This document shows, in pieces, positions 1 to 64,000 of a stretch of 64,000 bases of DNA. Source of the DNA: Escherichia coli. Its GTDB lineage: Bacteria > Pseudomonadota > Gammaproteobacteria > Enterobacterales > Enterobacteriaceae. Position 1 is the stretch's first letter, and the number at the start of each line of letters is the position of its first letter. The position numbers and the translations under genes were made by a program. Under the pieces are notes generated by a model. That model worked only from the letters and a program-made list of their open reading frames with translations. It was not told the DNA's origin and made no database searches. The stretch lies in assembly GCF_003334785.1 (NCBI RefSeq), contig NZ_QOWV01000001.1; one strand, written 5' to 3'.

Positions 1-76
1 GGGTCGTTAGCTCAGTTGGTAGAGCAGTTGACTTTTAATCAATTGGTCGCAGGTTCGAATCCTGCACGACCCACCA
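1..76 (+). tRNA. lysZ: tRNA-Lys (anticodon UUU)
   Basis: 76-nt sequence with cloverleaf-compatible arms, anticodon loop cttttaa and 3' CCA; first of two identical copies. Which lys locus it is comes from the remembered K-12 order. Confidence 0.9.
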
Positions 77-208
77 ATTTAAAGGTGGTTACTGGTAGAG
101 AACGTGAAGGATAACGTTGCGTTAGCAACGGCCCGAAGGGCGAGACGAAGTCGAGTCATCCTGCACGACCCACCATCCTGAATGATTAAGGCAGCATAAT
201 CCCGCAAG

Positions 209-284
209 GGGTCGTTAGCTCAGTTGGTAGAGCAGTTGACTTTTAATCAATTGGTCGCAGGTTCGAATCCTGCACGACCCACCA
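209..284 (+). tRNA. lysQ: tRNA-Lys (anticodon UUU)
   Basis: Exact duplicate of 1-76, located immediately upstream of nadA. Confidence 0.9.
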
Positions 285-289
285 ATGTA

Positions 290-317
290 AAAAAGCGCCC
301 TAAAGGCGCTTTTTTGC
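290..317 (+). terminator. Rho-independent terminator of the tRNA operon
   Basis: GC hairpin agcgcc/ggcgct followed by a T-run. Confidence 0.75.
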
Positions 318-470
318 TATTCAGGCATCCTCAATTTCACTTTGTAAACCTGATGACATCGTCAGAGCTTACTGTGCAAGCAACTCTATGTCGGTGGAAT
401 TAGGCGTAAAATGACGCATCCTGCACATTAGGCGTAATTCGAGTGACTTTTCCCCACCATTCGACTATCT

Positions 471-488
471 TGTTTAGCATATAAAACA
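471..488. promoter_or_regulatory. Putative NadR operator (TGTTTA...TAAACA-like)
   Basis: tgtttagcatataaaaca palindrome-like motif about 75 bp upstream of the nadA start. Confidence 0.5.
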
Positions 489-560
489 AATTACACCGAT
501 AACAGCGAATATTACGCTAATGTCGGTTTTAACGTTAAGCCTGTAAAACGAGATGGTAAG

Positions 561-1604
561 ATGAGCGTAATGTTTGATCCAGACACGGCGATTTATCCTT
601 TCCCCCCGAAGCCGACGCCGTTAAGCATTGATGAAAAAGCGTATTACCGCGAGAAGATAAAACGTCTGCTAAAAGAACGTAATGCGGTGATGGTTGCCCA
701 CTACTATACCGATCCCGAAATTCAACAACTGGCAGAAGAAACCGGTGGCTGTATTTCTGATTCTCTGGAAATGGCGCGCTTCGGTGCAAAGCATCCCGCT
801 TCTACTTTGTTAGTCGCTGGGGTGAGATTTATGGGAGAAACCGCCAAAATTCTCAGTCCGGAAAAAACAATTCTGATGCCGACACTTCAGGCTGAATGTT
901 CACTGGATCTCGGCTGCCCTGTTGAAGAATTTAACGCATTTTGCGATGCCCATCCCGATCGTACTGTCGTCGTCTACGCCAACACTTCTGCTGCGGTAAA
1001 AGCGCGCGCAGATTGGGTGGTAACTTCAAGCATTGCCGTCGAACTTATTGATCATCTTGATAGTTTGGGTGAAAAAATCATCTGGGCACCCGACAAACAT
1101 CTGGGGCGTTACGTGCAAAAACAGACGGGTGGAGACATTCTATGCTGGCAGGGTGCCTGTATTGTGCATGATGAATTTAAGACTCAGGCGTTAACCCGCT
1201 TGCAAGAAGAATACCCGGATGCTGCCATACTGGTGCATCCAGAATCACCACAAGCTATTGTCGATATGGCGGATGCGGTCGGTTCCACCAGTCAACTGAT
1301 CGCTGCTGCGAAAACATTGCCACATCAGAGGCTTATTGTGGCAACCGATCGGGGTATTTTCTACAAAATGCAGCAGGCGGTGCCAGATAAAGAGTTACTG
1401 GAAGCACCAACCGCAGGTGAGGGTGCAACCTGCCGCAGCTGCGCGCATTGTCCGTGGATGGCCATGAATGGCCTTCAGGCCATCGCAGAGGCATTAGAAC
1501 AGGAAGGAAGCAATCACGAGGTTCATGTTGATGAAAGGCTGCGAGAGAGGGCGCTGGTGCCGCTCAATCGTATGCTGGATTTTGCGGCTACACTACGTGG
1601 ATAA
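561..1604 (+). CDS. nadA: Quinolinate synthase A
   Basis: 347-aa ORF; N-terminus [18 protein letters not shown] matches the NadA family. Confidence 0.95.
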
Positions 1605-1641
1605 CGAATAATAAGGCGTAACGTTACGCTTTGGGGGAAAG

Positions 1642-2361
1642 ATGGATTTTTTTAGTGTGCAGAATATCCTGGTACATATACCAATAGGGGCAGGCGGTTA
1701 TGATCTCTCATGGATCGAAGCGGTAGGCACGATCGCCGGGTTGCTGTGTATTGGCCTTGCCAGTCTGGAGAAGATCAGCAACTACTTCTTTGGCCTGATC
1801 AACGTCACCTTGTTTGGCATTATTTTCTTTCAGATTCAGCTGTATGCCAGCCTGCTATTACAGGTGTTTTTCTTTGCCGCGAATATTTACGGTTGGTATG
1901 CGTGGTCGCGACAAACCAGTCAGAACGAGGCGGAGTTGAAAATTCGCTGGTTGCCATTGCCGAAGGCACTCAGCTGGTTGGCGGTTTGCGTTGTTTCGAT
2001 TGGTCTGATGACGGTATTTATCAATCCGGTGTTTGCATTTTTGACCCGCGTGGCAGTCATGATCATGCAAGCATTAGGATTACAGGTTGTGATGCCTGAA
2101 CTGCAACCGGACGCTTTCCCGTTCTGGGATTCATGCATGATGGTGTTATCTATCGTGGCAATGATTCTGATGACGCGTAAGTATGTGGAAAACTGGCTGT
2201 TGTGGGTGATTATTAACGTGATTAGCGTCGTTATTTTTGCACTTCAGGGCGTTTACGCCATGTCTCTGGAGTACATCATCCTGACCTTTATTGCGCTCAA
2301 CGGCAGCCGGATGTGGATCAACAGCGCACGTGAAAGAGGCTCACGCGCGCTGTCCCATTAA
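1642..2361 (+). CDS. pnuC: Nicotinamide riboside transporter
   Basis: 239-aa polytopic membrane ORF directly downstream of nadA. Confidence 0.92.
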
Positions 2362-3299
2362 TGGTGATGATGTGAATGGCCAGACACCCCTTCATTCAGG
2401 TGGCAGTCTGGCCCATGACAAGGTTGATATTCCATCTGAATGGTGGCGTGCTCAATCTGATAGTGATCCATCAGGTAGTGTTGGATCTGATCCAACAAGG
2501 CATCGTGATCGTGTGGCGGGATCACCTGCACATGCAACGTCATCACCGGCTTCTCGCCTACCATCCATACATGTACATGGTGCACATTGCGGACTTCCGG
2601 GATTTCCCGGCACATACGACGCTTCAGTTCAGCGATATCCAGCGATACCGGTGCACCTTCAAGTAATTCATTCACGCTATCTTTCAACAGTCGCCACGCG
2701 CTACGCAGAACCAGAAGCGACACCAGTATCGAGAGAATGGGGTCAGCAGGTGTCCAGCCAGTCCAGATAATAATCAACGCGGCAATAATAGCCCCAACCG
2801 AACCCAGCAGGTCCCCGAGCACATGCAGTGCCGCTGCTCGTACGTTGAGGTTTTTCTCTTCGCTGCCGTGATGAAGTAACCAGAAAGAAAGTATATTTGC
2901 CAGCAACCCAGCCACGGCAATTGCCATCATCATGCCGCCCTCGACCGGACGCGGCGTGCGGAAGCGTTCTATCGCCTCCCAGACAATCAAAATGGTAATT
3001 ACCACGAGGGCTATGGCATTCACAAACGCCGCGAGCGTGGTCAGTCTTAGCCAACCGAAAGTGTGGCGAATGGTGGGAGGACGACGTGAAAATTGCACGG
3101 CGAGTAGGGCGAAAAGCAGGGCGGCAGTATCGGTCAACATATGACCCGCATCGGCCAGCAATGCCAGAGAACCAGAAAGAAAACCACCAACGACTTCTAC
3201 CAGCATAAACCCGGCAGTCACGCCGAAAGCATACAACAAGCGACGAGCATTATTATCTTCTGGCAGGTGTGAGGACGTGTGTGAGTGTGAGTGCGCCAT
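2358..3299 (-). CDS. zitB: Zn(II)/cation diffusion facilitator efflux protein
   Basis: 313-aa ORF with His-rich termini ([11 protein letters not shown]...HSHHHH) and a CDF-type transmembrane core. Confidence 0.93.
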
Positions 3300-3371
3300 G
3301 ACGAGTCATCCCTTAATTATTCTCACTTAACTTTATGACATCATACTGCTTTTAGAAGTGAAAAATTAAAA

Positions 3372-3400
3372 GGGAGAGACTCCGCTCTCCCATTATTGGC
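3372..3400 (-). terminator. Rho-independent terminator downstream of ybgS
   Basis: gggagag/ctctccc hairpin with a T-run on the minus strand. Confidence 0.6.
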
Positions 3401-3412
3401 TATTTTGCAGGG

Positions 3413-3793
3413 TTACTGCGTGGTACCGTCGGTTTTGGTATCGACATCATTATTGATGCCATCACCGGTTTGTACCTTTTTATTGATATCCGGACAGCGA
3501 CCATCTTTGCACATGGTGTTCTTGTGCTCTTCATCTTTGGTCATTCCGTCATTGTTCATTGAAGAACCATCCGAATGCAGCATTGTGCCGCCAGAACCGG
3601 TATTTACCCCGTTATTGTCGACGTTATTTGGCGCGACATTTTCACGGGCGTCAGGGGCTACCTGGCCCGCATCAGCTGCGGCGTTTGCCTGGCCGTTATT
3701 AGTTTGCGCTCCGCTATCGGCAGCCAGTGCGGCACCGCTGGCAAGGCTTAGAGTGGCAGTCAGAAATAATGTGGCCAGTTTTGTCATTTTCAT
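3413..3793 (-). CDS. ybgS: Secreted low-complexity protein YbgS
   Basis: 126-aa ORF with a signal peptide ([24 protein letters not shown]) and an N/G/D/T-rich mature region. Confidence 0.85.
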
Positions 3794-4020
3794 AGGATGC
3801 TCCTGTTATGGTCGTTATGTCGGATAACCTCTTCCAACAGTGCATTTGCAGGTGAATATAAGGCATTGGTTTAAGATTTCAGCCAGGTTATGAAACGCAG
3901 CAGAGAATCTTGAAATAATTAACAAACAAAGGAGTTACAGTTAGAAATTGTAGGAGAGATCTCGTTTTTCGCGACAATCTGGCGTTTTTCTTGCTAATTC
4001 CAGGATTAATCCGTTCATAG

Positions 4021-4038
4021 TGTAAAACCCCGTTTACA
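4021..4038. promoter_or_regulatory. TyrR box (TGTAAA-N6-TTTACA)
   Basis: Exact tgtaaa accccg tttaca about 70 bp upstream of aroG. Confidence 0.7.
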
Positions 4039-4108
4039 CATTCTGACGGAAGATATAGATTGGAAGTATTGCATTCACTAAGATAAGTATGGCAACACTG
4101 GAACAGAC

Positions 4109-5161
4109 ATGAATTATCAGAACGACGATTTACGCATCAAAGAAATCAAAGAGTTACTTCCTCCTGTCGCATTGCTGGAAAAATTCCCCGCTACTGAAAA
4201 TGCCGCGAATACGGTTGCCCATGCCCGAAAAGCGATCCATAAGATCCTGAAAGGTAATGATGATCGCCTGTTGGTTGTGATTGGCCCATGCTCAATTCAT
4301 GATCCTGTCGCGGCAAAAGAGTATGCCACTCGCTTGCTGGCGCTGCGTGAAGAGCTGAAAGATGAGCTGGAAATCGTAATGCGCGTCTATTTTGAAAAGC
4401 CGCGTACCACGGTGGGCTGGAAAGGGCTGATTAACGATCCGCATATGGATAATAGCTTCCAGATCAACGACGGTCTGCGTATAGCCCGTAAATTGCTGCT
4501 TGATATTAACGACAGCGGTCTGCCAGCGGCAGGTGAGTTTCTCGATATGATCACCCCACAATATCTCGCTGACCTGATGAGCTGGGGCGCAATTGGCGCA
4601 CGTACCACCGAATCGCAGGTGCACCGCGAACTGGCATCAGGGCTTTCTTGTCCGGTCGGCTTCAAAAATGGCACCGACGGTACGATTAAAGTGGCTATCG
4701 ATGCCATTAATGCCGCCGGTGCGCCGCACTGCTTCCTGTCCGTAACGAAATGGGGGCATTCGGCGATTGTGAATACCAGCGGTAACGGCGATTGCCATAT
4801 CATTCTGCGCGGCGGTAAAGAGCCTAACTACAGCGCGAAGCACGTTGCTGAAGTGAAAGAAGGGCTGAACAAAGCAGGCCTGCCAGCACAGGTGATGATC
4901 GATTTCAGCCATGCTAACTCGTCCAAACAATTCAAAAAGCAGATGGATGTTTGTGCTGACGTTTGCCAGCAGATTGCCGGTGGCGAAAAGGCCATTATTG
5001 GCGTGATGGTGGAAAGCCATCTGGTGGAAGGCAATCAGAGCCTCGAGAGCGGGGAGCCGCTGGCCTACGGTAAGAGCATCACCGATGCCTGCATCGGCTG
5101 GGAAGATACCGATGCTCTGTTACGTCAACTGGCGAATGCAGTAAAAGCGCGTCGCGGGTAA
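4109..5161 (+). CDS. aroG: DAHP synthase, Phe-sensitive
   Basis: 350-aa ORF; MNYQNDDLRIKEIKELLPP matches AroG. Confidence 0.95.
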   Translation: MNYQNDDLRIKEIKELLPPVALLEKFPATENAANTVAHARKAIHKILKGNDDRLLVVIGPCSIHDPVAAKEYATRLLALREELKDELEIVMRVYFEKPRTTVGWKGLINDPHMDNSFQINDGLRIARKLLLDINDSGLPAAGEFLDMITPQYLADLMSWGAIGARTTESQVHRELASGLSCPVGFKNGTDGTIKVAIDAINAAGAPHCFLSVTKWGHSAIVNTSGNGDCHIILRGGKEPNYSAKHVAEVKEGLNKAGLPAQVMIDFSHANSSKQFKKQMDVCADVCQQIAGGEKAIIGVMVESHLVEGNQSLESGEPLAYGKSITDACIGWEDTDALLRQLANAVKARRG

Positions 5162-5170
5162 GGTTTAATT

Positions 5171-5246
5171 GTCGGATGCGCCGTCAGAGTGGCGTATCCG
5201 ATGAATCACCACAGGCCTGATAAGTCGCGCAGCGTCGCATCAGGCA
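5171..5246. repeat. REP-type palindromic elements
   Basis: Imperfect GC-rich palindromes (gtcggatgcg..., gcctgataag...catcaggc) between convergent genes. Confidence 0.6.
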
Positions 5247-5265
5247 ATGTGCTCCATTGTTAGCA

Positions 5266-5305
5266 ACAAAAAAGCCGACTCACTTGCAGTCGGCTTTCTC
5301 ATTTT
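5266..5305. terminator. Bidirectional Rho-independent terminator (aroG / gpmA)
   Basis: agccgact...agtcggct hairpin flanked by an A-run and a T-run. Confidence 0.75.
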
Positions 5306-5318
5306 AAACGAATGACGT

Positions 5319-6071
5319 TTACTTCGCTTTACCCTGGTTTGCAACCGCCGCTGCTTTCGCTGCGATCTCGTCAGCATTACCCAGATAATAGCGTTTCAGC
5401 GGTTTGAAATTCTCGTCGAACTCATACACCAGCGGCACGCCAGTCGGGATATTAAGCTCAAGAATCTCTTCTTCGCTCATGTTATCAAGATATTTCACCA
5501 GCGCACGTAAAGAGTTACCGTGTGCAGCGATGATCACGCGCTCACCGCTCTTCATACGCGGCAGAATAGTTTCATTCCAGTAAGGGATCACGCGGTCAAT
5601 GGTCAGCGCCAGGCTTTCCGTCAGCGGCAGTTCTTTCTCGCTCAGTTTCGCGTAACGCGGATCGTGACCCGGATAACGCTCATCATCTTTAGTCAGTTCC
5701 GGCGGAGTCACTGCAAAACCACGACGCCACTGTTTCACCTGCTCGTCGCCATACTTTTCAGCAGTTTCCGCTTTGTTCAGACCCTGCAACGCACCGTAGT
5801 GACGTTCGTTCAGTTTCCAGGATTTCTCAACGGGCAGCCATGCCTGATCCAGTTCGTCCAGCACATTCCACAGGGTATGGATAGCGCGTTTCAGCACAGA
5901 AGTGTAAGCAAAGTCAAAGCTGTAACCTTCCTCTTTCAGCAGCTTACCTGCTGCTTTTGCTTCGCTTACGCCTTTCTCAGACAGATCCACGTCGTACCAA
6001 CCGGTGAAACGGTTTTCTTTGTTCCACTGACTTTCGCCATGACGAACCAGAACCAGCTTAGTTACAGCCAT
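5319..6071 (-). CDS. gpmA: 2,3-bisphosphoglycerate-dependent phosphoglycerate mutase
   Basis: ORF-track entry trimmed to the internal ATG ([17 protein letters not shown]) preceded by a GGAG RBS; 250 aa. Confidence 0.93.
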
Positions 6072-6096
6072 ATACTTACTCCTCAAATCATCTTTT

Positions 6097-6117
6097 AATG
6101 ATAATAATTCTCATTAT
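6097..6117. promoter_or_regulatory. Fur box upstream of gpmA
   Basis: aatgataataattctcattat closely matches the GATAATGATAATCATTATC consensus. Confidence 0.65.
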
Positions 6118-6272
6118 ATTGCCGCGACGAAGCAACAGCAATGCTTACGCATAACCATAGCGAAAATAGTGGCGCAGTGTAAGGTTGTTGTGAATATTGA
6201 GTTGCAAATATGTCGGTGTTTGCTGGTGATTTGAACAATATGAGATAAAGCCCTCATGACGAGGGCGTAACA

Positions 6273-7313
6273 TTACTCAGCAATAAACTGATATTCCGTC
6301 AGGCTGGAATACTCTTCGCCAGGACGCAGGAAGCAGTCCGGTTGCGGCCATTCAGGGTGGTTCGGGCTGTCCGGTAGAAACTCGCTTTCCAGAGCCAGCC
6401 CTTGCCAGTCGGCGTAAGGTTCGGTTCCCCGCGACGGTGTGCCGCCGAGGAAGTTGCCGGAGTAGAATTGCAGAGCCGGAGCGGTGGTGTAGACCTTCAG
6501 CTGCAATTTTTCATCTGCTGACCAGACATGCGCCGCCACTTTCTTGCCATCGCCTTTGGCCTGTAACAAGAATGCGTGATCGTAACCTTTCACTTTGCGC
6601 TGATCGTCGTCGGCAAGAAACTCACTGGCGATGATTTTGGCGCTGCGGAAATCAAAAGACGTTCCGGCGACAGATTTCAGGCCGTCGTGCGGAATGCCGC
6701 CTTCATCAACCGGCAGATATTCGTCCGCCAGAATCTGCAACTTGTGATTGCGCACGTCAGACTGCTCGCCGTCAAGATTGAAATAGACGTGATTAGTCAT
6801 ATTCACCGGGCAAGGTTTATCAACTGTGGCGCGATAAGTAATGGAGATACGGTTATCGTCGGTCAGACGATATTGCACCGTCGCGCCGAGATTACCCGGG
6901 AAGCCCTGATCACCATCATCTGAACTCAGGGCAAACAGCACCTGACGATCGTTCTGGTTCACAATCTGCCAGCGACGTTTGTCGAACCCTTCCGGCCCGC
7001 CGTGCAGCTGGTTAACGCCCTGACTTGGCGAAAGCGTCACGGTTTCACCGTCAAAGGTATAACGGCTATTGGCGATACGGTTGGCATAACGACCAATAGA
7101 GGCCCCCAGAAACGCGGCCTGATCCTGATAGCATTCCGGGCTGGCACAGCCGAGCAGCGCCTCGCGGACGCTGCCATCGGAAAGCGGAATACGGGCGGAA
7201 AGTAAAGTCGCACCCCAGTCCATCAGCGTGACTACCATCCCTGCGTTGTTACGCAAAGTTAACAGTCGGTACGGCTGACCATCGGGTGCCAGTGCGGGAG
7301 TTTCGTTCAGCAC
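6273..7313 (-). CDS. galM: Aldose 1-epimerase (galactose mutarotase)
   Basis: 346-aa ORF; last gene of the gal operon. Confidence 0.95.
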
Positions 7314-8455
7314 TGTCCTGCTCCTTGTGATGGTTTACAAACGTAAAAAGTCTCTTTAATACCTGTTTTTGCTTCATATTGTTCAGCGACAGCTTGCTGT
7401 ACGGCAGGCACCAGCTCTTCCGGGATCAGCGCGACGATACAGCCGCCAAATCCGCCGCCGGTCATGCGTACGCCACCTTTGTCGCCAATCACAGCTTTGA
7501 CGATTTCTACCAGAGTGTCAATTTGCGGCACGGTGATTTCGAAATCATCGCGCATAGAGGCATGAGACTCCGCCATCAACTCGCCCATACGTTTCAGGTC
7601 GCCTTGCTCCAGCGCGCTGGCAGCTTCAACGGTGCGGGCGTTTTCAGTCAGTATATGACGCACGCGTTTTGCCACGATCGGGTCCAGTTCATGCGCAACA
7701 GCGTTGAACTCTTCAATGGTGACATCACGCAGGGCTGGCTGCTGGAAGAAACGCGCACCGGTTTCGCACTGTTCACGACGGGTGTTGTATTCGCTGCCAA
7801 CCAGGGTACGTTTGAAGTTACTGTTGATGATGACGACAGCCACACCTTTGGGCATGGAAACTGCTTTGGTCCCCAGTGAGCGGCAATCGATCAGCAAGGC
7901 ATGATCTTTCTTGCCGAGCGCGGAAATTAGCTGATCCATGATCCCGCAGTTACAGCCTACAAACTGGTTTTCTGCTTCCTGACCGTTAAGCGCGATTTGT
8001 GCGCCGTCCAGCGGCAGATGATAAAGCTGCTGCAATACGGTTCCGACCGCGACTTCCAGTGAAGCGGAAGAACTTAACCCGGCACCCTGCGGCACATTGC
8101 CGCTGATCACCATGTCCACGCCGCCGAAGCTGTTGTTACGCAGTTGCAGATGTTTCACCACGCCACGAACGTAGTTAGCCCATTGATAGTTTTCATGTGC
8201 GACAATGGGCGCATCGAGGGAAAACTCGTCGAGCTGATTTTCATAATCGGCTGCCATCACGCGAACTTTACGGTCATCGCGTGGTGCACAACTGATCACG
8301 GTTTGATAATCAATCGCGCAGGGCAGAACGAAACCGTCGTTGTAGTCGGTGTGTTCACCAATCAAATTCACGCGGCCAGGCGCCTGAATGGTGTGAGTGG
8401 CAGGGTAGCCAAATGCGTTGGCAAACAGAGATTGTGTTTTTTCTTTCAGACTCAT
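7307..8455 (-). CDS. galK: Galactokinase
   Basis: 382-aa ORF with GHMP kinase motifs; overlaps the galM start. Confidence 0.95.
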
Positions 8456-8458
8456 TTC

Positions 8459-9505
8459 TTACACTCCGGATTCGCGAAAATGGATATCGCTGACTGCGCG
8501 CAAACGCTCTGCTGCCTGTTCTGCGGTCAGGTCTCGCTGGGTCTCTGCCAGCATTTCATAACCAACCATAAATTTACGTACGGTGGCGGAGCGCAGCAGA
8601 GGCGGATAAAAGTGCGCGTGCAGCTGCCAGTGTTGATTCTCTTCGCCATTAAATGGCGCGCCGTGCCAGCCCATAGAGTAGGGGAAGGAGCACTGGAAGA
8701 GGTTGTCATAACGACTGGTCAGCTTTTTCAACGCCAGCGCCAGATCGCTGCGCTGGGCGTCGGTCAAATCGGTGATCCGTAAAACGTGGGCTTTGGGCAG
8801 CAGTAGCGTTTCGAACGGCCAGGCAGCCCAGTAAGGCACGACGGCTAACCAGTGTTCGGTTTCGACAACGGTACGGCTACCGTCTGCCAGCTCGCGCTGA
8901 ACATAATCCACCAGCATTGGTGATTTCTGTTCGGCAAAATATTCTTTTTGCAGGCGGTCTTCGCGCTCAGCTTCGTTAGGCAGGAAGCTATTTGCCCAAA
9001 TCTGACCGTGCGGATGCGGGTTAGAGCAGCCCATCGCCGCGCCTTTGTTTTCAAAAACCTGCACCCATGGGTACGTTTTCCCCAGTTCTGCGGTTTGCTC
9101 CTGCCAGGTTTTGACGATTTCCGTCAATGCTGCAACGCTGAGCTCTGGCAGCGTTTTACTGTGATCCGGTGAAAAGCAGATCACCCGGCTGGTGCCGCGC
9201 GCGCTCTGGCAACGCATCAGCGGATCGTGACTTTCTGGCGCATCTGGCGTGTCAGACATCAAAGCCGCAAAGTCATTAGTGAAAACGTAAGTCCCGGTGT
9301 AATCGGGGTTTTTATCGCCTGTCACCCGCACATTACCTGCGCAGAGGAAGCAATCTGGATCGTGCGCAGGTAACACCTGTTTGGCTGGCGTTTCCTGCGC
9401 CCCCTGCCAGGGGCGCTTAGCGCGGTGCGGTGAAACCAGAATCCATTGCCCGGTGAGCGGGTTGTAGCGGCGATGTGGATGATCAACGGGATTAAATTGC
9501 GTCAT
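8459..9505 (-). CDS. galT: Galactose-1-phosphate uridylyltransferase
   Basis: 348-aa ORF with the HPH active-site motif (SNPHPHGQ). Confidence 0.95.
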
Positions 9506-9514
9506 GGTCGTTCC

Positions 9515-10531
9515 TTAATCGGGATATCCCTGTGGATGGCGTGACTGCCAGTGCCAGGTGTCCTGCGCCATTTCATCGAGTGTGCGCGTTACGCGCCAGT
9601 TCAGTTCACGGTCGGCTTTGCTGGCGTCCGCCCAGTAGGCCGGAAGGTCGCCCTCGCGACGCGGTGCAAAATGATAATTAACCGGTTTGCCGCAGGCTTT
9701 GCTGAAGGCATTAACCACGTCCAGCACGCTGTTGCCTACGCCAGCGCCGAGGTTGTAGATGTGTACGCCTGGCTTGTTCGCCAGTTTTTCCATCGCCACG
9801 ACGTGACCGTCCGCCAGATCCATTACGTGGATGTAATCGCGTACGCCAGTACCATCTTCGGTCGGATAATCGTTACCAAAAATCGCCAGCGAGTCGCGAC
9901 GGCCTACAGCAACCTGGGCGATGTATGGCATCAGGTTATTCGGAATGCCTTGCGGATCTTCGCCCATATCGCCCGACGGATGCGCGCCAACCGGGTTGAA
10001 GTAGCGCAGCAGGGCAATGCTCCAGTCCGGCTGGGCTTTTTGCAGATCGGTGAGGATCTGTTCCACCATCAGCTTGCTTTTGCCGTAAGGGCTTTGCGGT
10101 GTGCCGGTCGGGAAGCTTTCAACGTATGGAATTTTGGGCTGATCGCCATAAACGGTGGCGGAGGAGCTAAAAATAAAGTTTTTGACGTTAGCGGCGCGCA
10201 TGGCGCTAATCAGGCGCAGAGTGCCGTTGACATTGTTGTCGTAATATTCCAGCGGTTTTTGTACCGATTCGCCCACGGCTTTCAGCCCGGCGAAGTGGAT
10301 CACGGTGTCGATAGCGTGATCGTGCAGGATCTCGGTCATCAACGCTTCGTTACGAATATCGCCTTCAACAAACGTTGGATGTTTGCCGCCTAAACGCTCG
10401 ATAACAGGCAGTACGCTGCGCTTACTGTTACAGAGGTTATCAAGAATGATGACATCATGACCGTTTTGCAGTAATTGCACACAGGTATGACTTCCAATGT
10501 AACCGCTACCACCGGTAACCAGAACTCTCAT
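9515..10531 (-). CDS. galE: UDP-glucose 4-epimerase
   Basis: Start placed at MRVLVTGGSGYIGSH (Rossmann fold); the ORF-track 14-aa extension was rejected; 338 aa. Confidence 0.93.
   Translation of the reverse strand: MRVLVTGGSGYIGSHTCVQLLQNGHDVIILDNLCNSKRSVLPVIERLGGKHPTFVEGDIRNEALMTEILHDHAIDTVIHFAGLKAVGESVQKPLEYYDNNVNGTLRLISAMRAANVKNFIFSSSATVYGDQPKIPYVESFPTGTPQSPYGKSKLMVEQILTDLQKAQPDWSIALLRYFNPVGAHPSGDMGEDPQGIPNNLMPYIAQVAVGRRDSLAIFGNDYPTEDGTGVRDYIHVMDLADGHVVAMEKLANKPGVHIYNLGAGVGNSVLDVVNAFSKACGKPVNYHFAPRREGDLPAYWADASKADRELNWRVTRTLDEMAQDTWHWQSRHPQGYPD
10497..10512. promoter_or_regulatory. gal internal operator OI (GalR/GalS)
   Basis: atgtaaccgctaccac is the reverse complement of GTGGTAGCGGTTACAT, inside the galE 5' coding region. 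Confidence 0.7.
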
Positions 10532-10609
10532 AATTCGCTCCATTAGGCTTATGGTATGAAATAACCATAGCATAACAAAGATGCGAAAAGTGTGACATGG
10601 AATAAATTA

Positions 10610-10625
10610 GTGGAATCGTTTACAC
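10610..10625. promoter_or_regulatory. gal external operator OE (GalR/GalS), with adjacent CRP site
   Basis: gtggaatcgtttacac upstream of galE; a tgtga CRP half-site lies at about 10591-10595. Confidence 0.7.
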
Positions 10626-10791
10626 AAGAATTTAGCCGTTTTTTATGCGCGATTAAGTGATTATAAAACAGAGGGTTTATGAATGATTGCGCTTTTTATC
10701 TGAAAAAAGACGCGGTTTCATGCCTGCATGCGTCGAACCGTTGGCCGGAGAGGGCGCTAAGGCCGCCTCCGGCAAGGTCAGCACTACCGAC

Positions 10792-12264
10792 TCAATATAT
10801 TTTTGTCAGCACATAGCGATAGAGTCCACCGTCCGGCACGAACTCAAGACGATGGGTAATACAGGCAGGCGCATCTTCAGCGTGGTGCGAAACAAACAAC
10901 AATTGCGTTTCACCTTCGCTAATCAGCACATCAACAAAACGGCGGATAAGCTGGCGATTCAGCGGATCAAGCCCCTGTAGTGGTTCATCGAGAATAAGCA
11001 ACGTCGGATGTTTCACCAGTGCGCGGACAATCAGCGCCAGACGCTGCTGTCCCCAGGAAAGACTATGGAACGGAGCGTCAGCCGTGCGTTTATCAATGCC
11101 GAGAATATCCAGCCACTGCTGCACCAGTTTTTGCTGGCGATCCGAAACGGCCTGATAAATGCCAATCGAATCAAAATAGCCAGAAAGAATCACATTACGC
11201 ACGGTAGTGCTGACCCGGTAATCCAGATGCAAACTACTGCTGACGTAACCGATATGCTTTTTGATATCCCAGATGGTTTCGCCGCTGCCGCGACGTCGTC
11301 CGAAAAGCGTCAAATCGTTGCTGTAACCTTGCGGATGATCGCCAGTAACCAGGCTTAATAACGTCGATTTTCCTGCACCATTTGGCCCGACAATTTGCCA
11401 GTGTTCGCCTGGATTCACCTGCCAGCTAAGGTTATTAAGAATGGGGCGATCGTTATAAGAAACCACGCCATTGTTCAGCACAATGCGCGGTTCGTTGGCG
11501 GGTAAGGCGTGACGTGCTGAAGGTTCATCCGGCTCCGGCAGTTGCACACCTTCAAGCTGTTCACTATGCGCCAGTTGCGCGACGAGTGCTTGTTGGAGCA
11601 GTTCCTCTTTAGCGCCAGTTTCCGCTAACGTGCAATCCGCCAGCACGCCAGCAAACTGGACAAACTCCGGGATCTCATCGAAGCGATTGAGCACCAGTAC
11701 CAGAGTAATACCGGACTGATGTAACGAGGCGAGTCGCTCAGCCAGCTGCTGACGTGAGGCAACATCCAGGCCATCGAACGGCTCATCAAGAATCAACAAG
11801 TCAGGCTCCGACATCAGCGCCTGACACAGCAGGGTTTTTCGCGTCTCGCCAGTGGAAAGGTATTTAAAGCGTCGGTCGAGGAGGGCGGTAATACCGAACT
11901 GCTGCGCCAGTTGCATGCAACGCGGTGCATCCTTTACTTCATCCTGAATGATCTCAGCCGTAGTGCGTCCGGTGTCATCTTCGCCAGGGCCGAGCATATC
12001 GGTGTTATTCCGCTGCCATTCGTCGCTGACGAGTTTTTGCAATTGCTCGAAGGAGAGACGAGTGATGTGGGAAAACTGGCTTTGCCGTTCACCTTTCAAA
12101 AGCGGAAGTTCCCCCGCCAGCGCGCGGGCCAGGGCCGATTTCCCGCTTCCATTCGAACCGACAAACGCCCAACTATCACCCGCGTTTAACGTTAGCTGAG
12201 GCAATTGCAGCGTTTTTGTGTCGCTAAGACGAAACGTGCCTTGCAAAATTTGCAACGATGACAT
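10792..12264 (-). CDS. modF: Fused double-NBD ABC ATPase ModF
   Basis: Two Walker A motifs (GSNGSGKS and GPNGAGKS) in one polypeptide; start placed at MSSLQILQ; 490 aa. Confidence 0.9.
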   Translation of the reverse strand: MSSLQILQGTFRLSDTKTLQLPQLTLNAGDSWAFVGSNGSGKSALARALAGELPLLKGERQSQFSHITRLSFEQLQKLVSDEWQRNNTDMLGPGEDDTGRTTAEIIQDEVKDAPRCMQLAQQFGITALLDRRFKYLSTGETRKTLLCQALMSEPDLLILDEPFDGLDVASRQQLAERLASLHQSGITLVLVLNRFDEIPEFVQFAGVLADCTLAETGAKEELLQQALVAQLAHSEQLEGVQLPEPDEPSARHALPANEPRIVLNNGVVSYNDRPILNNLSWQVNPGEHWQIVGPNGAGKSTLLSLVTGDHPQGYSNDLTLFGRRRGSGETIWDIKKHIGYVSSSLHLDYRVSTTVRNVILSGYFDSIGIYQAVSDRQQKLVQQWLDILGIDKRTADAPFHSLSWGQQRLALIVRALVKHPTLLILDEPLQGLDPLNRQLIRRFVDVLISEGETQLLFVSHHAEDAPACITHRLEFVPDGGLYRYVLTKIY

Positions 12265-12331
12265 TTTATATCCCACTTTGTGCAGCGATTACTGACAGGG
12301 ATACGTGTTTCATAACAAATTGTCAACACGC

Positions 12332-13120
12332 TTAGCACAGCGTGGCGATAATCACGCTGTCGGCATTAAAGTAGGCCGTGACATTCTGTCCTTGCTGAAG
12401 AGAAGTCGCTTCATTTACCGGCACTGTGGCGCACAGTGTTTGCCCGTCGGGTAGCGCCATTAATACTTCGCACTGCTCTGCGCCGCGCTCAATATGACTA
12501 ATAATACCCGGTAATTGGTTGTCAGCGTTTTGCGCGACCGCCTCGTCCTGAGTAATACCTACCCACGGCGCTTTTAGCAATATCAACACTTCTTTGCCTT
12601 CATCCAGCCCCAGACGCGCGCCGCTTTGTGCGGTAATTGCGACTTTCAGGCGTGTTTTTCCGTCAGCCAGTAAGACATCAACATGCTGTTGAACGTCATC
12701 ATGATCGCGGGCGGTGATGGTACCGAACCACTGGTTACGGGCGCTGGTTTGCAGTGAAAAACGTGAGATCGCGGCCAGCAGGCTGTTCAGCGGCAGGGCG
12801 TCATCGTCACTTAACACATCAAAGGCTTTTTGCTGGATTTGCGCCAGTAAGTCATAGAGCTGAATCAGTCGCTGACCATAGCGGGTCAGTACTGCGCCGC
12901 CGCCACCTTTACCGCCTGTTGCGCGCTCGACCAGAATATGCTCACTTAACTGATTCATCTCGTTAATGGCATCCCAGGCGCTTTTATAGCTAATACCGGC
13001 ATCTTTCGCTCCCTGGCTAATGGAACCGGAAAGCGCAATGTGTTTTAGTAGCGAAATGCGGCGCGGGTCGGCGAATAATTTTTGTTGGAGCTTAAGGGTG
13101 AGAAGGATTTCGGCCTGCAT
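12332..13120 (-). CDS. modE: Molybdate-responsive transcriptional regulator ModE
   Basis: 262-aa ORF with an N-terminal HTH and a C-terminal tandem Mop domain. Confidence 0.93.
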   Translation of the reverse strand: MQAEILLTLKLQQKLFADPRRISLLKHIALSGSISQGAKDAGISYKSAWDAINEMNQLSEHILVERATGGKGGGGAVLTRYGQRLIQLYDLLAQIQQKAFDVLSDDDALPLNSLLAAISRFSLQTSARNQWFGTITARDHDDVQQHVDVLLADGKTRLKVAITAQSGARLGLDEGKEVLILLKAPWVGITQDEAVAQNADNQLPGIISHIERGAEQCEVLMALPDGQTLCATVPVNEATSLQQGQNVTAYFNADSVIIATLC

Positions 13121-13230
13121 AACAATGTCCTGGCAAAAGTCTTATTGTGACGGAAAACGAACGCCACGCAAAGCTGACCGCACAAAAGGGGAGTGCTTTT
13201 CTGTGCTTAGCGGTTAGAATAGTCTCATGA

Positions 13231-13398
<168 letters not shown>

Positions 13399-13405
13399 TT
13401 CCCTG

Positions 13406-13436
13406 AATGCCCGCTTAGTCGGGCATTTTCTTTTTC
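13406..13436 (+). terminator. Rho-independent terminator after acrZ
   Basis: aatgccc/gggcatt hairpin followed by ttttcttttt. Confidence 0.75.
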
Positions 13437-13521
13437 TCAACTTCCTGCTTTTCCTGCCGATATTTTTTCTTATCTACCTCACAAAGGTTAGCAATAACTG
13501 CTGGGAAAATTCCGAGTTAGT

Positions 13522-13545
13522 CGTTATATTGTCGCCTACATAACG
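13522..13545. promoter_or_regulatory. ModE operator at the modA promoter
   Basis: cgttatattgtcgcctacataacg inverted repeat about 20 bp upstream of the modA ATG. Confidence 0.7.
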
Positions 13546-13564
13546 TTACATTAAGGGGTTACCA

Positions 13565-14338
13565 ATGGCTCGTAAATGGTTGAACTTGTTTGCCGGGGCG
13601 GCACTCTCTTTCGCTGTTGCTGGCAATGCACTGGCAGATGAAGGGAAAATCACGGTGTTCGCCGCCGCATCACTGACTAACGCAATGCAGGACATTGCTA
13701 CGCAGTTTAAAAAAGAGAAAGGCGTGGATGTGGTTTCTTCTTTCGCTTCGTCATCTACTCTCGCCCGTCAGATTGAAGCGGGTGCGCCTGCGGATCTGTT
13801 TATTTCTGCCGATCAGAAATGGATGGATTATGCGGTTGATAAAAAAGCGATCGATACAGCTACGCGTCAGACACTGCTCGGCAATAGCCTGGTCGTTGTA
13901 GCACCGAAAGCCAGCGTGCAGAAAGATTTCACCATCGACAGCAAAACCAACTGGACTTCACTGCTGAATGGCGGTCGCCTGGCGGTTGGCGATCCGGAAC
14001 ATGTTCCCGCTGGCATTTATGCAAAAGAAGCACTGCAAAAACTGGGCGCATGGGATACGCTCTCTCCGAAACTGGCCCCAGCGGAAGATGTTCGTGGGGC
14101 GCTGGCGCTGGTCGAACGTAACGAAGCGCCTCTGGGCATTGTCTACGGTTCTGACGCAGTTGCCAGCAAAGGGGTAAAAGTGGTTGCCACCTTCCCGGAA
14201 GATTCACATAAAAAAGTGGAATATCCGGTTGCTGTTGTGGAAGGGCATAACAATGCGACAGTGAAAGCATTTTATGATTATCTGAAGGGACCGCAGGCAG
14301 CGGAAATCTTTAAACGTTACGGATTTACAATCAAGTAA
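13565..14338 (+). CDS. modA: Molybdate ABC transporter periplasmic binding protein
   Basis: 257-aa ORF with a signal peptide. Confidence 0.95.
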   Translation: MARKWLNLFAGAALSFAVAGNALADEGKITVFAAASLTNAMQDIATQFKKEKGVDVVSSFASSSTLARQIEAGAPADLFISADQKWMDYAVDKKAIDTATRQTLLGNSLVVVAPKASVQKDFTIDSKTNWTSLLNGGRLAVGDPEHVPAGIYAKEALQKLGAWDTLSPKLAPAEDVRGALALVERNEAPLGIVYGSDAVASKGVKVVATFPEDSHKKVEYPVAVVEGHNNATVKAFYDYLKGPQAAEIFKRYGFTIK

Positions 14339-15027
14339 TGATACTGACCGATCCAGAATGGCAGGCAGTTTTATTAAGCCTGAAAGTTTCTTCCCTGGCT
14401 GTGCTGTTTAGCCTGCCGTTTGGGATCTTTTTTGCCTGGTTACTGGTGCGTTGCACGTTTCCGGGCAAAGCTCTGCTCGACAGCGTACTGCATCTACCGC
14501 TGGTGTTACCGCCCGTGGTCGTCGGTTACTTATTATTAGTTTCGATGGGACGGCGCGGATTTATCGGTGAACGTCTGTATGACTGGTTTGGTATTACCTT
14601 CGCCTTTAGCTGGCGCGGCGCGGTTCTCGCTGCCGCCGTCATGTCGTTTCCGCTGATGGTGCGGGCAATTCGTCTGGCGCTGGAAGGGGTTGATGTCAAA
14701 CTGGAACAGGCCGCAAGAACACTGGGGGCCGGGCGCTGGCGCGTTTTCTTTACTATCACGTTACCGCTGACCTTACCGGGAATTATTGTTGGTACGGTAC
14801 TGGCTTTTGCTCGTTCTCTCGGTGAGTTTGGTGCAACCATCACCTTTGTGTCGAACATTCCTGGTGAAACGCGAACCATTCCTTCTGCCATGTATACCCT
14901 GATCCAGACCCCCGGCGGGGAAAGTGGAGCGGCGAGACTGTGCATTATTTCTATTGCGCTGGCGATGATCTCCCTGTTGATTTCAGAATGGCTGGCCAGA
15001 ATCAGCCGTGAACGGGCGGGGCGCTAA
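14338..15027 (+). CDS. modB: Molybdate ABC transporter permease
   Basis: 229-aa membrane ORF; stop/start overlap with modA. Confidence 0.95.
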
Positions 15028-15029
15028 TC

Positions 15030-16088
15030 ATGCTGGAACTGAATTTTTCCCAGACGTTGGGCAACCATTGCCTGACTATTAATGAAACGCTGCCCGCCAA
15101 TGGCATCACTGCTATCTTTGGCGTCTCCGGTGCCGGAAAAACTTCGCTGATTAACGCCATCAGTGGACTGACGCGCCCGCAAAAAGGGCGGATTGTCCTC
15201 AATGGGCGGGTACTAAATGATGCCGAAAAAGGTATCTGCCTGACGCCGGAAAAGCGTCGCGTTGGCTATGTTTTTCAGGATGCGCGGCTGTTCCCGCATT
15301 ACAAAGTGCGTGGCAATCTGCGCTACGGCATGTCGAAAAGTATGGTCGATCAGTTCGATAAGCTGGTGGCGCTTTTAGGCATTGAACCGTTGCTTGACCG
15401 TTTACCAGGCAGCCTGTCCGGAGGCGAAAAACAGCGCGTGGCGATTGGTCGGGCTTTGCTGACAGCACCGGAATTGCTGTTGCTGGATGAACCGCTGGCG
15501 TCACTGGATATTCCGCGTAAACGCGAACTGTTGCCTTATCTGCAACGGCTGACACGGGAAATCAACATTCCGATGTTGTATGTCAGCCATTCGCTGGATG
15601 AGATCCTCCATCTGGCAGACAGAGTGATGGTACTGGAAAACGGTCAGGTGAAAGCCTTTGGCGCGCTGGAGGAAGTGTGGGGCAGTAGCGTGATGAATCC
15701 GTGGCTGCCGAAAGAGCAACAAAGTAGCATTCTGAAAGTGACGGTGCTTGAGCATCATCCGCATTACGCGATGACCGCGCTGGCGCTGGGCGATCAGCAT
15801 TTGTGGGTCAATAAGCTGGACGAACCGCTGCAAGCTGCGCTACGTATCCGCATTCAGGCTTCCGATGTTTCTCTGGTTTTACAACCGCCGCAGCAAACCA
15901 GCATTCGTAACGTATTGCGGGCAAAAGTTGTTAATAGTTATGACGACAACGGCCAGGTGGAAGTGGAACTGGAAGTCGGCGGTAAAACGCTGTGGGCGCG
16001 TATCAGCCCGTGGGCCAGGGATGAACTGGCGATCAAACCTGGCCTGTGGCTGTACGCGCAAATTAAAAGTGTGTCGATAACCGCCTGA
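15030..16088 (+). CDS. modC: Molybdate ABC transporter ATPase
   Basis: 352-aa ORF with Walker [10 protein letters not shown]. Confidence 0.95.
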
Positions 16089-16907
16089 TTAAATCAGGTG
16101 GCTATAAATGAACTGGGCAATGCTGTCGGTGGTGTTATCACCAATCACAATGTTGGCGCGCGCTTTTACCGCGTCATCGGCGTTGCCCATCGCCACGCCT
16201 GTACCAGCGGCTTCCAGCATACTGATATCATTAAAGTTATCGCCGAATGCCACGACGTTTTCCATCGACCAACCTTGCGCCTCAACCCATTTCGTCAAAC
16301 GTTTACCTTTGCTGTTGCCGCCGCGTGCAATATCAACCTGATCGTGCCAGGACCATTCACACTCCAGTCCCAGTTCATGTTCGACATGCTTACCAAAATG
16401 CTGCAATTGCGGCAGGTCATCGTGCGTCAGGGCGAACTTCCATACGGCGTTAACTTGTTGCGCCGTTTCAGCCAGAGAAGCGACTTGTGTGAAAGTCGGA
16501 CGCTGTTCCGGCGGCAGGGTTTGCGCCCAGTTAGATGTGCGAATGACATGCCCGGTCGGGTGCTCATAGACCATTGCATCATCGACATACATCAGACCGT
16601 GAATGTGGTGTTCATTCAGCATCTCAATGAGTTGCAGGGCTTTAATAACGGGCATTGGGTCCGCTTCCAGCACGGTTTTTGCATGATAATCATACAAATA
16701 GGTGCCATTACAGCAAATAGCAGGTGTATCCAGCGCCAGCGCCTGATAAAAAGGATGAATAGCGACGTGATGGCGACCTGTGACGATGATTAATTGATAG
16801 CCTGCTTCGCGAGCGCGGGCCAGGGCTTCTATCGATGAAGGAAGCAGGGTCTTTTTCGGGGTCAATAAGGTGCCGTCTAAGTCGAGAGCAATCACGCGTG
16901 TGGTCAT
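16089..16907 (-). CDS. ybhA: HAD-family phosphatase (pyridoxal phosphate phosphatase YbhA)
   Basis: Start placed at MTTRVIALDLDGTLL (HAD motif I DxDGT); 272 aa. Confidence 0.88.
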   Translation of the reverse strand: MTTRVIALDLDGTLLTPKKTLLPSSIEALARAREAGYQLIIVTGRHHVAIHPFYQALALDTPAICCNGTYLYDYHAKTVLEADPMPVIKALQLIEMLNEHHIHGLMYVDDAMVYEHPTGHVIRTSNWAQTLPPEQRPTFTQVASLAETAQQVNAVWKFALTHDDLPQLQHFGKHVEHELGLECEWSWHDQVDIARGGNSKGKRLTKWVEAQGWSMENVVAFGDNFNDISMLEAAGTGVAMGNADDAVKARANIVIGDNTTDSIAQFIYSHLI

Positions 16908-17025
16908 GGCGTATTCCAGATTAAGGTTAAGAATTTTCGTCTGCGCGAATGGTACACCGATACCACTATCGGACAAAATTCTGCGTTTTAATTCAGCATT
17001 CACCGCCAAAAGCGACTAATTTTAG

Positions 17026-18057
<1,032 letters not shown>

Positions 18058-18097
18058 CCGCTGATTTACCCGGCGCAGTCTCTCCTGCGCCGGTGTA

Positions 18098-19051
18098 TTA
18101 ACCTATCTCCTGTAACGCGTGTCTCTGGCGTTCGACGATATTGGTCCACAAATTGTCTTTATCGTCAGTCCATAAATTAATCAGCAAGGCAAAAAAGCGT
18201 TCTGCTGCTGGAGAAAGTACGGCATCTTTACGGCGAATTATTCCCAATGTTCGACGTATAACGGGTTCCACCAATGGGATACCAATAATCGAAGAATAGG
18301 GCGCATGAGGCATTGCCAGGCCAGGAAGCGCCGAAATCCCCAGTCCCGCCTCCACCAGTCCTAATGACGTCGAAAGATGACGCACTTCGTAAAACCAGTC
18401 CAGCTTCCAGGGCTTGTCGGCCAGCTGTTGTTCTATCAACAGTCGGTTGCCGCTGGAGGAGCGTACGCCAATCATTTTGTAACCCACTAACTCCTGCCAT
18501 TCTACAAGCTGCTTTTTGGCCAATGGATGGTCACGCCGACAGGCCAGCACGAACGGCTCGTTGACCAGTGGGGTAAAATCAATGGATGAATTTGTGACGT
18601 TGTTCATGTTTATGCCAAAGTCTGATTCGTTACACAGCACCGATTCCATGCAATTATTCGTGCCTTGTTCCAGAATCCGCACTTTAATATTGGGATACAG
18701 CTCATTAAATTTACCGATTGCCAGCGGTAAAAAATAAAATACTGCGGTCGGAATACACGCTAACGTCACCATACCACGATGATAAGCATTCATATCACGA
18801 ATATTAAAAAGCGTTTCATCGAATTTCTTTATTAATTCCCGCGCCTCCGGGAGCAACCTTTTTCCTGCTTTTGTTAACGTAACCTTGCGAGTTGTACGCT
18901 CAAATAGTTGAATATGTAAATCTTCCTCCATCTTTTTTATTCTTCGCGTTAATGCAGGTTGCGTAATATTGAGTAATTTAGCGGCATTGTTAAACGAACT
19001 GGACTCTGCCAGTATGACAAATGCCTTCATACTTGATAATTCATGCTTCAT
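18098..19051 (-). CDS. ybhD: LysR-family transcriptional regulator
   Basis: Start placed at MKHELSSMKAF; N-terminal HTH; 317 aa; divergent from ybhH. Confidence 0.85.
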   Translation of the reverse strand: MKHELSSMKAFVILAESSSFNNAAKLLNITQPALTRRIKKMEEDLHIQLFERTTRKVTLTKAGKRLLPEARELIKKFDETLFNIRDMNAYHRGMVTLACIPTAVFYFLPLAIGKFNELYPNIKVRILEQGTNNCMESVLCNESDFGINMNNVTNSSIDFTPLVNEPFVLACRRDHPLAKKQLVEWQELVGYKMIGVRSSSGNRLLIEQQLADKPWKLDWFYEVRHLSTSLGLVEAGLGISALPGLAMPHAPYSSIIGIPLVEPVIRRTLGIIRRKDAVLSPAAERFFALLINLWTDDKDNLWTNIVERQRHALQEIG

Positions 19052-19234
19052 TATTACTCCGGAAAATGGAAGCGACGATTTTGGGTGGCTGGCCGTTAAA
19101 AATTTTAACTGCATTTAGCCAACTTAAATTAATGAAAAAATGTTATTAATCGTTGAGCTAAAGTCATTAGAGATGCTTTGCCCTTAATGTAACCATATCG
19201 CAATAAGTTATGTTTTTAAATTGAGGGCATTATT

Positions 19235-20287
19235 ATGAAAAAAATACCCTGCGTGATGATGCGAGGTGGAACCTCGAGGGGCGCGTTCCTGTTAGCGGAA
19301 CATTTACCCGAAGATCAAACGCAGCGCGATAAAATATTGATGGCAATTATGGGTTCCGGTAACGATCTGGAAATTGACGGTATTGGCGGCGGTAATCCAC
19401 TGACCAGTAAAGTCGCCATTATTAGCCGTTCCAGCGATCCGCGTGCTGATGTCGATTATCTGTTTGCGCAGGTAATCGTTCATGAGCAACGTGTCGATAC
19501 CACGCCTAACTGCGGCAATATGCTGTCTGGTGTTGGGGCATTCGCCATTGAAAATGGTTTGATTGCAGCGACTTCGCCAGTTACTCGCGTACGTATCCGC
19601 AACGTCAATACGGGTACGTTCATCGAAGCTGATGTGCAAACGCCAAATGGTGTTGTCGAGTACGAGGGTAGCGCCAGAATTGACGGCGTACCGGGTACTG
19701 CCGCACCGGTTGCGCTCACTTTCCTGAATGCCGCTGGAACCAAAACCGGAAAAGTTTTCCCGACTGATAATCAGATTGATTATTTTGACGATGTCCCGGT
19801 GACCTGTATCGATATGGCGATGCCAGTCGTCATTATTCCGGCTGAATATCTGGGAAAAACAGGTTATGAATTACCGGCGGAACTGGATGCCGACAAAGCA
19901 TTATTAGCCCGCATTGAATCTATCCGTCTACAAGCGGGTAAAGCAATGGGCTTAGGTGATGTCAGTAATATGGTTATCCCTAAACCTGTGCTTATTTCTC
20001 CAGCGCAGAAAGGCGGGGCAATTAATGTGCGTTATTTTATGCCGCATTCTTGCCATCGCGCGCTGGCGATAACCGGTGCTATTGCTATTTCCAGTAGTTG
20101 TGCATTGGAAGGCACCGTCACCCGACAAATCGTCCCTTCTGTAGGATACGGCAATATCAATATTGAACACCCCAGTGGTGCGCTCGACGTTCATTTAAGT
20201 AATGAAGGTCAGGATGCCACGACGTTACGCGCATCTGTTATTCGGACGACCAGAAAAATATTTTCCGGTGAAGTTTATCTTCCCTGA
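19235..20287 (+). CDS. ybhH: PrpF/AcnD-accessory-like isomerase family protein
   Basis: 350-aa ORF; the family assignment is from memory. Confidence 0.8.
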   Translation: MKKIPCVMMRGGTSRGAFLLAEHLPEDQTQRDKILMAIMGSGNDLEIDGIGGGNPLTSKVAIISRSSDPRADVDYLFAQVIVHEQRVDTTPNCGNMLSGVGAFAIENGLIAATSPVTRVRIRNVNTGTFIEADVQTPNGVVEYEGSARIDGVPGTAAPVALTFLNAAGTKTGKVFPTDNQIDYFDDVPVTCIDMAMPVVIIPAEYLGKTGYELPAELDADKALLARIESIRLQAGKAMGLGDVSNMVIPKPVLISPAQKGGAINVRYFMPHSCHRALAITGAIAISSSCALEGTVTRQIVPSVGYGNINIEHPSGALDVHLSNEGQDATTLRASVIRTTRKIFSGEVYLP

Positions 20288-20362
20288 AAAAATTCGTTGT
20301 CAGGATAAGGACAATCAATAAAGGACTTCTGTATGAGTCATACAGAAAGAACAGGATTTTAA

Positions 20363-21796
20363 ATGAATAAGAAATCGTTATGGAAGCTAATTCTGATATT
20401 AGCGATCCCATGTATTATTGGTTTTATGCCAGCTCCGGCAGGATTAAGCGAACTGGCGTGGGTGCTTTTTGGTATTTACCTGGCGGCCATTGTGGGGCTG
20501 GTTATCAAGCCTTTCCCGGAACCTGTCGTACTGTTAATTGCCGTTGCTGCCTCAATGGTGGTGGTCGGTAACTTATCCGACGGTGCGTTTAAAACCACCG
20601 CCGTATTAAGCGGTTACTCTTCAGGTACCACCTGGCTGGTGTTCTCGGCGTTTACCTTAAGCGCCGCATTTGTGACCACCGGTTTAGGTAAACGTATTGC
20701 CTATCTGCTGATTGGTAAAATCGGTAACACCACGCTGGGTCTGGGTTACGTTACGGTATTCCTCGATCTGGTACTGGCTCCGGCAACACCGTCTAACACC
20801 GCGCGTGCGGGCGGCATTGTGTTACCGATCATCAACAGCGTGGCGGTGGCTTTGGGGTCCGAACCGGAAAAAAGTCCGCGTCGTGTCGGACATTACCTGA
20901 TGATGTCCATTTACATGGTCACCAAAACCACCAGCTATATGTTCTTTACCGCAATGGCGGGGAACATTCTGGCGCTGAAAATGATCAACGACATTCTGCA
21001 CCTGCAAATTAGCTGGGGTGGATGGGCGCTGGCAGCCGGATTGCCGGGCATCATTATGCTGCTGGTCACCCCGCTGGTGATTTACACCATGTATCCACCA
21101 GAAATTAAGAAGGTGGATAACAAAACCATCGCTAAAGCGGGCCTTGCCGAACTAGGACCGATGAAAATCCGCGAAAAAATGCTGCTCGGTGTCTTTGTGC
21201 TGGCGCTGCTGGGCTGGATTTTCAGTAAGTCTCTGGGGGTTGATGAATCCACCGTGGCAATCGTTGTTATGGCAACCATGCTGCTGCTGGGTATCGTTAC
21301 CTGGGAAGACGTGGTTAAAAATAAAGGCGGCTGGAATACCTTAATCTGGTACGGCGGTATTATCGGCTTAAGCTCCTTATTATCGAAAGTTAAATTCTTC
21401 GAATGGTTAGCTGAAGTCTTTAAAAATAACCTGGCATTTGATGGTCACGGTAACGTTGCTTTCTTCGTTATTATTTTCCTCAGCATTATCGTGCGTTATT
21501 TCTTCGCTTCCGGTAGTGCCTATATCGTTGCTATGTTACCGGTATTTGCCATGCTGGCGAACGTCTCCGGCGCACCGTTAATGTTAACCGCGCTGGCACT
21601 GTTGTTCTCCAACTCCTATGGCGGCATGGTTACTCACTATGGCGGCGCGGCAGGTCCGGTCATCTTTGGCGTGGGTTATAACGATATTAAATCCTGGTGG
21701 TTGGTCGGTGCGGTACTGACGATATTAACCTTCCTGGTGCATATCACCCTCGGCGTGTGGTGGTGGAATATGCTGATCGGCTGGAACATGCTGTAA
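20363..21796 (+). CDS. ybhI: DASS-family anion (di/tricarboxylate-type) transporter
   Basis: 477-aa polytopic membrane ORF. Confidence 0.82.
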   Translation: MNKKSLWKLILILAIPCIIGFMPAPAGLSELAWVLFGIYLAAIVGLVIKPFPEPVVLLIAVAASMVVVGNLSDGAFKTTAVLSGYSSGTTWLVFSAFTLSAAFVTTGLGKRIAYLLIGKIGNTTLGLGYVTVFLDLVLAPATPSNTARAGGIVLPIINSVAVALGSEPEKSPRRVGHYLMMSIYMVTKTTSYMFFTAMAGNILALKMINDILHLQISWGGWALAAGLPGIIMLLVTPLVIYTMYPPEIKKVDNKTIAKAGLAELGPMKIREKMLLGVFVLALLGWIFSKSLGVDESTVAIVVMATMLLLGIVTWEDVVKNKGGWNTLIWYGGIIGLSSLLSKVKFFEWLAEVFKNNLAFDGHGNVAFFVIIFLSIIVRYFFASGSAYIVAMLPVFAMLANVSGAPLMLTALALLFSNSYGGMVTHYGGAAGPVIFGVGYNDIKSWWLVGAVLTILTFLVHITLGVWWWNMLIGWNML

Positions 21797-21926
21797 ATAT
21801 TCTCGTCATACTTCAAGTTGCATGTGCTGCGTCTGCGTTCGCTCACCCCAGTCACTTACTTATGTAAGCTCCTGGGGATTCACTCGCTTGTCGCCTTCCT
21901 GCAACTCGAATTATTTAGAGTATATC
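21797..21926. repeat. ERIC (IRU) element
   Basis: Contains cgctcaccccagtcacttactt and atgtaagctcctggggattcac, the canonical ERIC core inverted repeat. Confidence 0.85.
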
Positions 21927-21978
21927 CATTTATTATCTTTCTGCGCACTTCACGGTGCGCAGATATCTGGAGCATTTG

Positions 21979-24240
21979 ATGATCAAGTTATCTGAAAAAG
22001 GCGTGTTTCTCGCCAGTAATAACGAAATAATTGCCGAAGAACATTTCACCGGCGAAATTAAAAAAGAAGAAGCCAAAAAAGGCACTATTGCCTGGTCTAT
22101 TCTCTCTTCGCATAATACGTCCGGAAATATGGATAAACTTAAAATTAAGTTTGATTCATTAGCCTCTCACGATATTACCTTTGTTGGTATTGTACAGACC
22201 GCTAAAGCGTCCGGTATGGAACGTTTCCCGCTGCCGTATGTGCTGACCAACTGCCATAACTCACTCTGCGCCGTCGGCGGCACTATTAACGGTGATGACC
22301 ATGTTTTTGGTTTATCGGCGGCCCAGCGTTATGGCGGTATTTTTGTGCCTCCGCATATTGCGGTCATCCATCAATATATGCGTGAGATGATGGCAGGCGG
22401 CGGCAAAATGATCCTCGGGTCAGACAGCCACACCCGTTACGGTGCATTAGGGACAATGGCAGTCGGTGAGGGCGGCGGTGAGTTGGTAAAACAGCTGCTT
22501 AATGACACCTGGGATATCGACTATCCGGGCGTGGTTGCGGTGCATCTGACCGGAAAACCTGCGCCGTATGTGGGGCCACAGGATGTGGCGCTGGCTATCA
22601 TTGGCGCGGTGTTCAAAAACGGTTACGTCAAAAACAAAGTCATGGAGTTCGTTGGACCGGGCGTTAGCGCGCTCTCTACCGATTTCCGTAACAGCGTTGA
22701 CGTGATGACCACTGAAACGACCTGTTTAAGTTCTGTCTGGCAAACCGATGAAGAAGTCCATAACTGGCTGGCGCTGCACGGTCGCGGCCAGGATTACTGC
22801 CAGCTTAACCCTCAACCGATGGCGTACTACGATGGCTGCATCAGCGTTGATTTAAGCGCCATCAAACCAATGATTGCGCTGCCGTTCCACCCGAGCAACG
22901 TGTATGAAATCGACACACTGAACCAGAACCTGACCGACATTCTGCGTGAGATTGAAATTGAGTCCGAACGCGTGGCGCACGGTAAAGCCAAACTCTCGCT
23001 GCTGGATAAAGTGGAAAATGGTCGCCTGAAAGTGCAGCAGGGGATTATCGCGGGCTGTTCTGGCGGTAACTACGAAAACGTCATCGCGGCGGCGAATGCA
23101 CTGCGCGGTCAATCCTGTGGCAATGACACCTTCTCGCTGGCAGTTTACCCGTCATCACAGCCGGTGTTTATGGATCTCGCCAAAAAAGGTGTGGTAGCAG
23201 ATTTGATTGGCGCAGGCGCAATCATCAGAACCGCGTTCTGCGGCCCATGCTTTGGCGCGGGCGATACGCCAATCAACAACGGTTTGAGTATTCGCCACAC
23301 CACGCGTAACTTCCCGAACCGCGAAGGCTCTAAGCCAGCTAATGGGCAGATGTCAGCGGTGGCGTTGATGGACGCTCGTTCTATCGCTGCGACTGCGGCA
23401 AACGGTGGCTATTTAACCTCTGCCAGCGAACTTGATTGCTGGGACAACGTGCCGGAGTACGCCTTCGATGTAACGCCGTATAAAAACCGTGTTTATCAGG
23501 GCTTTGTGAAAGGGGCAACTCAGCAACCGCTGATTTACGGGCCGAACATTAAAGACTGGCCGGAATTGGGTGCGCTGACTGACAATATCGTCCTGAAAGT
23601 GTGCTCGAAGATCCTCGACGAAGTGACCACCACCGACGAACTGATTCCTTCCGGTGAAACCTCTTCTTATCGTTCAAATCCGATTGGTCTGGCGGAGTTT
23701 ACCCTGTCTCGCCGCGATCCCGGTTATGTTAGCAGAAGTAAAGCGACTGCTGAGCTGGAAAATCAGCGTCTGGCGGGGAATGTCAGCGAGCTGACAGAGG
23801 TGTTTGCGCGCATTAAGCAGATTGCTGGTCAGGAGCATATTGATCCGCTGCAAACTGAAATTGGCAGCATGGTCTATGCGGTGAAACCAGGCGATGGTTC
23901 TGCGCGTGAACAGGCGGCGAGCTGCCAGCGTGTGATTGGCGGTCTGGCGAATATTGCCGAGGAGTACGCGACTAAACGCTATCGTTCTAACGTCATCAAC
24001 TGGGGGATGTTACCGCTGCAAATGGCGGAAGTACCAACCTTTGAAGTGGGGGATTACATTTACATCCCTGGCATTAAAGCGGCGCTGGATAATCCGGGTA
24101 CGACGTTTAAAGGTTATGTGATCCATGAAGATGCGCCGGTAACGGAAATTACGCTCTATATGGAAAGTCTGACTGCTGAAGAGCGCGAGATTATCAAGGC
24201 GGGTAGTTTGATTAACTTCAATAAAAACCGTCAGATGTAA
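21979..24240 (+). CDS. ybhJ: Aconitase-family protein
   Basis: Start placed at [10 protein letters not shown] with a GGAG RBS; 753 aa. Confidence 0.85.
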
Positions 24241-24249
24241 AAAGCGCCA

Positions 24250-24465
<216 letters not shown>

Positions 24466-24473
24466 AATTGCTC

Positions 24474-25757
24474 TTACTTCTTCGCCTCTGCAACCACTTT
24501 ACTACCCACGCCGCGGTTATTGTATTCCCACATGCGGTTGTAGTTAGTGTCATTCAGATTGCGCTGTATTTCGTCGTTATCATCTACGCTGCCGGTATTA
24601 CCCGCAAACGGACGATTAGAGATCACCGCATCGGCCCACGGTTTAGCCGTGTTAAAACCTTCGTTGATGGCGCTATCACGGATCACCACCTGACCGTTGG
24701 TATTGGCATCAACATCCAGCGAGCGGCCCAGTTGCGCCACACCATCACCGAAAGCATTGAAACGGCTGTTTACGGCGAGGAAACCGTAGTAAATGTTGGA
24801 CAGCGTAGCCGGTGCAAACACATACGCTTCTTGCTGAGTACGTGAGTTCACCACGCGGAATTCGGTGTTATCGAACACCACTGCGCCGCGACCAGAAACG
24901 ATATCCACATCCCCTTCAATGTAGCTGTTGGTCACCAGCGTACGCGGCTGACGATTTGTTTCCAGACGGTTCTGCACACCGCTGTTGGTGACAAAGAAGG
25001 TGTTCTGACGACCGAGAATGTTAACGTTGTTAATCTGTACCTGGTCACCATCAGTACGCAGTGCCACCGCCGGATGGTTACCTGCATCTACGCTATCGCC
25101 CAGCGTGTTTTCGATGGTCAGATTTTGCAGTTGCAGGCCATTGTTTTGTGACCAGAAGACCGCAGAGCAGAGAACACCGATACTGTCGCTGCGTTTGCTC
25201 TGGCAGCTATCGTACATATACCACGCTGGTTTACCTGGCATATATTTGCCGCGCGGGTTGACGTCGTGACGCCAGTCGGCAGGGCTCATGCCACCATCAA
25301 GGGAAAGCCCAATCTTCACATCAATCGGTTTTTCACCTGTACCGTACAGAGTAATTCCACCCGGAGCGGCAGGGACATATACCGTTCCCTGATACTCACC
25401 AGGCATCACGGCAATATACTGGCGCTTGTTGGTACGCTTGATAATTGCCGCATCTACCGCCGCCTGAATCGTGGTATGCGTTACACCTTGAGTGCCCGCC
25501 GGGCCGACAACAAAGTCAGGTTGCGCAGGCAGGGTAATCGGGGAAGGATTCCACGCTGCAGCACCTGGTGTCAGGGATGCAAAATAGTGTTGAGCATCGA
25601 AATTCTGCGCTTCTTTTGCCGACAGAATCGGGCGAGAAGAGGTACCAGGCGCGGTTTGATCAGAAGGACGTTGATCGGGCGGGGTTGAGCTACAGGCGGT
25701 CAGCGTCACGCCAAAAGCCAATGCCAGCGCCAGACGGGAAACTGAAAATGTGTTCAC
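24474..25757 (-). CDS. ybhC: Outer-membrane lipoprotein, pectinesterase-like fold (putative acyl-CoA thioesterase)
   Basis: 427-aa ORF with a lipoprotein signal (LTAC). Confidence 0.85.
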   Translation of the reverse strand: MNTFSVSRLALALAFGVTLTACSSTPPDQRPSDQTAPGTSSRPILSAKEAQNFDAQHYFASLTPGAAAWNPSPITLPAQPDFVVGPAGTQGVTHTTIQAAVDAAIIKRTNKRQYIAVMPGEYQGTVYVPAAPGGITLYGTGEKPIDVKIGLSLDGGMSPADWRHDVNPRGKYMPGKPAWYMYDSCQSKRSDSIGVLCSAVFWSQNNGLQLQNLTIENTLGDSVDAGNHPAVALRTDGDQVQINNVNILGRQNTFFVTNSGVQNRLETNRQPRTLVTNSYIEGDVDIVSGRGAVVFDNTEFRVVNSRTQQEAYVFAPATLSNIYYGFLAVNSRFNAFGDGVAQLGRSLDVDANTNGQVVIRDSAINEGFNTAKPWADAVISNRPFAGNTGSVDDNDEIQRNLNDTNYNRMWEYNNRGVGSKVVAEAKK

Positions 25758-25908
25758 AGGTTGCTCCGGGCTATGAAATAGAAAAATGAATCCGTTGAAG
25801 CCTGCTTTTTTATACTAACTTGAGCGAAACGGGAAGGTAAAAAGACAAAAAGTTGTTTTTAATACCTTTAAGTGATACCAGATGGCATTGCGCCATCTGG
25901 CAGAGTGA

Positions 25909-26385
25909 TTAACTAAACATCGCAGTAATCGAGGCGCTTGCCAGAGAGTGGAAATGAACGTTAAACCCGACCATCGCGCCGCTGGCACCTTCATCGACAT
26001 CAATACGTTCTATATCCAGCGCGTGAACGGTAAAAATGTAGCGATGAGTTTCGCCTTTCGGCGGTGCTGCGCCATCGTACCCGGTTTTACCAAAGTCGGT
26101 ACGCGTCTGCAAAACGCCGTCTGGCATTGCTACCAGACCAGAGCCAAACCCTTGCGGTAATACGCGGGTATCAGCGGGTAAGTTAACAACTACCCAGTGC
26201 CACCAGCCGGAGCCGGTTGGCGCATCCGGGTCGTAGCAGGTGACAACAAAACTTTTCGTTCCCGCAGGAACATCATCCCACGCCAGATGCGGTGAAATAT
26301 TATCGCCATCGTAACCCATGCCGTTAAAGACATGACGATGCGGCAATTTATCGCCATCGCGCAGATCGTTACTGATGAGTTTCAT
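25909..26385 (-). CDS. ybhB: PEBP/RKIP-family protein
   Basis: 158-aa ORF immediately downstream of bioA on the same strand. Confidence 0.85.
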   Translation of the reverse strand: MKLISNDLRDGDKLPHRHVFNGMGYDGDNISPHLAWDDVPAGTKSFVVTCYDPDAPTGSGWWHWVVVNLPADTRVLPQGFGSGLVAMPDGVLQTRTDFGKTGYDGAAPPKGETHRYIFTVHALDIERIDVDEGASGAMVGFNVHFHSLASASITAMFS

Positions 26386-26443
26386 GAACCCTCCTTTCTT
26401 GTTTGCAGAAAGTGTAGCCAGAAACCCTCACGCGGACTTCTCG

Positions 26444-27733
26444 TTATTGGCAAAAAAATGTTTCATCCTGTACCGCGCGGTTAACCGCTGCGGTCAGACG
26501 CTGCAACTGTTGCGGGAGAATAATATAGGGCGGCATCAGGTAAATCAGTTTGCCAAAAGGCCGGATCCAGACACCCTGTTCGACAAAGAATTTTTGCAGC
26601 GCCGCCATATTCACCGGATGAGTGGTTTCGACCACGCCAATGGCCCCCAGTACGCGCACATCGGCAACCATTTCGGCATCACGGGCGGGGGCAAGTTGCT
26701 CGCGCAGCTGTACTTCAATATCCGCCACCTGTTGCTGCCAGTCGCCAGATTCGAGAATCGCCAGGCTGGCGTTTGCTGCCGCGCAGGCCAGCGGATTGCC
26801 CATAAAAGTTGGCCCATGCATAAAGCAACCGGCTTCACCGTTACTGATGGTTTCTGCAACCTCGCGCGTGGTGAGTGTGGCGGAAAGGGTCATTGTGCCG
26901 CCGGTTAAGGCTTTACCGAGGCACAAAATGTCCGGCGCGATTTCTGCATGTTCACAGGCAAACAGTTTCCCGGTACGACCAAATCCAGTGGCGATCTCGT
27001 CGGCAATCAGCAAGATACCTTCGCGATCGCATATTTTGCGGATTCGTTTTAACCATTCCGGATGGTACATGCGCATCCCGCCTGCGCCCTGGACAATCGG
27101 CTCAATGATCACCGCCGCGATTTCATGACGATGCGCCGCCATCAGGCGGGCAAAGCCCACCATATCGCGCTCATCCCATTCGCCATCCATGCGGCTTTGC
27201 GGGGCGGGAGCAAACAGGTTTTCTGGCAGGTAGCCTTTCCACAGACTGTGCATTGAGTTATCCGGATCGCACACCGACATCGCGCCAAAGGTATCGCCAT
27301 GATAACCATTGCGGAAGGTCAGAAAACGCTGGCGCGCTTCGCCTTTGGCTTGCCAGTACTGCAACGCCATTTTCATCGCCACTTCCACCGCTACGGAACC
27401 GGAGTCCGCGAGAAAAACGCACTCCAGCGGTTGCGGCGTCATCGCCACCAGTTTGCGGCACAGCTCAATGGCTGGCGCATGGGTGATACCGCCAAACATC
27501 ACATGCGACATGGCATCAATTTGCGACTTCATCGCCGCATTAAGCTGCGGGTGATTGTAGCCGTGGATCGCCGCCCACCAGGACGACATACCGTCAACCA
27601 GGCGTCTGCCGTCAGACAAAATCAGCTCGCAACCTTCGGCGCTCACCACCGGATAAACCGGCAGAGGGGAGGTCATGGATGTGTATGGGTGCCAGATATG
27701 GCGTTGGTCAAAGGCAAGATCGTCCGTTGTCAT
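26444..27733 (-). CDS. bioA: Adenosylmethionine-8-amino-7-oxononanoate aminotransferase
   Basis: Start placed at [20 protein letters not shown]; the ORF-track 37-aa extension, which would cover the bio operator, was rejected; 429 aa. Confidence 0.93.
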
Positions 27734-27738
27734 AATCG

Positions 27739-27778
27739 ACTTGTAAACCAAATTGAAAAGATTTAGGTTTACAAGTCT
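27739..27778. promoter_or_regulatory. bio operator (BirA binding site) with divergent bio promoters
   Basis: 40-bp imperfect palindrome ttgtaaacc...ggtttacaa between bioA and bioB. Confidence 0.8.
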
Positions 27779-27819
27779 ACACCGAATTAACAACAAAAAA
27801 CACGTTTTGGAGAAGCCCC

Positions 27820-28860
27820 ATGGCTCACCGCCCACGCTGGACATTGTCGCAAGTCACAGAATTATTTGAAAAACCGTTGCTGGATCTGCTGTTTGAAGCG
27901 CAGCAGGTGCATCGCCAGCATTTCGATCCTCGTCAGGTGCAGGTCAGCACGTTGCTGTCGATTAAGACCGGAGCTTGTCCGGAAGATTGCAAATACTGCC
28001 CGCAAAGCTCGCGCTACAAAACCGGGCTGGAAGCCGAGCGGTTGATGGAAGTTGAACAGGTGCTGGAGTCGGCGCGCAAAGCGAAAGCGGCAGGATCGAC
28101 GCGCTTCTGTATGGGCGCGGCGTGGAAGAATCCCCACGAACGCGATATGCCGTACCTGGAACAAATGGTGCAGGGGGTAAAAGCGATGGGGCTGGAGGCG
28201 TGTATGACGCTGGGCACGTTGAGTGAATCTCAGGCGCAGCGCCTCGCGAACGCCGGGCTGGATTACTACAACCACAACCTGGACACCTCGCCGGAGTTTT
28301 ACGGCAATATCATCACCACACGCACTTATCAGGAACGCCTCGATACGCTGGAAAAAGTGCGCGATGCCGGGATCAAAGTCTGTTCTGGCGGCATTGTGGG
28401 CTTAGGCGAAACGGTAAAAGATCGCGCCGGATTATTGCTGCAACTGGCAAACCTGCCGACGCCGCCGGAAAGCGTGCCAATCAACATGCTGGTGAAGGTG
28501 AAAGGCACGCCGCTTGCCGATAACGATGATGTCGATGCCTTTGATTTTATTCGCACCATTGCGGTCGCGCGGATCATGATGCCAACCTCTTACGTGCGCC
28601 TTTCTGCCGGACGCGAGCAGATGAACGAACAGACTCAGGCGATGTGCTTTATGGCAGGCGCAAACTCGATTTTCTACGGTTGCAAACTGCTGACCACGCC
28701 GAATCCGGAAGAAGATAAAGACCTGCAACTGTTCCGCAAACTGGGGCTAAATCCGCAGCAAACTGCCGTGCTGGCAGGGGATAACGAACAACAGCAACGT
28801 CTTGAACAGGCGCTGATGACCCCGGACACCGACGAATATTACAACGCGGCAGCATTATGA
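27820..28860 (+). CDS. bioB: Biotin synthase (radical SAM)
   Basis: 346-aa ORF with CPEDCKYC. Confidence 0.95.
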
Positions 28861-30011
28861 GCTGGCAGGAGAAAATCAACGCGGCGCTCGATGCGCGGCG
28901 TGCTGCCGATGCCCTGCGTCGCCGTTATCCGGTGGCGCAAGGAGCCGGACGCTGGCTGGTGGCGGATGATCGCCAGTATCTGAACTTTTCCAGTAACGAT
29001 TATTTAGGTTTAAGCCATCATCCGCAAATTATCCGTGCCTGGCAGCAGGGGGCGGAGCAATTTGGCATCGGTAGCGGCGGCTCCGGTCACGTCAGCGGTT
29101 ATAGCGTGGTGCATCAGGCACTGGAAGAAGAGCTGGCCGAGTGGCTTGGCTATTCGCGGGCACTGCTGTTTATCTCTGGTTTCGCCGCTAATCAGGCAGT
29201 TATTGCCGCGATGATGGCGAAAGAGGACCGTATTGCTGCCGACCGGCTTAGCCATGCCTCATTGCTGGAAGCTGCCAGTTTAAGCCCGTCGCAGCTTCGC
29301 CGTTTTGCTCATAACGATGTCACTCATTTGGCGCGATTGCTTGCTTCCCCCTGTCCGGGGCAGCAAATGGTGGTGACAGAAGGCGTGTTCAGCATGGACG
29401 GCGATAGTGCGCCACTGGCGGAAATCCAGCAGGTAACGCAACAGCACAATGGCTGGTTGATGGTCGATGATGCCCACGGCACGGGCGTTATCGGGGAGCA
29501 GGGGCGCGGCAGCTGCTGGCTGCAAAAGGTAAAACCAGAATTGCTGGTAGTGACTTTTGGCAAAGGATTTGGCGTCAGCGGGGCAGCGGTGCTTTGCTCC
29601 AGTACGGTGGCGGATTATCTGCTGCAATTCGCCCGCCACCTTATCTACAGCACCAGTATGCCGCCCGCTCAGGCGCAGGCATTACGTGCGTCGCTGGCGG
29701 TCATTCGCAGTGATGAGGGTGATGCACGGCGCGAAAAACTGGCGGCACTCATTACGCGTTTTCGTGCCGGAGTACAGGATTTGCCGTTTACGCTTGCTGA
29801 TTCATGCAGCGCCATCCAGCCATTGATTGTCGGTGATAACAGCCGTGCGTTACAACTGGCAGAAAAACTGCGCCAGCAAGGCTGCTGGGTCACGGCGATT
29901 CGCCCGCCAACCGTACCCGCTGGTACTGCGCGACTGCGCTTAACGCTAACCGCTGCGCATGAAATGCAGGATATCGACCGTCTGCTGGAGGTGCTGCATG
30001 GCAACGGTTAA
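28857..30011 (+). CDS. bioF: 8-amino-7-oxononanoate synthase
   Basis: 384-aa PLP-dependent ORF; overlaps the bioB stop. Confidence 0.95.
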
Positions 30012-30753
30012 TAAACAAGCCATTGCAGCGGCATTTGGTCGGGCAGCCGCACACTATGAGCAACATGCAGATCTACAGCGCCAGAGTGCTGACGCCTTAC
30101 TGGCAATGCTTCCACAGCGTAAATACACCCACGTACTGGACGCGGGTTGTGGACCTGGCTGGATGAGCCGCCACTGGCGGGAACGTCACGCGCAGGTGAC
30201 GGCCTTAGATCTCTCGCCGCCAATGCTTGTTCAGGCACGCCAGAAGGATGCCGCAGACCATTATCTGGCGGGAGATATCGAATCCCTGCCGTTAGCGACT
30301 GCGACGTTCGATCTTGCATGGAGCAATCTCGCAGTGCAGTGGTGCGGTAATTTATCCACGGCACTCCGCGAGCTGTATCGGGTGGTGCGCCCCAAAGGCG
30401 TGGTCGCGTTTACCACGCTGGTGCAGGGATCGTTACCCGAACTACATCAGGCGTGGCAGGCGGTGGACGAGCGTCCGCATGCTAATCGCTTTTTACCGCC
30501 AGATGAAATCGAACAGTCGCTGAACGGCGTGCATTATCAACATCATATTCAGCCCATCACGCTGTGGTTTGATGATGCGCTCAGTGCCATGCGTTCGCTG
30601 AAAGGCATCGGTGCCACGCATCTTCATGAAGGGCGCGACCCGCGAATATTAACGCGTTCGCAGTTGCAGCGATTGCAACTGGCCTGGCCGCAACAGCAGG
30701 GGCGATATCCTCTGACGTATCATCTTTTTTTGGGAGTGATTGCTCGTGAGTAA
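29998..30753 (+). CDS. bioC: Malonyl-ACP O-methyltransferase
   Basis: Start placed at [15 protein letters not shown]; SAM methyltransferase motif LDAGCGPG; 251 aa. Confidence 0.92.
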
Positions 30754-31423
30754 ACGTTATTTTGTCACCGGAACGGATACCGAAGTGGGGAAAACTGTCG
30801 CCAGTTGTGCACTTTTACAAGCCGCAAAGGCAGCAGGCTACCGGACGGCAGGTTATAAACCGGTCGCCTCTGGCAGCGAAAAGACCCCGGAAGGTTTACG
30901 CAATAGCGACGCGCTGGCGTTACAGCGCAACAGCAGCCTGCAGCTGGATTACGCAACAGTAAATCCTTACACCTTCGCAGAACCCACTTCGCCGCACATC
31001 ATCAGCGCGCAAGAGGGCAGACCGATAGAATCATTGGTAATGAGCGCCGGATTACGCGCGCTTGAACAACAGGCTGACTGGGTGTTAGTGGAAGGTGCTG
31101 GCGGCTGGTTTACGCCGCTTTCTGACACTTTCACTTTTGCAGATTGGGTAACACAGGAACAACTGCCGGTGATACTGGTAGTTGGTGTGAAACTCGGCTG
31201 TATTAATCACGCGATGTTGACTGCACAGGTAATACAACACGCCGGACTGACTCTGGCGGGTTGGGTGGCGAACGATGTTACGCCTCCGGGAAAACGTCAC
31301 GCTGAATATATGACCACGCTCACCCGCATGATTCCCGCGCCGCTGCTGGGAGAGATCCCCTGGCTTGCAGAAAATCCAGAAAATGCGGCAACCGGAAAGT
31401 ACATAAACCTTGCCTTGTTGTAG
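30746..31423 (+). CDS. bioD: Dethiobiotin synthetase
   Basis: GTG start giving [17 protein letters not shown] (P-loop); 225 aa. Confidence 0.92.
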
Positions 31424-31582
31424 CCATTCTGTATTTGGTTAAATTGCGAGCGAGATCGCGTCTTCGATTGACTGCAATTTAACCAATTAAATTCTAAAAT
31501 AATCACGAAAAAAATTTTACTTCCGCCTCATGCGGCGAATGTGGGAATTGCCCAGGCGGCGGGGGATAGGGGCTGGAGACAG

Positions 31583-31605
31583 TTATCCACTATTCCTGTG
31601 GATAA
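31583..31605. promoter_or_regulatory. Inverted pair of DnaA-box-like motifs upstream of uvrB
   Basis: ttatccact and tgtggataa (both matching TTATNCACA) in head-to-head orientation. Confidence 0.6.
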
Positions 31606-31907
31606 CCATGTGTATTAGAGTTAGAAAACACGAGGCAAGCGAGAGAATACGCGGCTTGCACGCGAATTGGCGTTAAAGACGGCTCAAAGAAATATCTTTT
31701 ATTTTTTAACTGGTTAGATAAATGCAATGGCAGTCACTGAACAGGCATCTCTTGCCATAAAACTGTCATCACTCATCTTGACAAATGTTAAAAAAGCCGT
31801 TGCTTTGGGGATAACCCGGTAAGGCCGGAGTTTTATCTCGCCACAGAGTAAATTTTGCTCATGATTGACAGCGGAGTTTACGCTGTATCAGAAATATTAT
31901 GGTGATG

Positions 31908-31927
31908 AACTGTTTTTTTATCCAGTA
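31908..31927. promoter_or_regulatory. LexA (SOS) box of uvrB
   Basis: aactgtttttttatccagta contains CTG-N10-CAG about 75 bp upstream of uvrB. Confidence 0.8.
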
Positions 31928-32001
31928 TAATTTGTTGGCATAATTAAGTACGACGAGTAAAATTACATACCTGCCCGCCCAACTCCTTCAGGTAGCGACT
32001 C

Positions 32002-34023
<2,022 letters not shown>

Positions 34024-34060
34024 CAGGATAGCGAAGAAGACTGATGACAAACGGAAAACA

Positions 34061-34159
34061 GCCTGATGCGCTACGCTTATCAGGCCTACATTTTCTCCGC
34101 AATATATTGAATTTGCGCGGTTTGTAGGCCGGATAAGGCGTTCACGCCGCATCCGGCAT
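34061..34159. repeat. Composite REP-spacer-REP element (BIME/RIP-like)
   Basis: gcctgatgcgctacgcttatcaggcc ... caatatattgaatttgc ... gtaggccggataaggcg..gccgcatccggc. Confidence 0.8.
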
Positions 34160-34214
34160 AAACAACGCGCACTTTGTCTTCAATAGGAAGCCGGAATTTT
34201 CCTTCGGATTTCCG

Positions 34215-35183
<969 letters not shown>

Positions 35184-35320
35184 TTAACCTGCCAATATTG
35201 AGGATACAAACTATTTTCTTCTACCTCTAAAGGACGATGCACGCTATGCCTCCCTGATGATGTATATCAAAGTAAAACCGCCATTTTCCCTTATTCTGTA
35301 GCGAAATAGCACGATCATGA

Positions 35321-35344
35321 CGCTATATACATGATTACATAGCG
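35321..35344. promoter_or_regulatory. ModE operator at the moa promoter
   Basis: cgctatatacatgattacatagcg inverted repeat, similar to the modA operator. Confidence 0.65.
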
Positions 35345-35389
35345 AAAGTGTGGATGGTAAAAATCTCATTTACACGCTAGTATCGGCAT

Positions 35390-35519
35390 AACCACTAAAC
35401 ACTCTAGCCTCTGCACCTGGGTCAACTGATACGGTGCTTTGGCCGTGACAATGCTCGTAAAGATTGCCACCAGGGCGAAGGAAGAAATGACTTCGCCTCC
35501 CGTATCTGGAAAGGTGTAC
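35390..35519 (+). ncRNA. Probable molybdenum cofactor (Moco) riboswitch leader
   Basis: Long structured 5' leader before moaA whose end overlaps the RBS; identified from the known moaA leader architecture, boundaries approximate. Confidence 0.5.
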
Positions 35520-36509
35520 ATGGCTTCACAACTGACTGATGCATTTGCGCGTAAGTTTTACTACTTGCGCCTGTCGATTACCGATGTGTGTAACTTTCGT
35601 TGCACCTACTGCCTGCCGGATGGCTACAAACCGAGCGGCGTCACCAATAAAGGCTTTCTTACCGTCGATGAAATTCGCCGGGTTACGCGCGCCTTCGCCA
35701 GTCTGGGCACCGAAAAAGTGCGCCTGACAGGAGGAGAGCCGTCTTTACGCCGCGACTTTACCGATATCATCGCCGCTGTGCGGGAAAACGACGCTATCCG
35801 CCAGATTGCGGTCACAACCAATGGTTACCGTCTGGAACGCGATGTGGCGAGCTGGCGCGATGCGGGACTTACTGGCATTAACGTCAGTGTCGACAGTCTG
35901 GACGCCCGCCAGTTTCACGCTATTACCGGGCAGGATAAATTCAACCAGGTCATGGCAGGGATTGATGCTGCATTTGAGGCCGGTTTTGAGAAGGTCAAAG
36001 TCAATACCGTGCTGATGCGTGATGTTAATCATCACCAGCTCGACACCTTTCTGAACTGGATCCAGCATCGCCCTATCCAGCTGCGTTTCATCGAACTGAT
36101 GGAAACGGGCGAGGGCAGCGAGCTCTTCCGTAAGCATCACATCTCTGGTCAGGTTCTGCGTGACGAGCTACTGCGTCGCGGCTGGATCCACCAATTACGT
36201 CAACGCAGCGACGGTCCCGCGCAAGTCTTTTGCCATCCAGATTACGCCGGAGAGATTGGCCTTATCATGCCGTATGAAAAAGACTTCTGCGCCACTTGCA
36301 ACCGCCTGCGCGTTTCCTCCATTGGTAAACTCCATCTCTGCCTGTTTGGTGAAGGCGGCGTTAACCTGCGCGATCTGCTGGAAGACGATACCCAGCAACA
36401 GGCGCTGGAAGCGCGTATTTCAGCGGCGCTGCGGGAGAAGAAACAGACCCATTTCCTGCATCAAAACAACACCGGTATTACGCAAAACTTATCGTACATT
36501 GGCGGCTAA
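35520..36509 (+). CDS. moaA: GTP 3',8-cyclase (radical SAM)
   Basis: Start placed at [17 protein letters not shown]; CNFRCTYC motif; 329 aa. Confidence 0.93.
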
Positions 36510-36530
36510 AACGTCAAAAGGAGAGATCAG

Positions 36531-37043
36531 ATGAGTCAGGTAAGCACTGAATTTATCCCGACCCGTATTGCTATTCTTACGGTTTCTAATCGTCGCGGTG
36601 AAGAAGACGATACCTCCGGTCACTATCTGCGCGATTCGGCGCAAGAAGCGGGCCATCACGTTGTCGATAAAGCCATTGTGAAAGAAAACCGCTATGCTAT
36701 TCGCGCTCAGGTATCTGCGTGGATCGCCAGCGACGATGTACAAGTGGTATTGATTACGGGTGGTACTGGCCTGACGGAAGGTGATCAGGCTCCCGAAGCA
36801 TTGCTGCCGTTGTTCGACCGTGAAGTTGAAGGTTTTGGTGAAGTGTTCCGGATGTTGTCGTTTGAAGAGATTGGCACTTCCACGTTGCAATCTCGTGCGG
36901 TAGCGGGCGTCGCCAACAAAACGCTGATTTTCGCCATGCCGGGTTCGACCAAAGCGTGCCGTACCGCATGGGAAAATATCATCGCGCCGCAGCTGGATGC
37001 CCGTACGCGTCCGTGTAATTTCCATCCACATTTGAAGAAATAA
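36531..37043 (+). CDS. moaB: Molybdenum cofactor biosynthesis protein B
   Basis: 170-aa ORF. Confidence 0.93.
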
Positions 37044-37045
37044 GT

Positions 37046-37531
37046 ATGTCGCAACTGACCCATATCAACGCCGCTGGCGAAGCGCACATGGTGGATGTCT
37101 CCGCCAAAGCGGAAACCGTGCGTGAAGCGCGGGCGGAAGCCTTTGTCACCATGCGCAGCGAGACGCTGGCGATGATTATTGATGGTCGCCACCACAAAGG
37201 CGACGTATTTGCCACTGCGCGTATTGCCGGTATTCAGGCGGCAAAACGCACCTGGGATCTGATCCCGCTCTGTCATCCGCTGATGCTCAGCAAAGTTGAA
37301 GTCAATTTACAGGCCGAGCCGGAGCACAATCGGGTGCGTATAGAAACCTTATGCCGCCTGACCGGGAAAACCGGTGTCGAAATGGAAGCATTAACCGCGG
37401 CCTCCGTGGCGGCGCTGACCATTTATGACATGTGCAAAGCGGTGCAAAAAGATATGGTGATTGGTCCGGTACGTTTGCTGGCGAAGAGCGGCGGCAAGTC
37501 GGGTGACTTTAAGGTGGAAGCGGATGATTAA
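37046..37531 (+). CDS. moaC: Cyclic pyranopterin monophosphate synthase
   Basis: 161-aa ORF. Confidence 0.93.
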
Positions 37532-37769
37532 AGTTCTTTTTTTCGCCCAGGTGCGCGAGTTGGTGGGAACAGATGCAACCGAAGTGGCTGCGGATTTCCC
37601 AACTGTTGAAGCGTTACGCCAGCACATGGCTGCGCAGAGCGATCGCTGGGCGCTGGCGCTGGAAGATGGCAAATTACTGGCTGCCGTCAACCAGACGCTG
37701 GTGAGTTTTGACCATCCGCTGACTGACGGCGACGAAGTAGCTTTCTTCCCGCCGGTAACCGGAGGTTAA
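37524..37769 (+). CDS. moaD: Molybdopterin synthase sulfur-carrier subunit
   Basis: Start placed at [13 protein letters not shown]; C-terminal GG; 81 aa; overlaps the moaC stop. Confidence 0.9.
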
Positions 37770-37770
37770 G

Positions 37771-38223
37771 ATGGCAGAAACCAAAATTGTTGTTGGTCCG
37801 CAGCCGTTCAGCGTAGGAGAAGAGTACCCGTGGCTGGCGGAGCGTGACGAAGACGGTGCGGTAGTCACCTTTACTGGTAAGGTGCGCAACCATAACCTGG
37901 GCGACAGCGTCAACGCATTAACCCTCGAACACTATCCGGGGATGACTGAAAAAGCACTGGCAGAAATTGTTGATGAAGCGCGTAACCGCTGGCCGCTGGG
38001 GCGCGTCACTGTGATTCACCGCATCGGGGAATTATGGCCGGGCGATGAAATCGTTTTTGTCGGTGTCACCAGTGCGCATCGCAGCAGTGCGTTTGAAGCC
38101 GGGCAGTTTATTATGGATTATCTCAAAACCCGCGCACCGTTCTGGAAGCGCGAAGCCACGCCGGAAGGCGACCGCTGGGTTGAAGCTCGGGAGAGCGATC
38201 AGCAGGCGGCAAAACGCTGGTAG
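37771..38223 (+). CDS. moaE: Molybdopterin synthase catalytic subunit
   Basis: 150-aa ORF. Confidence 0.93.
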   Translation: MAETKIVVGPQPFSVGEEYPWLAERDEDGAVVTFTGKVRNHNLGDSVNALTLEHYPGMTEKALAEIVDEARNRWPLGRVTVIHRIGELWPGDEIVFVGVTSAHRSSAFEAGQFIMDYLKTRAPFWKREATPEGDRWVEARESDQQAAKRW

Positions 38224-38233
38224 TTTTTTGTTA

Positions 38234-38260
38234 GCCGGATAAGGCACCGCTGCGTCCGGC
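38234..38260. repeat. Single REP-like palindrome
   Basis: gccggataaggcaccgctgcgtccggc downstream of moaE. Confidence 0.55.
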
Positions 38261-38359
38261 AATTTCACCGCTCAGTACATACGTTTACGCTGCGTCGATG
38301 CACAGCCTCATCATTTTGCAGTATCCTTAAGATATTCCTTATATCTTCAGGAGATCGTC

Positions 38360-39064
38360 ATGGACAGATTCCCACGTTCTGATTCAATCGTACAACCCCG
38401 GGCTGGCTTGCAAACTTATATGGCTCAAGTCTATGGCTGGATGACCGTTGGCTTGTTGCTGACCGCATTTGTTGCCTGGTATGCGGCTAATTCCGCGGCC
38501 GTGATGGAGCTGTTGTTCACTAACCGTGTCTTTTTAATCGGTCTGATCATCGCGCAATTAGCATTGGTTATTGTGTTATCAGCGATGATTCAAAAGCTGA
38601 GCGCAGGTGTAACGACGATGCTCTTTATGCTTTATTCGGCGCTGACGGGTCTTACGCTTTCCAGTATATTCATTGTCTATACCGCTGCTTCTATCGCCAG
38701 TACTTTCGTCGTTACTGCCGGGATGTTCGGCGCAATGAGCCTGTACGGTTACACCACGAAGCGCGATTTAAGTGGCTTTGGCAATATGCTGTTTATGGCG
38801 TTAATCGGCATTGTGCTGGCATCGCTGGTCAACTTCTGGTTGAAAAGCGAAGCATTGATGTGGGCAGTTACCTACATCGGCGTGATTGTCTTTGTCGGAT
38901 TGACGGCGTATGACACGCAGAAACTGAAAAATATGGGTGAGCAGATTGATACCCGCGACACGTCGAACCTGCGCAAATATTCCATTCTTGGCGCGTTAAC
39001 CTTGTATCTGGACTTCATCAACCTGTTCCTGATGTTGTTGCGGATCTTCGGCAACCGCCGTTAA
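38360..39064 (+). CDS. ybhL: Bax-inhibitor-1/YccA-family inner membrane protein
   Basis: 234-aa ORF with seven predicted TM segments. Confidence 0.85.
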   Translation: MDRFPRSDSIVQPRAGLQTYMAQVYGWMTVGLLLTAFVAWYAANSAAVMELLFTNRVFLIGLIIAQLALVIVLSAMIQKLSAGVTTMLFMLYSALTGLTLSSIFIVYTAASIASTFVVTAGMFGAMSLYGYTTKRDLSGFGNMLFMALIGIVLASLVNFWLKSEALMWAVTYIGVIVFVGLTAYDTQKLKNMGEQIDTRDTSNLRKYSILGALTLYLDFINLFLMLLRIFGNRR

Positions 39065-39082
39065 TTCTTTTTCACCATCACT

Positions 39083-39110
39083 ATCCCGGCCATGTGTCGG
39101 GATTTTTTTC
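39083..39110 (+). terminator. Rho-independent terminator after ybhL
   Basis: atcccg/cgggat hairpin followed by ttttttt. Confidence 0.7.
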
Positions 39111-39268
39111 TTACTAAAAACGACACTTAACAAGTACCAGGTATAAAATATGCCTTATGGACGAGCGGAAGCGTTTTCTGTATCCATAAATGCAAAAGTA
39201 TTTTGTATGCGTGGTTTTAAATTTATTGATGGTGAATATTAATATTTTTTCTAAGGATAACTAAAAGA

Positions 39269-39982
39269 ATGGAATCATACTCGCAAAACAGCAATAAATT
39301 AGATTTTCAGCACGAGGCCAGGATATTAAACGGTATATGGCTCATTACCGCTTTAGGTTTGGTGGCAACCGCAGGACTAGCCTGGGGAGCTAAGTATCTC
39401 GAAATTACGGCAACCAAATATGATTCACCACCAATGTATGTCGCCATAGGGTTATTATTACTTTGTATGTATGGCTTAAGTAAGGATATCAACAAGATAA
39501 ATGCCGCCATCGCGGGCGTAATATATCTGTTTTTACTCTCTTTGGTGGCGATTGTCGTTGCAAGTTTAGTTCCTGTATATGCCATTATCATCGTGTTCAG
39601 CACTGCGGGCGCGATGTTTTTAATCAGTATGCTGGCCGGTTTATTATTTAATGTTGATCCTGGTTCTCACCGTTTTATCATTATGATGACGTTGACAGGG
39701 TTGGCCCTGGTAATCATCGTGAATGCGGCATTAATGAGTGAACGGCCCATTTGGGTAATAAGTTGCTTAATGATTGTGTTATGGTCAGGCATTATCTCGC
39801 ATGGACGAAATAAGCTCCTTGAATTGGCGGGGAAATGCCATAGTGAAGAGTTGTGGAGTCCGGTTCGTTGCGCTTTTACAGGTGCATTAACACTCTATTA
39901 CTATTTTATCGGCTTCTTTGGGATACTTGCCGCGATAGCTATAACGCTTGTCTGGCAAAGGCATACGCGTTTTTTTCATTAG
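39269..39982 (+). CDS. ybhM: BI-1-like inner membrane protein
   Basis: 237-aa polytopic membrane ORF; AT-rich by eye. Confidence 0.8.
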   Translation: MESYSQNSNKLDFQHEARILNGIWLITALGLVATAGLAWGAKYLEITATKYDSPPMYVAIGLLLLCMYGLSKDINKINAAIAGVIYLFLLSLVAIVVASLVPVYAIIIVFSTAGAMFLISMLAGLLFNVDPGSHRFIIMMTLTGLALVIIVNAALMSERPIWVISCLMIVLWSGIISHGRNKLLELAGKCHSEELWSPVRCAFTGALTLYYYFIGFFGILAAIAITLVWQRHTRFFH

Positions 39983-40017
39983 CCGTAAATGCACATACTA
40001 AAGAACTTAACTAAACT

Positions 40018-40974
40018 TCACATCGCCGCTTCATTTTTCGCCCGTAGCTTCTTCGCCTGGCTTTCCAGCAACAGGTAACAGATCAGCGCCAGCAGCAGTG
40101 GGATAAAGTAATACAGCACACGGTAAGCGAGTAGGGCGGCGATAATTGTACCTTTGGAGGTATGCTCCCCAGCCAGTAGTGCGATAAACACCGCTTCCAG
40201 CACACCGATCCCCGCCGGAATATGCACGATGACGCCAGCAATACTACTAACCAGTAACACGCCCAGTACAAAGAAATAGTTCACGCTTTGACCAAGTAAC
40301 AGCCAGATAATCGCCCCCATTACCATCCAGTTAACGCTGGAAATCAGCATCTGAGCGAGGGCGAATTTCCATGAAGGCAGCACCAGCTTTTGCCCTTTGA
40401 TGGTCATATGGCGGTGCTTCGCGAAAGCGCAAAACCACAAATAAACCGCGATAATCATCAGTAAGCCAATGCCGAGAATACGCAGCGTAGTTTGATCGAC
40501 ATACCAGTGATCCGGCAACTCCACCACGCCTGCGGTAAAGATAATCCCTGCCAGTAAAATGTAGCCCAGCCAGTTGGTGGTAATACTGAGCGAGAAAATC
40601 CGCGTAATAGTGCTACCGGGCAACCCCAGACGAGAGTACAAACGATAGCGCATACCAATGCCGCCGACCCAGGTACTGAGCGTCAGGTTGAAGGCGTAGC
40701 AGATAAACGACACCAGCATCACCTGGCGCTTCGCCAGTTTGTGACCGCAGTAAAAGCGGGCGAGCAGGTCATAGCAGCCGTAAATCAGATAGCTGACGAC
40801 CACCAGCCCGACCGCACTAAGCAGCGCAACGCGATTGTAGTCGCGGATGACCTTCCAGACCTCTTCCCAGTCCACTTTTTTGGCGTAGACCACCAGCAAC
40901 ACAATCACCGCGATAAAAAACAGCCAGGTGAGGATCTTCTTTGCTAAGCGCCAGCGCGGGTGTGATTTACTCAT
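40018..40974 (-). CDS. ybhN: Inner membrane protein, UPF0104 / lysyl-PG-synthase-like C-terminal domain family
   Basis: 318-aa membrane ORF; its start overlaps the clsB stop (TGATG). Confidence 0.85.
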   Translation of the reverse strand: MSKSHPRWRLAKKILTWLFFIAVIVLLVVYAKKVDWEEVWKVIRDYNRVALLSAVGLVVVSYLIYGCYDLLARFYCGHKLAKRQVMLVSFICYAFNLTLSTWVGGIGMRYRLYSRLGLPGSTITRIFSLSITTNWLGYILLAGIIFTAGVVELPDHWYVDQTTLRILGIGLLMIIAVYLWFCAFAKHRHMTIKGQKLVLPSWKFALAQMLISSVNWMVMGAIIWLLLGQSVNYFFVLGVLLVSSIAGVIVHIPAGIGVLEAVFIALLAGEHTSKGTIIAALLAYRVLYYFIPLLLALICYLLLESQAKKLRAKNEAAM

Positions 40975-42215
40975 CAGGGTTTTACCCCCGTGTTTTCAGT
41001 TTCTACCCGATCCTGCGTTTCCATTGTCGGTTGTGCGGGCGGATCAACCTGCGCCAGACGTGGCGTGTGTGCCGGAAGCCAGCCAACCAGCGCCGGGAAG
41101 TGGCGTAAAAAGTGGAACGCCAGCACGCTTTTGGTCAGGTTCCACCAGGTGCGTTTGGGCAGCATGGTTTCATCCACCTGCTGACAATCTGCGGCAATAA
41201 TGCCGTTCAGATTATCGCGCAGCGTCTGGTTAAAATGACGATCGTGGATGATGACATTTGCTTCGAGATTCAGTGACAAACTGAGCGGATCGAGATTACT
41301 GGACCCTACTGTCGCCCAGTGATCGTCCATCAATGCCACTTTGCCGTGGAGCGGGCGGCGGCGGTACTCAAAAACCTGAACGCCGCCTTTAACCAGATAG
41401 TTATACAGCAAGCGCGCACCGACTCTGACAATCGGCATATCCGGTTCGCCCTGAATGATCAGTTTGATCCGCACCCCGCGCCGTGCCGCTTTACGCAAGG
41501 CGTGTAAAAATCGATAGCCGGGGAAGAAGTAGGCGTTGGCGATAATCACTTCCCGCCGCGCCTGAGTGAGCATTTTCAAATAATGGCGTTCAATATCATC
41601 GCGATGTTCTTCGTTATCGCGCCAGACCAGCAATACCTGCGCTTCTCCCGGCTGGCGGTTCTCTTCCGCTTTGTGATGACGTCGCCACCAGCGTCGTGCC
41701 GCGCTCTGTCCAGGCAGGTTTTCCAGCTCAAACTGGAGAATATCTTCGACAATCGGCCCTTCAAGGCGTACCGCGTAATCCTGTTTAGCCTCTGGACCGT
41801 AGCTGGACATATGCTCGGCGGAGTAATTCAGCCCGCCAATAAAGGCTATACGCGCGTCGATCACCACAATTTTGCGATGCATCCGGCGAAACACATTGGT
41901 GCGCATACCAAAAAGGCGAGGGCGGGGATCGTAGTAGCGGAACACTACGCCAGCTGCCGTCAGTTCATTGACAAACTCATCGCTGAGATCCGGCGAACCG
42001 TAGCCATCCAGCAAGACTTCCGCTTTAACCCCGCGTTGCGCTGCTGCCAGTAGTGCCGCATGCAGTTGTTTGCCGACGTCATCCTCAAACCAGATAAACG
42101 TTTCAAGAATGATGCGTTCTTGTGCCTCGCCAATCGCCTTAAACACCGCGGGATAATATTGCTCGCCGTTTTCCAGCAACTGGATCTTATTGCCTTCGCG
42201 CCAGCTACATTTCAT
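40974..42215 (-). CDS. clsB: Cardiolipin synthase B (PLD superfamily)
   Basis: 413-aa ORF with two HxK(x4)D-type motifs ([16 protein letters not shown]). Confidence 0.9.
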
Positions 42216-42973
42216 AAATGAATCTCCGCACTTAAAGGGGCATGATCAGAAAGGTGTCGCCATGTCCGCAGCGGCAACGCGGTTGGCGCGCTGGCGCTGG
42301 CATTTTTGACGTAGATCCTGTCCAGTCGTAGTAGAGGAAATTGCACCGGAAACGTGCGCGCCGGGCGTCCGTGGGCGCGGGTAAAAATCTCATCCAGTCC
42401 GGCCTGCACTTTTAACGGATGATTAGCTTTTTGCCGCCAGTCATTGAAATCACCCGCCACCAATACCGGTTCGCCGTCCGGTAGCTCATTCACCCATTCG
42501 GCGAGCATCGCAAGCTGCGCCTGACGGTGCGCCTCACGCAGGCCCAGATGTACGCACATCACATGAATCGCTTTTCCGGTCATCGGCGGCACAATGCGGC
42601 AGTAGAGCACGCCGCGCTTTTCCGCACCATCGACCGAAACATCGCGATTCTCATAATGTTCAATGGGATAACGCGACAGTACGGCGTTGCCGTGATGCCC
42701 TTCCGGGTATACGGCATTGCGACCGTAGGCAAAATCGCTCCACATAGTGTCGGCGAGAAACTCGTAGTGCGAGGTATCGGGCCAGTTTTCCACATGCAGC
42801 GGATGAACTTCGTGCGCGCCCATCACTTCCTGCAGGCAAACAATATCGGCGCTGACGGTACGCACGGCGTCGCGAAGTTCCGGCAAAATGAAGCGTCGGT
42901 TAAACGCGGTAAAGCCTTTGTGAATATTGATGGTGAGCACCTTGAACGAAAATTGTTGTGTTTGATCGGGCAT
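42212..42973 (-). CDS. ybhP: Endonuclease/exonuclease/phosphatase-family protein
   Basis: 253-aa ORF; its stop overlaps the clsB start (ATGA). Confidence 0.85.
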
Positions 42974-43105
42974 AATTTTCCTGTCTTTGCCTCTTATCTC
43001 ATTGAAATAGTGTAGTCGGCGTCACAAAAAGGTGCGGTCTTACGGAATTTTCCGTAAAGTTCGGTACTCTGAGTAAGTAGAGATAAATTCTTCAGGAGAG
43101 AAGCC

Positions 43106-43516
43106 ATGAAGTGGCAACAACGTGTTCGTGTCGCAACGGGTCTAAGTTGCTGGCAGATTATGTTGCATTTACTGGTAGTGGCGCTGCTGGTGGTGGGCTG
43201 GATGAGTAAGACTCTGGTTCACGTCGGCGTGGGATTATGCGCACTGTATTGTGTCACGGTAGTGATGATGCTGGTGTTTCAGCGCCACCCCGAGCAACGC
43301 TGGCGTGAGGTGGCAGACGTGCTGGAAGAGCTGACCACGACCTGGTATTTTGGCGCAGCGCTGATTGTGCTGTGGCTGTTGTCCCGCGTTCTGGAAAACA
43401 ACTTTTTGCTGGCAATTGCAGGGCTGGCAATCCTTGCCGGCCCGGCGGTAGTGTCTTTGCTGGCGAAAGATAAGAAGTTACATCACCTTACGTCTAAACA
43501 TCGCGTACGCCGCTGA
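43106..43516 (+). CDS. ybhQ: Inner membrane protein
   Basis: 136-aa ORF with four predicted TM segments. Confidence 0.8.
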
Positions 43517-44584
43517 CCCTGTCGTGGCCGTTATCACCAGTAGCGGCCACAAACTATTCCACACAATATCCAGACTCGCATCCTTCAAATAAATCTGCTT
43601 GGTAATGTCCGTAAAGTGGCGAATAGGGTTAATCCACGTCAGGTTTTGCAGCCATACCGGCATGTTTTCCACCGGAGAAACGTAACCGGAAAGGAGAATG
43701 GCGGGCATCATAAAGACAAACACGCCGATAAACGCCTGCTGTTGTGTTGAACAGAGTGATGAAATCAACAGACCGAATCCCACCAGCGATAAACCATAAA
43801 TCACCATCGTAAAGTAGAACAGCGCCAGCGATCCGGCGAAGGGGATTTGATACGCCCAGATACCAATCGCCAGCACAATGGTGGCCTGGAAGGTGGCGAC
43901 AATTAACGCCGGTACGGCTTTGCCGATGAAGATCTGCCAGGTGGTGAGCGGCGAAACCAGTAGCTGATCGAGCGTACCTTGTTCACGTTCGCGGGCGACG
44001 GAAAGTGAAGTGACGATCATTACGCCGATAGTGGTGATCATGGCGATCAGTGACGGCACCACAAACCATTTGTAGTCGAGATTCGGGTTATACCAGTTGC
44101 GTACCACCAGCTCGCTGTTGTTAGGTTTCGGTTTTCCTTCCAGCAGCTCCTGCTGATAATTTTTGACGATCTGTTGCAGGTAGTTGGCGGCAATTTGCGC
44201 ACTGTTGGAGTTACGCCCGTCGAGGATCAACTGCAAAGGCGCGGTCTGGAAGGTATCCAGTTTGCGCGAGAAGTCAGCCGGGAAACGCACCAGTAGTAAC
44301 GCCTTTTGTGTGTCGATGGTTGGGCGGATCTCCTGTGGGCTTTTCAGCAGCAGCACATGAGTAAAGGCGCTGGCGCGGGCAAAACGTTGGGTCAGCTCCA
44401 CCGAATGCTCGCCGTTATCTTCATCGTAGATGGCGATGGTGGCGTTAGTCACTTCCAGCGTGGCGGCGAACGGGAACAGGATCACCTGAATTAGCACGGG
44501 TAAAATCAGAATCGCGCGGGTTTGCGGTTCGCGCAGCAACGACTGCAACTCTTTGCGGATTAACGTCCATAAGCGATGAAACAT
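43478..44584 (-). CDS. ybhR: ABC-2-type transporter permease
   Basis: 368-aa membrane ORF. Confidence 0.88.
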
Positions 44585-44594
44585 GCTCTTCTCC

Positions 44595-45720
44595 CTAATC
44601 CAGCCGACGTTTGGTTTTCAGCCACGTCAGGCCGATAAACATCACCGCCGAAGCGATCAAAAACAGCACGTTTACCACCAGCACCACTGGAATATTCCCG
44701 GCGAGGAACAGGCTTTGCAGGGTGCTGACGAAATAACGAGCGGGAATAATGTACGTCACCGCGCGGATCACCGCGGGCATACTGTCGATCTGAAAAATAA
44801 AGCCGGAAAGCATAATCGACGGCAGAAAAGCGGCGTTCAGGGCGACCTGAGCGGCATTGAACTGGTTGCGGGTAATCGTGGAAATCAGCAGCCCCATCCC
44901 CAGGGTACTGAGTAAAAACAGGCTGGAGATAAAAAACAGAATCAGCAGCGACCCGCGATACGGCACGCCGAGAATAAACACTGACACCAGCATACACAGC
45001 AACATCGCCAGCATCCCGAGAAAGTAATAAGGGATCAGCTTACACAGCAGCAGTTCCGTGCGGGTAATCTCCGTAGAGAGCAGAGCCTCCATGGTGCCGC
45101 GTTCCCATTCTCGCGCCACCACCAGCGAGGTGAGAATCGCGCCGATGACCGTCATGATAATGGTCACCGCACCGGGGATAATGAAGTGCTGGCTAATCGC
45201 CGCCGGGTTAAACCAGTAGCGGGTTTGTACATCAATAAGCGGTTCAAAAGTCTGCCCGTTGTCCTCCGCTCGCTGCATTTGCCAGATCTGCCAGATCCCT
45301 TCGACATACCCCTGTACAAAGTTAGCGGTATTCGGCTCACTGCCGTCGGTGATCACCTGAATCGGTGCGGTGGCGTTGGCGCGCTCCATCTGTTCCGCAA
45401 AATCCACCGGAATAACCACCAGACCGCGAATTTTCCCCGCCTGCATTTTGGCGATCAGTTCCTGACGGTTATCGCTGATGGTGGCGTCGATGTAGGGCGA
45501 ACCGGTCATGGTGTGGGTGAAATCCAGCGCCGCTTCGCTACGCTGTTCCAGTAAAATCCCGACCCGCAGCTTGCTGGAGTCGAGGTTAATGCCGTAACCA
45601 AAAATAAACAGCAGTAGCAGCGGGATCACTACCGCAATCAGCCAGCTACTCGGATCGCGAACGATCTGCCGCGTCTCTTTAACGCACAGCGCCCGTACGC
45701 GACGCCAGGACAGGATCGGG

Positions 45721-45728
<8 letters not shown>
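44595..45728 (-). CDS. ybhS: ABC-2-type transporter permease
   Basis: 377-aa membrane ORF, paralogous to ybhR. Confidence 0.88.
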
Positions 45729-49119
<3,391 letters not shown>

Positions 49120-49347
49120 CGCACAGTCCATTCTTAATCAAATGATTGATTAAGATTATGACTCCATAGGGGAGTTGTCCAGTATGGCTAAGAATTTTAG
49201 CAACGCCAGTCACAGGGATAATTTATGCGCTGTGTCACAAAAACTGCTACACTCCGCTCCCTCATGACATTGTGGTTTTTGTCATTTTCCTTTTCAGTAT
49301 CTCCCTGAAAACTACACCGGTAACGGTCGGGGCGGTTCGGAGTAGTT

Positions 49348-50712
49348 ATGTCTTTCGATTCTTTGGGTTTAAGCCCTGATATCCTGCGCGCCGTTGCCGA
49401 GCAGGGTTACCGTGAACCCACCCCTATTCAGCAGCAGGCGATCCCTGCGGTGCTGGAAGGCCGCGACCTGATGGCTAGCGCCCAGACCGGCACCGGCAAA
49501 ACAGCGGGCTTTACGCTGCCGCTGTTGCAACACCTGATCACTCGCCAGCCGCACGCCAAAGGGCGTCGTCCGGTACGTGCGCTCATTCTTACCCCGACCC
49601 GTGAACTGGCGGCGCAGATTGGCGAAAACGTCCGTGATTACAGCAAATACCTGAACATTCGTTCGCTGGTGGTGTTTGGTGGTGTGAGTATTAACCCGCA
49701 GATGATGAAACTGCGTGGCGGCGTTGATGTGCTGGTGGCAACCCCGGGACGTTTGCTGGACCTGGAACATCAGAATGCAGTGAAGCTGGATCAGGTTGAA
49801 ATCCTCGTCCTCGATGAAGCTGACCGCATGCTCGACATGGGCTTTATCCACGATATCCGTCGCGTGTTAACAAAACTACCTGCGAAGCGCCAGAACCTGT
49901 TATTCTCCGCGACCTTCTCTGACGATATTAAAGCCCTGGCGGAAAAACTGTTGCACAACCCGCTGGAAATCGAAGTGGCACGCCGCAATACCGCGTCTGA
50001 TCAGGTGACCCAGCACGTTCACTTTGTCGATAAGAAACGCAAACGCGAATTGCTGTCGCACATGATTGGGAAAGGGAACTGGCAGCAGGTGCTGGTGTTT
50101 ACCCGTACCAAACACGGCGCTAACCATCTGGCTGAACAGCTCAATAAAGATGGCATCCGTAGTGCGGCGATCCACGGCAATAAATCGCAAGGTGCGCGTA
50201 CTCGTGCGCTGGCTGATTTTAAATCGGGCGATATTCGTGTACTGGTGGCAACTGACATCGCTGCGCGCGGCCTGGATATTGAAGAGCTGCCGCACGTCGT
50301 CAACTATGAACTGCCAAACGTACCTGAAGATTATGTCCACCGTATCGGGCGTACCGGTCGTGCGGCTGCTACCGGTGAAGCGTTGTCGCTGGTGTGTGTT
50401 GATGAACACAAACTGCTGCGTGATATCGAAAAACTGCTGAAAAAAGAGATCCCGCGCATTGCGATTCCGGGCTATGAGCCGGACCCGTCAATCAAAGCCG
50501 AACCGATCCAGAACGGTCGCCAGCAACGTGGCGGCGGCGGTCGTGGGCAAGGTGGTGGTCGCGGTCAACAGCAACCACGCCGTGGGGAAGGTGGCGCAAA
50601 ATCTGCAAGCGCGAAACCTGCAGAAAAACCGTCTCGCCGCCTCGGCGATGCCAAACCGGCAGGCGAACAACAACGTCGCCGCCGTCCGCGTAAACCTGCC
50701 GCTGCGCAGTAA
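49348..50712 (+). CDS. rhlE: ATP-dependent DEAD-box RNA helicase
   Basis: 454-aa ORF; GKT Walker A, DEAD box (VLDEADRM), RG-rich basic C-terminal tail. Confidence 0.95.
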
Positions 50713-50764
50713 TCTTTTATGCCGGGCTATGCCCGGCATCAGGCTGATGAACAAACGCAAAACT

Positions 50765-50864
<100 letters not shown>

Positions 50865-50943
50865 TTCACAACAAGCACTTGTCAGCAATTTGAGAACACG
50901 GGAAAAAATTTATCTGTTTTACCGCCCATAAGCCACCGAGACG

Positions 50944-51426
50944 TTACTTCTCTATAGCCAATTGTTCGCGCAACTCCATTAAAAGGTAGCCCAGTCGATT
51001 CTTGCCCTTACCATGACCACCGTCTCCCCAGTAAGCATCGTTTTCCGTATGCTCAACCAGTTTTGCGGGCGCGGTTGCCAGCAAGAGCGCACGCAGTTCT
51101 GCATGCTGTTCGAATTTAGCGCGAAGTGCTTTTCGCATCACCTGTTCTTTGACCGACTCCCAGTTTTTACGCAGAGGCTTAGAACGATCGCGCCCCATGC
51201 GTGCGGCGACCATAGGGGAAGAAACCCGACGGATCTCTTCGCGGTATTTTTCATCAAGGAATTTTTGTGCCTGAAAATAGTGTTCTGAGGTGGGCCAGGT
51301 TTTCCCGTCAACCTTGATGGGCCAGGCGGCAAAGTTAGAAAAATCACCGTAGTCATCGCTGGTGCTGTAGAAATTTATGATGGTGTCTTGCATGACGTGT
51401 TGGATCCTTTGTGCTCGAACGGGCAT
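50944..51426 (-). CDS. ybiA: YbiA-family N-glycosidase (DUF1768)
   Basis: 160-aa ORF; divergent from dinG. Confidence 0.85.
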   Translation of the reverse strand: MPVRAQRIQHVMQDTIINFYSTSDDYGDFSNFAAWPIKVDGKTWPTSEHYFQAQKFLDEKYREEIRRVSSPMVAARMGRDRSKPLRKNWESVKEQVMRKALRAKFEQHAELRALLLATAPAKLVEHTENDAYWGDGGHGKGKNRLGYLLMELREQLAIEK

Positions 51427-51511
51427 TAAACCGCATTATGTTGGTGGTTATTGCGAGCCGCTTTCCAGAAACAGAAAAACCATTACCCCTGAAAACCGAA
51501 AAATGCCACAA

Positions 51512-51531
51512 TATTGGCTGTTTATACAGTA
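51512..51531. promoter_or_regulatory. Non-canonical LexA box of dinG
   Basis: tattggctgtttatacagta has TTG-N10-CAG spacing that mimics the SOS box; about 15 bp upstream of the dinG ATG. Confidence 0.7.
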
Positions 51532-51545
51532 TTTCAGGTTTTCTC

Positions 51546-53696
51546 ATGGCATTAACCGCCGCGCTTAAAGCGCAAATTGCCGCCTGGTATAAGGCGCTTC
51601 AGGAACAGATCCCCGACTTTATTCCCCGTGCGCCGCAGCGGCAGATGATTGCGGACGTCGCCAAAACGCTGGCCGGAGAAGAAGGGCGACATCTGGCGAT
51701 TGAAGCCCCCACCGGCGTTGGGAAAACGCTCTCTTATTTGATTCCCGGCATCGCCATTGCCCGCGAAGAGCAAAAAACGCTGGTGGTGAGTACCGCCAAC
51801 GTGGCATTGCAGGATCAGATTTACAGCAAAGATTTACCGCTGCTGAAAAAGATCATTCCCGATCTTAAATTCACTGCCGCTTTTGGGCGTGGGCGCTACG
51901 TTTGTCCGCGTAATCTGACGGCGCTCGCCAGTACTGAACCCACGCAACAGGATCTGCTGGCGTTTCTTGACGACGAACTGACGCCGAACAATCAGGAAGA
52001 GCAAAAACGTTGTGCGAAGCTGAAGGGCGATCTCGATACTTATAAATGGGATGGTCTGCGCGATCATACTGATATCGCTATAGATGACGATCTCTGGCGT
52101 CGTTTAAGTACCGACAAAGCCAGCTGCCTCAACCGCAATTGTTACTACTATCGTGAATGCCCGTTTTTTGTCGCTCGTCGGGAGATTCAGGAAGCGGAAG
52201 TGGTGGTGGCAAACCATGCGCTGGTGATGGCGGCGATGGAAAGCGAAGCGGTATTGCCTGACCCGAAAAATTTACTGCTGGTGCTGGACGAAGGCCATCA
52301 CCTGCCGGATGTGGCGCGGGATGCGCTTGAGATGAGCGCCGAAATCACCGCGCCGTGGTATCGGCTACAGCTGGACTTGTTCACGAAACTGGTCGCTACC
52401 TGCATGGAGCAGTTTCGCCCGAAGACCATCCCACCGCTGGCGATCCCTGAACGTTTGAATGCGCATTGTGAAGAGTTGTATGAGCTTATCGCCTCGTTAA
52501 ACAACATTCTCAATCTCTACATGCCTGCCGGGCAGGAGGCAGAGCACCGTTTTGCGATGGGCGAACTGCCAGATGAAGTGCTGGAGATCTGCCAGCGGCT
52601 GGCAAAACTCACCGAGATGCTGCGTGGCCTGGCGGAGTTATTTCTTAACGATTTAAGTGAGAAAACCGGCAGCCATGACATTGTACGTCTGCATCGGTTG
52701 ATTTTGCAGATGAACCGCGCGTTGGGGATGTTCGAGGCGCAAAGCAAACTCTGGCGGCTGGCTTCGCTGGCGCAATCTTCCGGTGCACCGGTGACCAAAT
52801 GGGCGACGCGGGAAGAGCGCGAAGGGCAGCTACACCTCTGGTTTCACTGCGTGGGAATACGTGTCAGCGATCAGCTGGAAAGGCTGCTGTGGCGCAGTAT
52901 TCCGCACATTATTGTCACCTCCGCAACCTTGCGTTCGCTGAACAGTTTTTCGCGTTTGCAGGAGATGAGTGGTCTGAAAGAGAAAGCGGGCGACCGTTTT
53001 GTGGCGCTGGATTCCCCCTTTAACCACTGCGAACAGGGCAAAATTGTTATTCCCCGGATGCGCGTTGAGCCTTCCATCGACAACGAAGAGCAGCATATTG
53101 CCGAAATGGCGGCCTTTTTCCGTAAGCAGGTGGAGAGCAAAAAACATCTCGGTATGTTGGTACTGTTTGCCAGCGGACGGGCGATGCAGCGCTTTCTCGA
53201 CTATGTGACGGATTTACGTCTGATGTTGCTGGTTCAGGGCGATCAGCCGCGTTACCGTTTAGTTGAACTGCACCGCAAACGCGTCGCCAACGGTGAGCGC
53301 AGCGTGCTGGTGGGCTTACAGTCATTTGCCGAAGGGCTTGATTTGAAAGGTGATCTGCTCAGCCAGGTGCATATCCACAAAATCGCTTTTCCGCCCATCG
53401 ACAGCCCGGTGGTGATCACCGAAGGGGAATGGCTGAAAAGCCTCAACCGCTATCCGTTTGAGGTGCAAAGCCTGCCGAGCGCCTCGTTTAACCTGATTCA
53501 GCAGGTTGGGCGACTGATTCGAAGCCACGGTTGCTGGGGCGAAGTGGTTATCTACGACAAACGCTTGCTGACCAAAAATTATGGCAAGCGACTACTGGAT
53601 GCATTACCGGTATTTCCGATAGAGCAACCGGAAGTCCCTGAAGGTATAGTTAAAAAGAAAGAAAAAACGAAATCCCCACGCCGTCGGCGGCGTTAA
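51546..53696 (+). CDS. dinG: ATP-dependent DNA helicase DinG (XPD-like)
   Basis: Start placed at MALTAALKAQIAAWYKAL; Walker A APTGVGKT; DEGHH box; 716 aa. Confidence 0.93.
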   Translation: MALTAALKAQIAAWYKALQEQIPDFIPRAPQRQMIADVAKTLAGEEGRHLAIEAPTGVGKTLSYLIPGIAIAREEQKTLVVSTANVALQDQIYSKDLPLLKKIIPDLKFTAAFGRGRYVCPRNLTALASTEPTQQDLLAFLDDELTPNNQEEQKRCAKLKGDLDTYKWDGLRDHTDIAIDDDLWRRLSTDKASCLNRNCYYYRECPFFVARREIQEAEVVVANHALVMAAMESEAVLPDPKNLLLVLDEGHHLPDVARDALEMSAEITAPWYRLQLDLFTKLVATCMEQFRPKTIPPLAIPERLNAHCEELYELIASLNNILNLYMPAGQEAEHRFAMGELPDEVLEICQRLAKLTEMLRGLAELFLNDLSEKTGSHDIVRLHRLILQMNRALGMFEAQSKLWRLASLAQSSGAPVTKWATREEREGQLHLWFHCVGIRVSDQLERLLWRSIPHIIVTSATLRSLNSFSRLQEMSGLKEKAGDRFVALDSPFNHCEQGKIVIPRMRVEPSIDNEEQHIAEMAAFFRKQVESKKHLGMLVLFASGRAMQRFLDYVTDLRLMLLVQGDQPRYRLVELHRKRVANGERSVLVGLQSFAEGLDLKGDLLSQVHIHKIAFPPIDSPVVITEGEWLKSLNRYPFEVQSLPSASFNLIQQVGRLIRSHGCWGEVVIYDKRLLTKNYGKRLLDALPVFPIEQPEVPEGIVKKKEKTKSPRRRRR

Positions 53697-53723
53697 TGAT
53701 GTGAGTCAGGTAAGGAGTCGTAA

Positions 53724-54686
<963 letters not shown>

Positions 54687-54692
54687 TTCTTT

Positions 54693-54769
<77 letters not shown>

Positions 54770-54814
54770 ACGCCCGGCGTGCAGCATAAAAATACAACAA
54801 ACACATAACATAAA

Positions 54815-55912
<1,098 letters not shown>

Positions 55913-55946
55913 AAAAAAGCCCGTCCAGTGGCGGACGGGCAAACAA
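55913..55946. terminator. Bidirectional terminator (hcxB / ybiJ)
   Basis: gcccgtccagtggcggacgggc hairpin with an A-run on the plus strand, that is a T-run for the minus-strand ybiJ transcript. Confidence 0.7.
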
Positions 55947-56060
55947 GGGTAACATAGGATCAATGAGGGTTAGAGCATATGCGTCTGTCGGCAAACAGAC
56001 AGGGAAATACTTGTGCTGGACGTAGCGTAAACGCCTGATCCGTCCAACGGTTCGGATTTT

Positions 56061-56135
56061 GTAGGCCTGATAAGACGCGGTAGCGTCGCATCAGGCATCT
56101 GTTGCCGGATGCGGCGTAAACGCCTTATCCGTCCT
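56061..56135. repeat. REP palindromes
   Basis: gtaggcctgataagacgcg...gcatcaggc and gccggatgcggcgtaaacgccttatccg. Confidence 0.65.
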
Positions 56136-56140
56136 ACGAA

Positions 56141-56401
56141 TTACTTATAAATTACCGCAGTACCGCTTAATTTATTGTTGTTGGTGGCGGAAGTGATGCT
56201 GTATCCACTGGCACCGGCTGCCGCGGCTTTCTCAGCCAGTTTCGCTTCCAGGGCATCGAGGGTGGATGCGCCATCGGCAGAAACCACGCCGATTTTATTC
56301 ATGTTCTGTGCCTGGGATGCCGTTACCGGTTCCGCCGCGAACACGCCAAATGACAGAGTTGAAAGAGCCATAGCAGCAACAACAGTATTGATAGTTTTCA
56401 T
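56141..56401 (-). CDS. ybiJ: DUF1471 (YhcN-family) periplasmic small protein
   Basis: 86-aa ORF with a signal peptide and a C-terminal ...GTAVIYK. Confidence 0.85.
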   Translation of the reverse strand: MKTINTVVAAMALSTLSFGVFAAEPVTASQAQNMNKIGVVSADGASTLDALEAKLAEKAAAAGASGYSITSATNNNKLSGTAVIYK

Positions 56402-56665
56402 AATTAATCTCTCGCAGGTGATTTTTGTATAAGTGACGTTGTTTCGTCGATGTGATGAGTATCACGTTTTTTTACGAGAGATAAAATCGAAGAGAATTGA
56501 CCGCCTTGTTCAAATAAATTGATTGATATCTAACCTACTGATAAACCATTTATTTGTTGTACTTATGAACTTGTTTTATACCGCGTGGCAGTCACAGCAG
56601 CGTTAAAGGCACGGAATGACACGCAAAATACAAATTATACTCGCTATGCATCTCGCCAGTTGTAG

Positions 56666-56932
56666 TTAACGTAACTGGCTGTCTTTCGAACCTCTGCGAT
56701 TATATCCTGTATAAGCTGGTTTTTGTAAATCTTTCTCCTGCTGACAATGAATACATAAGCGCACGCCAGGAATGGCTTCCCGACGGGCCTGCGGGATGGG
56801 GGCACCGCACTCTTCACATTCATCCAGGCTTTCGCCGCGCGGAATTTCACCCCGAGCGCGGGCAATCGCATCTTCAATTGTACTGTTGATCTGTTCGTTG
56901 ACGGCGTCATCGTTAGCCCAACCGGATGCCAT
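56666..56932 (-). CDS. ybiI: DksA/TraR-family C4 zinc-finger protein
   Basis: 88-aa ORF with CEECGAPIP...CIHCQ. Confidence 0.85.
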   Translation of the reverse strand: MASGWANDDAVNEQINSTIEDAIARARGEIPRGESLDECEECGAPIPQARREAIPGVRLCIHCQQEKDLQKPAYTGYNRRGSKDSQLR

Positions 56933-57005
56933 ATCGACCTCCCCATATCAATACTTGTACAGTTAAGTGTAGCTAATCCAGGGACGAACTCGGGCAGTTC
57001 AAGCA

Positions 57006-57683
57006 TCAGATCTCCGACCATTCCCGCAGCAGATTATGATAAAGATTAAGCAGCGACAGGATCTCTTCACTTTCGCCGTAGCGGCTTTTCAGCGACTGAA
57101 TATTGTTGTCCAGTTCAAACAGCATGGCGCGCTTTTTATCATCGCGGATCATCGACTGGATCCACATAAATGATGCCACTCGTACGCCGCGGGTTACGGG
57201 TGTCACGCAATGCAGGCTGCTGGAGGGATACAACACGAGATCGCCTGCCGGGAGTTTTACCCGATGTTGTCCGAAGGTGTCATTAACGACCAGTTCGCCG
57301 CCGTCGTAGCTTTGTGGATCGCTTAAAAACAGCGTGGCAGAAAGGTCAGTACGCATCCAGCCGTTTTGTGGATGGCTGCGTACTGCGCCATCCACATGGA
57401 AACCATAGGTTTCATTGTTCTGATAGCGATTAAACAGCGGCGTGGAAAGGGTACGCGGCAAGGCCGCGGCAAAGAATAAAGCATGTTGGTTAACCGCGTT
57501 CAGCACCTCATTTTGCAGGGCGGCGTATAACGTGCTGCGGGTGTCGACCTGTTGATTGTTCTTAACTTGCGCACCTTGTGCGCCGGTGGTGACGCGTCCA
57601 TCCACCCATTCGGCTTGTTCCAGTTGTTCGCGAAAACGAGCGACGTCCTGTGGCGATAACACGCCGGGAATGTGGTACATCAT
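57006..57683 (-). CDS. ybiX: PKHD-type Fe(II)/2-oxoglutarate-dependent hydroxylase
   Basis: Start placed at [13 protein letters not shown]; 225 aa; 41 bp downstream of fiu. Confidence 0.85.
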
Positions 57684-57724
57684 ACAATTTCTCCAAAAAG
57701 TGGGGCCTGCGCCCCACATCTGAA

Positions 57725-60007
57725 TCAGAAATGCATATTGGCTGTGAGCAAGAAGGTTCTTGGCTCGCCCGGGTGATAACGGTAGCCGCTCTTGTTGATT
57801 GAGGCGACGTAATCGGTATCAAACAGGTTGTAAACGTTTAGCTGGAAGTCGAGATTGCGATTAACTCGATACCCCAGTTTGGCATCGGCGACCCAGTAAC
57901 CTTCGGTAAACGCTGGCGTTCCCACCGCGCCGTCTGAACCTTTATGCATACTGCCGATATAGCGTGCGCCCGCGCCAACAGAGATATCGTCGGTTGCCTG
58001 ATATTGGCTCCATAAGGTGAAGGCGTGCTCCGGGGTATACGGCAGCGATGAGGAACCATCCTGGGCAACATCTTTGCCGTTTTTGATGGTTGCTTTTTGC
58101 TGGGTATAGCCGCCAATCACCTGCCACGCGGGAGTGATATTCCCGGCCACGGATATCTCATAGCCTTCGACGCGTTTCTTACCGTATTGCGAGTAAGTTC
58201 CGTCATCATTTTGCTCAACTTCATTTTCGATATCAGTGCGGAACAGCGCGGCGGTGAGCAACAGACGTTTATCCAGAACCTGCCATTTGGTGCCAATCTC
58301 GCTGGTGTTGGCTTTTTGCGGTTTAAAATCGGTGCGGTTGGCACTGTTACCGCTGCCAGACTGCGCAAGGGCGAAGTTGTTGCCGCCCGGAGGCTGCTGG
58401 GAAACGGCATAGTTAATATAGACATTGCCGTTTTCCGTCAGGTGATACAGCGCCCCGGCTTTCCAGTTCATCAGATTGCCCGACTTGGCGGTGTCGACGG
58501 TGGTGACCGGAGAACCTTTTGCCACACCAGTTGGGCAGGTGATGGCACCGCGTCCGCTGCCGCCGCAGGCGGTGGCACTGTCATATTCAGTATGATAATT
58601 ATCCAGACGGATCCCGCCGTTCAGCTCAAAATCACGGGTGATTTGCAGCGTATCAAAGGCGTAAATTGCGAAGGTATCCGTCTGACCATTGGCGTTTGCG
58701 CCGTTGCGCGTCAGGCCGCCGGGATGAATGCTGCTGTCAGGATGATAAATATTTACCGCGGGTAACGTCACCGGATTAACGCCGTAGTTAGTCTGCGTTT
58801 CACGGGTAAATTCCACGCCGGTACTGACATCATGACCGATAGAACCGGTATAGAACGTCGAGGTCAGGTTGGTCTGGTTGGTGAGAATTTTATTACTCAC
58901 ATCTTTGGTATTCGCCGTGCGTGACCAGGTCCAGCTATTCACATCGCTGGTGGGCTGAGTAATATTCGACGCCCCGCCCATAATCGCCGTCATCAGGTAA
59001 TCCTGCTTTACGCGCGACCAACGGGTAGTATTGCGAATGGTGGTGTTATCGTTGATGTCGTGCTCAAAACGCATGGTGGCGGTGTCGGTGGTCGAATCGT
59101 CGTAATCGGAATCCGTGCCGTAAAAGTTATGAGTATCAACTTTTCCGGAATGATTCAGGGCCGCCGTTCCCGCAGATGGGGCAGAATAGCCCGGCAAACC
59201 GATGGTCGGAATGCCGCCGTCTGGCGTGTTGTGCTGGGTGACATGCAGATAATTAAGATACAAACGATTCGCTGTACCAAGGCCAAAAGCGACAGAAGGG
59301 GCGACGCCGTAACGCTCATTTTTGACTTTGTCGCGTCCGGCATCGTGCGTTTTTTCGCCCATTACATTCAGGCGCACCGCGGTGGTATCACCAATGACCT
59401 GATTGACGTCCAGCGTGCCGCGGCGGAACCAGGCGCTGCCAATACTGGCGGAGGCGTCAATGCCGGAATCATTGCGCGGCTGCTTGCTGATCATATTGAT
59501 CGAGCCTGTCGGTGCGCTGCGCCCGTAGTCGGTGCCGGACGGCCCTTTAATCACTTCGACCTGCTCGGTATTGAAGGTGTCGCGCGAGACGCTGCCGATA
59601 TCGCGAATGCCATCAATATAAATACTGTTAGAGGTATCGGCACCACGCATATAAATGGCGTCGCCAGTGGTGGAGTTACCGTTCTCACCCGCAAAAAACG
59701 CACCCACGCCGGGGACGTTTTTGAGCGCGTCGGTAAGGTTGGTTGCGCCCTGATCTTTAATCACTTGTTCAGAAATTACCGTCATCGTGCGGGTAGTATC
59801 CGCTACCGGACGCGAGAATTTCGGATCGGCAGATTGTTGTGGCGCATAAAGCGAAGGCGTTGATGCTTCGACAACCAGCGTGTCATCCGCGTTAGTTTGC
59901 CCTTCGGCGGCGAGTGCCTGAGCCACAGGCGTGATGCCAATACAAAGACCGGCAAAGAACGTGAGCGAATGAAATTGTCTGGCAGGGAAATTGCGATTGT
60001 TTTCCAT
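57725..60007 (-). CDS. fiu: TonB-dependent catecholate siderophore receptor
   Basis: 760-aa ORF with a signal peptide, TonB box region, beta-barrel and C-terminal aromatic residue (F). Confidence 0.92.
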
Positions 60008-60111
60008 TTTGCAGGTGACTTTTTCTTATATGTTGAAATTTTCACTGCCACGAGAAAGCCTCTCTGCGGATGCGATGCCACTGTTAATCCCGTGATAGTG
60101 ATCGTGAAAGT

Positions 60112-60136
60112 GATAATAATTTTGATAAGCATTATC
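60112..60136. promoter_or_regulatory. Fur box upstream of fiu
   Basis: gataataattttgataagcattatc is a strong Fur consensus match about 105 bp upstream of the fiu start. Confidence 0.75.
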
Positions 60137-60271
60137 ACTTGGAGCGATTTTCTATCACCCATTGCGCGAAAAAGAAATACATTTATTTACATTGAGTTCA
60201 TATTTGATGTTTTTTGATTACAAAACAGACGAAAACTGCATCCAGAGGCGAATGCAGTTACGTTGGTGGGG

Positions 60272-60532
60272 TTATTTGTAGATGGTTGCAGTACCGAACA
60301 TCTGGTCATTTCCGCCTGCGGAATTAATGACATAACCTTTCGCGCCTTGTTCGCGCGCTTTTTCTGCCAGTTTATCCTCCAGATCGCTTAGGTTTGATGC
60401 GCCAGTTGCCGAAACGGTACCGGCGGGCCGTAGCTGACCGCTGTCCAGGTTACTCATCGGTTGCGCGGCATAAGCCGTGAGAGAGATTCCGCTCAGGACG
60501 GTGGCAATCAGTAGTGTGAGGCACTTTTTCAT
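60272..60532 (-). CDS. mcbA: DUF1471 (YhcN-family) periplasmic small protein McbA
   Basis: Start placed at MKKCLTLLIATVLSG (signal peptide); 86 aa; C-terminal ...GTATIYK; paralog of ybiJ. Confidence 0.85.
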   Translation of the reverse strand: MKKCLTLLIATVLSGISLTAYAAQPMSNLDSGQLRPAGTVSATGASNLSDLEDKLAEKAREQGAKGYVINSAGGNDQMFGTATIYK

Positions 60533-60807
60533 AATGACATCCTCATAAATACAACGGGTAGTGCCTGATAAGTGTAGGTCGCCTGCGCGATGCAAATGAC
60601 GCAAAAAATTGACAGAGATGTGCTTATTTTTTGAACGATATATTTTTACAAAATAAGACAAATCAATGACATGCATAATGCTGATTTTTATGATGAATTG
60701 CCATAAACCATAGCCATGTTAAGGTTTTGGGGAATGATAAACGCAGCCAGATATTTACCCTGTCGCGTTATGCGGGTATCTTACGCCGCTGCTTAAAGGA
60801 GAATGCT

Positions 60808-61734
60808 ATGTCCGCCCAGAAACCGGGGTTGCATCCGCGCAACCGTCATCACAGCCGCTACGATCTCGCCACGCTTTGTCAGGTCAATCCTGAACTCAGG
60901 CAATTCCTCACGCTTACACCCGCCGGGGAGCAAAGCGTAGACTTTGCCAATCCGCTGGCGGTGAAGGCGCTCAATAAGGCGTTGCTGGCCCATTTTTACG
61001 CCGTAGCGAACTGGGATATCCCCGACGGTTTTCTCTGCCCACCAGTACCGGGCCGGGCGGATTATATTCATCACCTTGCCGATTTACTGGCAGAAGCAAG
61101 CGGAACAATTCCAGCGAATGCCAGCATTCTGGATATCGGCGTTGGTGCGAACTGTATTTATCCGCTGATTGGCGTACATGAATATGGCTGGCGTTTTACC
61201 GGTAGTGAAACCAGCAGCCAGGCGTTAAGCAGTGCGCAGGCGATTATCAGTTCTAATCCGGGGCTTAACCGCGCCATTCGTCTGCGTCGGCAAAAAGAGA
61301 GTGGGGCGATTTTTAACGGCATCATCCATAAAAACGAGCAATACGACGCGACCTTGTGTAACCCGCCATTCCACGATTCCGCCGCTGCGGCACGGGCAGG
61401 TAGTGAGCGTAAACGCCGTAACCTGGGGCTGAACAAAGACGATGCACTGAACTTTGGCGGCCAGCAACAGGAGTTGTGGTGTGAAGGCGGTGAAGTCACC
61501 TTTATCAAAAAGATGATTGAAGAGAGCAAAGGCTTCGCGAAGCAGGTGATGTGGTTTACATCACTGGTATCTCGTGGTGAAAACTTACCGCCGTTGTATC
61601 GTGCCCTGACGGACGTGGGCGCGGTGAAGGTGGTTAAAAAAGAGATGGCCCAGGGGCAAAAGCAGAGTCGCTTTATTGCCTGGACCTTTATGAACGACGA
61701 GCAGCGCCGCCGTTTTGTCAATCGCCAGCGTTAA
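60808..61734 (+). CDS. rlmF: 23S rRNA m6A1618 methyltransferase
   Basis: Start placed at [20 protein letters not shown]; NPPF motif; 308 aa. Confidence 0.9.
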
Positions 61735-63956
61735 AGCGTTGGTTCCCCCGGCGGTAACGGTTCAGCCGGGGTCGCGCCCGGAGCAGGCAGCACCTGATAA
61801 GTCTGCACTGGCGCGCGAACGCCCGCCAGGTCGAAATGTTTTTTCACCTGGCTGTCGAGGGCAAAGCGTACCGTCCACTGTTTGAGTGGCAGCGTGGTGA
61901 ACGAAACACGCAGTGTAAACGCGGTATTGCTTAAGCCGACAATCCCGGCAAAATTCGGTTCACCAATAATCAGCCCGCGAATTTCTTCGTTTTCCATTAA
62001 TTCCGCTACCGCATCTTTCAGTGCCTGATTGGCTTTATCAGCATCTTCATGGCGATCAACATCATAATTTGCCACCACCGAACCAATGCCGCGGACAAAG
62101 TTAGCAAAGGTGGTTATCGAAGACCACGGAATGATGTGATACGCCCCGGTATCCTGTCGTACGCCCACGGAGCGAATCGACATCCGTTCCACTGTGCCGG
62201 TCAACGGCCCGATAGTCACCAAATCTCCAGTGTTCATGCCGTTTTCAAACTGAATAAATACCCCGGTGATAATATCTTTCACCAGCGTTTGCGAACCAAA
62301 CGAGATAGCCAGACCTAATGCCCCGGCACCTGCCAGCAATGGCGCGATATTGACGCCGATTTCCGACAACACAATCATGATGGTGATGGTACTGATAATC
62401 ACCGCCAGCGCGTTACGAAACAGCGTAAGCAGGGTACGCGTGCGGGCGCTGGGTAGCGGGCGGCCATGAATATCCGAAGCCAGCCGGTTTTCGATCAAAC
62501 TGGCGAGCACCGTCCAGCCAACCGCCGAGAAGAAAAGAATGAGTGCGATACGGATCAGGATATCTACGGTTTTCTGCCCCGCGCCGTTTTGCAGCCAGTT
62601 CCAGAAATCGAACAATCCCCATGCGCTCAACAGCAACATTACCGCCACGCAGACTGTCAGAATACGCGCCGTTTTCAGCGCCGCCGACAGCCAGCCATTC
62701 AACCGTTTTTGCAGCTCCGGATAGTTACGCTGAGTATGTGGCGAGAGAGTGATGGTTTTCGCCAGCCAGCGGGAAAACATACCGGAAACAAACGCTGCGA
62801 TACCAATAATCGCCAGGCTGCGCACCGTTGCACCCATCATAAATTTCAGGCTGTTGCCCGGATCGAACAACGAAAAGAAAAACAGCACGATAAAATAGGC
62901 GCTTGCCAGCCAGTGCCACACCAGCGCAAAGGCGCGGATAAACAGGCTGAAAAAGGCCAGCGAATGCTCCGCGAAGTTGAGCAAATGCTGGGTAATCTCT
63001 TTTTTATTACGAAAGATCAGGTACAACGCCCAGACGGTCATGCACAGCATAATGATGACGTTCGCCAGCGCACCTATCTGTACATTCACCTGATTAGAGA
63101 TAATCGGCACGGCCACAATCAGGCCATAACCTATCAAACTGCTTAACCAGCTCAGGCGACGACTCCAGTAACGGGCGCTCTCGTCCTGAATCGTGAACGG
63201 GCGCAGCTCCGCCACGTTTGGGCAAAAAATCAGGCGTAGTACGGCTTTGAAAAATTCAATGAGGGCAAAGGCGTTGAGAAACAAACTTTGTTGGAAAGCG
63301 ATGGTGCGACTGCCTGCATTCAGGTTGTCGCTTAATACCTGGCCGACAAATAATGTCAGGGCCAGTAACAGCAGGTCGATAATAAACGCCCCGATAATCA
63401 TCGCCGGAAGCTGCAACCAGTTGCTGCGCTCACGATTTTTTTGCCGCGCCCACTGACCCATTTTGCGATACAGCGGCAGTGCGCACAGGCGAATCAGCCA
63501 GTAAAAACCAAACACTAATACCGCTAACATTGAAAAATGGGTCAGCGCATTGCTGAAGGTTTGTGGATTAAACGGCTTATGCGGGGAGCCGGTGATATTG
63601 CGATAAAGTTGCCCGAAGCGGGCGGAAAGGGCTTCACCATAATGGCGGCTGACTTCGGTGACCTTTTGCAGCACGGTTTGCTCTTCGACCAGCGTCGGCG
63701 GCACTATTTTTGGTACCGGTTCAGCAGGGGGCGTAGCGGCAACGGTGCGCAACTGGTCGATCAACTCTTTACGCGAGGTGTCATTATCCAGCACATCCGC
63801 CAGTGCGCCATAGGCCGCTTTTTTTTGTTCGATATCCGGTTCCGGGGCCGGTTCAGTCGTTGAGTCCGTTGCCGTTGTGGTTGTAACGCCGGGTATGGAT
63901 ACCGCGTGGGCAGGTGCGCCCAGCAGGCAGAAGAGGATGAACAGGATCCACCGCAT
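61731..63956 (-). CDS. ybiO: MscS-family mechanosensitive channel with large N-terminal extension
   Basis: Start placed at [18 protein letters not shown] (signal peptide); 741 aa; continues close to the window end. Confidence 0.88.
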
Positions 63957-64000
63957 GACTCCTCCAGTGAGAAAATAGAGCAAAAAGATAAGTATAGATG

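Follow-up and report, generated by a model that had tools for sequence, protein, structure and literature searches.

Where does the low-complexity region at the C terminus of the RNA helicase encoded at this locus begin, and what might it contribute to the enzyme? The window, by which we mean the whole 64,000-nucleotide stretch of Escherichia coli DNA that was analysed, contains in its ORF list a coding sequence at 49348..50712 (+) that specifies 454 amino acids and ends in a TAA stop codon (50710..50712, +). A sequence-only reading had proposed that the last 75 or so residues of this protein form an arginine/glycine-rich, disordered 'RGG' tail appended to a DEAD-box core, typical of RNA-tethering or condensate-forming extensions.

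By every criterion that could be tested, the protein is RhlE, an ATP-dependent DEAD-box RNA helicase. Several complete E. coli genomes have an annotated rhlE whose nucleotide sequence matches this ORF at 100% identity, and of 5426 E. coli genomes 5424 contain a match. Its neighbours are those of the E. coli locus in annotated genomes: hlyD and cecR lie upstream of it and, downstream, a NADAR-family gene. The NCBIfam RhlE equivalog NF007882 (PRK10590) is matched at 981.6 bits (cutoff 743) over the full length, residues 1–454 aligning to profile positions 1–456 of 456. The scores for RhlE1 (559 bits, cutoff 750) and RhlE2 (623 bits, cutoff 925) are too low, leaving the enterobacterial RhlE equivalog as the only one of the three models whose cutoff is passed. 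RecA-like domain 1 (Pfam DEAD, PF00270; E = 5e-49) spans residues 25–196 (49420..49935, +) and RecA-like domain 2 (Pfam Helicase_C, PF00271; E = 4e-30) residues 232–339 (50041..50364, +). Inspection of the translation locates AQTGTGKT at 45–52, DEAD at 156–159 and SAT at 187–189 in the first domain, and HRIGRTGR at 331–338 in the second. In an alignment of 125 sequences, motifs I (AxTGTGKT), II (DEAD), III (SAT) and VI (HRIGRTGR) are invariant or nearly so, and together with both RecA-like domains they place the protein among the DEAD-box (SF2) RNA helicases. A Pfam search identified no domain past residue 339.

The interval 50485–50712 (+) translates exactly to the Arg/Gly-rich peptide that had been assigned to it, in frame with the 454-residue ORF. 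These last 75 residues comprise 20% Gly, 17.3% Arg, 13.3% Ala, 13.3% Gln, 10.7% Pro and 8% Lys, and include no aromatic residue. They carry a net charge of +14, against +6 for the 379-residue core; only 4% of them are hydrophobic (core, 32%), and their mean Kyte-Doolittle hydropathy is −1.72 (core, −0.27). When the protein was shuffled 5000 times, no stretch of 75 residues equalled their combined content of Arg, Gly and Gln. The Shannon entropy of 20-residue segments falls to ~1.7 bits at residues 388–413, compared with a core mean of 3.37 (s.d. 0.18), and among the 65 ORFs of at least 150 residues in the window the RG stretch holds the lowest-complexity 20-mer (1.49 bits, the next being 2.29).

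The proposed extent of ~75 residues has to be shortened. Low complexity and predicted disorder hold for residues ~391–454 (64 residues) and fail for residues 380–390, which have a normal entropy of 3.2–3.4 bits, are 80–100% conserved among enterobacterial orthologues (117 clusters) and are modelled at a pLDDT of 88. The low-complexity part, predicted to be disordered, thus begins at about residue 391 (window position 50518) and ends at residue 454 (50709). The label 'RGG' is likewise loose. A di-/tri-RGG sequence, in the definition attributed to Thandapani et al. 2013, is said to comprise at least two RGG triplets spaced by 0–4 residues, and a tri-RG sequence three RG dipeptides with the same spacing. 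The tail has a single strict triplet, at R394, and the other RGG of the protein (R123) sits in the core, so the stretch is not a di-/tri-RGG sequence. RG dipeptides occur at 394, 399, 405 and 412, and the first three, separated by the spacers GGG (3) and QGGG (4), constitute a tri-RG box; the RG at 412 lies 5 residues further on. What stands, then, is an RG-rich tail with a tri-RG box.

Disorder prediction had been named beforehand as a check, and AlphaFold, charge-hydropathy analysis and domain searches all assign the tail as disordered. With an input of 125 diverse sequences (44–96% identity), AlphaFold returned a model with a mean pLDDT of 88.4 and a pTM of 0.81, in which the means of ten-residue blocks are 88–98 for nearly all blocks up to residue 390, the exceptions in the core being 211–220 (69) and 331–340 (81). 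Over residues 391–454 the block values are 53, 50, 50, 54, 58, 59 and 55, a range (50–59) that serves as an indirect proxy for disorder. Secondary structure is absent from the model beyond residue 370, and 391–454 is coil throughout. When only 33 close orthologues were supplied, the mean pLDDT was 52.6, parts of the core fell below 50 and the tail could not be separated from the core. In the charge-hydropathy plot the tail lies on the disordered side (H 0.309, boundary 0.480) and the core, with both RecA domains, on the folded side. Our search of the PDB found no structure of RhlE, and the solved DEAD-box structures aligned by phmmer mostly cease to align at RhlE residues ~360–378. At the level of prediction the tail therefore has the attributes of an intrinsically disordered region, namely its charge and hydropathy, the lack of a recognized domain, low pLDDT and coil, and we consider residues ~391–454 (64 residues) to be predicted as intrinsically disordered.

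The C-terminal region resolves into a post-core extension followed by three tail segments. The extension (residues 365–390; 50440..50517, +) is conserved and predicted to be ordered, with pLDDT values of 95, 97 and 88 for the blocks covering 361–390; its last 11 residues overlap the interval originally assigned to the tail and are neither low-complexity nor predicted to be disordered. Some distant representatives show a PG(F/Y)EPD..I.PEPI-like pattern in this extension. The pattern P[IVL]xxG[RK] was found in only 8 of 120 diverse representatives (~1 expected), so the AEPIQNGR linker is no family-wide motif and belongs mostly to the enterobacteria. The RG box follows (residues 391–412; 50518..50583, +), with a net charge of +6, 9 Gly, 6 Arg and, judged by composition and entropy, the lowest complexity. 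The middle of the tail (residues 413–440; 50584..50667, +), delimited in the orthologue alignment, is rich in Ala, Lys, Pro, Ser and Glu with a net charge of +2, and the terminal basic patch (residues 441–454; 50668..50709, +) has a net charge of +6 and an R..RRPRKP pattern that is 60–90% conserved in enterobacterial clusters.

At the DNA level the Gly and Arg residues of the RG box are encoded by a mixture of codons, and no tandem repeat was detected there by Tandem Repeats Finder. Repeat searches of 50400–50960 returned only a weak 15-nucleotide near-repeat (50594–50622) and direct repeats at chance level. Since no tandem repeat underlies the box, we dropped recent slippage as its origin. 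Between E. coli alleles (that of the window, L001, L002 and L003) a single Gly codon is gained or lost in one or other of the two Gly runs of the box, and the encoded proteins accordingly have 453, 454 or 455 residues.

Comparison of tail length among RhlE orthologues was also a check named in advance, and it bears out a tail of 68–126 residues (median 81) in 117 enterobacterial clusters. This set was drawn from the best 120 database clusters, all from Enterobacteriaceae, with four frameshifted clusters left out and the window protein included. Tail net charge stays between +12 and +18, and 113 of the 117 tails are free of aromatic residues. Compared with E. coli, the cores are ~94% identical and the tails ~65%; within the tail, conservation is bimodal: the ends, namely the linker, the RG box and the terminal R..RRPRKP, reach 80–100%, and the indel-prone middle (413–440) has a column conservation of 0–50% with frequent gaps, orthologues expanding, contracting and substituting within it. 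Kosakonia and related genera (P0113–P0120) carry tails of 102–126 residues whose middle has been expanded by KP.GGRR.(D/E)GGAA-like repeats; this amplification is lineage-specific and confined to the tail, with the RG box and the RRRRPRKP end retained.

In a more distant set, made up of 119 diverse representatives of RhlE-like proteins from clustering at 50% identity (core identity roughly 46–71%), the tails have 37–367 residues (median 161), among which the E. coli tail is one of the shorter ones. All but two of these tails are net-positive (117 of 119), 110 of them with at least +8, and hydrophobic residues make up a median fraction of 0.10. Only 31 of the 119 contain at least two RGG/GGR triplets, and 28 are rich in Lys instead of Arg. 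The last 15 residues have a median net charge of +4, and outside Enterobacteriaceae it is this charge alone, not the terminal RRRRPRKP motif, that is conserved. Across these alignments the conserved trait is a basic, hydrophilic and unstructured tail, rather than its sequence, length or RG character, and selection preserves net charge (+12 to +18 in the enterobacterial set) and not sequence or length.

We propose that the C-terminal extension of RhlE consists of a short ordered segment that follows the two RecA-like domains to residue ~390 and of ~64 disordered, basic residues that most likely would bind the RNA backbone electrostatically and without specificity. Such a tail could keep the core of the enzyme bound to large RNAs, and this tethering would raise the local concentration of substrate for ATPase activity and unwinding. 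Its contacts being multivalent, many and weak, the tail would also favour clustering or condensation of RhlE in an RNA-dependent manner. We assign a probability of about 0.8 to this reading, in which the tail is the known, disordered and basic extension of RhlE that tethers the core to RNA and promotes condensation. DEAD-box ATPases of the class described by Hondele et al. 2019 reportedly undergo RNA- and ATP-dependent phase separation and form foci in a manner that depends on their low-complexity regions. Several reports describe foci or condensates of E. coli RhlE, all citing Hondele 2019 for them, and also its enrichment in large cross-linked particles and its colocalization with DeaD condensates (PMC7414142, PMC13106914, PMC12758526, bioRxiv 10.64898/2026.03.23.713837). 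Dependence of condensation on the low-complexity region has been demonstrated only for RhlE1 and RhlE2 of Pseudomonas aeruginosa (PMC11260450). The C-terminal disordered regions of these proteins aid RNA binding and unwinding (PMC11260450, PMC8266600), and they are both necessary and sufficient for RNA-dependent phase separation, truncation abolishing droplets and the isolated regions phase-separating with RNA (PMC11260450). E. coli RhlB needs its basic, RNA-binding tail for the stimulation of its ATPase by RNA (PMC7611231, PMC3814787). In the accessible literature we found neither a truncation or deletion of the E. coli RhlE tail (~391–454) nor a description of it as RGG, and its contribution therefore rests on analogy: we infer RNA tethering and condensate formation by this tail from homologues and the literature. 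Deletion of rhlE in E. coli has no obvious growth phenotype (PMC1616957).

Could the tail instead be a neutral, functionless low-complexity appendage produced by replication slippage in G/C-rich repeats? The one-codon variation of the Gly runs among E. coli alleles, the growth and shrinkage of the tail middle between genera and the description of RhlE-like tails as fast-evolving (PMC8266600) are what such an origin would leave behind. Against this, the mixed codons of the RG box conceal no DNA tandem repeat, positive charge is kept at +12 to +18 across tails of 68–126 residues, and it persists in nearly all of the distant relatives. Comparison of the window rhlE with the three E. coli alleles (93.8–96.6% DNA identity) shows that the tail differs by 11–15 synonymous changes and by 0, 4 and 0 non-synonymous ones, yielding pN/pS values of 0, 0.13 and 0 at a pS of 0.19–0.26, with corresponding core values of 0–0.01. 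Amino-acid substitutions in the E. coli tail are seen only at 413–421. These ratios show purifying selection on the tail within E. coli and, with the tail's own HMM match given below, mark it as a functional part of the protein and not junk; we consider the neutral explanation very improbable. Although the DNA of the alleles diverges by up to 6%, the core protein is itself near-invariant among them, its only changed residue being position 196 of L003. Even less credence can be given to the idea that the tail is an artefact of annotation or reading frame and that the true product is an overlapping ORF. Two such frames are present in the ORF list, one of 103 residues at 50459..50770 (+) and one of 90 residues at 50488..50760 (−), and 4 of the 120 database clusters have tails in another frame, one of them (P0026) matching the +1-frame ORF. 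The rhlE frame nevertheless runs unbroken from the helicase core, the tail by itself scores 67.8 bits on positions 380–456 of the curated HMM NF007882, fitting it to its last position, and substitutions in this frame are overwhelmingly synonymous; we rejected the alternative ORFs as real products. Frameshifted variants are also rare, mostly single metagenomic or assembly-derived entries, and end in hydrophobic nonsense. The shifted clusters are P0019, P0026, P0041 and P0055, of which P0026 shifts after ...GGGGRG into the +1-frame ORF of the window and reads through its stop; they probably stem from indel errors that arose in metagenome or run assemblies at the G-rich DNA of the RG box, and they make tail length look more diverse than it is.

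A different function, rather than none, is proposed by the explanation that the tail serves mainly in protein docking, with the linker, the RG box and the terminal RRRRPRKP acting as short linear motifs for RNase E, RraA, poly(A) polymerase or ribosomal particles and with RNA binding secondary. The bimodal conservation of the tail fits this proposal, as do several interactions: E. coli RhlE binds RNase E and poly(A) polymerase (PAP I) in vitro (PMC1616957), it also binds the acidic RraA in vitro, the mixture of the two precipitating (PMC3814787), the site at which RhlB contacts RraA is its basic extension (PMC3814787), and the C-terminal extension of P. aeruginosa RhlE2 is necessary and sufficient for interaction with RNase E (PMC11260450). 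The last interaction, however, depends on RNA (PMC8266600), the terminal motif gives way to charge alone among the 119 diverse representatives, and in the accessible literature we found no mapping of a partner to the E. coli RhlE tail. We regard docking as the main role as unlikely, though it is compatible with RNA binding. The conserved ends of the tail suggest a property beyond generic polycation behaviour. It is more doubtful still that the RG box and RRRRPRKP are specific docking motifs, for RNase E, RraA or pre-ribosomal particles, and that the lengths of Gly runs and spacer tune condensates or partner binding by lineage.

Electrostatic RNA tethering, our preferred reading, has its closest parallels in P. 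aeruginosa RhlE1 and RhlE2, members of the same family whose identity to E. coli RhlE is 51% and 43% and which share its layout, in that a basic, disordered C-terminal extension comes after a RecA1–RecA2 core. The tails are unrelated in sequence: that of RhlE1 is short and Lys-rich and that of RhlE2 is ~200 residues long with a Gly/Glu-rich stretch (PMC8266600), whereas the E. coli tail is Arg/Gly/Gln-rich and 64–75 residues long. E. coli RhlB resembles RhlE in having a short, Arg-rich, unstructured tail (~397–421) on a paralogous DEAD-box core; this tail binds RNA non-specifically, supports RNA-stimulated ATPase activity and contacts RraA (PMC7611231, PMC3814787), but at ~25 residues it is much shorter, and RhlB needs RNase E for activity whereas RhlE alone is a strong ATPase (PMC7611231). 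According to PMC3814787, Mss116p and CYT-19 likewise have an unstructured basic tail after the core that tethers it non-specifically to large RNAs. Unlike RhlE, they have a structured α-helical C-terminal extension that precedes the tail, and their substrates are group I/II introns. We found no tethering experiment for E. coli RhlE in the accessible literature.

Eukaryotic Gly/Arg-rich disordered regions of DEAD-box helicases and RNA-binding proteins, such as the C-terminal RGG of yeast Dbp2 and those of Ded1/DDX3, DDX4/LAF-1 and FUS, show degenerate RNA binding and promote condensation. In the phmmer alignment to yeast Dbp2 (8ark), RhlE is matched as far as residue 418, inside the RG box; most other helicases stop by ~378. 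Compared with these regions, RhlE has one strict RGG, a single tri-RG cluster and no long RGG arrays, and its tail lacks Tyr/Phe partners for cation–π contacts. E. coli is not known to methylate RGG arginines. The likeness is compositional and not one of homology. Promotion of condensation by RGG/RG regions is noted, from work cited there, in PMC13106914.

The disordered basic tail of RhlE is thus already described and ordinary for its enzyme family: the C-terminal extensions that E. coli's five DEAD-box proteins carry, which differ from one another, were reviewed in 2006 (PMC1616957), experimental studies have dissected RhlE-type tails (PMC8266600, PMC11260450), and the condensate-forming helicases already include E. 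coli RhlE. The significance of the observation goes little past correct annotation. Our analysis adds a predicted onset of disorder at ~391 and not 380, a three-part tail with conserved ends, and a net charge that selection preserves.

The sequence 3' of rhlE holds several further elements. A perfect 9-bp hairpin lies just beyond the stop codon at 50719–50739 (AUGCCGGGC-UAU-GCCCGGCAU), with no U-tract after it, and is followed by REP-like palindromic elements at 50786–50867. Within these, Rfam ES036 is matched at 50786–50828 on the − strand (43.3 bits, gathering score 37.6) and naRNA4 below threshold at 50832–50867 on the + strand (40.7 against 59.5). A 175-nucleotide stretch 3' of rhlE folds far better than its shuffles (z = −4.4). 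The elements look like REP/BIME-type 3' elements and not genuine sRNA genes. A promoter and terminator scan of 49100–51000 gave sites no more numerous than in shuffled sequence.

The gene that follows rhlE differs between strains. In E. coli O157:H7 F6294 (L001, 3476–4368) it is espX2, a type III effector gene, and in the window, compared at 50713–50943, it is the NADAR-family gene (ybiA), which in strain CU39ES-1 (L002) is annotated as a truncated pseudogene. Given espX2 in the one and the NADAR-family gene in the other, the 3' flank of rhlE is a point of insertion that varies from one E. coli lineage to the next. Beyond the NADAR-family gene lies an ORF at 51411..53696 (+) that we take to be DinG. 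The ORF as listed begins at an upstream GTG, and the protein itself probably begins at the internal MALTAALKAQ.... This helicase-like protein also ends in a short basic tail, encoded at ~53650–53696 (...EGIVKKKEKTKSPRRRRR).

What the first reader, a model, noticed from the sequence alone, without database searches (positions are those of the whole stretch)
56141..60532. Paralogous DUF1471 secreted small proteins (ybiJ and mcbA) bracket the fiu cluster
Two 86-aa signal-peptide proteins with clearly related C-termini (...SGYSITSATNNNKLSGTAVIYK versus ...KGYVINSAGGNDQMFGTATIYK) lie on the same strand about 4 kb apart, flanking fiu-ybiX-ybiI. The flanking duplication of a stress and biofilm-associated small-protein family around an iron-uptake locus is not explained by gene-by-gene annotation.
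Basis: seen in the sequence. Interest (0 to 1): 0.35.

Follow-up and report, generated by a model that had tools for sequence, protein, structure and literature searches.

The report
Two old DUF1471 paralogs flanking fiu
Two known small periplasmic stress proteins of E. coli (YbiJ and McbA) do flank the fiu iron-uptake genes, but they are anciently diverged family members in a variable chromosomal slot, each with its own promoter, so the arrangement is an ordinary leftover of gene-family growth, not a functional unit.

Summary
The window is E. coli, 99.98% identical to K-12 MG1655. It carries ybiJ (56141-56401) and mcbA (60272-60532), both 86 aa, both PF07338/DUF1471, same strand, flanking fiu-ybiX-ybiI. 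All are annotated, published genes.

YbiJ-McbA identity is 47%, the same as YbiJ to the unlinked BhsA (47%) and close to YbiJ-YhcN (45%). Third codon positions are saturated, the flanks share no similarity, and the two promoters conserve different motifs.

A survey of about 45 loci shows the bracket in Escherichia, Citrobacter, Raoultella, Leclercia, Silvania and Pseudocitrobacter. The slot between rlmF and ybiJ nevertheless has at least eight configurations:
- Salmonella lacks mcbA, fiu and ybiX.
- E. cloacae has mcbA-ybiI-ybiJ without fiu-ybiX.
- Scandinavium and "E." lignolyticus have mcbA directly next to ybiJ.
- The K. oxytoca group lacks mcbA.
- Pantoea carries fiu-ybiX elsewhere, with no DUF1471 neighbour.

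Published data put fiu, ybiX and ybiI in a Fur iModulon whose listed members do not include ybiJ or mcbA.

Best reading: an old local duplication, with the self-contained fiu-ybiX module gained or lost between the copies. Low interest; already known genes.

The parts
56141..56401 (-). ybiJ, an 86-aa DUF1471 protein with a Sec-type signal peptide (MKTINTVVAAMALSTLSFGVFA|AEP)
   Evidence: ORF; MG1655 annotation b0802; PF07338; NCBIfam YbiJ equivalog at 173 bits against a cut-off of 110. It is the only gene of the slot present in every Enterobacteriaceae locus that reaches that far.
60272..60532 (-). mcbA (ybiM), an 86-aa DUF1471 periplasmic protein (MKKCLTLLIATVLSGISLTAYA|AQP)
   Evidence: ORF; annotation b0806; PF07338; NCBIfam McbA at 174.5 bits. 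It evolves fast: 63-73% identity to Citrobacter and 51-56% to Raoultella, against 80-85% and 74-77% for YbiJ.
57725..60007 (-). fiu, the TonB-dependent catecholate siderophore receptor
   Evidence: Annotation. It was the anchor of the synteny survey.
57006..57683 (-). ybiX, a PKHD-type 2-oxoglutarate/Fe(II) hydroxylase that forms a two-gene module with fiu
   Evidence: Annotation. fiu-ybiX occur together without ybiI or DUF1471 genes in Pantoea. Pairing of a TonB receptor with a 2OG oxygenase is reported across Proteobacteria (PMC12004943).
56666..56932 (-). ybiI, a DksA/TraR-type C4 zinc-finger protein
   Evidence: Annotation. It stays with ybiJ when fiu-ybiX are absent, in Salmonella, E. cloacae and Kosakonia. 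It is a member of the Fur-1 iModulon in E. coli.
60100..60142 (.). Cluster of overlapping Fur-box-like sites in the fiu promoter, between the mcbA stop and the fiu start
   Evidence: Five overlapping 19-mers with 12-15 of 19 matches to GATAATGATAATCATTATC. Only 8 sites in the whole 64-kb window reach 14 or more.
60222..60260 (-). Intrinsic terminator directly after mcbA (10-bp stem, then UUUUCGUCUGUUUU)
   Evidence: RNA fold -15.9 kcal/mol, z = -4.1, 0 of 200 shuffles as stable.
56402..56560 (-). ybiJ promoter/5' region with motifs conserved across 13 genera, including TTCGATTTTATCT and the palindrome CGTGATACTnATCACATCGAC
   Evidence: Alignment of upstream regions. It shares no similarity with the mcbA upstream region beyond shuffles.
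60533..60690 (-). mcbA promoter/5' region with a different conserved set (GTTCAAAAAA ... TTTTTTGC ... CTAMACTTA ... GAGGA)
   Evidence: Alignment of upstream regions in 9 genera.
55911..56138 (-). ybiJ 3' UTR: two REP copies (Rfam naRNA4 match at 56064-56134) and the ZbiJ sRNA (55911-56007) with its terminator (55919-55940)
   Evidence: ZbiJ verified by northern blot in PMC8175672.

Best explanation
ybiJ and mcbA are two long-diverged members of the ten-member DUF1471 (YhcN/BhsA) family of small secreted envelope-stress proteins. Each is its own transcription unit. They most likely arose by an old local, same-strand duplication at the rlmF-ybiB locus. The Fur-controlled fiu-ybiX module, together with ybiI, now lies between them. 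The 'bracket' is therefore a historical by-product of family growth plus gain or loss of independent gene modules in a variable slot. It is not a functional or regulatory unit with the iron-uptake genes. Shown: paralogy, saturation of divergence, separate promoters and a terminator, and modular presence/absence across genera. Inferred: that the two copies come from a tandem duplication, and that fiu-ybiX was present in the ancestor of the genera surveyed and later lost in some.
For: (1) Divergence is old. Protein identity is 47% and CDS nucleotide identity 50%. Third-position identity is 30%, and only 14 of 40 identical-residue codons are the same codon.

(2) No repeat longer than a 25-nt, 72% patch links the two genes. 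Upstream and downstream flanks are no more alike than shuffles (P = 0.14 and 0.65).

(3) YbiJ and McbA orthologues form separate clades (NJ bootstrap 94% and 91%) in conserved positions across at least 8 genera.

(4) The slot is modular. The orders seen are:
- rlmF|mcbA|fiu ybiX ybiI|ybiJ (Escherichia, Citrobacter, Leclercia, Silvania)
- the same order plus a flavin-reductase gene (Raoultella, Pseudocitrobacter)
- no mcbA (K. oxytoca group)
- no mcbA and no ybiI (MGYG-00110)
- mcbA|ybiI|ybiJ (E. cloacae)
- mcbA|ybiJ directly adjacent, with a 445-bp spacer holding no remnants (Scandinavium, '[E.] lignolyticus')
- ybiI|ybiJ only (Salmonella, Kosakonia)
- fiu-ybiX alone in another context (Pantoea)

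(5) E. cloacae against E. coli shows a clean ~3.3-kb indel that carries exactly the fiu promoter, fiu and ybiX.

(6) Family members cluster on the K-12 chromosome (P = 0.0036), as local duplication would predict. Eletsky et al. note other adjacent DUF1471 pairs and propose duplication and divergence (PMC4092069).

(7) Regulation is separate. There is a Fur-box cluster in front of fiu only and a terminator after mcbA. Different conserved motifs lie in the two promoters. The Fur-1 iModulon list contains fiu, ybiX and ybiI, and neither ybiJ nor mcbA is named in that paper.
Against: The sister relationship of YbiJ and McbA is not resolved. J+M is the most frequent grouping, but at only 15-20% bootstrap (J+BhsA 2-11%, M+BhsA 8%). 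A tandem origin therefore rests on position and orientation, not on the tree. The bracket is conserved in 29 of the Fiu-anchored loci, and both genes were strongly induced in one condition (radish sprouts). Some shared physiology is therefore not excluded. Direct expression data for mcbA under iron limitation were not obtained.
Confidence: 0.75

Rival explanations
1. Functional island: the DUF1471 proteins act with Fiu/YbiX, for example by tuning outer-membrane permeability or receptor function under iron or metal stress. On this reading they are kept on both sides of the locus by selection.
For: The bracket order is retained in six genera. BhsA, the closest third paralogue, sits 7.5 kb from fhuE in E. 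coli, and in K. pneumoniae its repressor gene comR abuts a TonB-dependent receptor gene. ybiJ and mcbA are co-induced on radish sprouts.
Against: Every combination of loss is tolerated. fiu-ybiX occur without DUF1471 genes (Pantoea). mcbA and ybiJ occur without fiu-ybiX (E. cloacae, Scandinavium). ybiJ occurs alone with ybiI (Salmonella, Kosakonia). fiu occurs without mcbA (K. oxytoca group). The flanking housekeeping genes are just as syntenic, so conserved order is not evidence of function. There is no Fur box at mcbA or ybiJ, and neither appears in the Fur iModulon lists. The radish induction also includes the unlinked yjfY.
Confidence: 0.06
2. Independent arrival: the two genes are not products of a local duplication. 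One of them moved or was transferred into the variable slot next to the other, so the proximity is coincidental.
For: The tree does not resolve J+M as sisters, and BhsA is equally similar to both. The slot clearly accepts foreign modules (flavin reductase, fiu-ybiX, IS421). A single close pair has about a 9% chance expectation.
Against: The family shows significant physical clustering overall (P = 0.0036). The two genes share a strand, and in two genera they are directly adjacent. They have equal length and align without gaps, unlike BhsA (85 aa) and YhcN (87 aa).
Confidence: 0.18
3. Recent segmental duplication or a composite mobile element, with the two DUF1471 genes as its flanking repeats around fiu.
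For: Only the superficial picture of two related genes in direct orientation, 4.1 kb apart.
Against: There is no DNA repeat beyond a 25-nt, 72% patch. Third codon positions are saturated and the flanks are unrelated. Both genes have positional orthologues across the family. There are no transposase genes in the window region.
Confidence: 0.01

Closest known systems
DUF1471 / YhcN / BhsA-McbA family (Pfam PF07338); Eletsky et al. 2014, PMC4092069
   Same: Both proteins are typical members: about 86 aa, an N-terminal Sec signal and one PF07338 domain. The family is described as restricted to Enterobacterales. Solved relatives are 2NOC and 2MA4 (SrfN). The family is already described as expanded by repeated duplication, with adjacent pairs in some genomes.
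   Different: Nothing differs at the protein level. The specific mcbA/ybiJ positional relationship is not discussed in the papers read here.
yjfN-bsmA adjacent DUF1471 pair of E. coli, and the yhcN/ycfR-like pair of Salmonella
   Same: These are same-strand neighbouring paralogues of the same family, taken as products of local duplication.
   Different: Those pairs are directly adjacent. In E. coli, mcbA and ybiJ are separated by three unrelated genes. They are directly adjacent only in Scandinavium and '[E.] lignolyticus'.
fiu-ybiX / piuA-piuC / cciT-cciO modules (TonB receptor plus 2OG oxygenase)
   Same: The genes between the two paralogues are this widespread two-gene module, which is Fur-regulated.
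   Different: The module has no DUF1471 partner outside Enterobacteriaceae, nor in Pantoea.

Membership tests
DUF1471 (PF07338) small secreted proteins | Significant match to the PF07338 domain | tested here: met
   YbiJ E 1.2e-17 and McbA E 3e-19, each over residues 34-86 and the full model.
DUF1471 (PF07338) small secreted proteins | Score above the curated NCBIfam cut-off for the named subfamily | tested here: met
   YbiJ 173.1 bits and McbA 174.5 bits, against a cut-off of 110 for each.
DUF1471 (PF07338) small secreted proteins | N-terminal Sec signal peptide, size about 90 aa, single domain | tested here: met
   Read from the sequence: a basic n-region, a hydrophobic core, and VFA|A or AYA|A cleavage motifs in 86-aa proteins. 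No signal-peptide predictor was run. Periplasmic location is reported in PMC12282094 and PMC4092069.
Tandem (local) gene duplicates | Each is the other's closest paralogue in the genome | tested here: inconclusive
   McbA's best K-12 match is YbiJ (SW 175 against 170 for BhsA). YbiJ's best match is BhsA (180 against 175). NJ bootstrap for a J+M grouping is 15-20%.
Tandem (local) gene duplicates | Same orientation and direct adjacency in at least some lineages | tested here: met
   Same strand in every locus. Directly adjacent in L063 and L064. Separated only by ybiI in E. cloacae L056.
Recent segmental duplication / flanking repeats | Nucleotide-level similarity of the copies and their flanks | tested here: not met
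   50% nucleotide identity, 30% at third positions; flanks are not above shuffles.
Fur regulon / fiu operon | Fur box in the promoter, or co-transcription from the fiu promoter | tested here: not met
   The Fur-box cluster lies only at 60100-60142, downstream of the mcbA terminator. Upstream of mcbA there is only one isolated 13/19 Fur-box-like match (60674-60692), a strength reached by 12 sites in the 64-kb window; nothing comparable lies upstream of ybiJ. ybiJ lies 264 bp past ybiI and has its own conserved promoter.
Fur regulon / fiu operon | Membership of the Fur iModulons or iron-responsive expression | tested here: not met
   The Fur-1 iModulon list contains fiu, ybiX and ybiI. ybiJ and mcbA do not occur in that paper's main text (PMC10164565). 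This is literature only; no expression data were analysed here.

The most novel reading that the evidence does not exclude
The rlmF-ybiJ slot could be a conserved envelope-remodelling hot-spot. In it, DUF1471 proteins (McbA, YbiJ, and by analogy BhsA next to a TonB receptor in Klebsiella) would modulate outer-membrane permeability or TonB-receptor function. The recurring neighbourhood with siderophore receptors would then reflect a real, so far unrecognised, functional link.
Probability: 0.05. Interest if true: 0.5.

Novelty: already known. Interest (0 to 1): 0.12.

Why it matters
It matters little. The genes, their family, their paralogy and the Fur control of fiu-ybiX-ybiI are all published. 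This work adds a small comparative note with three points. First, the slot upstream of ybiJ is highly modular across Enterobacteriaceae. Second, positional McbA orthologues exist well beyond Escherichia but fall below the NCBIfam naming cut-off. Third, ybiI travels with ybiJ rather than with fiu. This may help people who annotate or study DUF1471 proteins, but it does not open a new question.

Tried and rejected
(1) A strict Fur-box search with at most 3 mismatches found nothing near fiu. A relaxed count of matches was needed to see the site cluster.

(2) Contexts of three 50%-identity cluster representatives (P0138, P0179, P0140) were looked up to trace the family outside Enterobacteriaceae. 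All three lie on metagenomic contigs of 0.9-2.9 kb and were uninformative.

(3) Many of the 150 representatives from the all-protein search are frameshifted or chimeric fragments. Only clean full-length ones were used for the tree.

(4) Supplementary tables of the acid-stress study were searched for mcbA, ybiJ and fiu values. The stored files are cut, so no values were found.

(5) The NJ tree with 200 bootstraps, on full-length and on mature regions, could not resolve the order of YbiJ, McbA, BhsA and YhcN. No maximum-likelihood program was available.

(6) The composite-transposon or recent-duplication idea was rejected on DNA evidence.

(7) The rlmF-fiu gap of the K. oxytoca group was searched for mcbA remnants. 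None were found; a 204-aa flavin-reductase gene sits there instead.
Full report
**What is there.** The window is E. coli. Positions 50476-64000 are 99.98% identical (3 mismatches in 13,525 bases) to K-12 MG1655 832000-845524. In MG1655 the stretch is annotated, in window orientation, as follows:
- hcxB (+)
- the sRNA zbiJ, the small protein gene ybiE, then ybiJ (-)
- ybiI (-), ybiX (-), fiu (-), mcbA (-)
- rlmF (+), ybiO (-)

Each encodes 86 residues, with exactly the quoted C-termini. Both match Pfam PF07338. Both pass the curated NCBIfam models for YbiJ and McbA. Their closest solved relatives are the DUF1471 structures 2NOC and 2MA4. The region is part of the E. coli core: 5417 of 5426 complete genomes hold at least 80% of it.

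**Is the pair special among the family?** I retrieved all ten K-12 DUF1471 proteins from the MG1655 record: YbiJ, McbA, BhsA, YhcN, YjfN, BsmA, YjfY, YahO, RclB and YdgH. I then compared them all against all.

| Pair | Identity | Smith-Waterman score |
|---|---|---|
| YbiJ-McbA | 47% | 175 |
| YbiJ-BhsA | 47% | 180 |
| McbA-BhsA | 43% | 170 |
| YbiJ-YhcN | 45% | 157 |

BhsA and YhcN are encoded 0.33 Mb and 2.5 Mb away. NCBIfam profile scores give the same picture of a near-trichotomy. YbiJ scores 116 on the BhsA model and 81 on the McbA model. McbA scores 101 on BhsA and 74 on YbiJ. BhsA scores 78 on McbA and 70 on YbiJ.

At the DNA level the two coding regions are 50% identical, with 30% identity at third codon positions. 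Only 14 of the 40 codons for identical residues are the same codon. The 5' and 3' flanks are no more similar than shuffled sequence. The repeat finder reports only a 25-nt, 72% patch at the two 3' ends. This is an old divergence, not a recent or mobile duplication.

**Phylogeny.** I used positional orthologues from the loci below, the K-12 paralogues, and clean full-length representatives from an all-protein profile search. A neighbour-joining analysis recovers a YbiJ clade (94%) and a McbA clade (91%). It leaves the order of YbiJ, McbA, BhsA and YhcN unresolved. YbiJ+McbA is the commonest grouping but reaches only 15-20% of 200 bootstraps. YbiJ+BhsA reaches 2-11% and McbA+BhsA 8%. With about 60 mature residues, this question cannot be settled with the tools at hand.

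**Is the bracket conserved?** A scan of one genome per species, anchored on Fiu, returned 44 loci. I mapped neighbours by tblastn.
- The order rlmF | mcbA | fiu ybiX ybiI | ybiJ | (hcxB) ybiB holds in Escherichia, Citrobacter, Silvania and Leclercia.
- The same order, with an extra 204-aa flavin-reductase gene after rlmF, holds in Raoultella and Pseudocitrobacter.
- In all, 29 loci carry both DUF1471 genes around fiu.
- McbA evolves markedly faster than its neighbours. E. coli to Citrobacter is 63-73% and to Raoultella 51-56%, against 80-85% and 74-77% for YbiJ.
- The E. cloacae and Raoultella positional orthologues score below the NCBIfam McbA cut-off (107 and 83 against 110). This may explain why McbA has been treated as nearly Escherichia-specific.

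**The slot is modular.**
- The K. oxytoca group has the flavin-reductase gene in place of mcbA, with no remnant.
- One gut Enterobacteriaceae genome lacks both mcbA and ybiI.
- Four Pantoea-type loci carry fiu-ybiX in a different neighbourhood, with no ybiI and no DUF1471 gene within 10 kb.

Look-ups anchored on YbiJ orthologues gave further configurations:
- Salmonella: rlmF | ybiI | ybiJ. The contiguous mcbA-fiu-ybiX block is absent, in agreement with Eletsky et al. that Salmonella lacks YbiM.
- E. cloacae: rlmF | mcbA-like | ybiI | ybiJ. Its DNA aligns to E. coli on both sides of a clean ~3.3-kb indel holding exactly the fiu promoter, fiu and ybiX.
- Kosakonia: rlmF | flavin reductase | ybiI | ybiJ.
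- '[Enterobacter] lignolyticus' and Scandinavium: a McbA orthologue (57-66% to E. coli McbA) directly next to ybiJ. They are separated by a 445-bp spacer without remnants of ybiI, ybiX or fiu. The last ~100-125 bp before ybiJ are 81-90% identical to the E. coli ybiJ upstream region.

ybiJ is the one constant. mcbA, fiu-ybiX and ybiI are each present or absent independently of one another.

**Regulation.**
- A cluster of overlapping Fur-box-like sites (12-15 of 19 matches) lies at 60100-60142, in front of fiu.
- Immediately after the mcbA stop codon there is a strong terminator hairpin with a U-tract (-15.9 kcal/mol, z = -4.1). mcbA is therefore insulated from fiu.
- The regions upstream of ybiJ and of mcbA are each well conserved across genera but carry entirely different motifs.
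- Published data agree. The Fur-1 iModulon list contains fiu, ybiX and ybiI, and neither ybiJ nor mcbA occurs in that paper's main text (PMC10164565). Serum induces ybiX, fiu and ybiI (PMC4145685).
- ybiJ is among the top acid-induced genes, together with the unlinked bhsA and yhcN (PMC10746267).
- mcbA is repressed by McbR/YncC (Zhang et al. 2008, as cited in PMC4092069).
- The single shared response I found is strong induction of ybiJ (logFC 6.6) and ybiM (7.5) in EHEC on radish sprouts. The unlinked yjfY (7.5) responds equally there. In the other ten conditions the two genes behave differently (PMC4048457). That is a family trait, not a property of the bracket.

**Explanation.** The ten family members are more clustered on the K-12 chromosome than chance allows. 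Two pairs lie within 5 kb (P = 0.0036) and four pairs within 10 kb (P = 0.00015). mcbA and ybiJ share a strand, are directly adjacent in two genera, and are separated only by ybiI in a third. I therefore think the most likely history is an old local duplication at this locus. The self-contained fiu-ybiX module lies between the copies in many lineages. That module pairs a TonB receptor with a 2-oxoglutarate oxygenase and is widespread in Proteobacteria (PMC12004943).

From my own knowledge of Enterobacteriaceae relationships, Leclercia and Silvania group with Enterobacter, and Salmonella groups with Escherichia and Citrobacter. The module was therefore probably already present in the common ancestor of the genera surveyed and was lost several times. 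This polarity is an inference and was not tested on a species tree. Independent arrival of one gene in a slot that visibly accepts foreign DNA remains possible (about 0.18). A functional partnership with Fiu is unlikely (about 0.06), because every partial configuration is viable in nature and no regulatory link is seen.

**Comparison with what is known.** Everything here is annotated and published. The DUF1471 family, its expansion by duplication and its adjacent pairs are in Eletsky et al. 2014. 'YbiJ is a paralog of McbA' is stated in Sondervorst et al. 2025. Fiu-YbiX-YbiI is a known Fur-controlled unit. The only additions are the catalogue of slot configurations and the wider distribution of positional McbA orthologues.

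**Verdict.** Interest is low.

Noticed in passing
window 55911-56138: The ybiJ 3' UTR holds two REP copies (Rfam naRNA4 hit at 56064-56134), the annotated sRNA ZbiJ (55911-56007) and the antisense small-protein gene ybiE (55979-56038). The paralogue bhsA also has a 3'-UTR sRNA, BhsB. So two of the three closest paralogues carry 3'-UTR-derived sRNAs. The REP copies probably explain the median of 11 match places per E. coli genome.
   Followed up: partly
L061 2270-3382 (E. coli O157:H16 98-3133; corresponds to window ~57684-57724): Eight 100%-identical E. coli genomes from different sources (cattle, chicken, farm environment, food, raw milk, human) carry an IS421 (IS4-like) element in the 41-bp gap between fiu and ybiX. 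This should uncouple ybiX and ybiI from the Fur-controlled fiu promoter.
   Followed up: partly
window 56445-56470: Upstream of ybiJ there is a palindrome, TGTGATGAGTATCACG (TGTGA-N6-TCACg, CRP-like by my own knowledge of the consensus). It is almost invariant in 13 genera, together with TTCGATTTTATCT and an AT-rich block. No regulator is annotated for it in the records I saw.
   Followed up: partly
window 60545-60640: The mcbA upstream region conserves GTTCAAAAAA, TTTTTTGC and CTAMACTTA across 9 genera. The last resembles an RpoS-type extended -10 element (my own knowledge, not tested).
   Followed up: no
window 60272-60676: The mcbA reading frame is open upstream to an ATG at 60676, giving a 134-aa ORF. 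Public collections hold many copies called at that longer length (for example P0029, 134 aa, 1368 member sequences). The annotated 86-aa start has a GAGGA Shine-Dalgarno sequence 6 nt upstream and begins the signal peptide.
   Followed up: partly
L056 9058-9324; L037 3958-4221: Positional McbA orthologues of E. cloacae and Raoultella score 107 and 83 bits on the NCBIfam McbA model (cut-off 110). Annotation pipelines therefore name them only 'DUF1471 domain-containing protein', and McbA looks more restricted than it is.
   Followed up: yes
L052 9450-9716; L056 9449-9715; L062 6449-6715; window 56666-56932 and 57032-57050: ybiI stays with ybiJ when fiu-ybiX are absent, and it is absent where fiu-ybiX stand alone (Pantoea). 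No Fur-box-like site of 12/19 or better lies upstream of ybiI in Salmonella or E. cloacae. In E. coli a 14/19 site lies inside the 3' end of ybiX. Fur control of ybiI in E. coli may come from its position behind fiu-ybiX.
   Followed up: partly
L054 6683-10261 (K. pneumoniae); L002 1-9331 (E. coli): At the bhsA locus of K. pneumoniae a 729-aa TonB-dependent receptor gene lies next to comR, about 1.1 kb from bhsA. In E. coli, fhuE lies 7.5 kb from bhsA. This is a second DUF1471 gene near a siderophore-receptor gene, possibly by coincidence.
   Followed up: no
L018, L022, L042, L046, L062-L064 (for example L062 5736-6350): A 204-aa flavin-reductase-like gene (PF01613) occupies the position after rlmF in Klebsiella, Raoultella, Kosakonia, Scandinavium and others. 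It is absent in Escherichia, Citrobacter and Salmonella. It is another variable module of the same slot.
   Followed up: partly
L033, L049, L050: Assemblies labelled 'uncultured Bacteroides sp.' and 'Streptomyces sp. DH24' contain fragments 98-100% identical to E. coli fiu. This is most likely contamination or mis-binning.
   Followed up: no
window 60008-60271 and 56402-56665: The mcbA-fiu spacer and the ybiI-ybiJ spacer are both exactly 264 bp. These two spacers were not aligned with each other; I found no similarity between the ybiJ and mcbA flanks that were compared, so I take this as coincidence.
   Followed up: partly

Follow-up and report, generated by a model that had tools for sequence, protein, structure and literature searches.

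The Fur-repressed fiu-ybiX operon of Escherichia coli and the neighbouring gene ybiI

Described receptor-oxygenase pairs and the E. coli locus

Through Fiu, Fe(III)-catecholates and conjugates of catechols with drugs reach the periplasm. Cefiderocol and other catechol 'Trojan-horse' drugs enter by receptors of the Fiu/PiuA type, and mutations in piuC and ybiX are emerging resistance determinants, which makes the question of the YbiX substrate clinically relevant. The PiuA-PiuC pair of P. aeruginosa and A. baumannii consists, as does Fiu-YbiX, of a Fiu-type catecholate receptor adjoining a PKHD-type oxygenase. When PiuC and YbiX are aligned structurally with Foldseek, they share 49-50% identity (TM 0.93), and oxygenase loss raises the MICs of siderophore-drug conjugates in both systems. 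PiuA-PiuC differs in having no ybiI-like partner, which was found only in the Escherichia/Citrobacter group. PiuC has been described as involved in piuA expression. The CciT-CciO pair of Caulobacter crescentus comprises a Fur-regulated receptor and a cytoplasmic 2OG oxygenase, and CciT function is strictly dependent on CciO (PMC12004947). Total cellular iron drops when cciO is mutated and does not when cciT is, and CciT does not import cefiderocol, its substrate apparently being different from that of Fiu (PMC12004947). Co-conservation of Fiu-YbiX, PiuA-PiuC and CciT-CciO across Proteobacteria was reported in 2025 (PMC12004947, PMC12004943).

The window (the whole 64-kb stretch of E. coli DNA analysed) was compared with these systems. 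The genes fiu, ybiX and ybiI lie adjacent on its minus strand in a region 100% identical to MG1655, where they carry the same names. Of 5426 complete E. coli genomes searched, 5418 contain the region (coverage ≥80%). fiu (57725-60007, 760 aa) encodes the TonB-dependent outer-membrane catecholate siderophore receptor, scoring 1507.6 bits against NCBIfam equivalog NF007349 (cutoff 686, residues 1-760 covered) and 260.6 bits against TIGR01783 (cutoff 223.5). ybiX (57006-57683, 225 aa counted from the annotated ATG) encodes a PKHD-type Fe(II)/2OG oxygenase orthologous to PiuC and CciO. ybiI (56666-56932, 88 aa) encodes a DksA/TraR-family C4 zinc-finger protein (CxxC-x17-CxxC). The spacer from the fiu stop codon to the ybiX ATG is 41 nt (57684-57724), and that between ybiX and ybiI is 73 nt. 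The coordinates, shared strand and 41-bp gap stated in a sequence-only reading of this DNA are correct, and its three protein families (siderophore receptor, PKHD-type hydroxylase, DksA/TraR C4 zinc finger) agree with NCBIfam and Pfam. Neither the fiu leader nor any spacer gave an Rfam match at E ≤ 1; the sole match in the region was a REP/naRNA4 element downstream of ybiJ.

The locus corresponds to the fiu-ybiX operon already described in E. coli K-12 as repressed by Fur, with ybiI as a neighbouring gene; the account given below of how it is expressed and what its proteins do is, taken as a whole, probable (roughly 80%). Compared with the K-12 reference itself (b0805-b0803, RefSeq), genes, order and Fur operator are the same, and no difference was seen. 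The locus is ordinary: every element that the sequence-only reading listed is already in the literature, and the finding therefore adds nothing to the question of the YbiX substrate.

Pairing of receptor and oxygenase was surveyed in related genomes. A 44-sequence alignment was too broad to seed the genome scan, and a narrower 12-sequence alignment was used. The 80 loci retained are the nearest relatives of YbiX (≥51% identity), the whole family comprising about 2000 clusters at E ≤ 1e-10. In 57 of 74 loci, drawn from gamma-, beta- and alpha-proteobacteria with a single Verrucomicrobia MAG, a TBDT gene lay on the same strand within 300 nt upstream of the ybiX homologue. A further 10 had one within 1.7 kb, so that pairing was reproduced in 67/74 loci of these nearest relatives. 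Fur-box-like sites of ≥14/19 accompanied 31 of the 67 paired loci, against 20 of 1340 control windows. Conservation of the receptor-hydroxylase pairing in other genera, which the sequence-only reading had named as a check, is thus borne out, and has been published (PMC12004947). The set contained a single Caulobacter vibrioides locus, and the paralogue there had no same-strand receptor upstream.

Fur operator and the fiu-ybiX spacer

The Fur operator of the fiu promoter (60100-60142, minus strand) was located as overlapping, 6-bp-phased Fur-box matches. The 19-bp consensus had no match with three or fewer mismatches. The best match was 15/19 (60118-60136), with three more in the array counted at 14/19 (two matches of 14/19, and the best site as read on the opposite strand) and additional matches of 13/19. 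Together they make up a palindrome, GTGATAAT-N13-ATTATCAC, and the array overlaps GATAAT (60131-60136), the predicted -10 element of fiu. Matches of ≥15/19 numbered four in the 64-kb window, at two sites (the fiu operator and the gpmA promoter), compared with 0.12 in simulated sequence, and a fiu Fur box stands at the equivalent position in Citrobacter, Pseudocitrobacter and Kluyvera. The 'strong Fur box' reported from the sequence is accordingly real, well above chance and conserved, although 'strong' is somewhat generous for a 15/19 match. Published work places fiu-ybiX under Fur control as one operon (PMC4676285, PMC4145685), and a fiu-lacZ promoter fusion is repressed by Fur (PMC4676285). 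With iron present, Fe2+-Fur sits on this operator across the fiu -10 and prevents initiation; with iron absent, transcription enters fiu.

A second match, of 14/19 at 57032-57050 and about 100 nt upstream of ybiI, was considered as a Fur box for that gene. It was rejected as a coding coincidence because it falls in ybiX codons of the conserved LNLYHNLL motif, decays in relatives (13/19 in another E. coli strain, 12/19 or sub-threshold in the Citrobacter and Pseudocitrobacter loci) and is missing upstream of ybiI in Salmonella and E. kobei, where the 400 nt before the gene contained no Fur match of ≥12/19.

An intrinsic terminator (57695-57717, minus strand) was identified in the 41-nt fiu-ybiX spacer by terminator scan, folding and Term-seq. 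A stem-loop GUGGGGC-GCAG-GCCCCAC (57717-57700) with a stem of 7 bp, six of them G-C, is followed by U5 (57699-57695) and then at once by the ybiX Shine-Dalgarno GGAG. The spacer folds at -25.6 kcal/mol (z -3.55). The primary Term-seq 3' end of fiu (PMC7815308, supplementary data) is at genome position 839219, which corresponds to window position 57695, the last U of the U-tract. The genome-to-window offset of 781524 used here was checked against the listed intragenic distances of 77 and 344. GC-rich stem, U-tract and an RNA 3' end within the tract together make up the anatomy of an intrinsic terminator, and all three are present here. Another Term-seq 3' end was mapped within ybiX.

Many fiu transcripts would thus end 30 nt beyond the fiu stop codon, where the 3' end is mapped. 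The remainder would pass the terminator into ybiX, the ribosome-binding site of which lies directly after the U-tract, and termination with partial read-through would yield much Fiu and little YbiX. Read-through from fiu into ybiX and ybiI is suggested by the sequence taken together with published co-expression.

The same hairpin could instead serve chiefly to stabilise the mRNA at its 3' end, mark a site of processing, or couple translation by hiding the ybiX ribosome-binding site, and set no ratio. The minimum-energy fold of the spacer lengthens the stem by pairing the GGAG region with sequence near the fiu stop codon, termination and processing look alike in Term-seq 3' ends, and some homologous spacers, for example at Xanthomonas and Stenotrophomonas loci, have a strong hairpin without a U-tract. 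Against this, the anatomy is that of a canonical terminator with the 3' end at its last U, and a hairpin with a T-run was present in 23 of 51 homologous spacers, compared with 3.9% of shuffles. We consider such a role for the hairpin unlikely and retain the terminator reading.

Analogous hairpins were found in 41 of the 51 fiu-ybiX-type spacers of other genera. In Caulobacter an annotated sRNA gene lies between cciT and cciO (PMC12004943) and invites comparison with the spacer hairpin and 3' end of E. coli. That hairpins resembling a terminator recur over several genera between the receptor gene and its oxygenase gene is a small point arising from this check.

YbiX and the receptor step

YbiX contains Pfam domains PF13640 (2OG-FeII_Oxy_3) and PF18331 (PKHD_C) and scores 519.8 bits against NCBIfam equivalog NF003972 (cutoff 399). 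The iron triad H96-x-D98...H158 and the 2OG-binding R168 are in place; in an alignment of 44 diverse homologues D98 and R168 never vary, and conservation of H96 and H158 is at least 90%. The model (pLDDT 97) matches 3dkq and the PiuC crystal structures (9ghl, 9qn0-4; TM 0.93 to PiuC), and the only ligands in the PiuC entries are 2OG, malate or 2,4-PDCA. A literature search found no paper on these PiuC structures, and no substrate of YbiX, PiuC or CciO is reported in PMC12004947 or PMC12004943. On inspection, the N-terminal 20 residues of YbiX have no hydrophobic core and no signal-peptide-like features, and its homologue CciO has been described as cytoplasmic (PMC12004947). A periplasmic YbiX was rejected on these two grounds, and periplasmic modification of the ligand, one of the two locations proposed from the sequence, is therefore unlikely. 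By its sequence YbiX qualifies as a cytoplasmic Fe(II)/2OG oxygenase with an intact active site.

A requirement for YbiX in productive Fiu-type uptake is established genetically, having been published for YbiX, PiuC and CciO. Loss of ybiX alters uptake of catechol conjugates and of cefiderocol: a ybiX nonsense mutation confers resistance to a catechol-PNA conjugate, and the cefiderocol MIC is raised in a cirA ybiX double deletion (bioRxiv 10.1101/2023.10.30.564798, 10.1101/2025.02.14.638246). The effect of a ybiX deletion on catecholate or siderophore-antibiotic uptake, which the sequence-only reading had put forward as a check, is thus already in print. Selection for cefiderocol resistance also yielded, together with cirA loss, an IS inserted between fiu and ybiX; the authors, who also describe the double deletion, put its effect down to ybiX having been cut off from the promoter. 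The insertion supports dependence of ybiX on transcription from upstream.

One explanation is that YbiX processes the imported ligand: once a catecholate or drug conjugate has entered through Fiu and crossed the inner membrane, the enzyme would hydroxylate or degrade it in the cytoplasm, with iron release, ligand detoxification or a maintained inward gradient as the outcome. It is the commonest hypothesis in the literature for PiuC, YbiX and CciO (PMC12004947, PMC12004943). Close same-strand linkage of receptor and oxygenase under Fur control in many genera suits a pathway enzyme, and the nonsense mutant resists a catechol-PNA conjugate whose action needs the cytoplasm. The targets of cefiderocol and BAL30072, however, are periplasmic. 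Loss of YbiX or PiuC raises the MICs of these two drugs, which a purely cytoplasmic late step should not do. Blocked iron release should moreover derepress Fur targets and raise receptor levels, and the nearest characterised folds are protein prolyl hydroxylases rather than small-molecule catechol oxygenases, HygX being the exception. Ligand processing is for these reasons somewhat improbable as the function of YbiX.

Since loss of YbiX gives cefiderocol resistance although the cefiderocol target is periplasmic, we infer that YbiX most likely is a positive factor at the receptor step and not a mere degrader of imported ligand. It could promote expression, assembly or activity of the receptor by hydroxylating a cytoplasmic target. 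This reading rests on drug-resistance genetics, and a Keio cassette or an IS could change fiu mRNA stability in cis. The Caulobacter data also tell against it: total cellular iron falls on loss of cciO and does not on loss of cciT, and the authors weigh siderophore biosynthesis or catabolism as well (PMC12004947).

After PiuC and 3dkq, the best fold matches of YbiX were prolyl 4-hydroxylases, including the P. putida EF-Tu hydroxylase (TM about 0.5), together with one small-molecule enzyme, HygX. P. putida PPHD (which acts on EF-Tu), PHD2 and collagen P4H have the double-stranded beta-helix and HxD...H triad of YbiX. The likeness is limited (TM 0.43-0.6, identity 10-24%), and the helical PKHD_C domain at the C-terminus is particular to YbiX. 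A translation component as target, suggested from the sequence, is conceivable on this likeness. As a speculative extension that we regard as distinctly improbable, YbiX, PiuC and CciO might be prolyl-hydroxylase-like modifiers of a cytoplasmic protein, for example a translation or envelope-biogenesis factor, rather than ligand-processing enzymes, with an attenuating terminator conserved across Proteobacteria setting the ratio of enzyme to receptor. Such an enzyme would draw on O2, Fe(II) and 2-oxoglutarate, and the cognate TonB-dependent receptor would depend on its modification in order to be made or to work.

ybiI beside the operon

A sigma-S-type extended -10 element, GCTACACTTAA, was found in the ybiX-ybiI spacer (56963-56973, minus strand) as an exact match to KCTAYRCTTAA, the single match in the 64-kb window. 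It marks a separate ybiI promoter, and an E-sigma-S-dependent promoter of ybiI has been described by ChIP-seq, qRT-PCR and KMnO4 footprinting (PMC4447067). The same element is upstream of Salmonella ybiI; in Salmonella and Enterobacter kobei, ybiI and its promoter occupy the syntenic site and fiu-ybiX is missing. Kluyvera has the order rlmF-mcbA-fiu-ybiX-ybiJ without ybiI. A ybiI-like gene followed ybiX only in Escherichia, Citrobacter and Pseudocitrobacter (5/80 loci), and none was found beside fiu-ybiX in any of the 80 loci outside the Escherichia/Citrobacter group. Given this promoter of its own, the occurrence of ybiI without fiu-ybiX and that of fiu-ybiX without ybiI, ybiI is a separable, lineage-specific neighbour and not an integral conserved part of fiu-ybiX, and is best kept apart from the system of receptor and oxygenase.

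The sequence-only reading had joined all three genes in one cluster, in which YbiI could couple the pair to RNA polymerase; spelled out as an obligate module, YbiX would sense the state of iron or ligand and YbiI would pass it on to the polymerase. The genes do adjoin on one strand, and a sequence scan found no terminator between ybiX and ybiI. All three belong to the Fur-1 iModulon (PMC10164565), serum induces ybiI together with the Fur regulon (PMC4145685), fiu-ybiX-ybiI has been termed an operon (PMC12004943), and YbiI is TraR-like. Conserved co-occurrence of the three genes was nevertheless not found in the loci surveyed, and a layout with one promoter and no internal signals is contradicted by the mapped terminator 3' end after fiu and the sigma-S -10 before ybiI. 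An obligate three-gene module is therefore very improbable. Joint Fur control stands in that the three genes vary together, and is qualified by the independent promoter of ybiI. Read-through past ybiX would probably continue into ybiI; this would account for the covariation of ybiI with the Fur regulon, and ybiI in E. coli is probably co-expressed in this way.

YbiI matches PF01258 (Pfam, E 5.1e-12) and scores 160.5 bits against NCBIfam NF008243 (cutoff 96). Its zinc-ribbon cysteines C39, C42, C60 and C63 are invariant, its NMR structure is 2kgo, and TraR structure 5w1s was matched at E 5.5e-10; against the TraR subfamily model it scores 59.5 bits, just under the cutoff of 59.7. YbiI resembles TraR of the F plasmid and DksA, both of which act on RNA polymerase through its secondary channel, in its C4 zinc ribbon and in a conserved segment, PIPxARR...PGV...C..C. 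At the N-terminal tip YbiI has WANDDA where TraR has DEADEA, and the acidic DxxDxA motif of the TraR tip does not recur in register; by residue number, D3-E-A-D6-E-A8 of TraR stands against S3-G-W-A6-N-D8, and the WxxDxA of YbiI (W5...D8-D9-A10) appears only after a two-residue shift. TraR is without the conserved 13-residue C-terminal tail of YbiI (GYNRRGSKDSQLR). Overexpression of YbiI has been stated, as 'data not shown', to rescue dksA auxotrophy (PMC2613031), and this statement is the sole basis for the proposed coupling of YbiI to RNA polymerase. Though weak as evidence, these likenesses suggest that YbiI is probably a TraR-like factor that would bind RNA polymerase's secondary channel in stationary phase or under stress.

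The ybiI transcript end was placed at 56643-56679 (minus strand), where a hairpin without a U-tract (56655-56679) extends across the stop codon. The primary Term-seq 3' end of ybiI, genome position 838167, corresponds to window position 56643 and was recorded in two conditions.

Iron control of the fiu-ybiX-ybiI locus

The region 56600-60250 was 100% identical to MG1655, in which it is annotated as fiu, ybiX and ybiI, and 5418 of the 5426 complete E. coli genomes contained it at ≥80% coverage. The source DNA is E. coli K-12. All three genes are on the minus strand (fiu 57725-60007, ybiX 57006-57683 and ybiI 56666-56932), and these coordinates agree with the 41-nt fiu-ybiX spacer read from sequence earlier. 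Equivalog models for Fiu, YbiX and YbiI all scored far over their cutoffs, Pfam domains were 2OG-FeII_Oxy_3 and PKHD_C for YbiX and zf-dksA_traR for YbiI, and the family assignments are unambiguous. PDB entries exist for YbiI itself (2kgo) and a Shewanella YbiX orthologue (3dkq), together with several recent PiuC structures.

A search at fiu with the 19-bp Fur-box consensus, allowing ≤3 mismatches, gave no match. A 6-bp-phased array of weaker matches was found at 60100-60142 (15/19 at 60118; 14/19 at 60106, 60112 and, on the reverse strand, 60118), with the sequence GTGATAAT-N13-ATTATCAC overlapping the predicted -10. The window contained four matches of ≥15/19, at the fiu and gpmA promoters, compared with 0.12 in Markov simulations. 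Citrobacter, Pseudocitrobacter and Kluyvera have the same box at the same position ahead of fiu, and the Fur box proposed from sequence is upheld. The highest-scoring Fur-box match anywhere in the window, 16/19 (TATAATGAGAATTATTATC) and accompanied by phased matches of 15/19, was at 6094-6118, immediately upstream of gpmA (phosphoglycerate mutase; 5319-6086, minus strand), a known Fur-regulated gene. A hairpin and T-run (CTGCATTCGCCTCTGGATGCAG TTTTCG) at 60235-60256, directly 3' of the mcbA stop codon, is presumably the mcbA terminator, shielding the fiu promoter from upstream transcription.

Published regulation agrees with Fur control and operon status of fiu-ybiX, as had been proposed: the two genes are regarded as an operon known to be targeted by Fur, with a fiu promoter fusion repressed by Fur (PMC4676285); the Fur-dependent serum response includes ybiX and fiu, with ybiI induced alongside (PMC4145685); and the Fur-1 iModulon contains all three genes (PMC10164565). 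The locus is thus already known, and the checks suggested in the sequence-only reading have essentially all been done, given the published work on Fur, pairing, ybiX phenotypes and YbiI.

The receptor-oxygenase pair and the role of YbiX

YbiX homologues formed about 2000 clusters (50% identity, E ≤ 1e-10). Across 44 diverse homologues, D98 and R168 were invariant and H96 and H158 conserved at ≥90%. A genome scan yielded 80 loci from gamma-, beta- and alpha-proteobacteria and one Verrucomicrobia MAG, of which 74 had enough upstream DNA for pairing to be counted. A Fiu-like receptor gene on the same strand ended ≤300 nt before the oxygenase gene in 57/74; ten further loci had the receptor 380-1714 nt upstream and seven had none. 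Fur-box-like sites (≥14/19) preceded the receptor in 31/67 loci, versus 20/1340 random windows from the same loci. On these counts pairing is general, as is its control by iron. Pairing outside E. coli, put forward earlier as a check, agrees with two 2025 J. Bacteriol. papers (PMC12004947, PMC12004943), in which the pair was described as syntenic and co-conserved across Proteobacteria, Fiu-YbiX and PiuA-PiuC were explicitly named, and Caulobacter CciT was strictly dependent on CciO.

No signal-peptide-like N-terminus was found in the YbiX sequence and CciO is described as cytoplasmic (PMC12004947), both of which argue against the periplasmic option raised previously for YbiX. The YbiX AlphaFold model (pLDDT 97.1) matched PiuC and 3dkq at TM 0.93. 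Prolyl 4-hydroxylases came next (TM 0.43-0.6, 10-24% identity), among them the EF-Tu-bound P. putida PPHD, so a protein substrate is possible but not strongly indicated. In published work, a ybiX nonsense mutation gave resistance to a catechol-PNA conjugate, cefiderocol MICs rose when cirA loss was combined with deletion of ybiX or with an IS element inserted into the fiu-ybiX spacer, and piuC mutations are recognised cefiderocol-resistance determinants. Losing YbiX or PiuC raises MICs of drugs with periplasmic sites of action; on these genetics, YbiX more probably serves the receptor step itself than acts solely by breaking down ligand in the cytoplasm. The ybiX resistance genetics may also stem from cis effects on fiu mRNA.

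The spacer hairpin and transcript ends

The fiu-ybiX spacer contains GUGGGGC-GCAG-GCCCCAC followed by U5 (57695-57717) and the ybiX GGAG; a 71-nt segment with this hairpin folded at -25.6 kcal/mol (z -3.55). Published Term-seq ends (PMC7815308) were placed in the window using an offset of 781524, checked by the listed intragenic distances (841454, 77 nt into fiu; 838863, 344 nt into ybiX). The primary fiu 3' end (839219) corresponds to 57695, the last U of the spacer U-tract. Among 51 homologous spacers of ≥30 nt, 41, drawn from many genera, had a stem of at least six pairs, four or more of them G-C (versus 36% of shuffles), and in 23 a T-run came directly after such a stem (versus 3.9% of shuffles); stem sequences differed between genera. 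The hairpin probably attenuates transcription as a terminator or stabilises mRNA, so that more receptor than enzyme is made. Its recurrence is a modest architectural observation, and a public dataset already covers the E. coli case. The Caulobacter annotation places an sRNA gene between cciT and cciO (PMC12004943). The two ORF-internal ends, at 59930 and 57339, could arise from early termination, from processing or from regulation by an sRNA.

ybiI as a separable neighbour

In the 80-locus scan, a YbiI-like gene followed ybiX only in E. coli, three Citrobacter loci and Pseudocitrobacter. Kluyvera has the order rlmF-mcbA-fiu-ybiX-ybiJ without ybiI (locus L006, 7676-8134). Salmonella enterica (L082/L083, 5797-6267) and Enterobacter kobei (L084/L085, 5878-6267) carry 80-82% identical ybiI at the same chromosomal site without fiu-ybiX, flanked by rlmF and ybiJ, with an mcbA-like gene on the rlmF side in E. 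kobei. The rlmF...ybiJ site therefore occurs in three states among enterics (ybiI only, fiu-ybiX only, all three genes), a pattern that points to independent gain or loss of fiu-ybiX and of ybiI there.

Within the 73-nt ybiX-ybiI spacer, GCTACACTTAA (56963-56973) is the only window match to the sigma-S extended -10 consensus KCTAYRCTTAA. Salmonella ybiI is preceded by an identical element; in Citrobacter and Enterobacter, closely similar elements stand equally far from the ybiI start codon. The ybiI promoter binds E-sigma-S, with preferential open-complex formation and rpoS-dependent expression (Peano et al., PMC4447067). Together, this promoter and the separate occurrences speak against ybiI as an integral partner. 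The overall interpretation in the sequence-only reading was partly supported: it stood for Fur, the operon and conserved pairing, and lacked support for ybiI as such a partner and for the periplasmic role. A terminator scan of the coding strand between ybiX and ybiI found nothing, so read-through would best account for the way E. coli ybiI co-varies with the Fur regulon. Near the 3' end of ybiX, a Fur-like match of 14/19 falls in the codons for the conserved LNLYHNLL motif; its DNA sequence is not itself conserved, and it is therefore probably not an operator.

A 2009 paper described YbiI as a TraR homologue 'in an iron metabolism operon' and reported that its overexpression rescues dksA auxotrophy (PMC2613031); that paper's remark on unpublished data makes it plausible that YbiI is an RNA polymerase secondary-channel factor. 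YbiI shares with TraR the C4 ribbon and the PIPxARR...PGV segment, whereas it has no in-register copy of the TraR DxxDxA tip and the C-terminal tail common to orthologues (GYNRRGSKDSQLR) is missing from TraR. The first 22 residues and this 13-residue tail were invariant or nearly so in enteric orthologues. The C-terminus is encoded at 56666-56707, and its last codons and stop codon lie inside an inverted repeat (56655-56679, 9-bp stem) that precedes the ybiI 3' end mapped by the same Term-seq at 56643; this stretch may thus be constrained both as protein and as RNA. Just downstream of ybiJ, 56064-56134 matched Rfam naRNA4 (RF02564, REP-derived nucleoid-associated RNA) at 78 bits.
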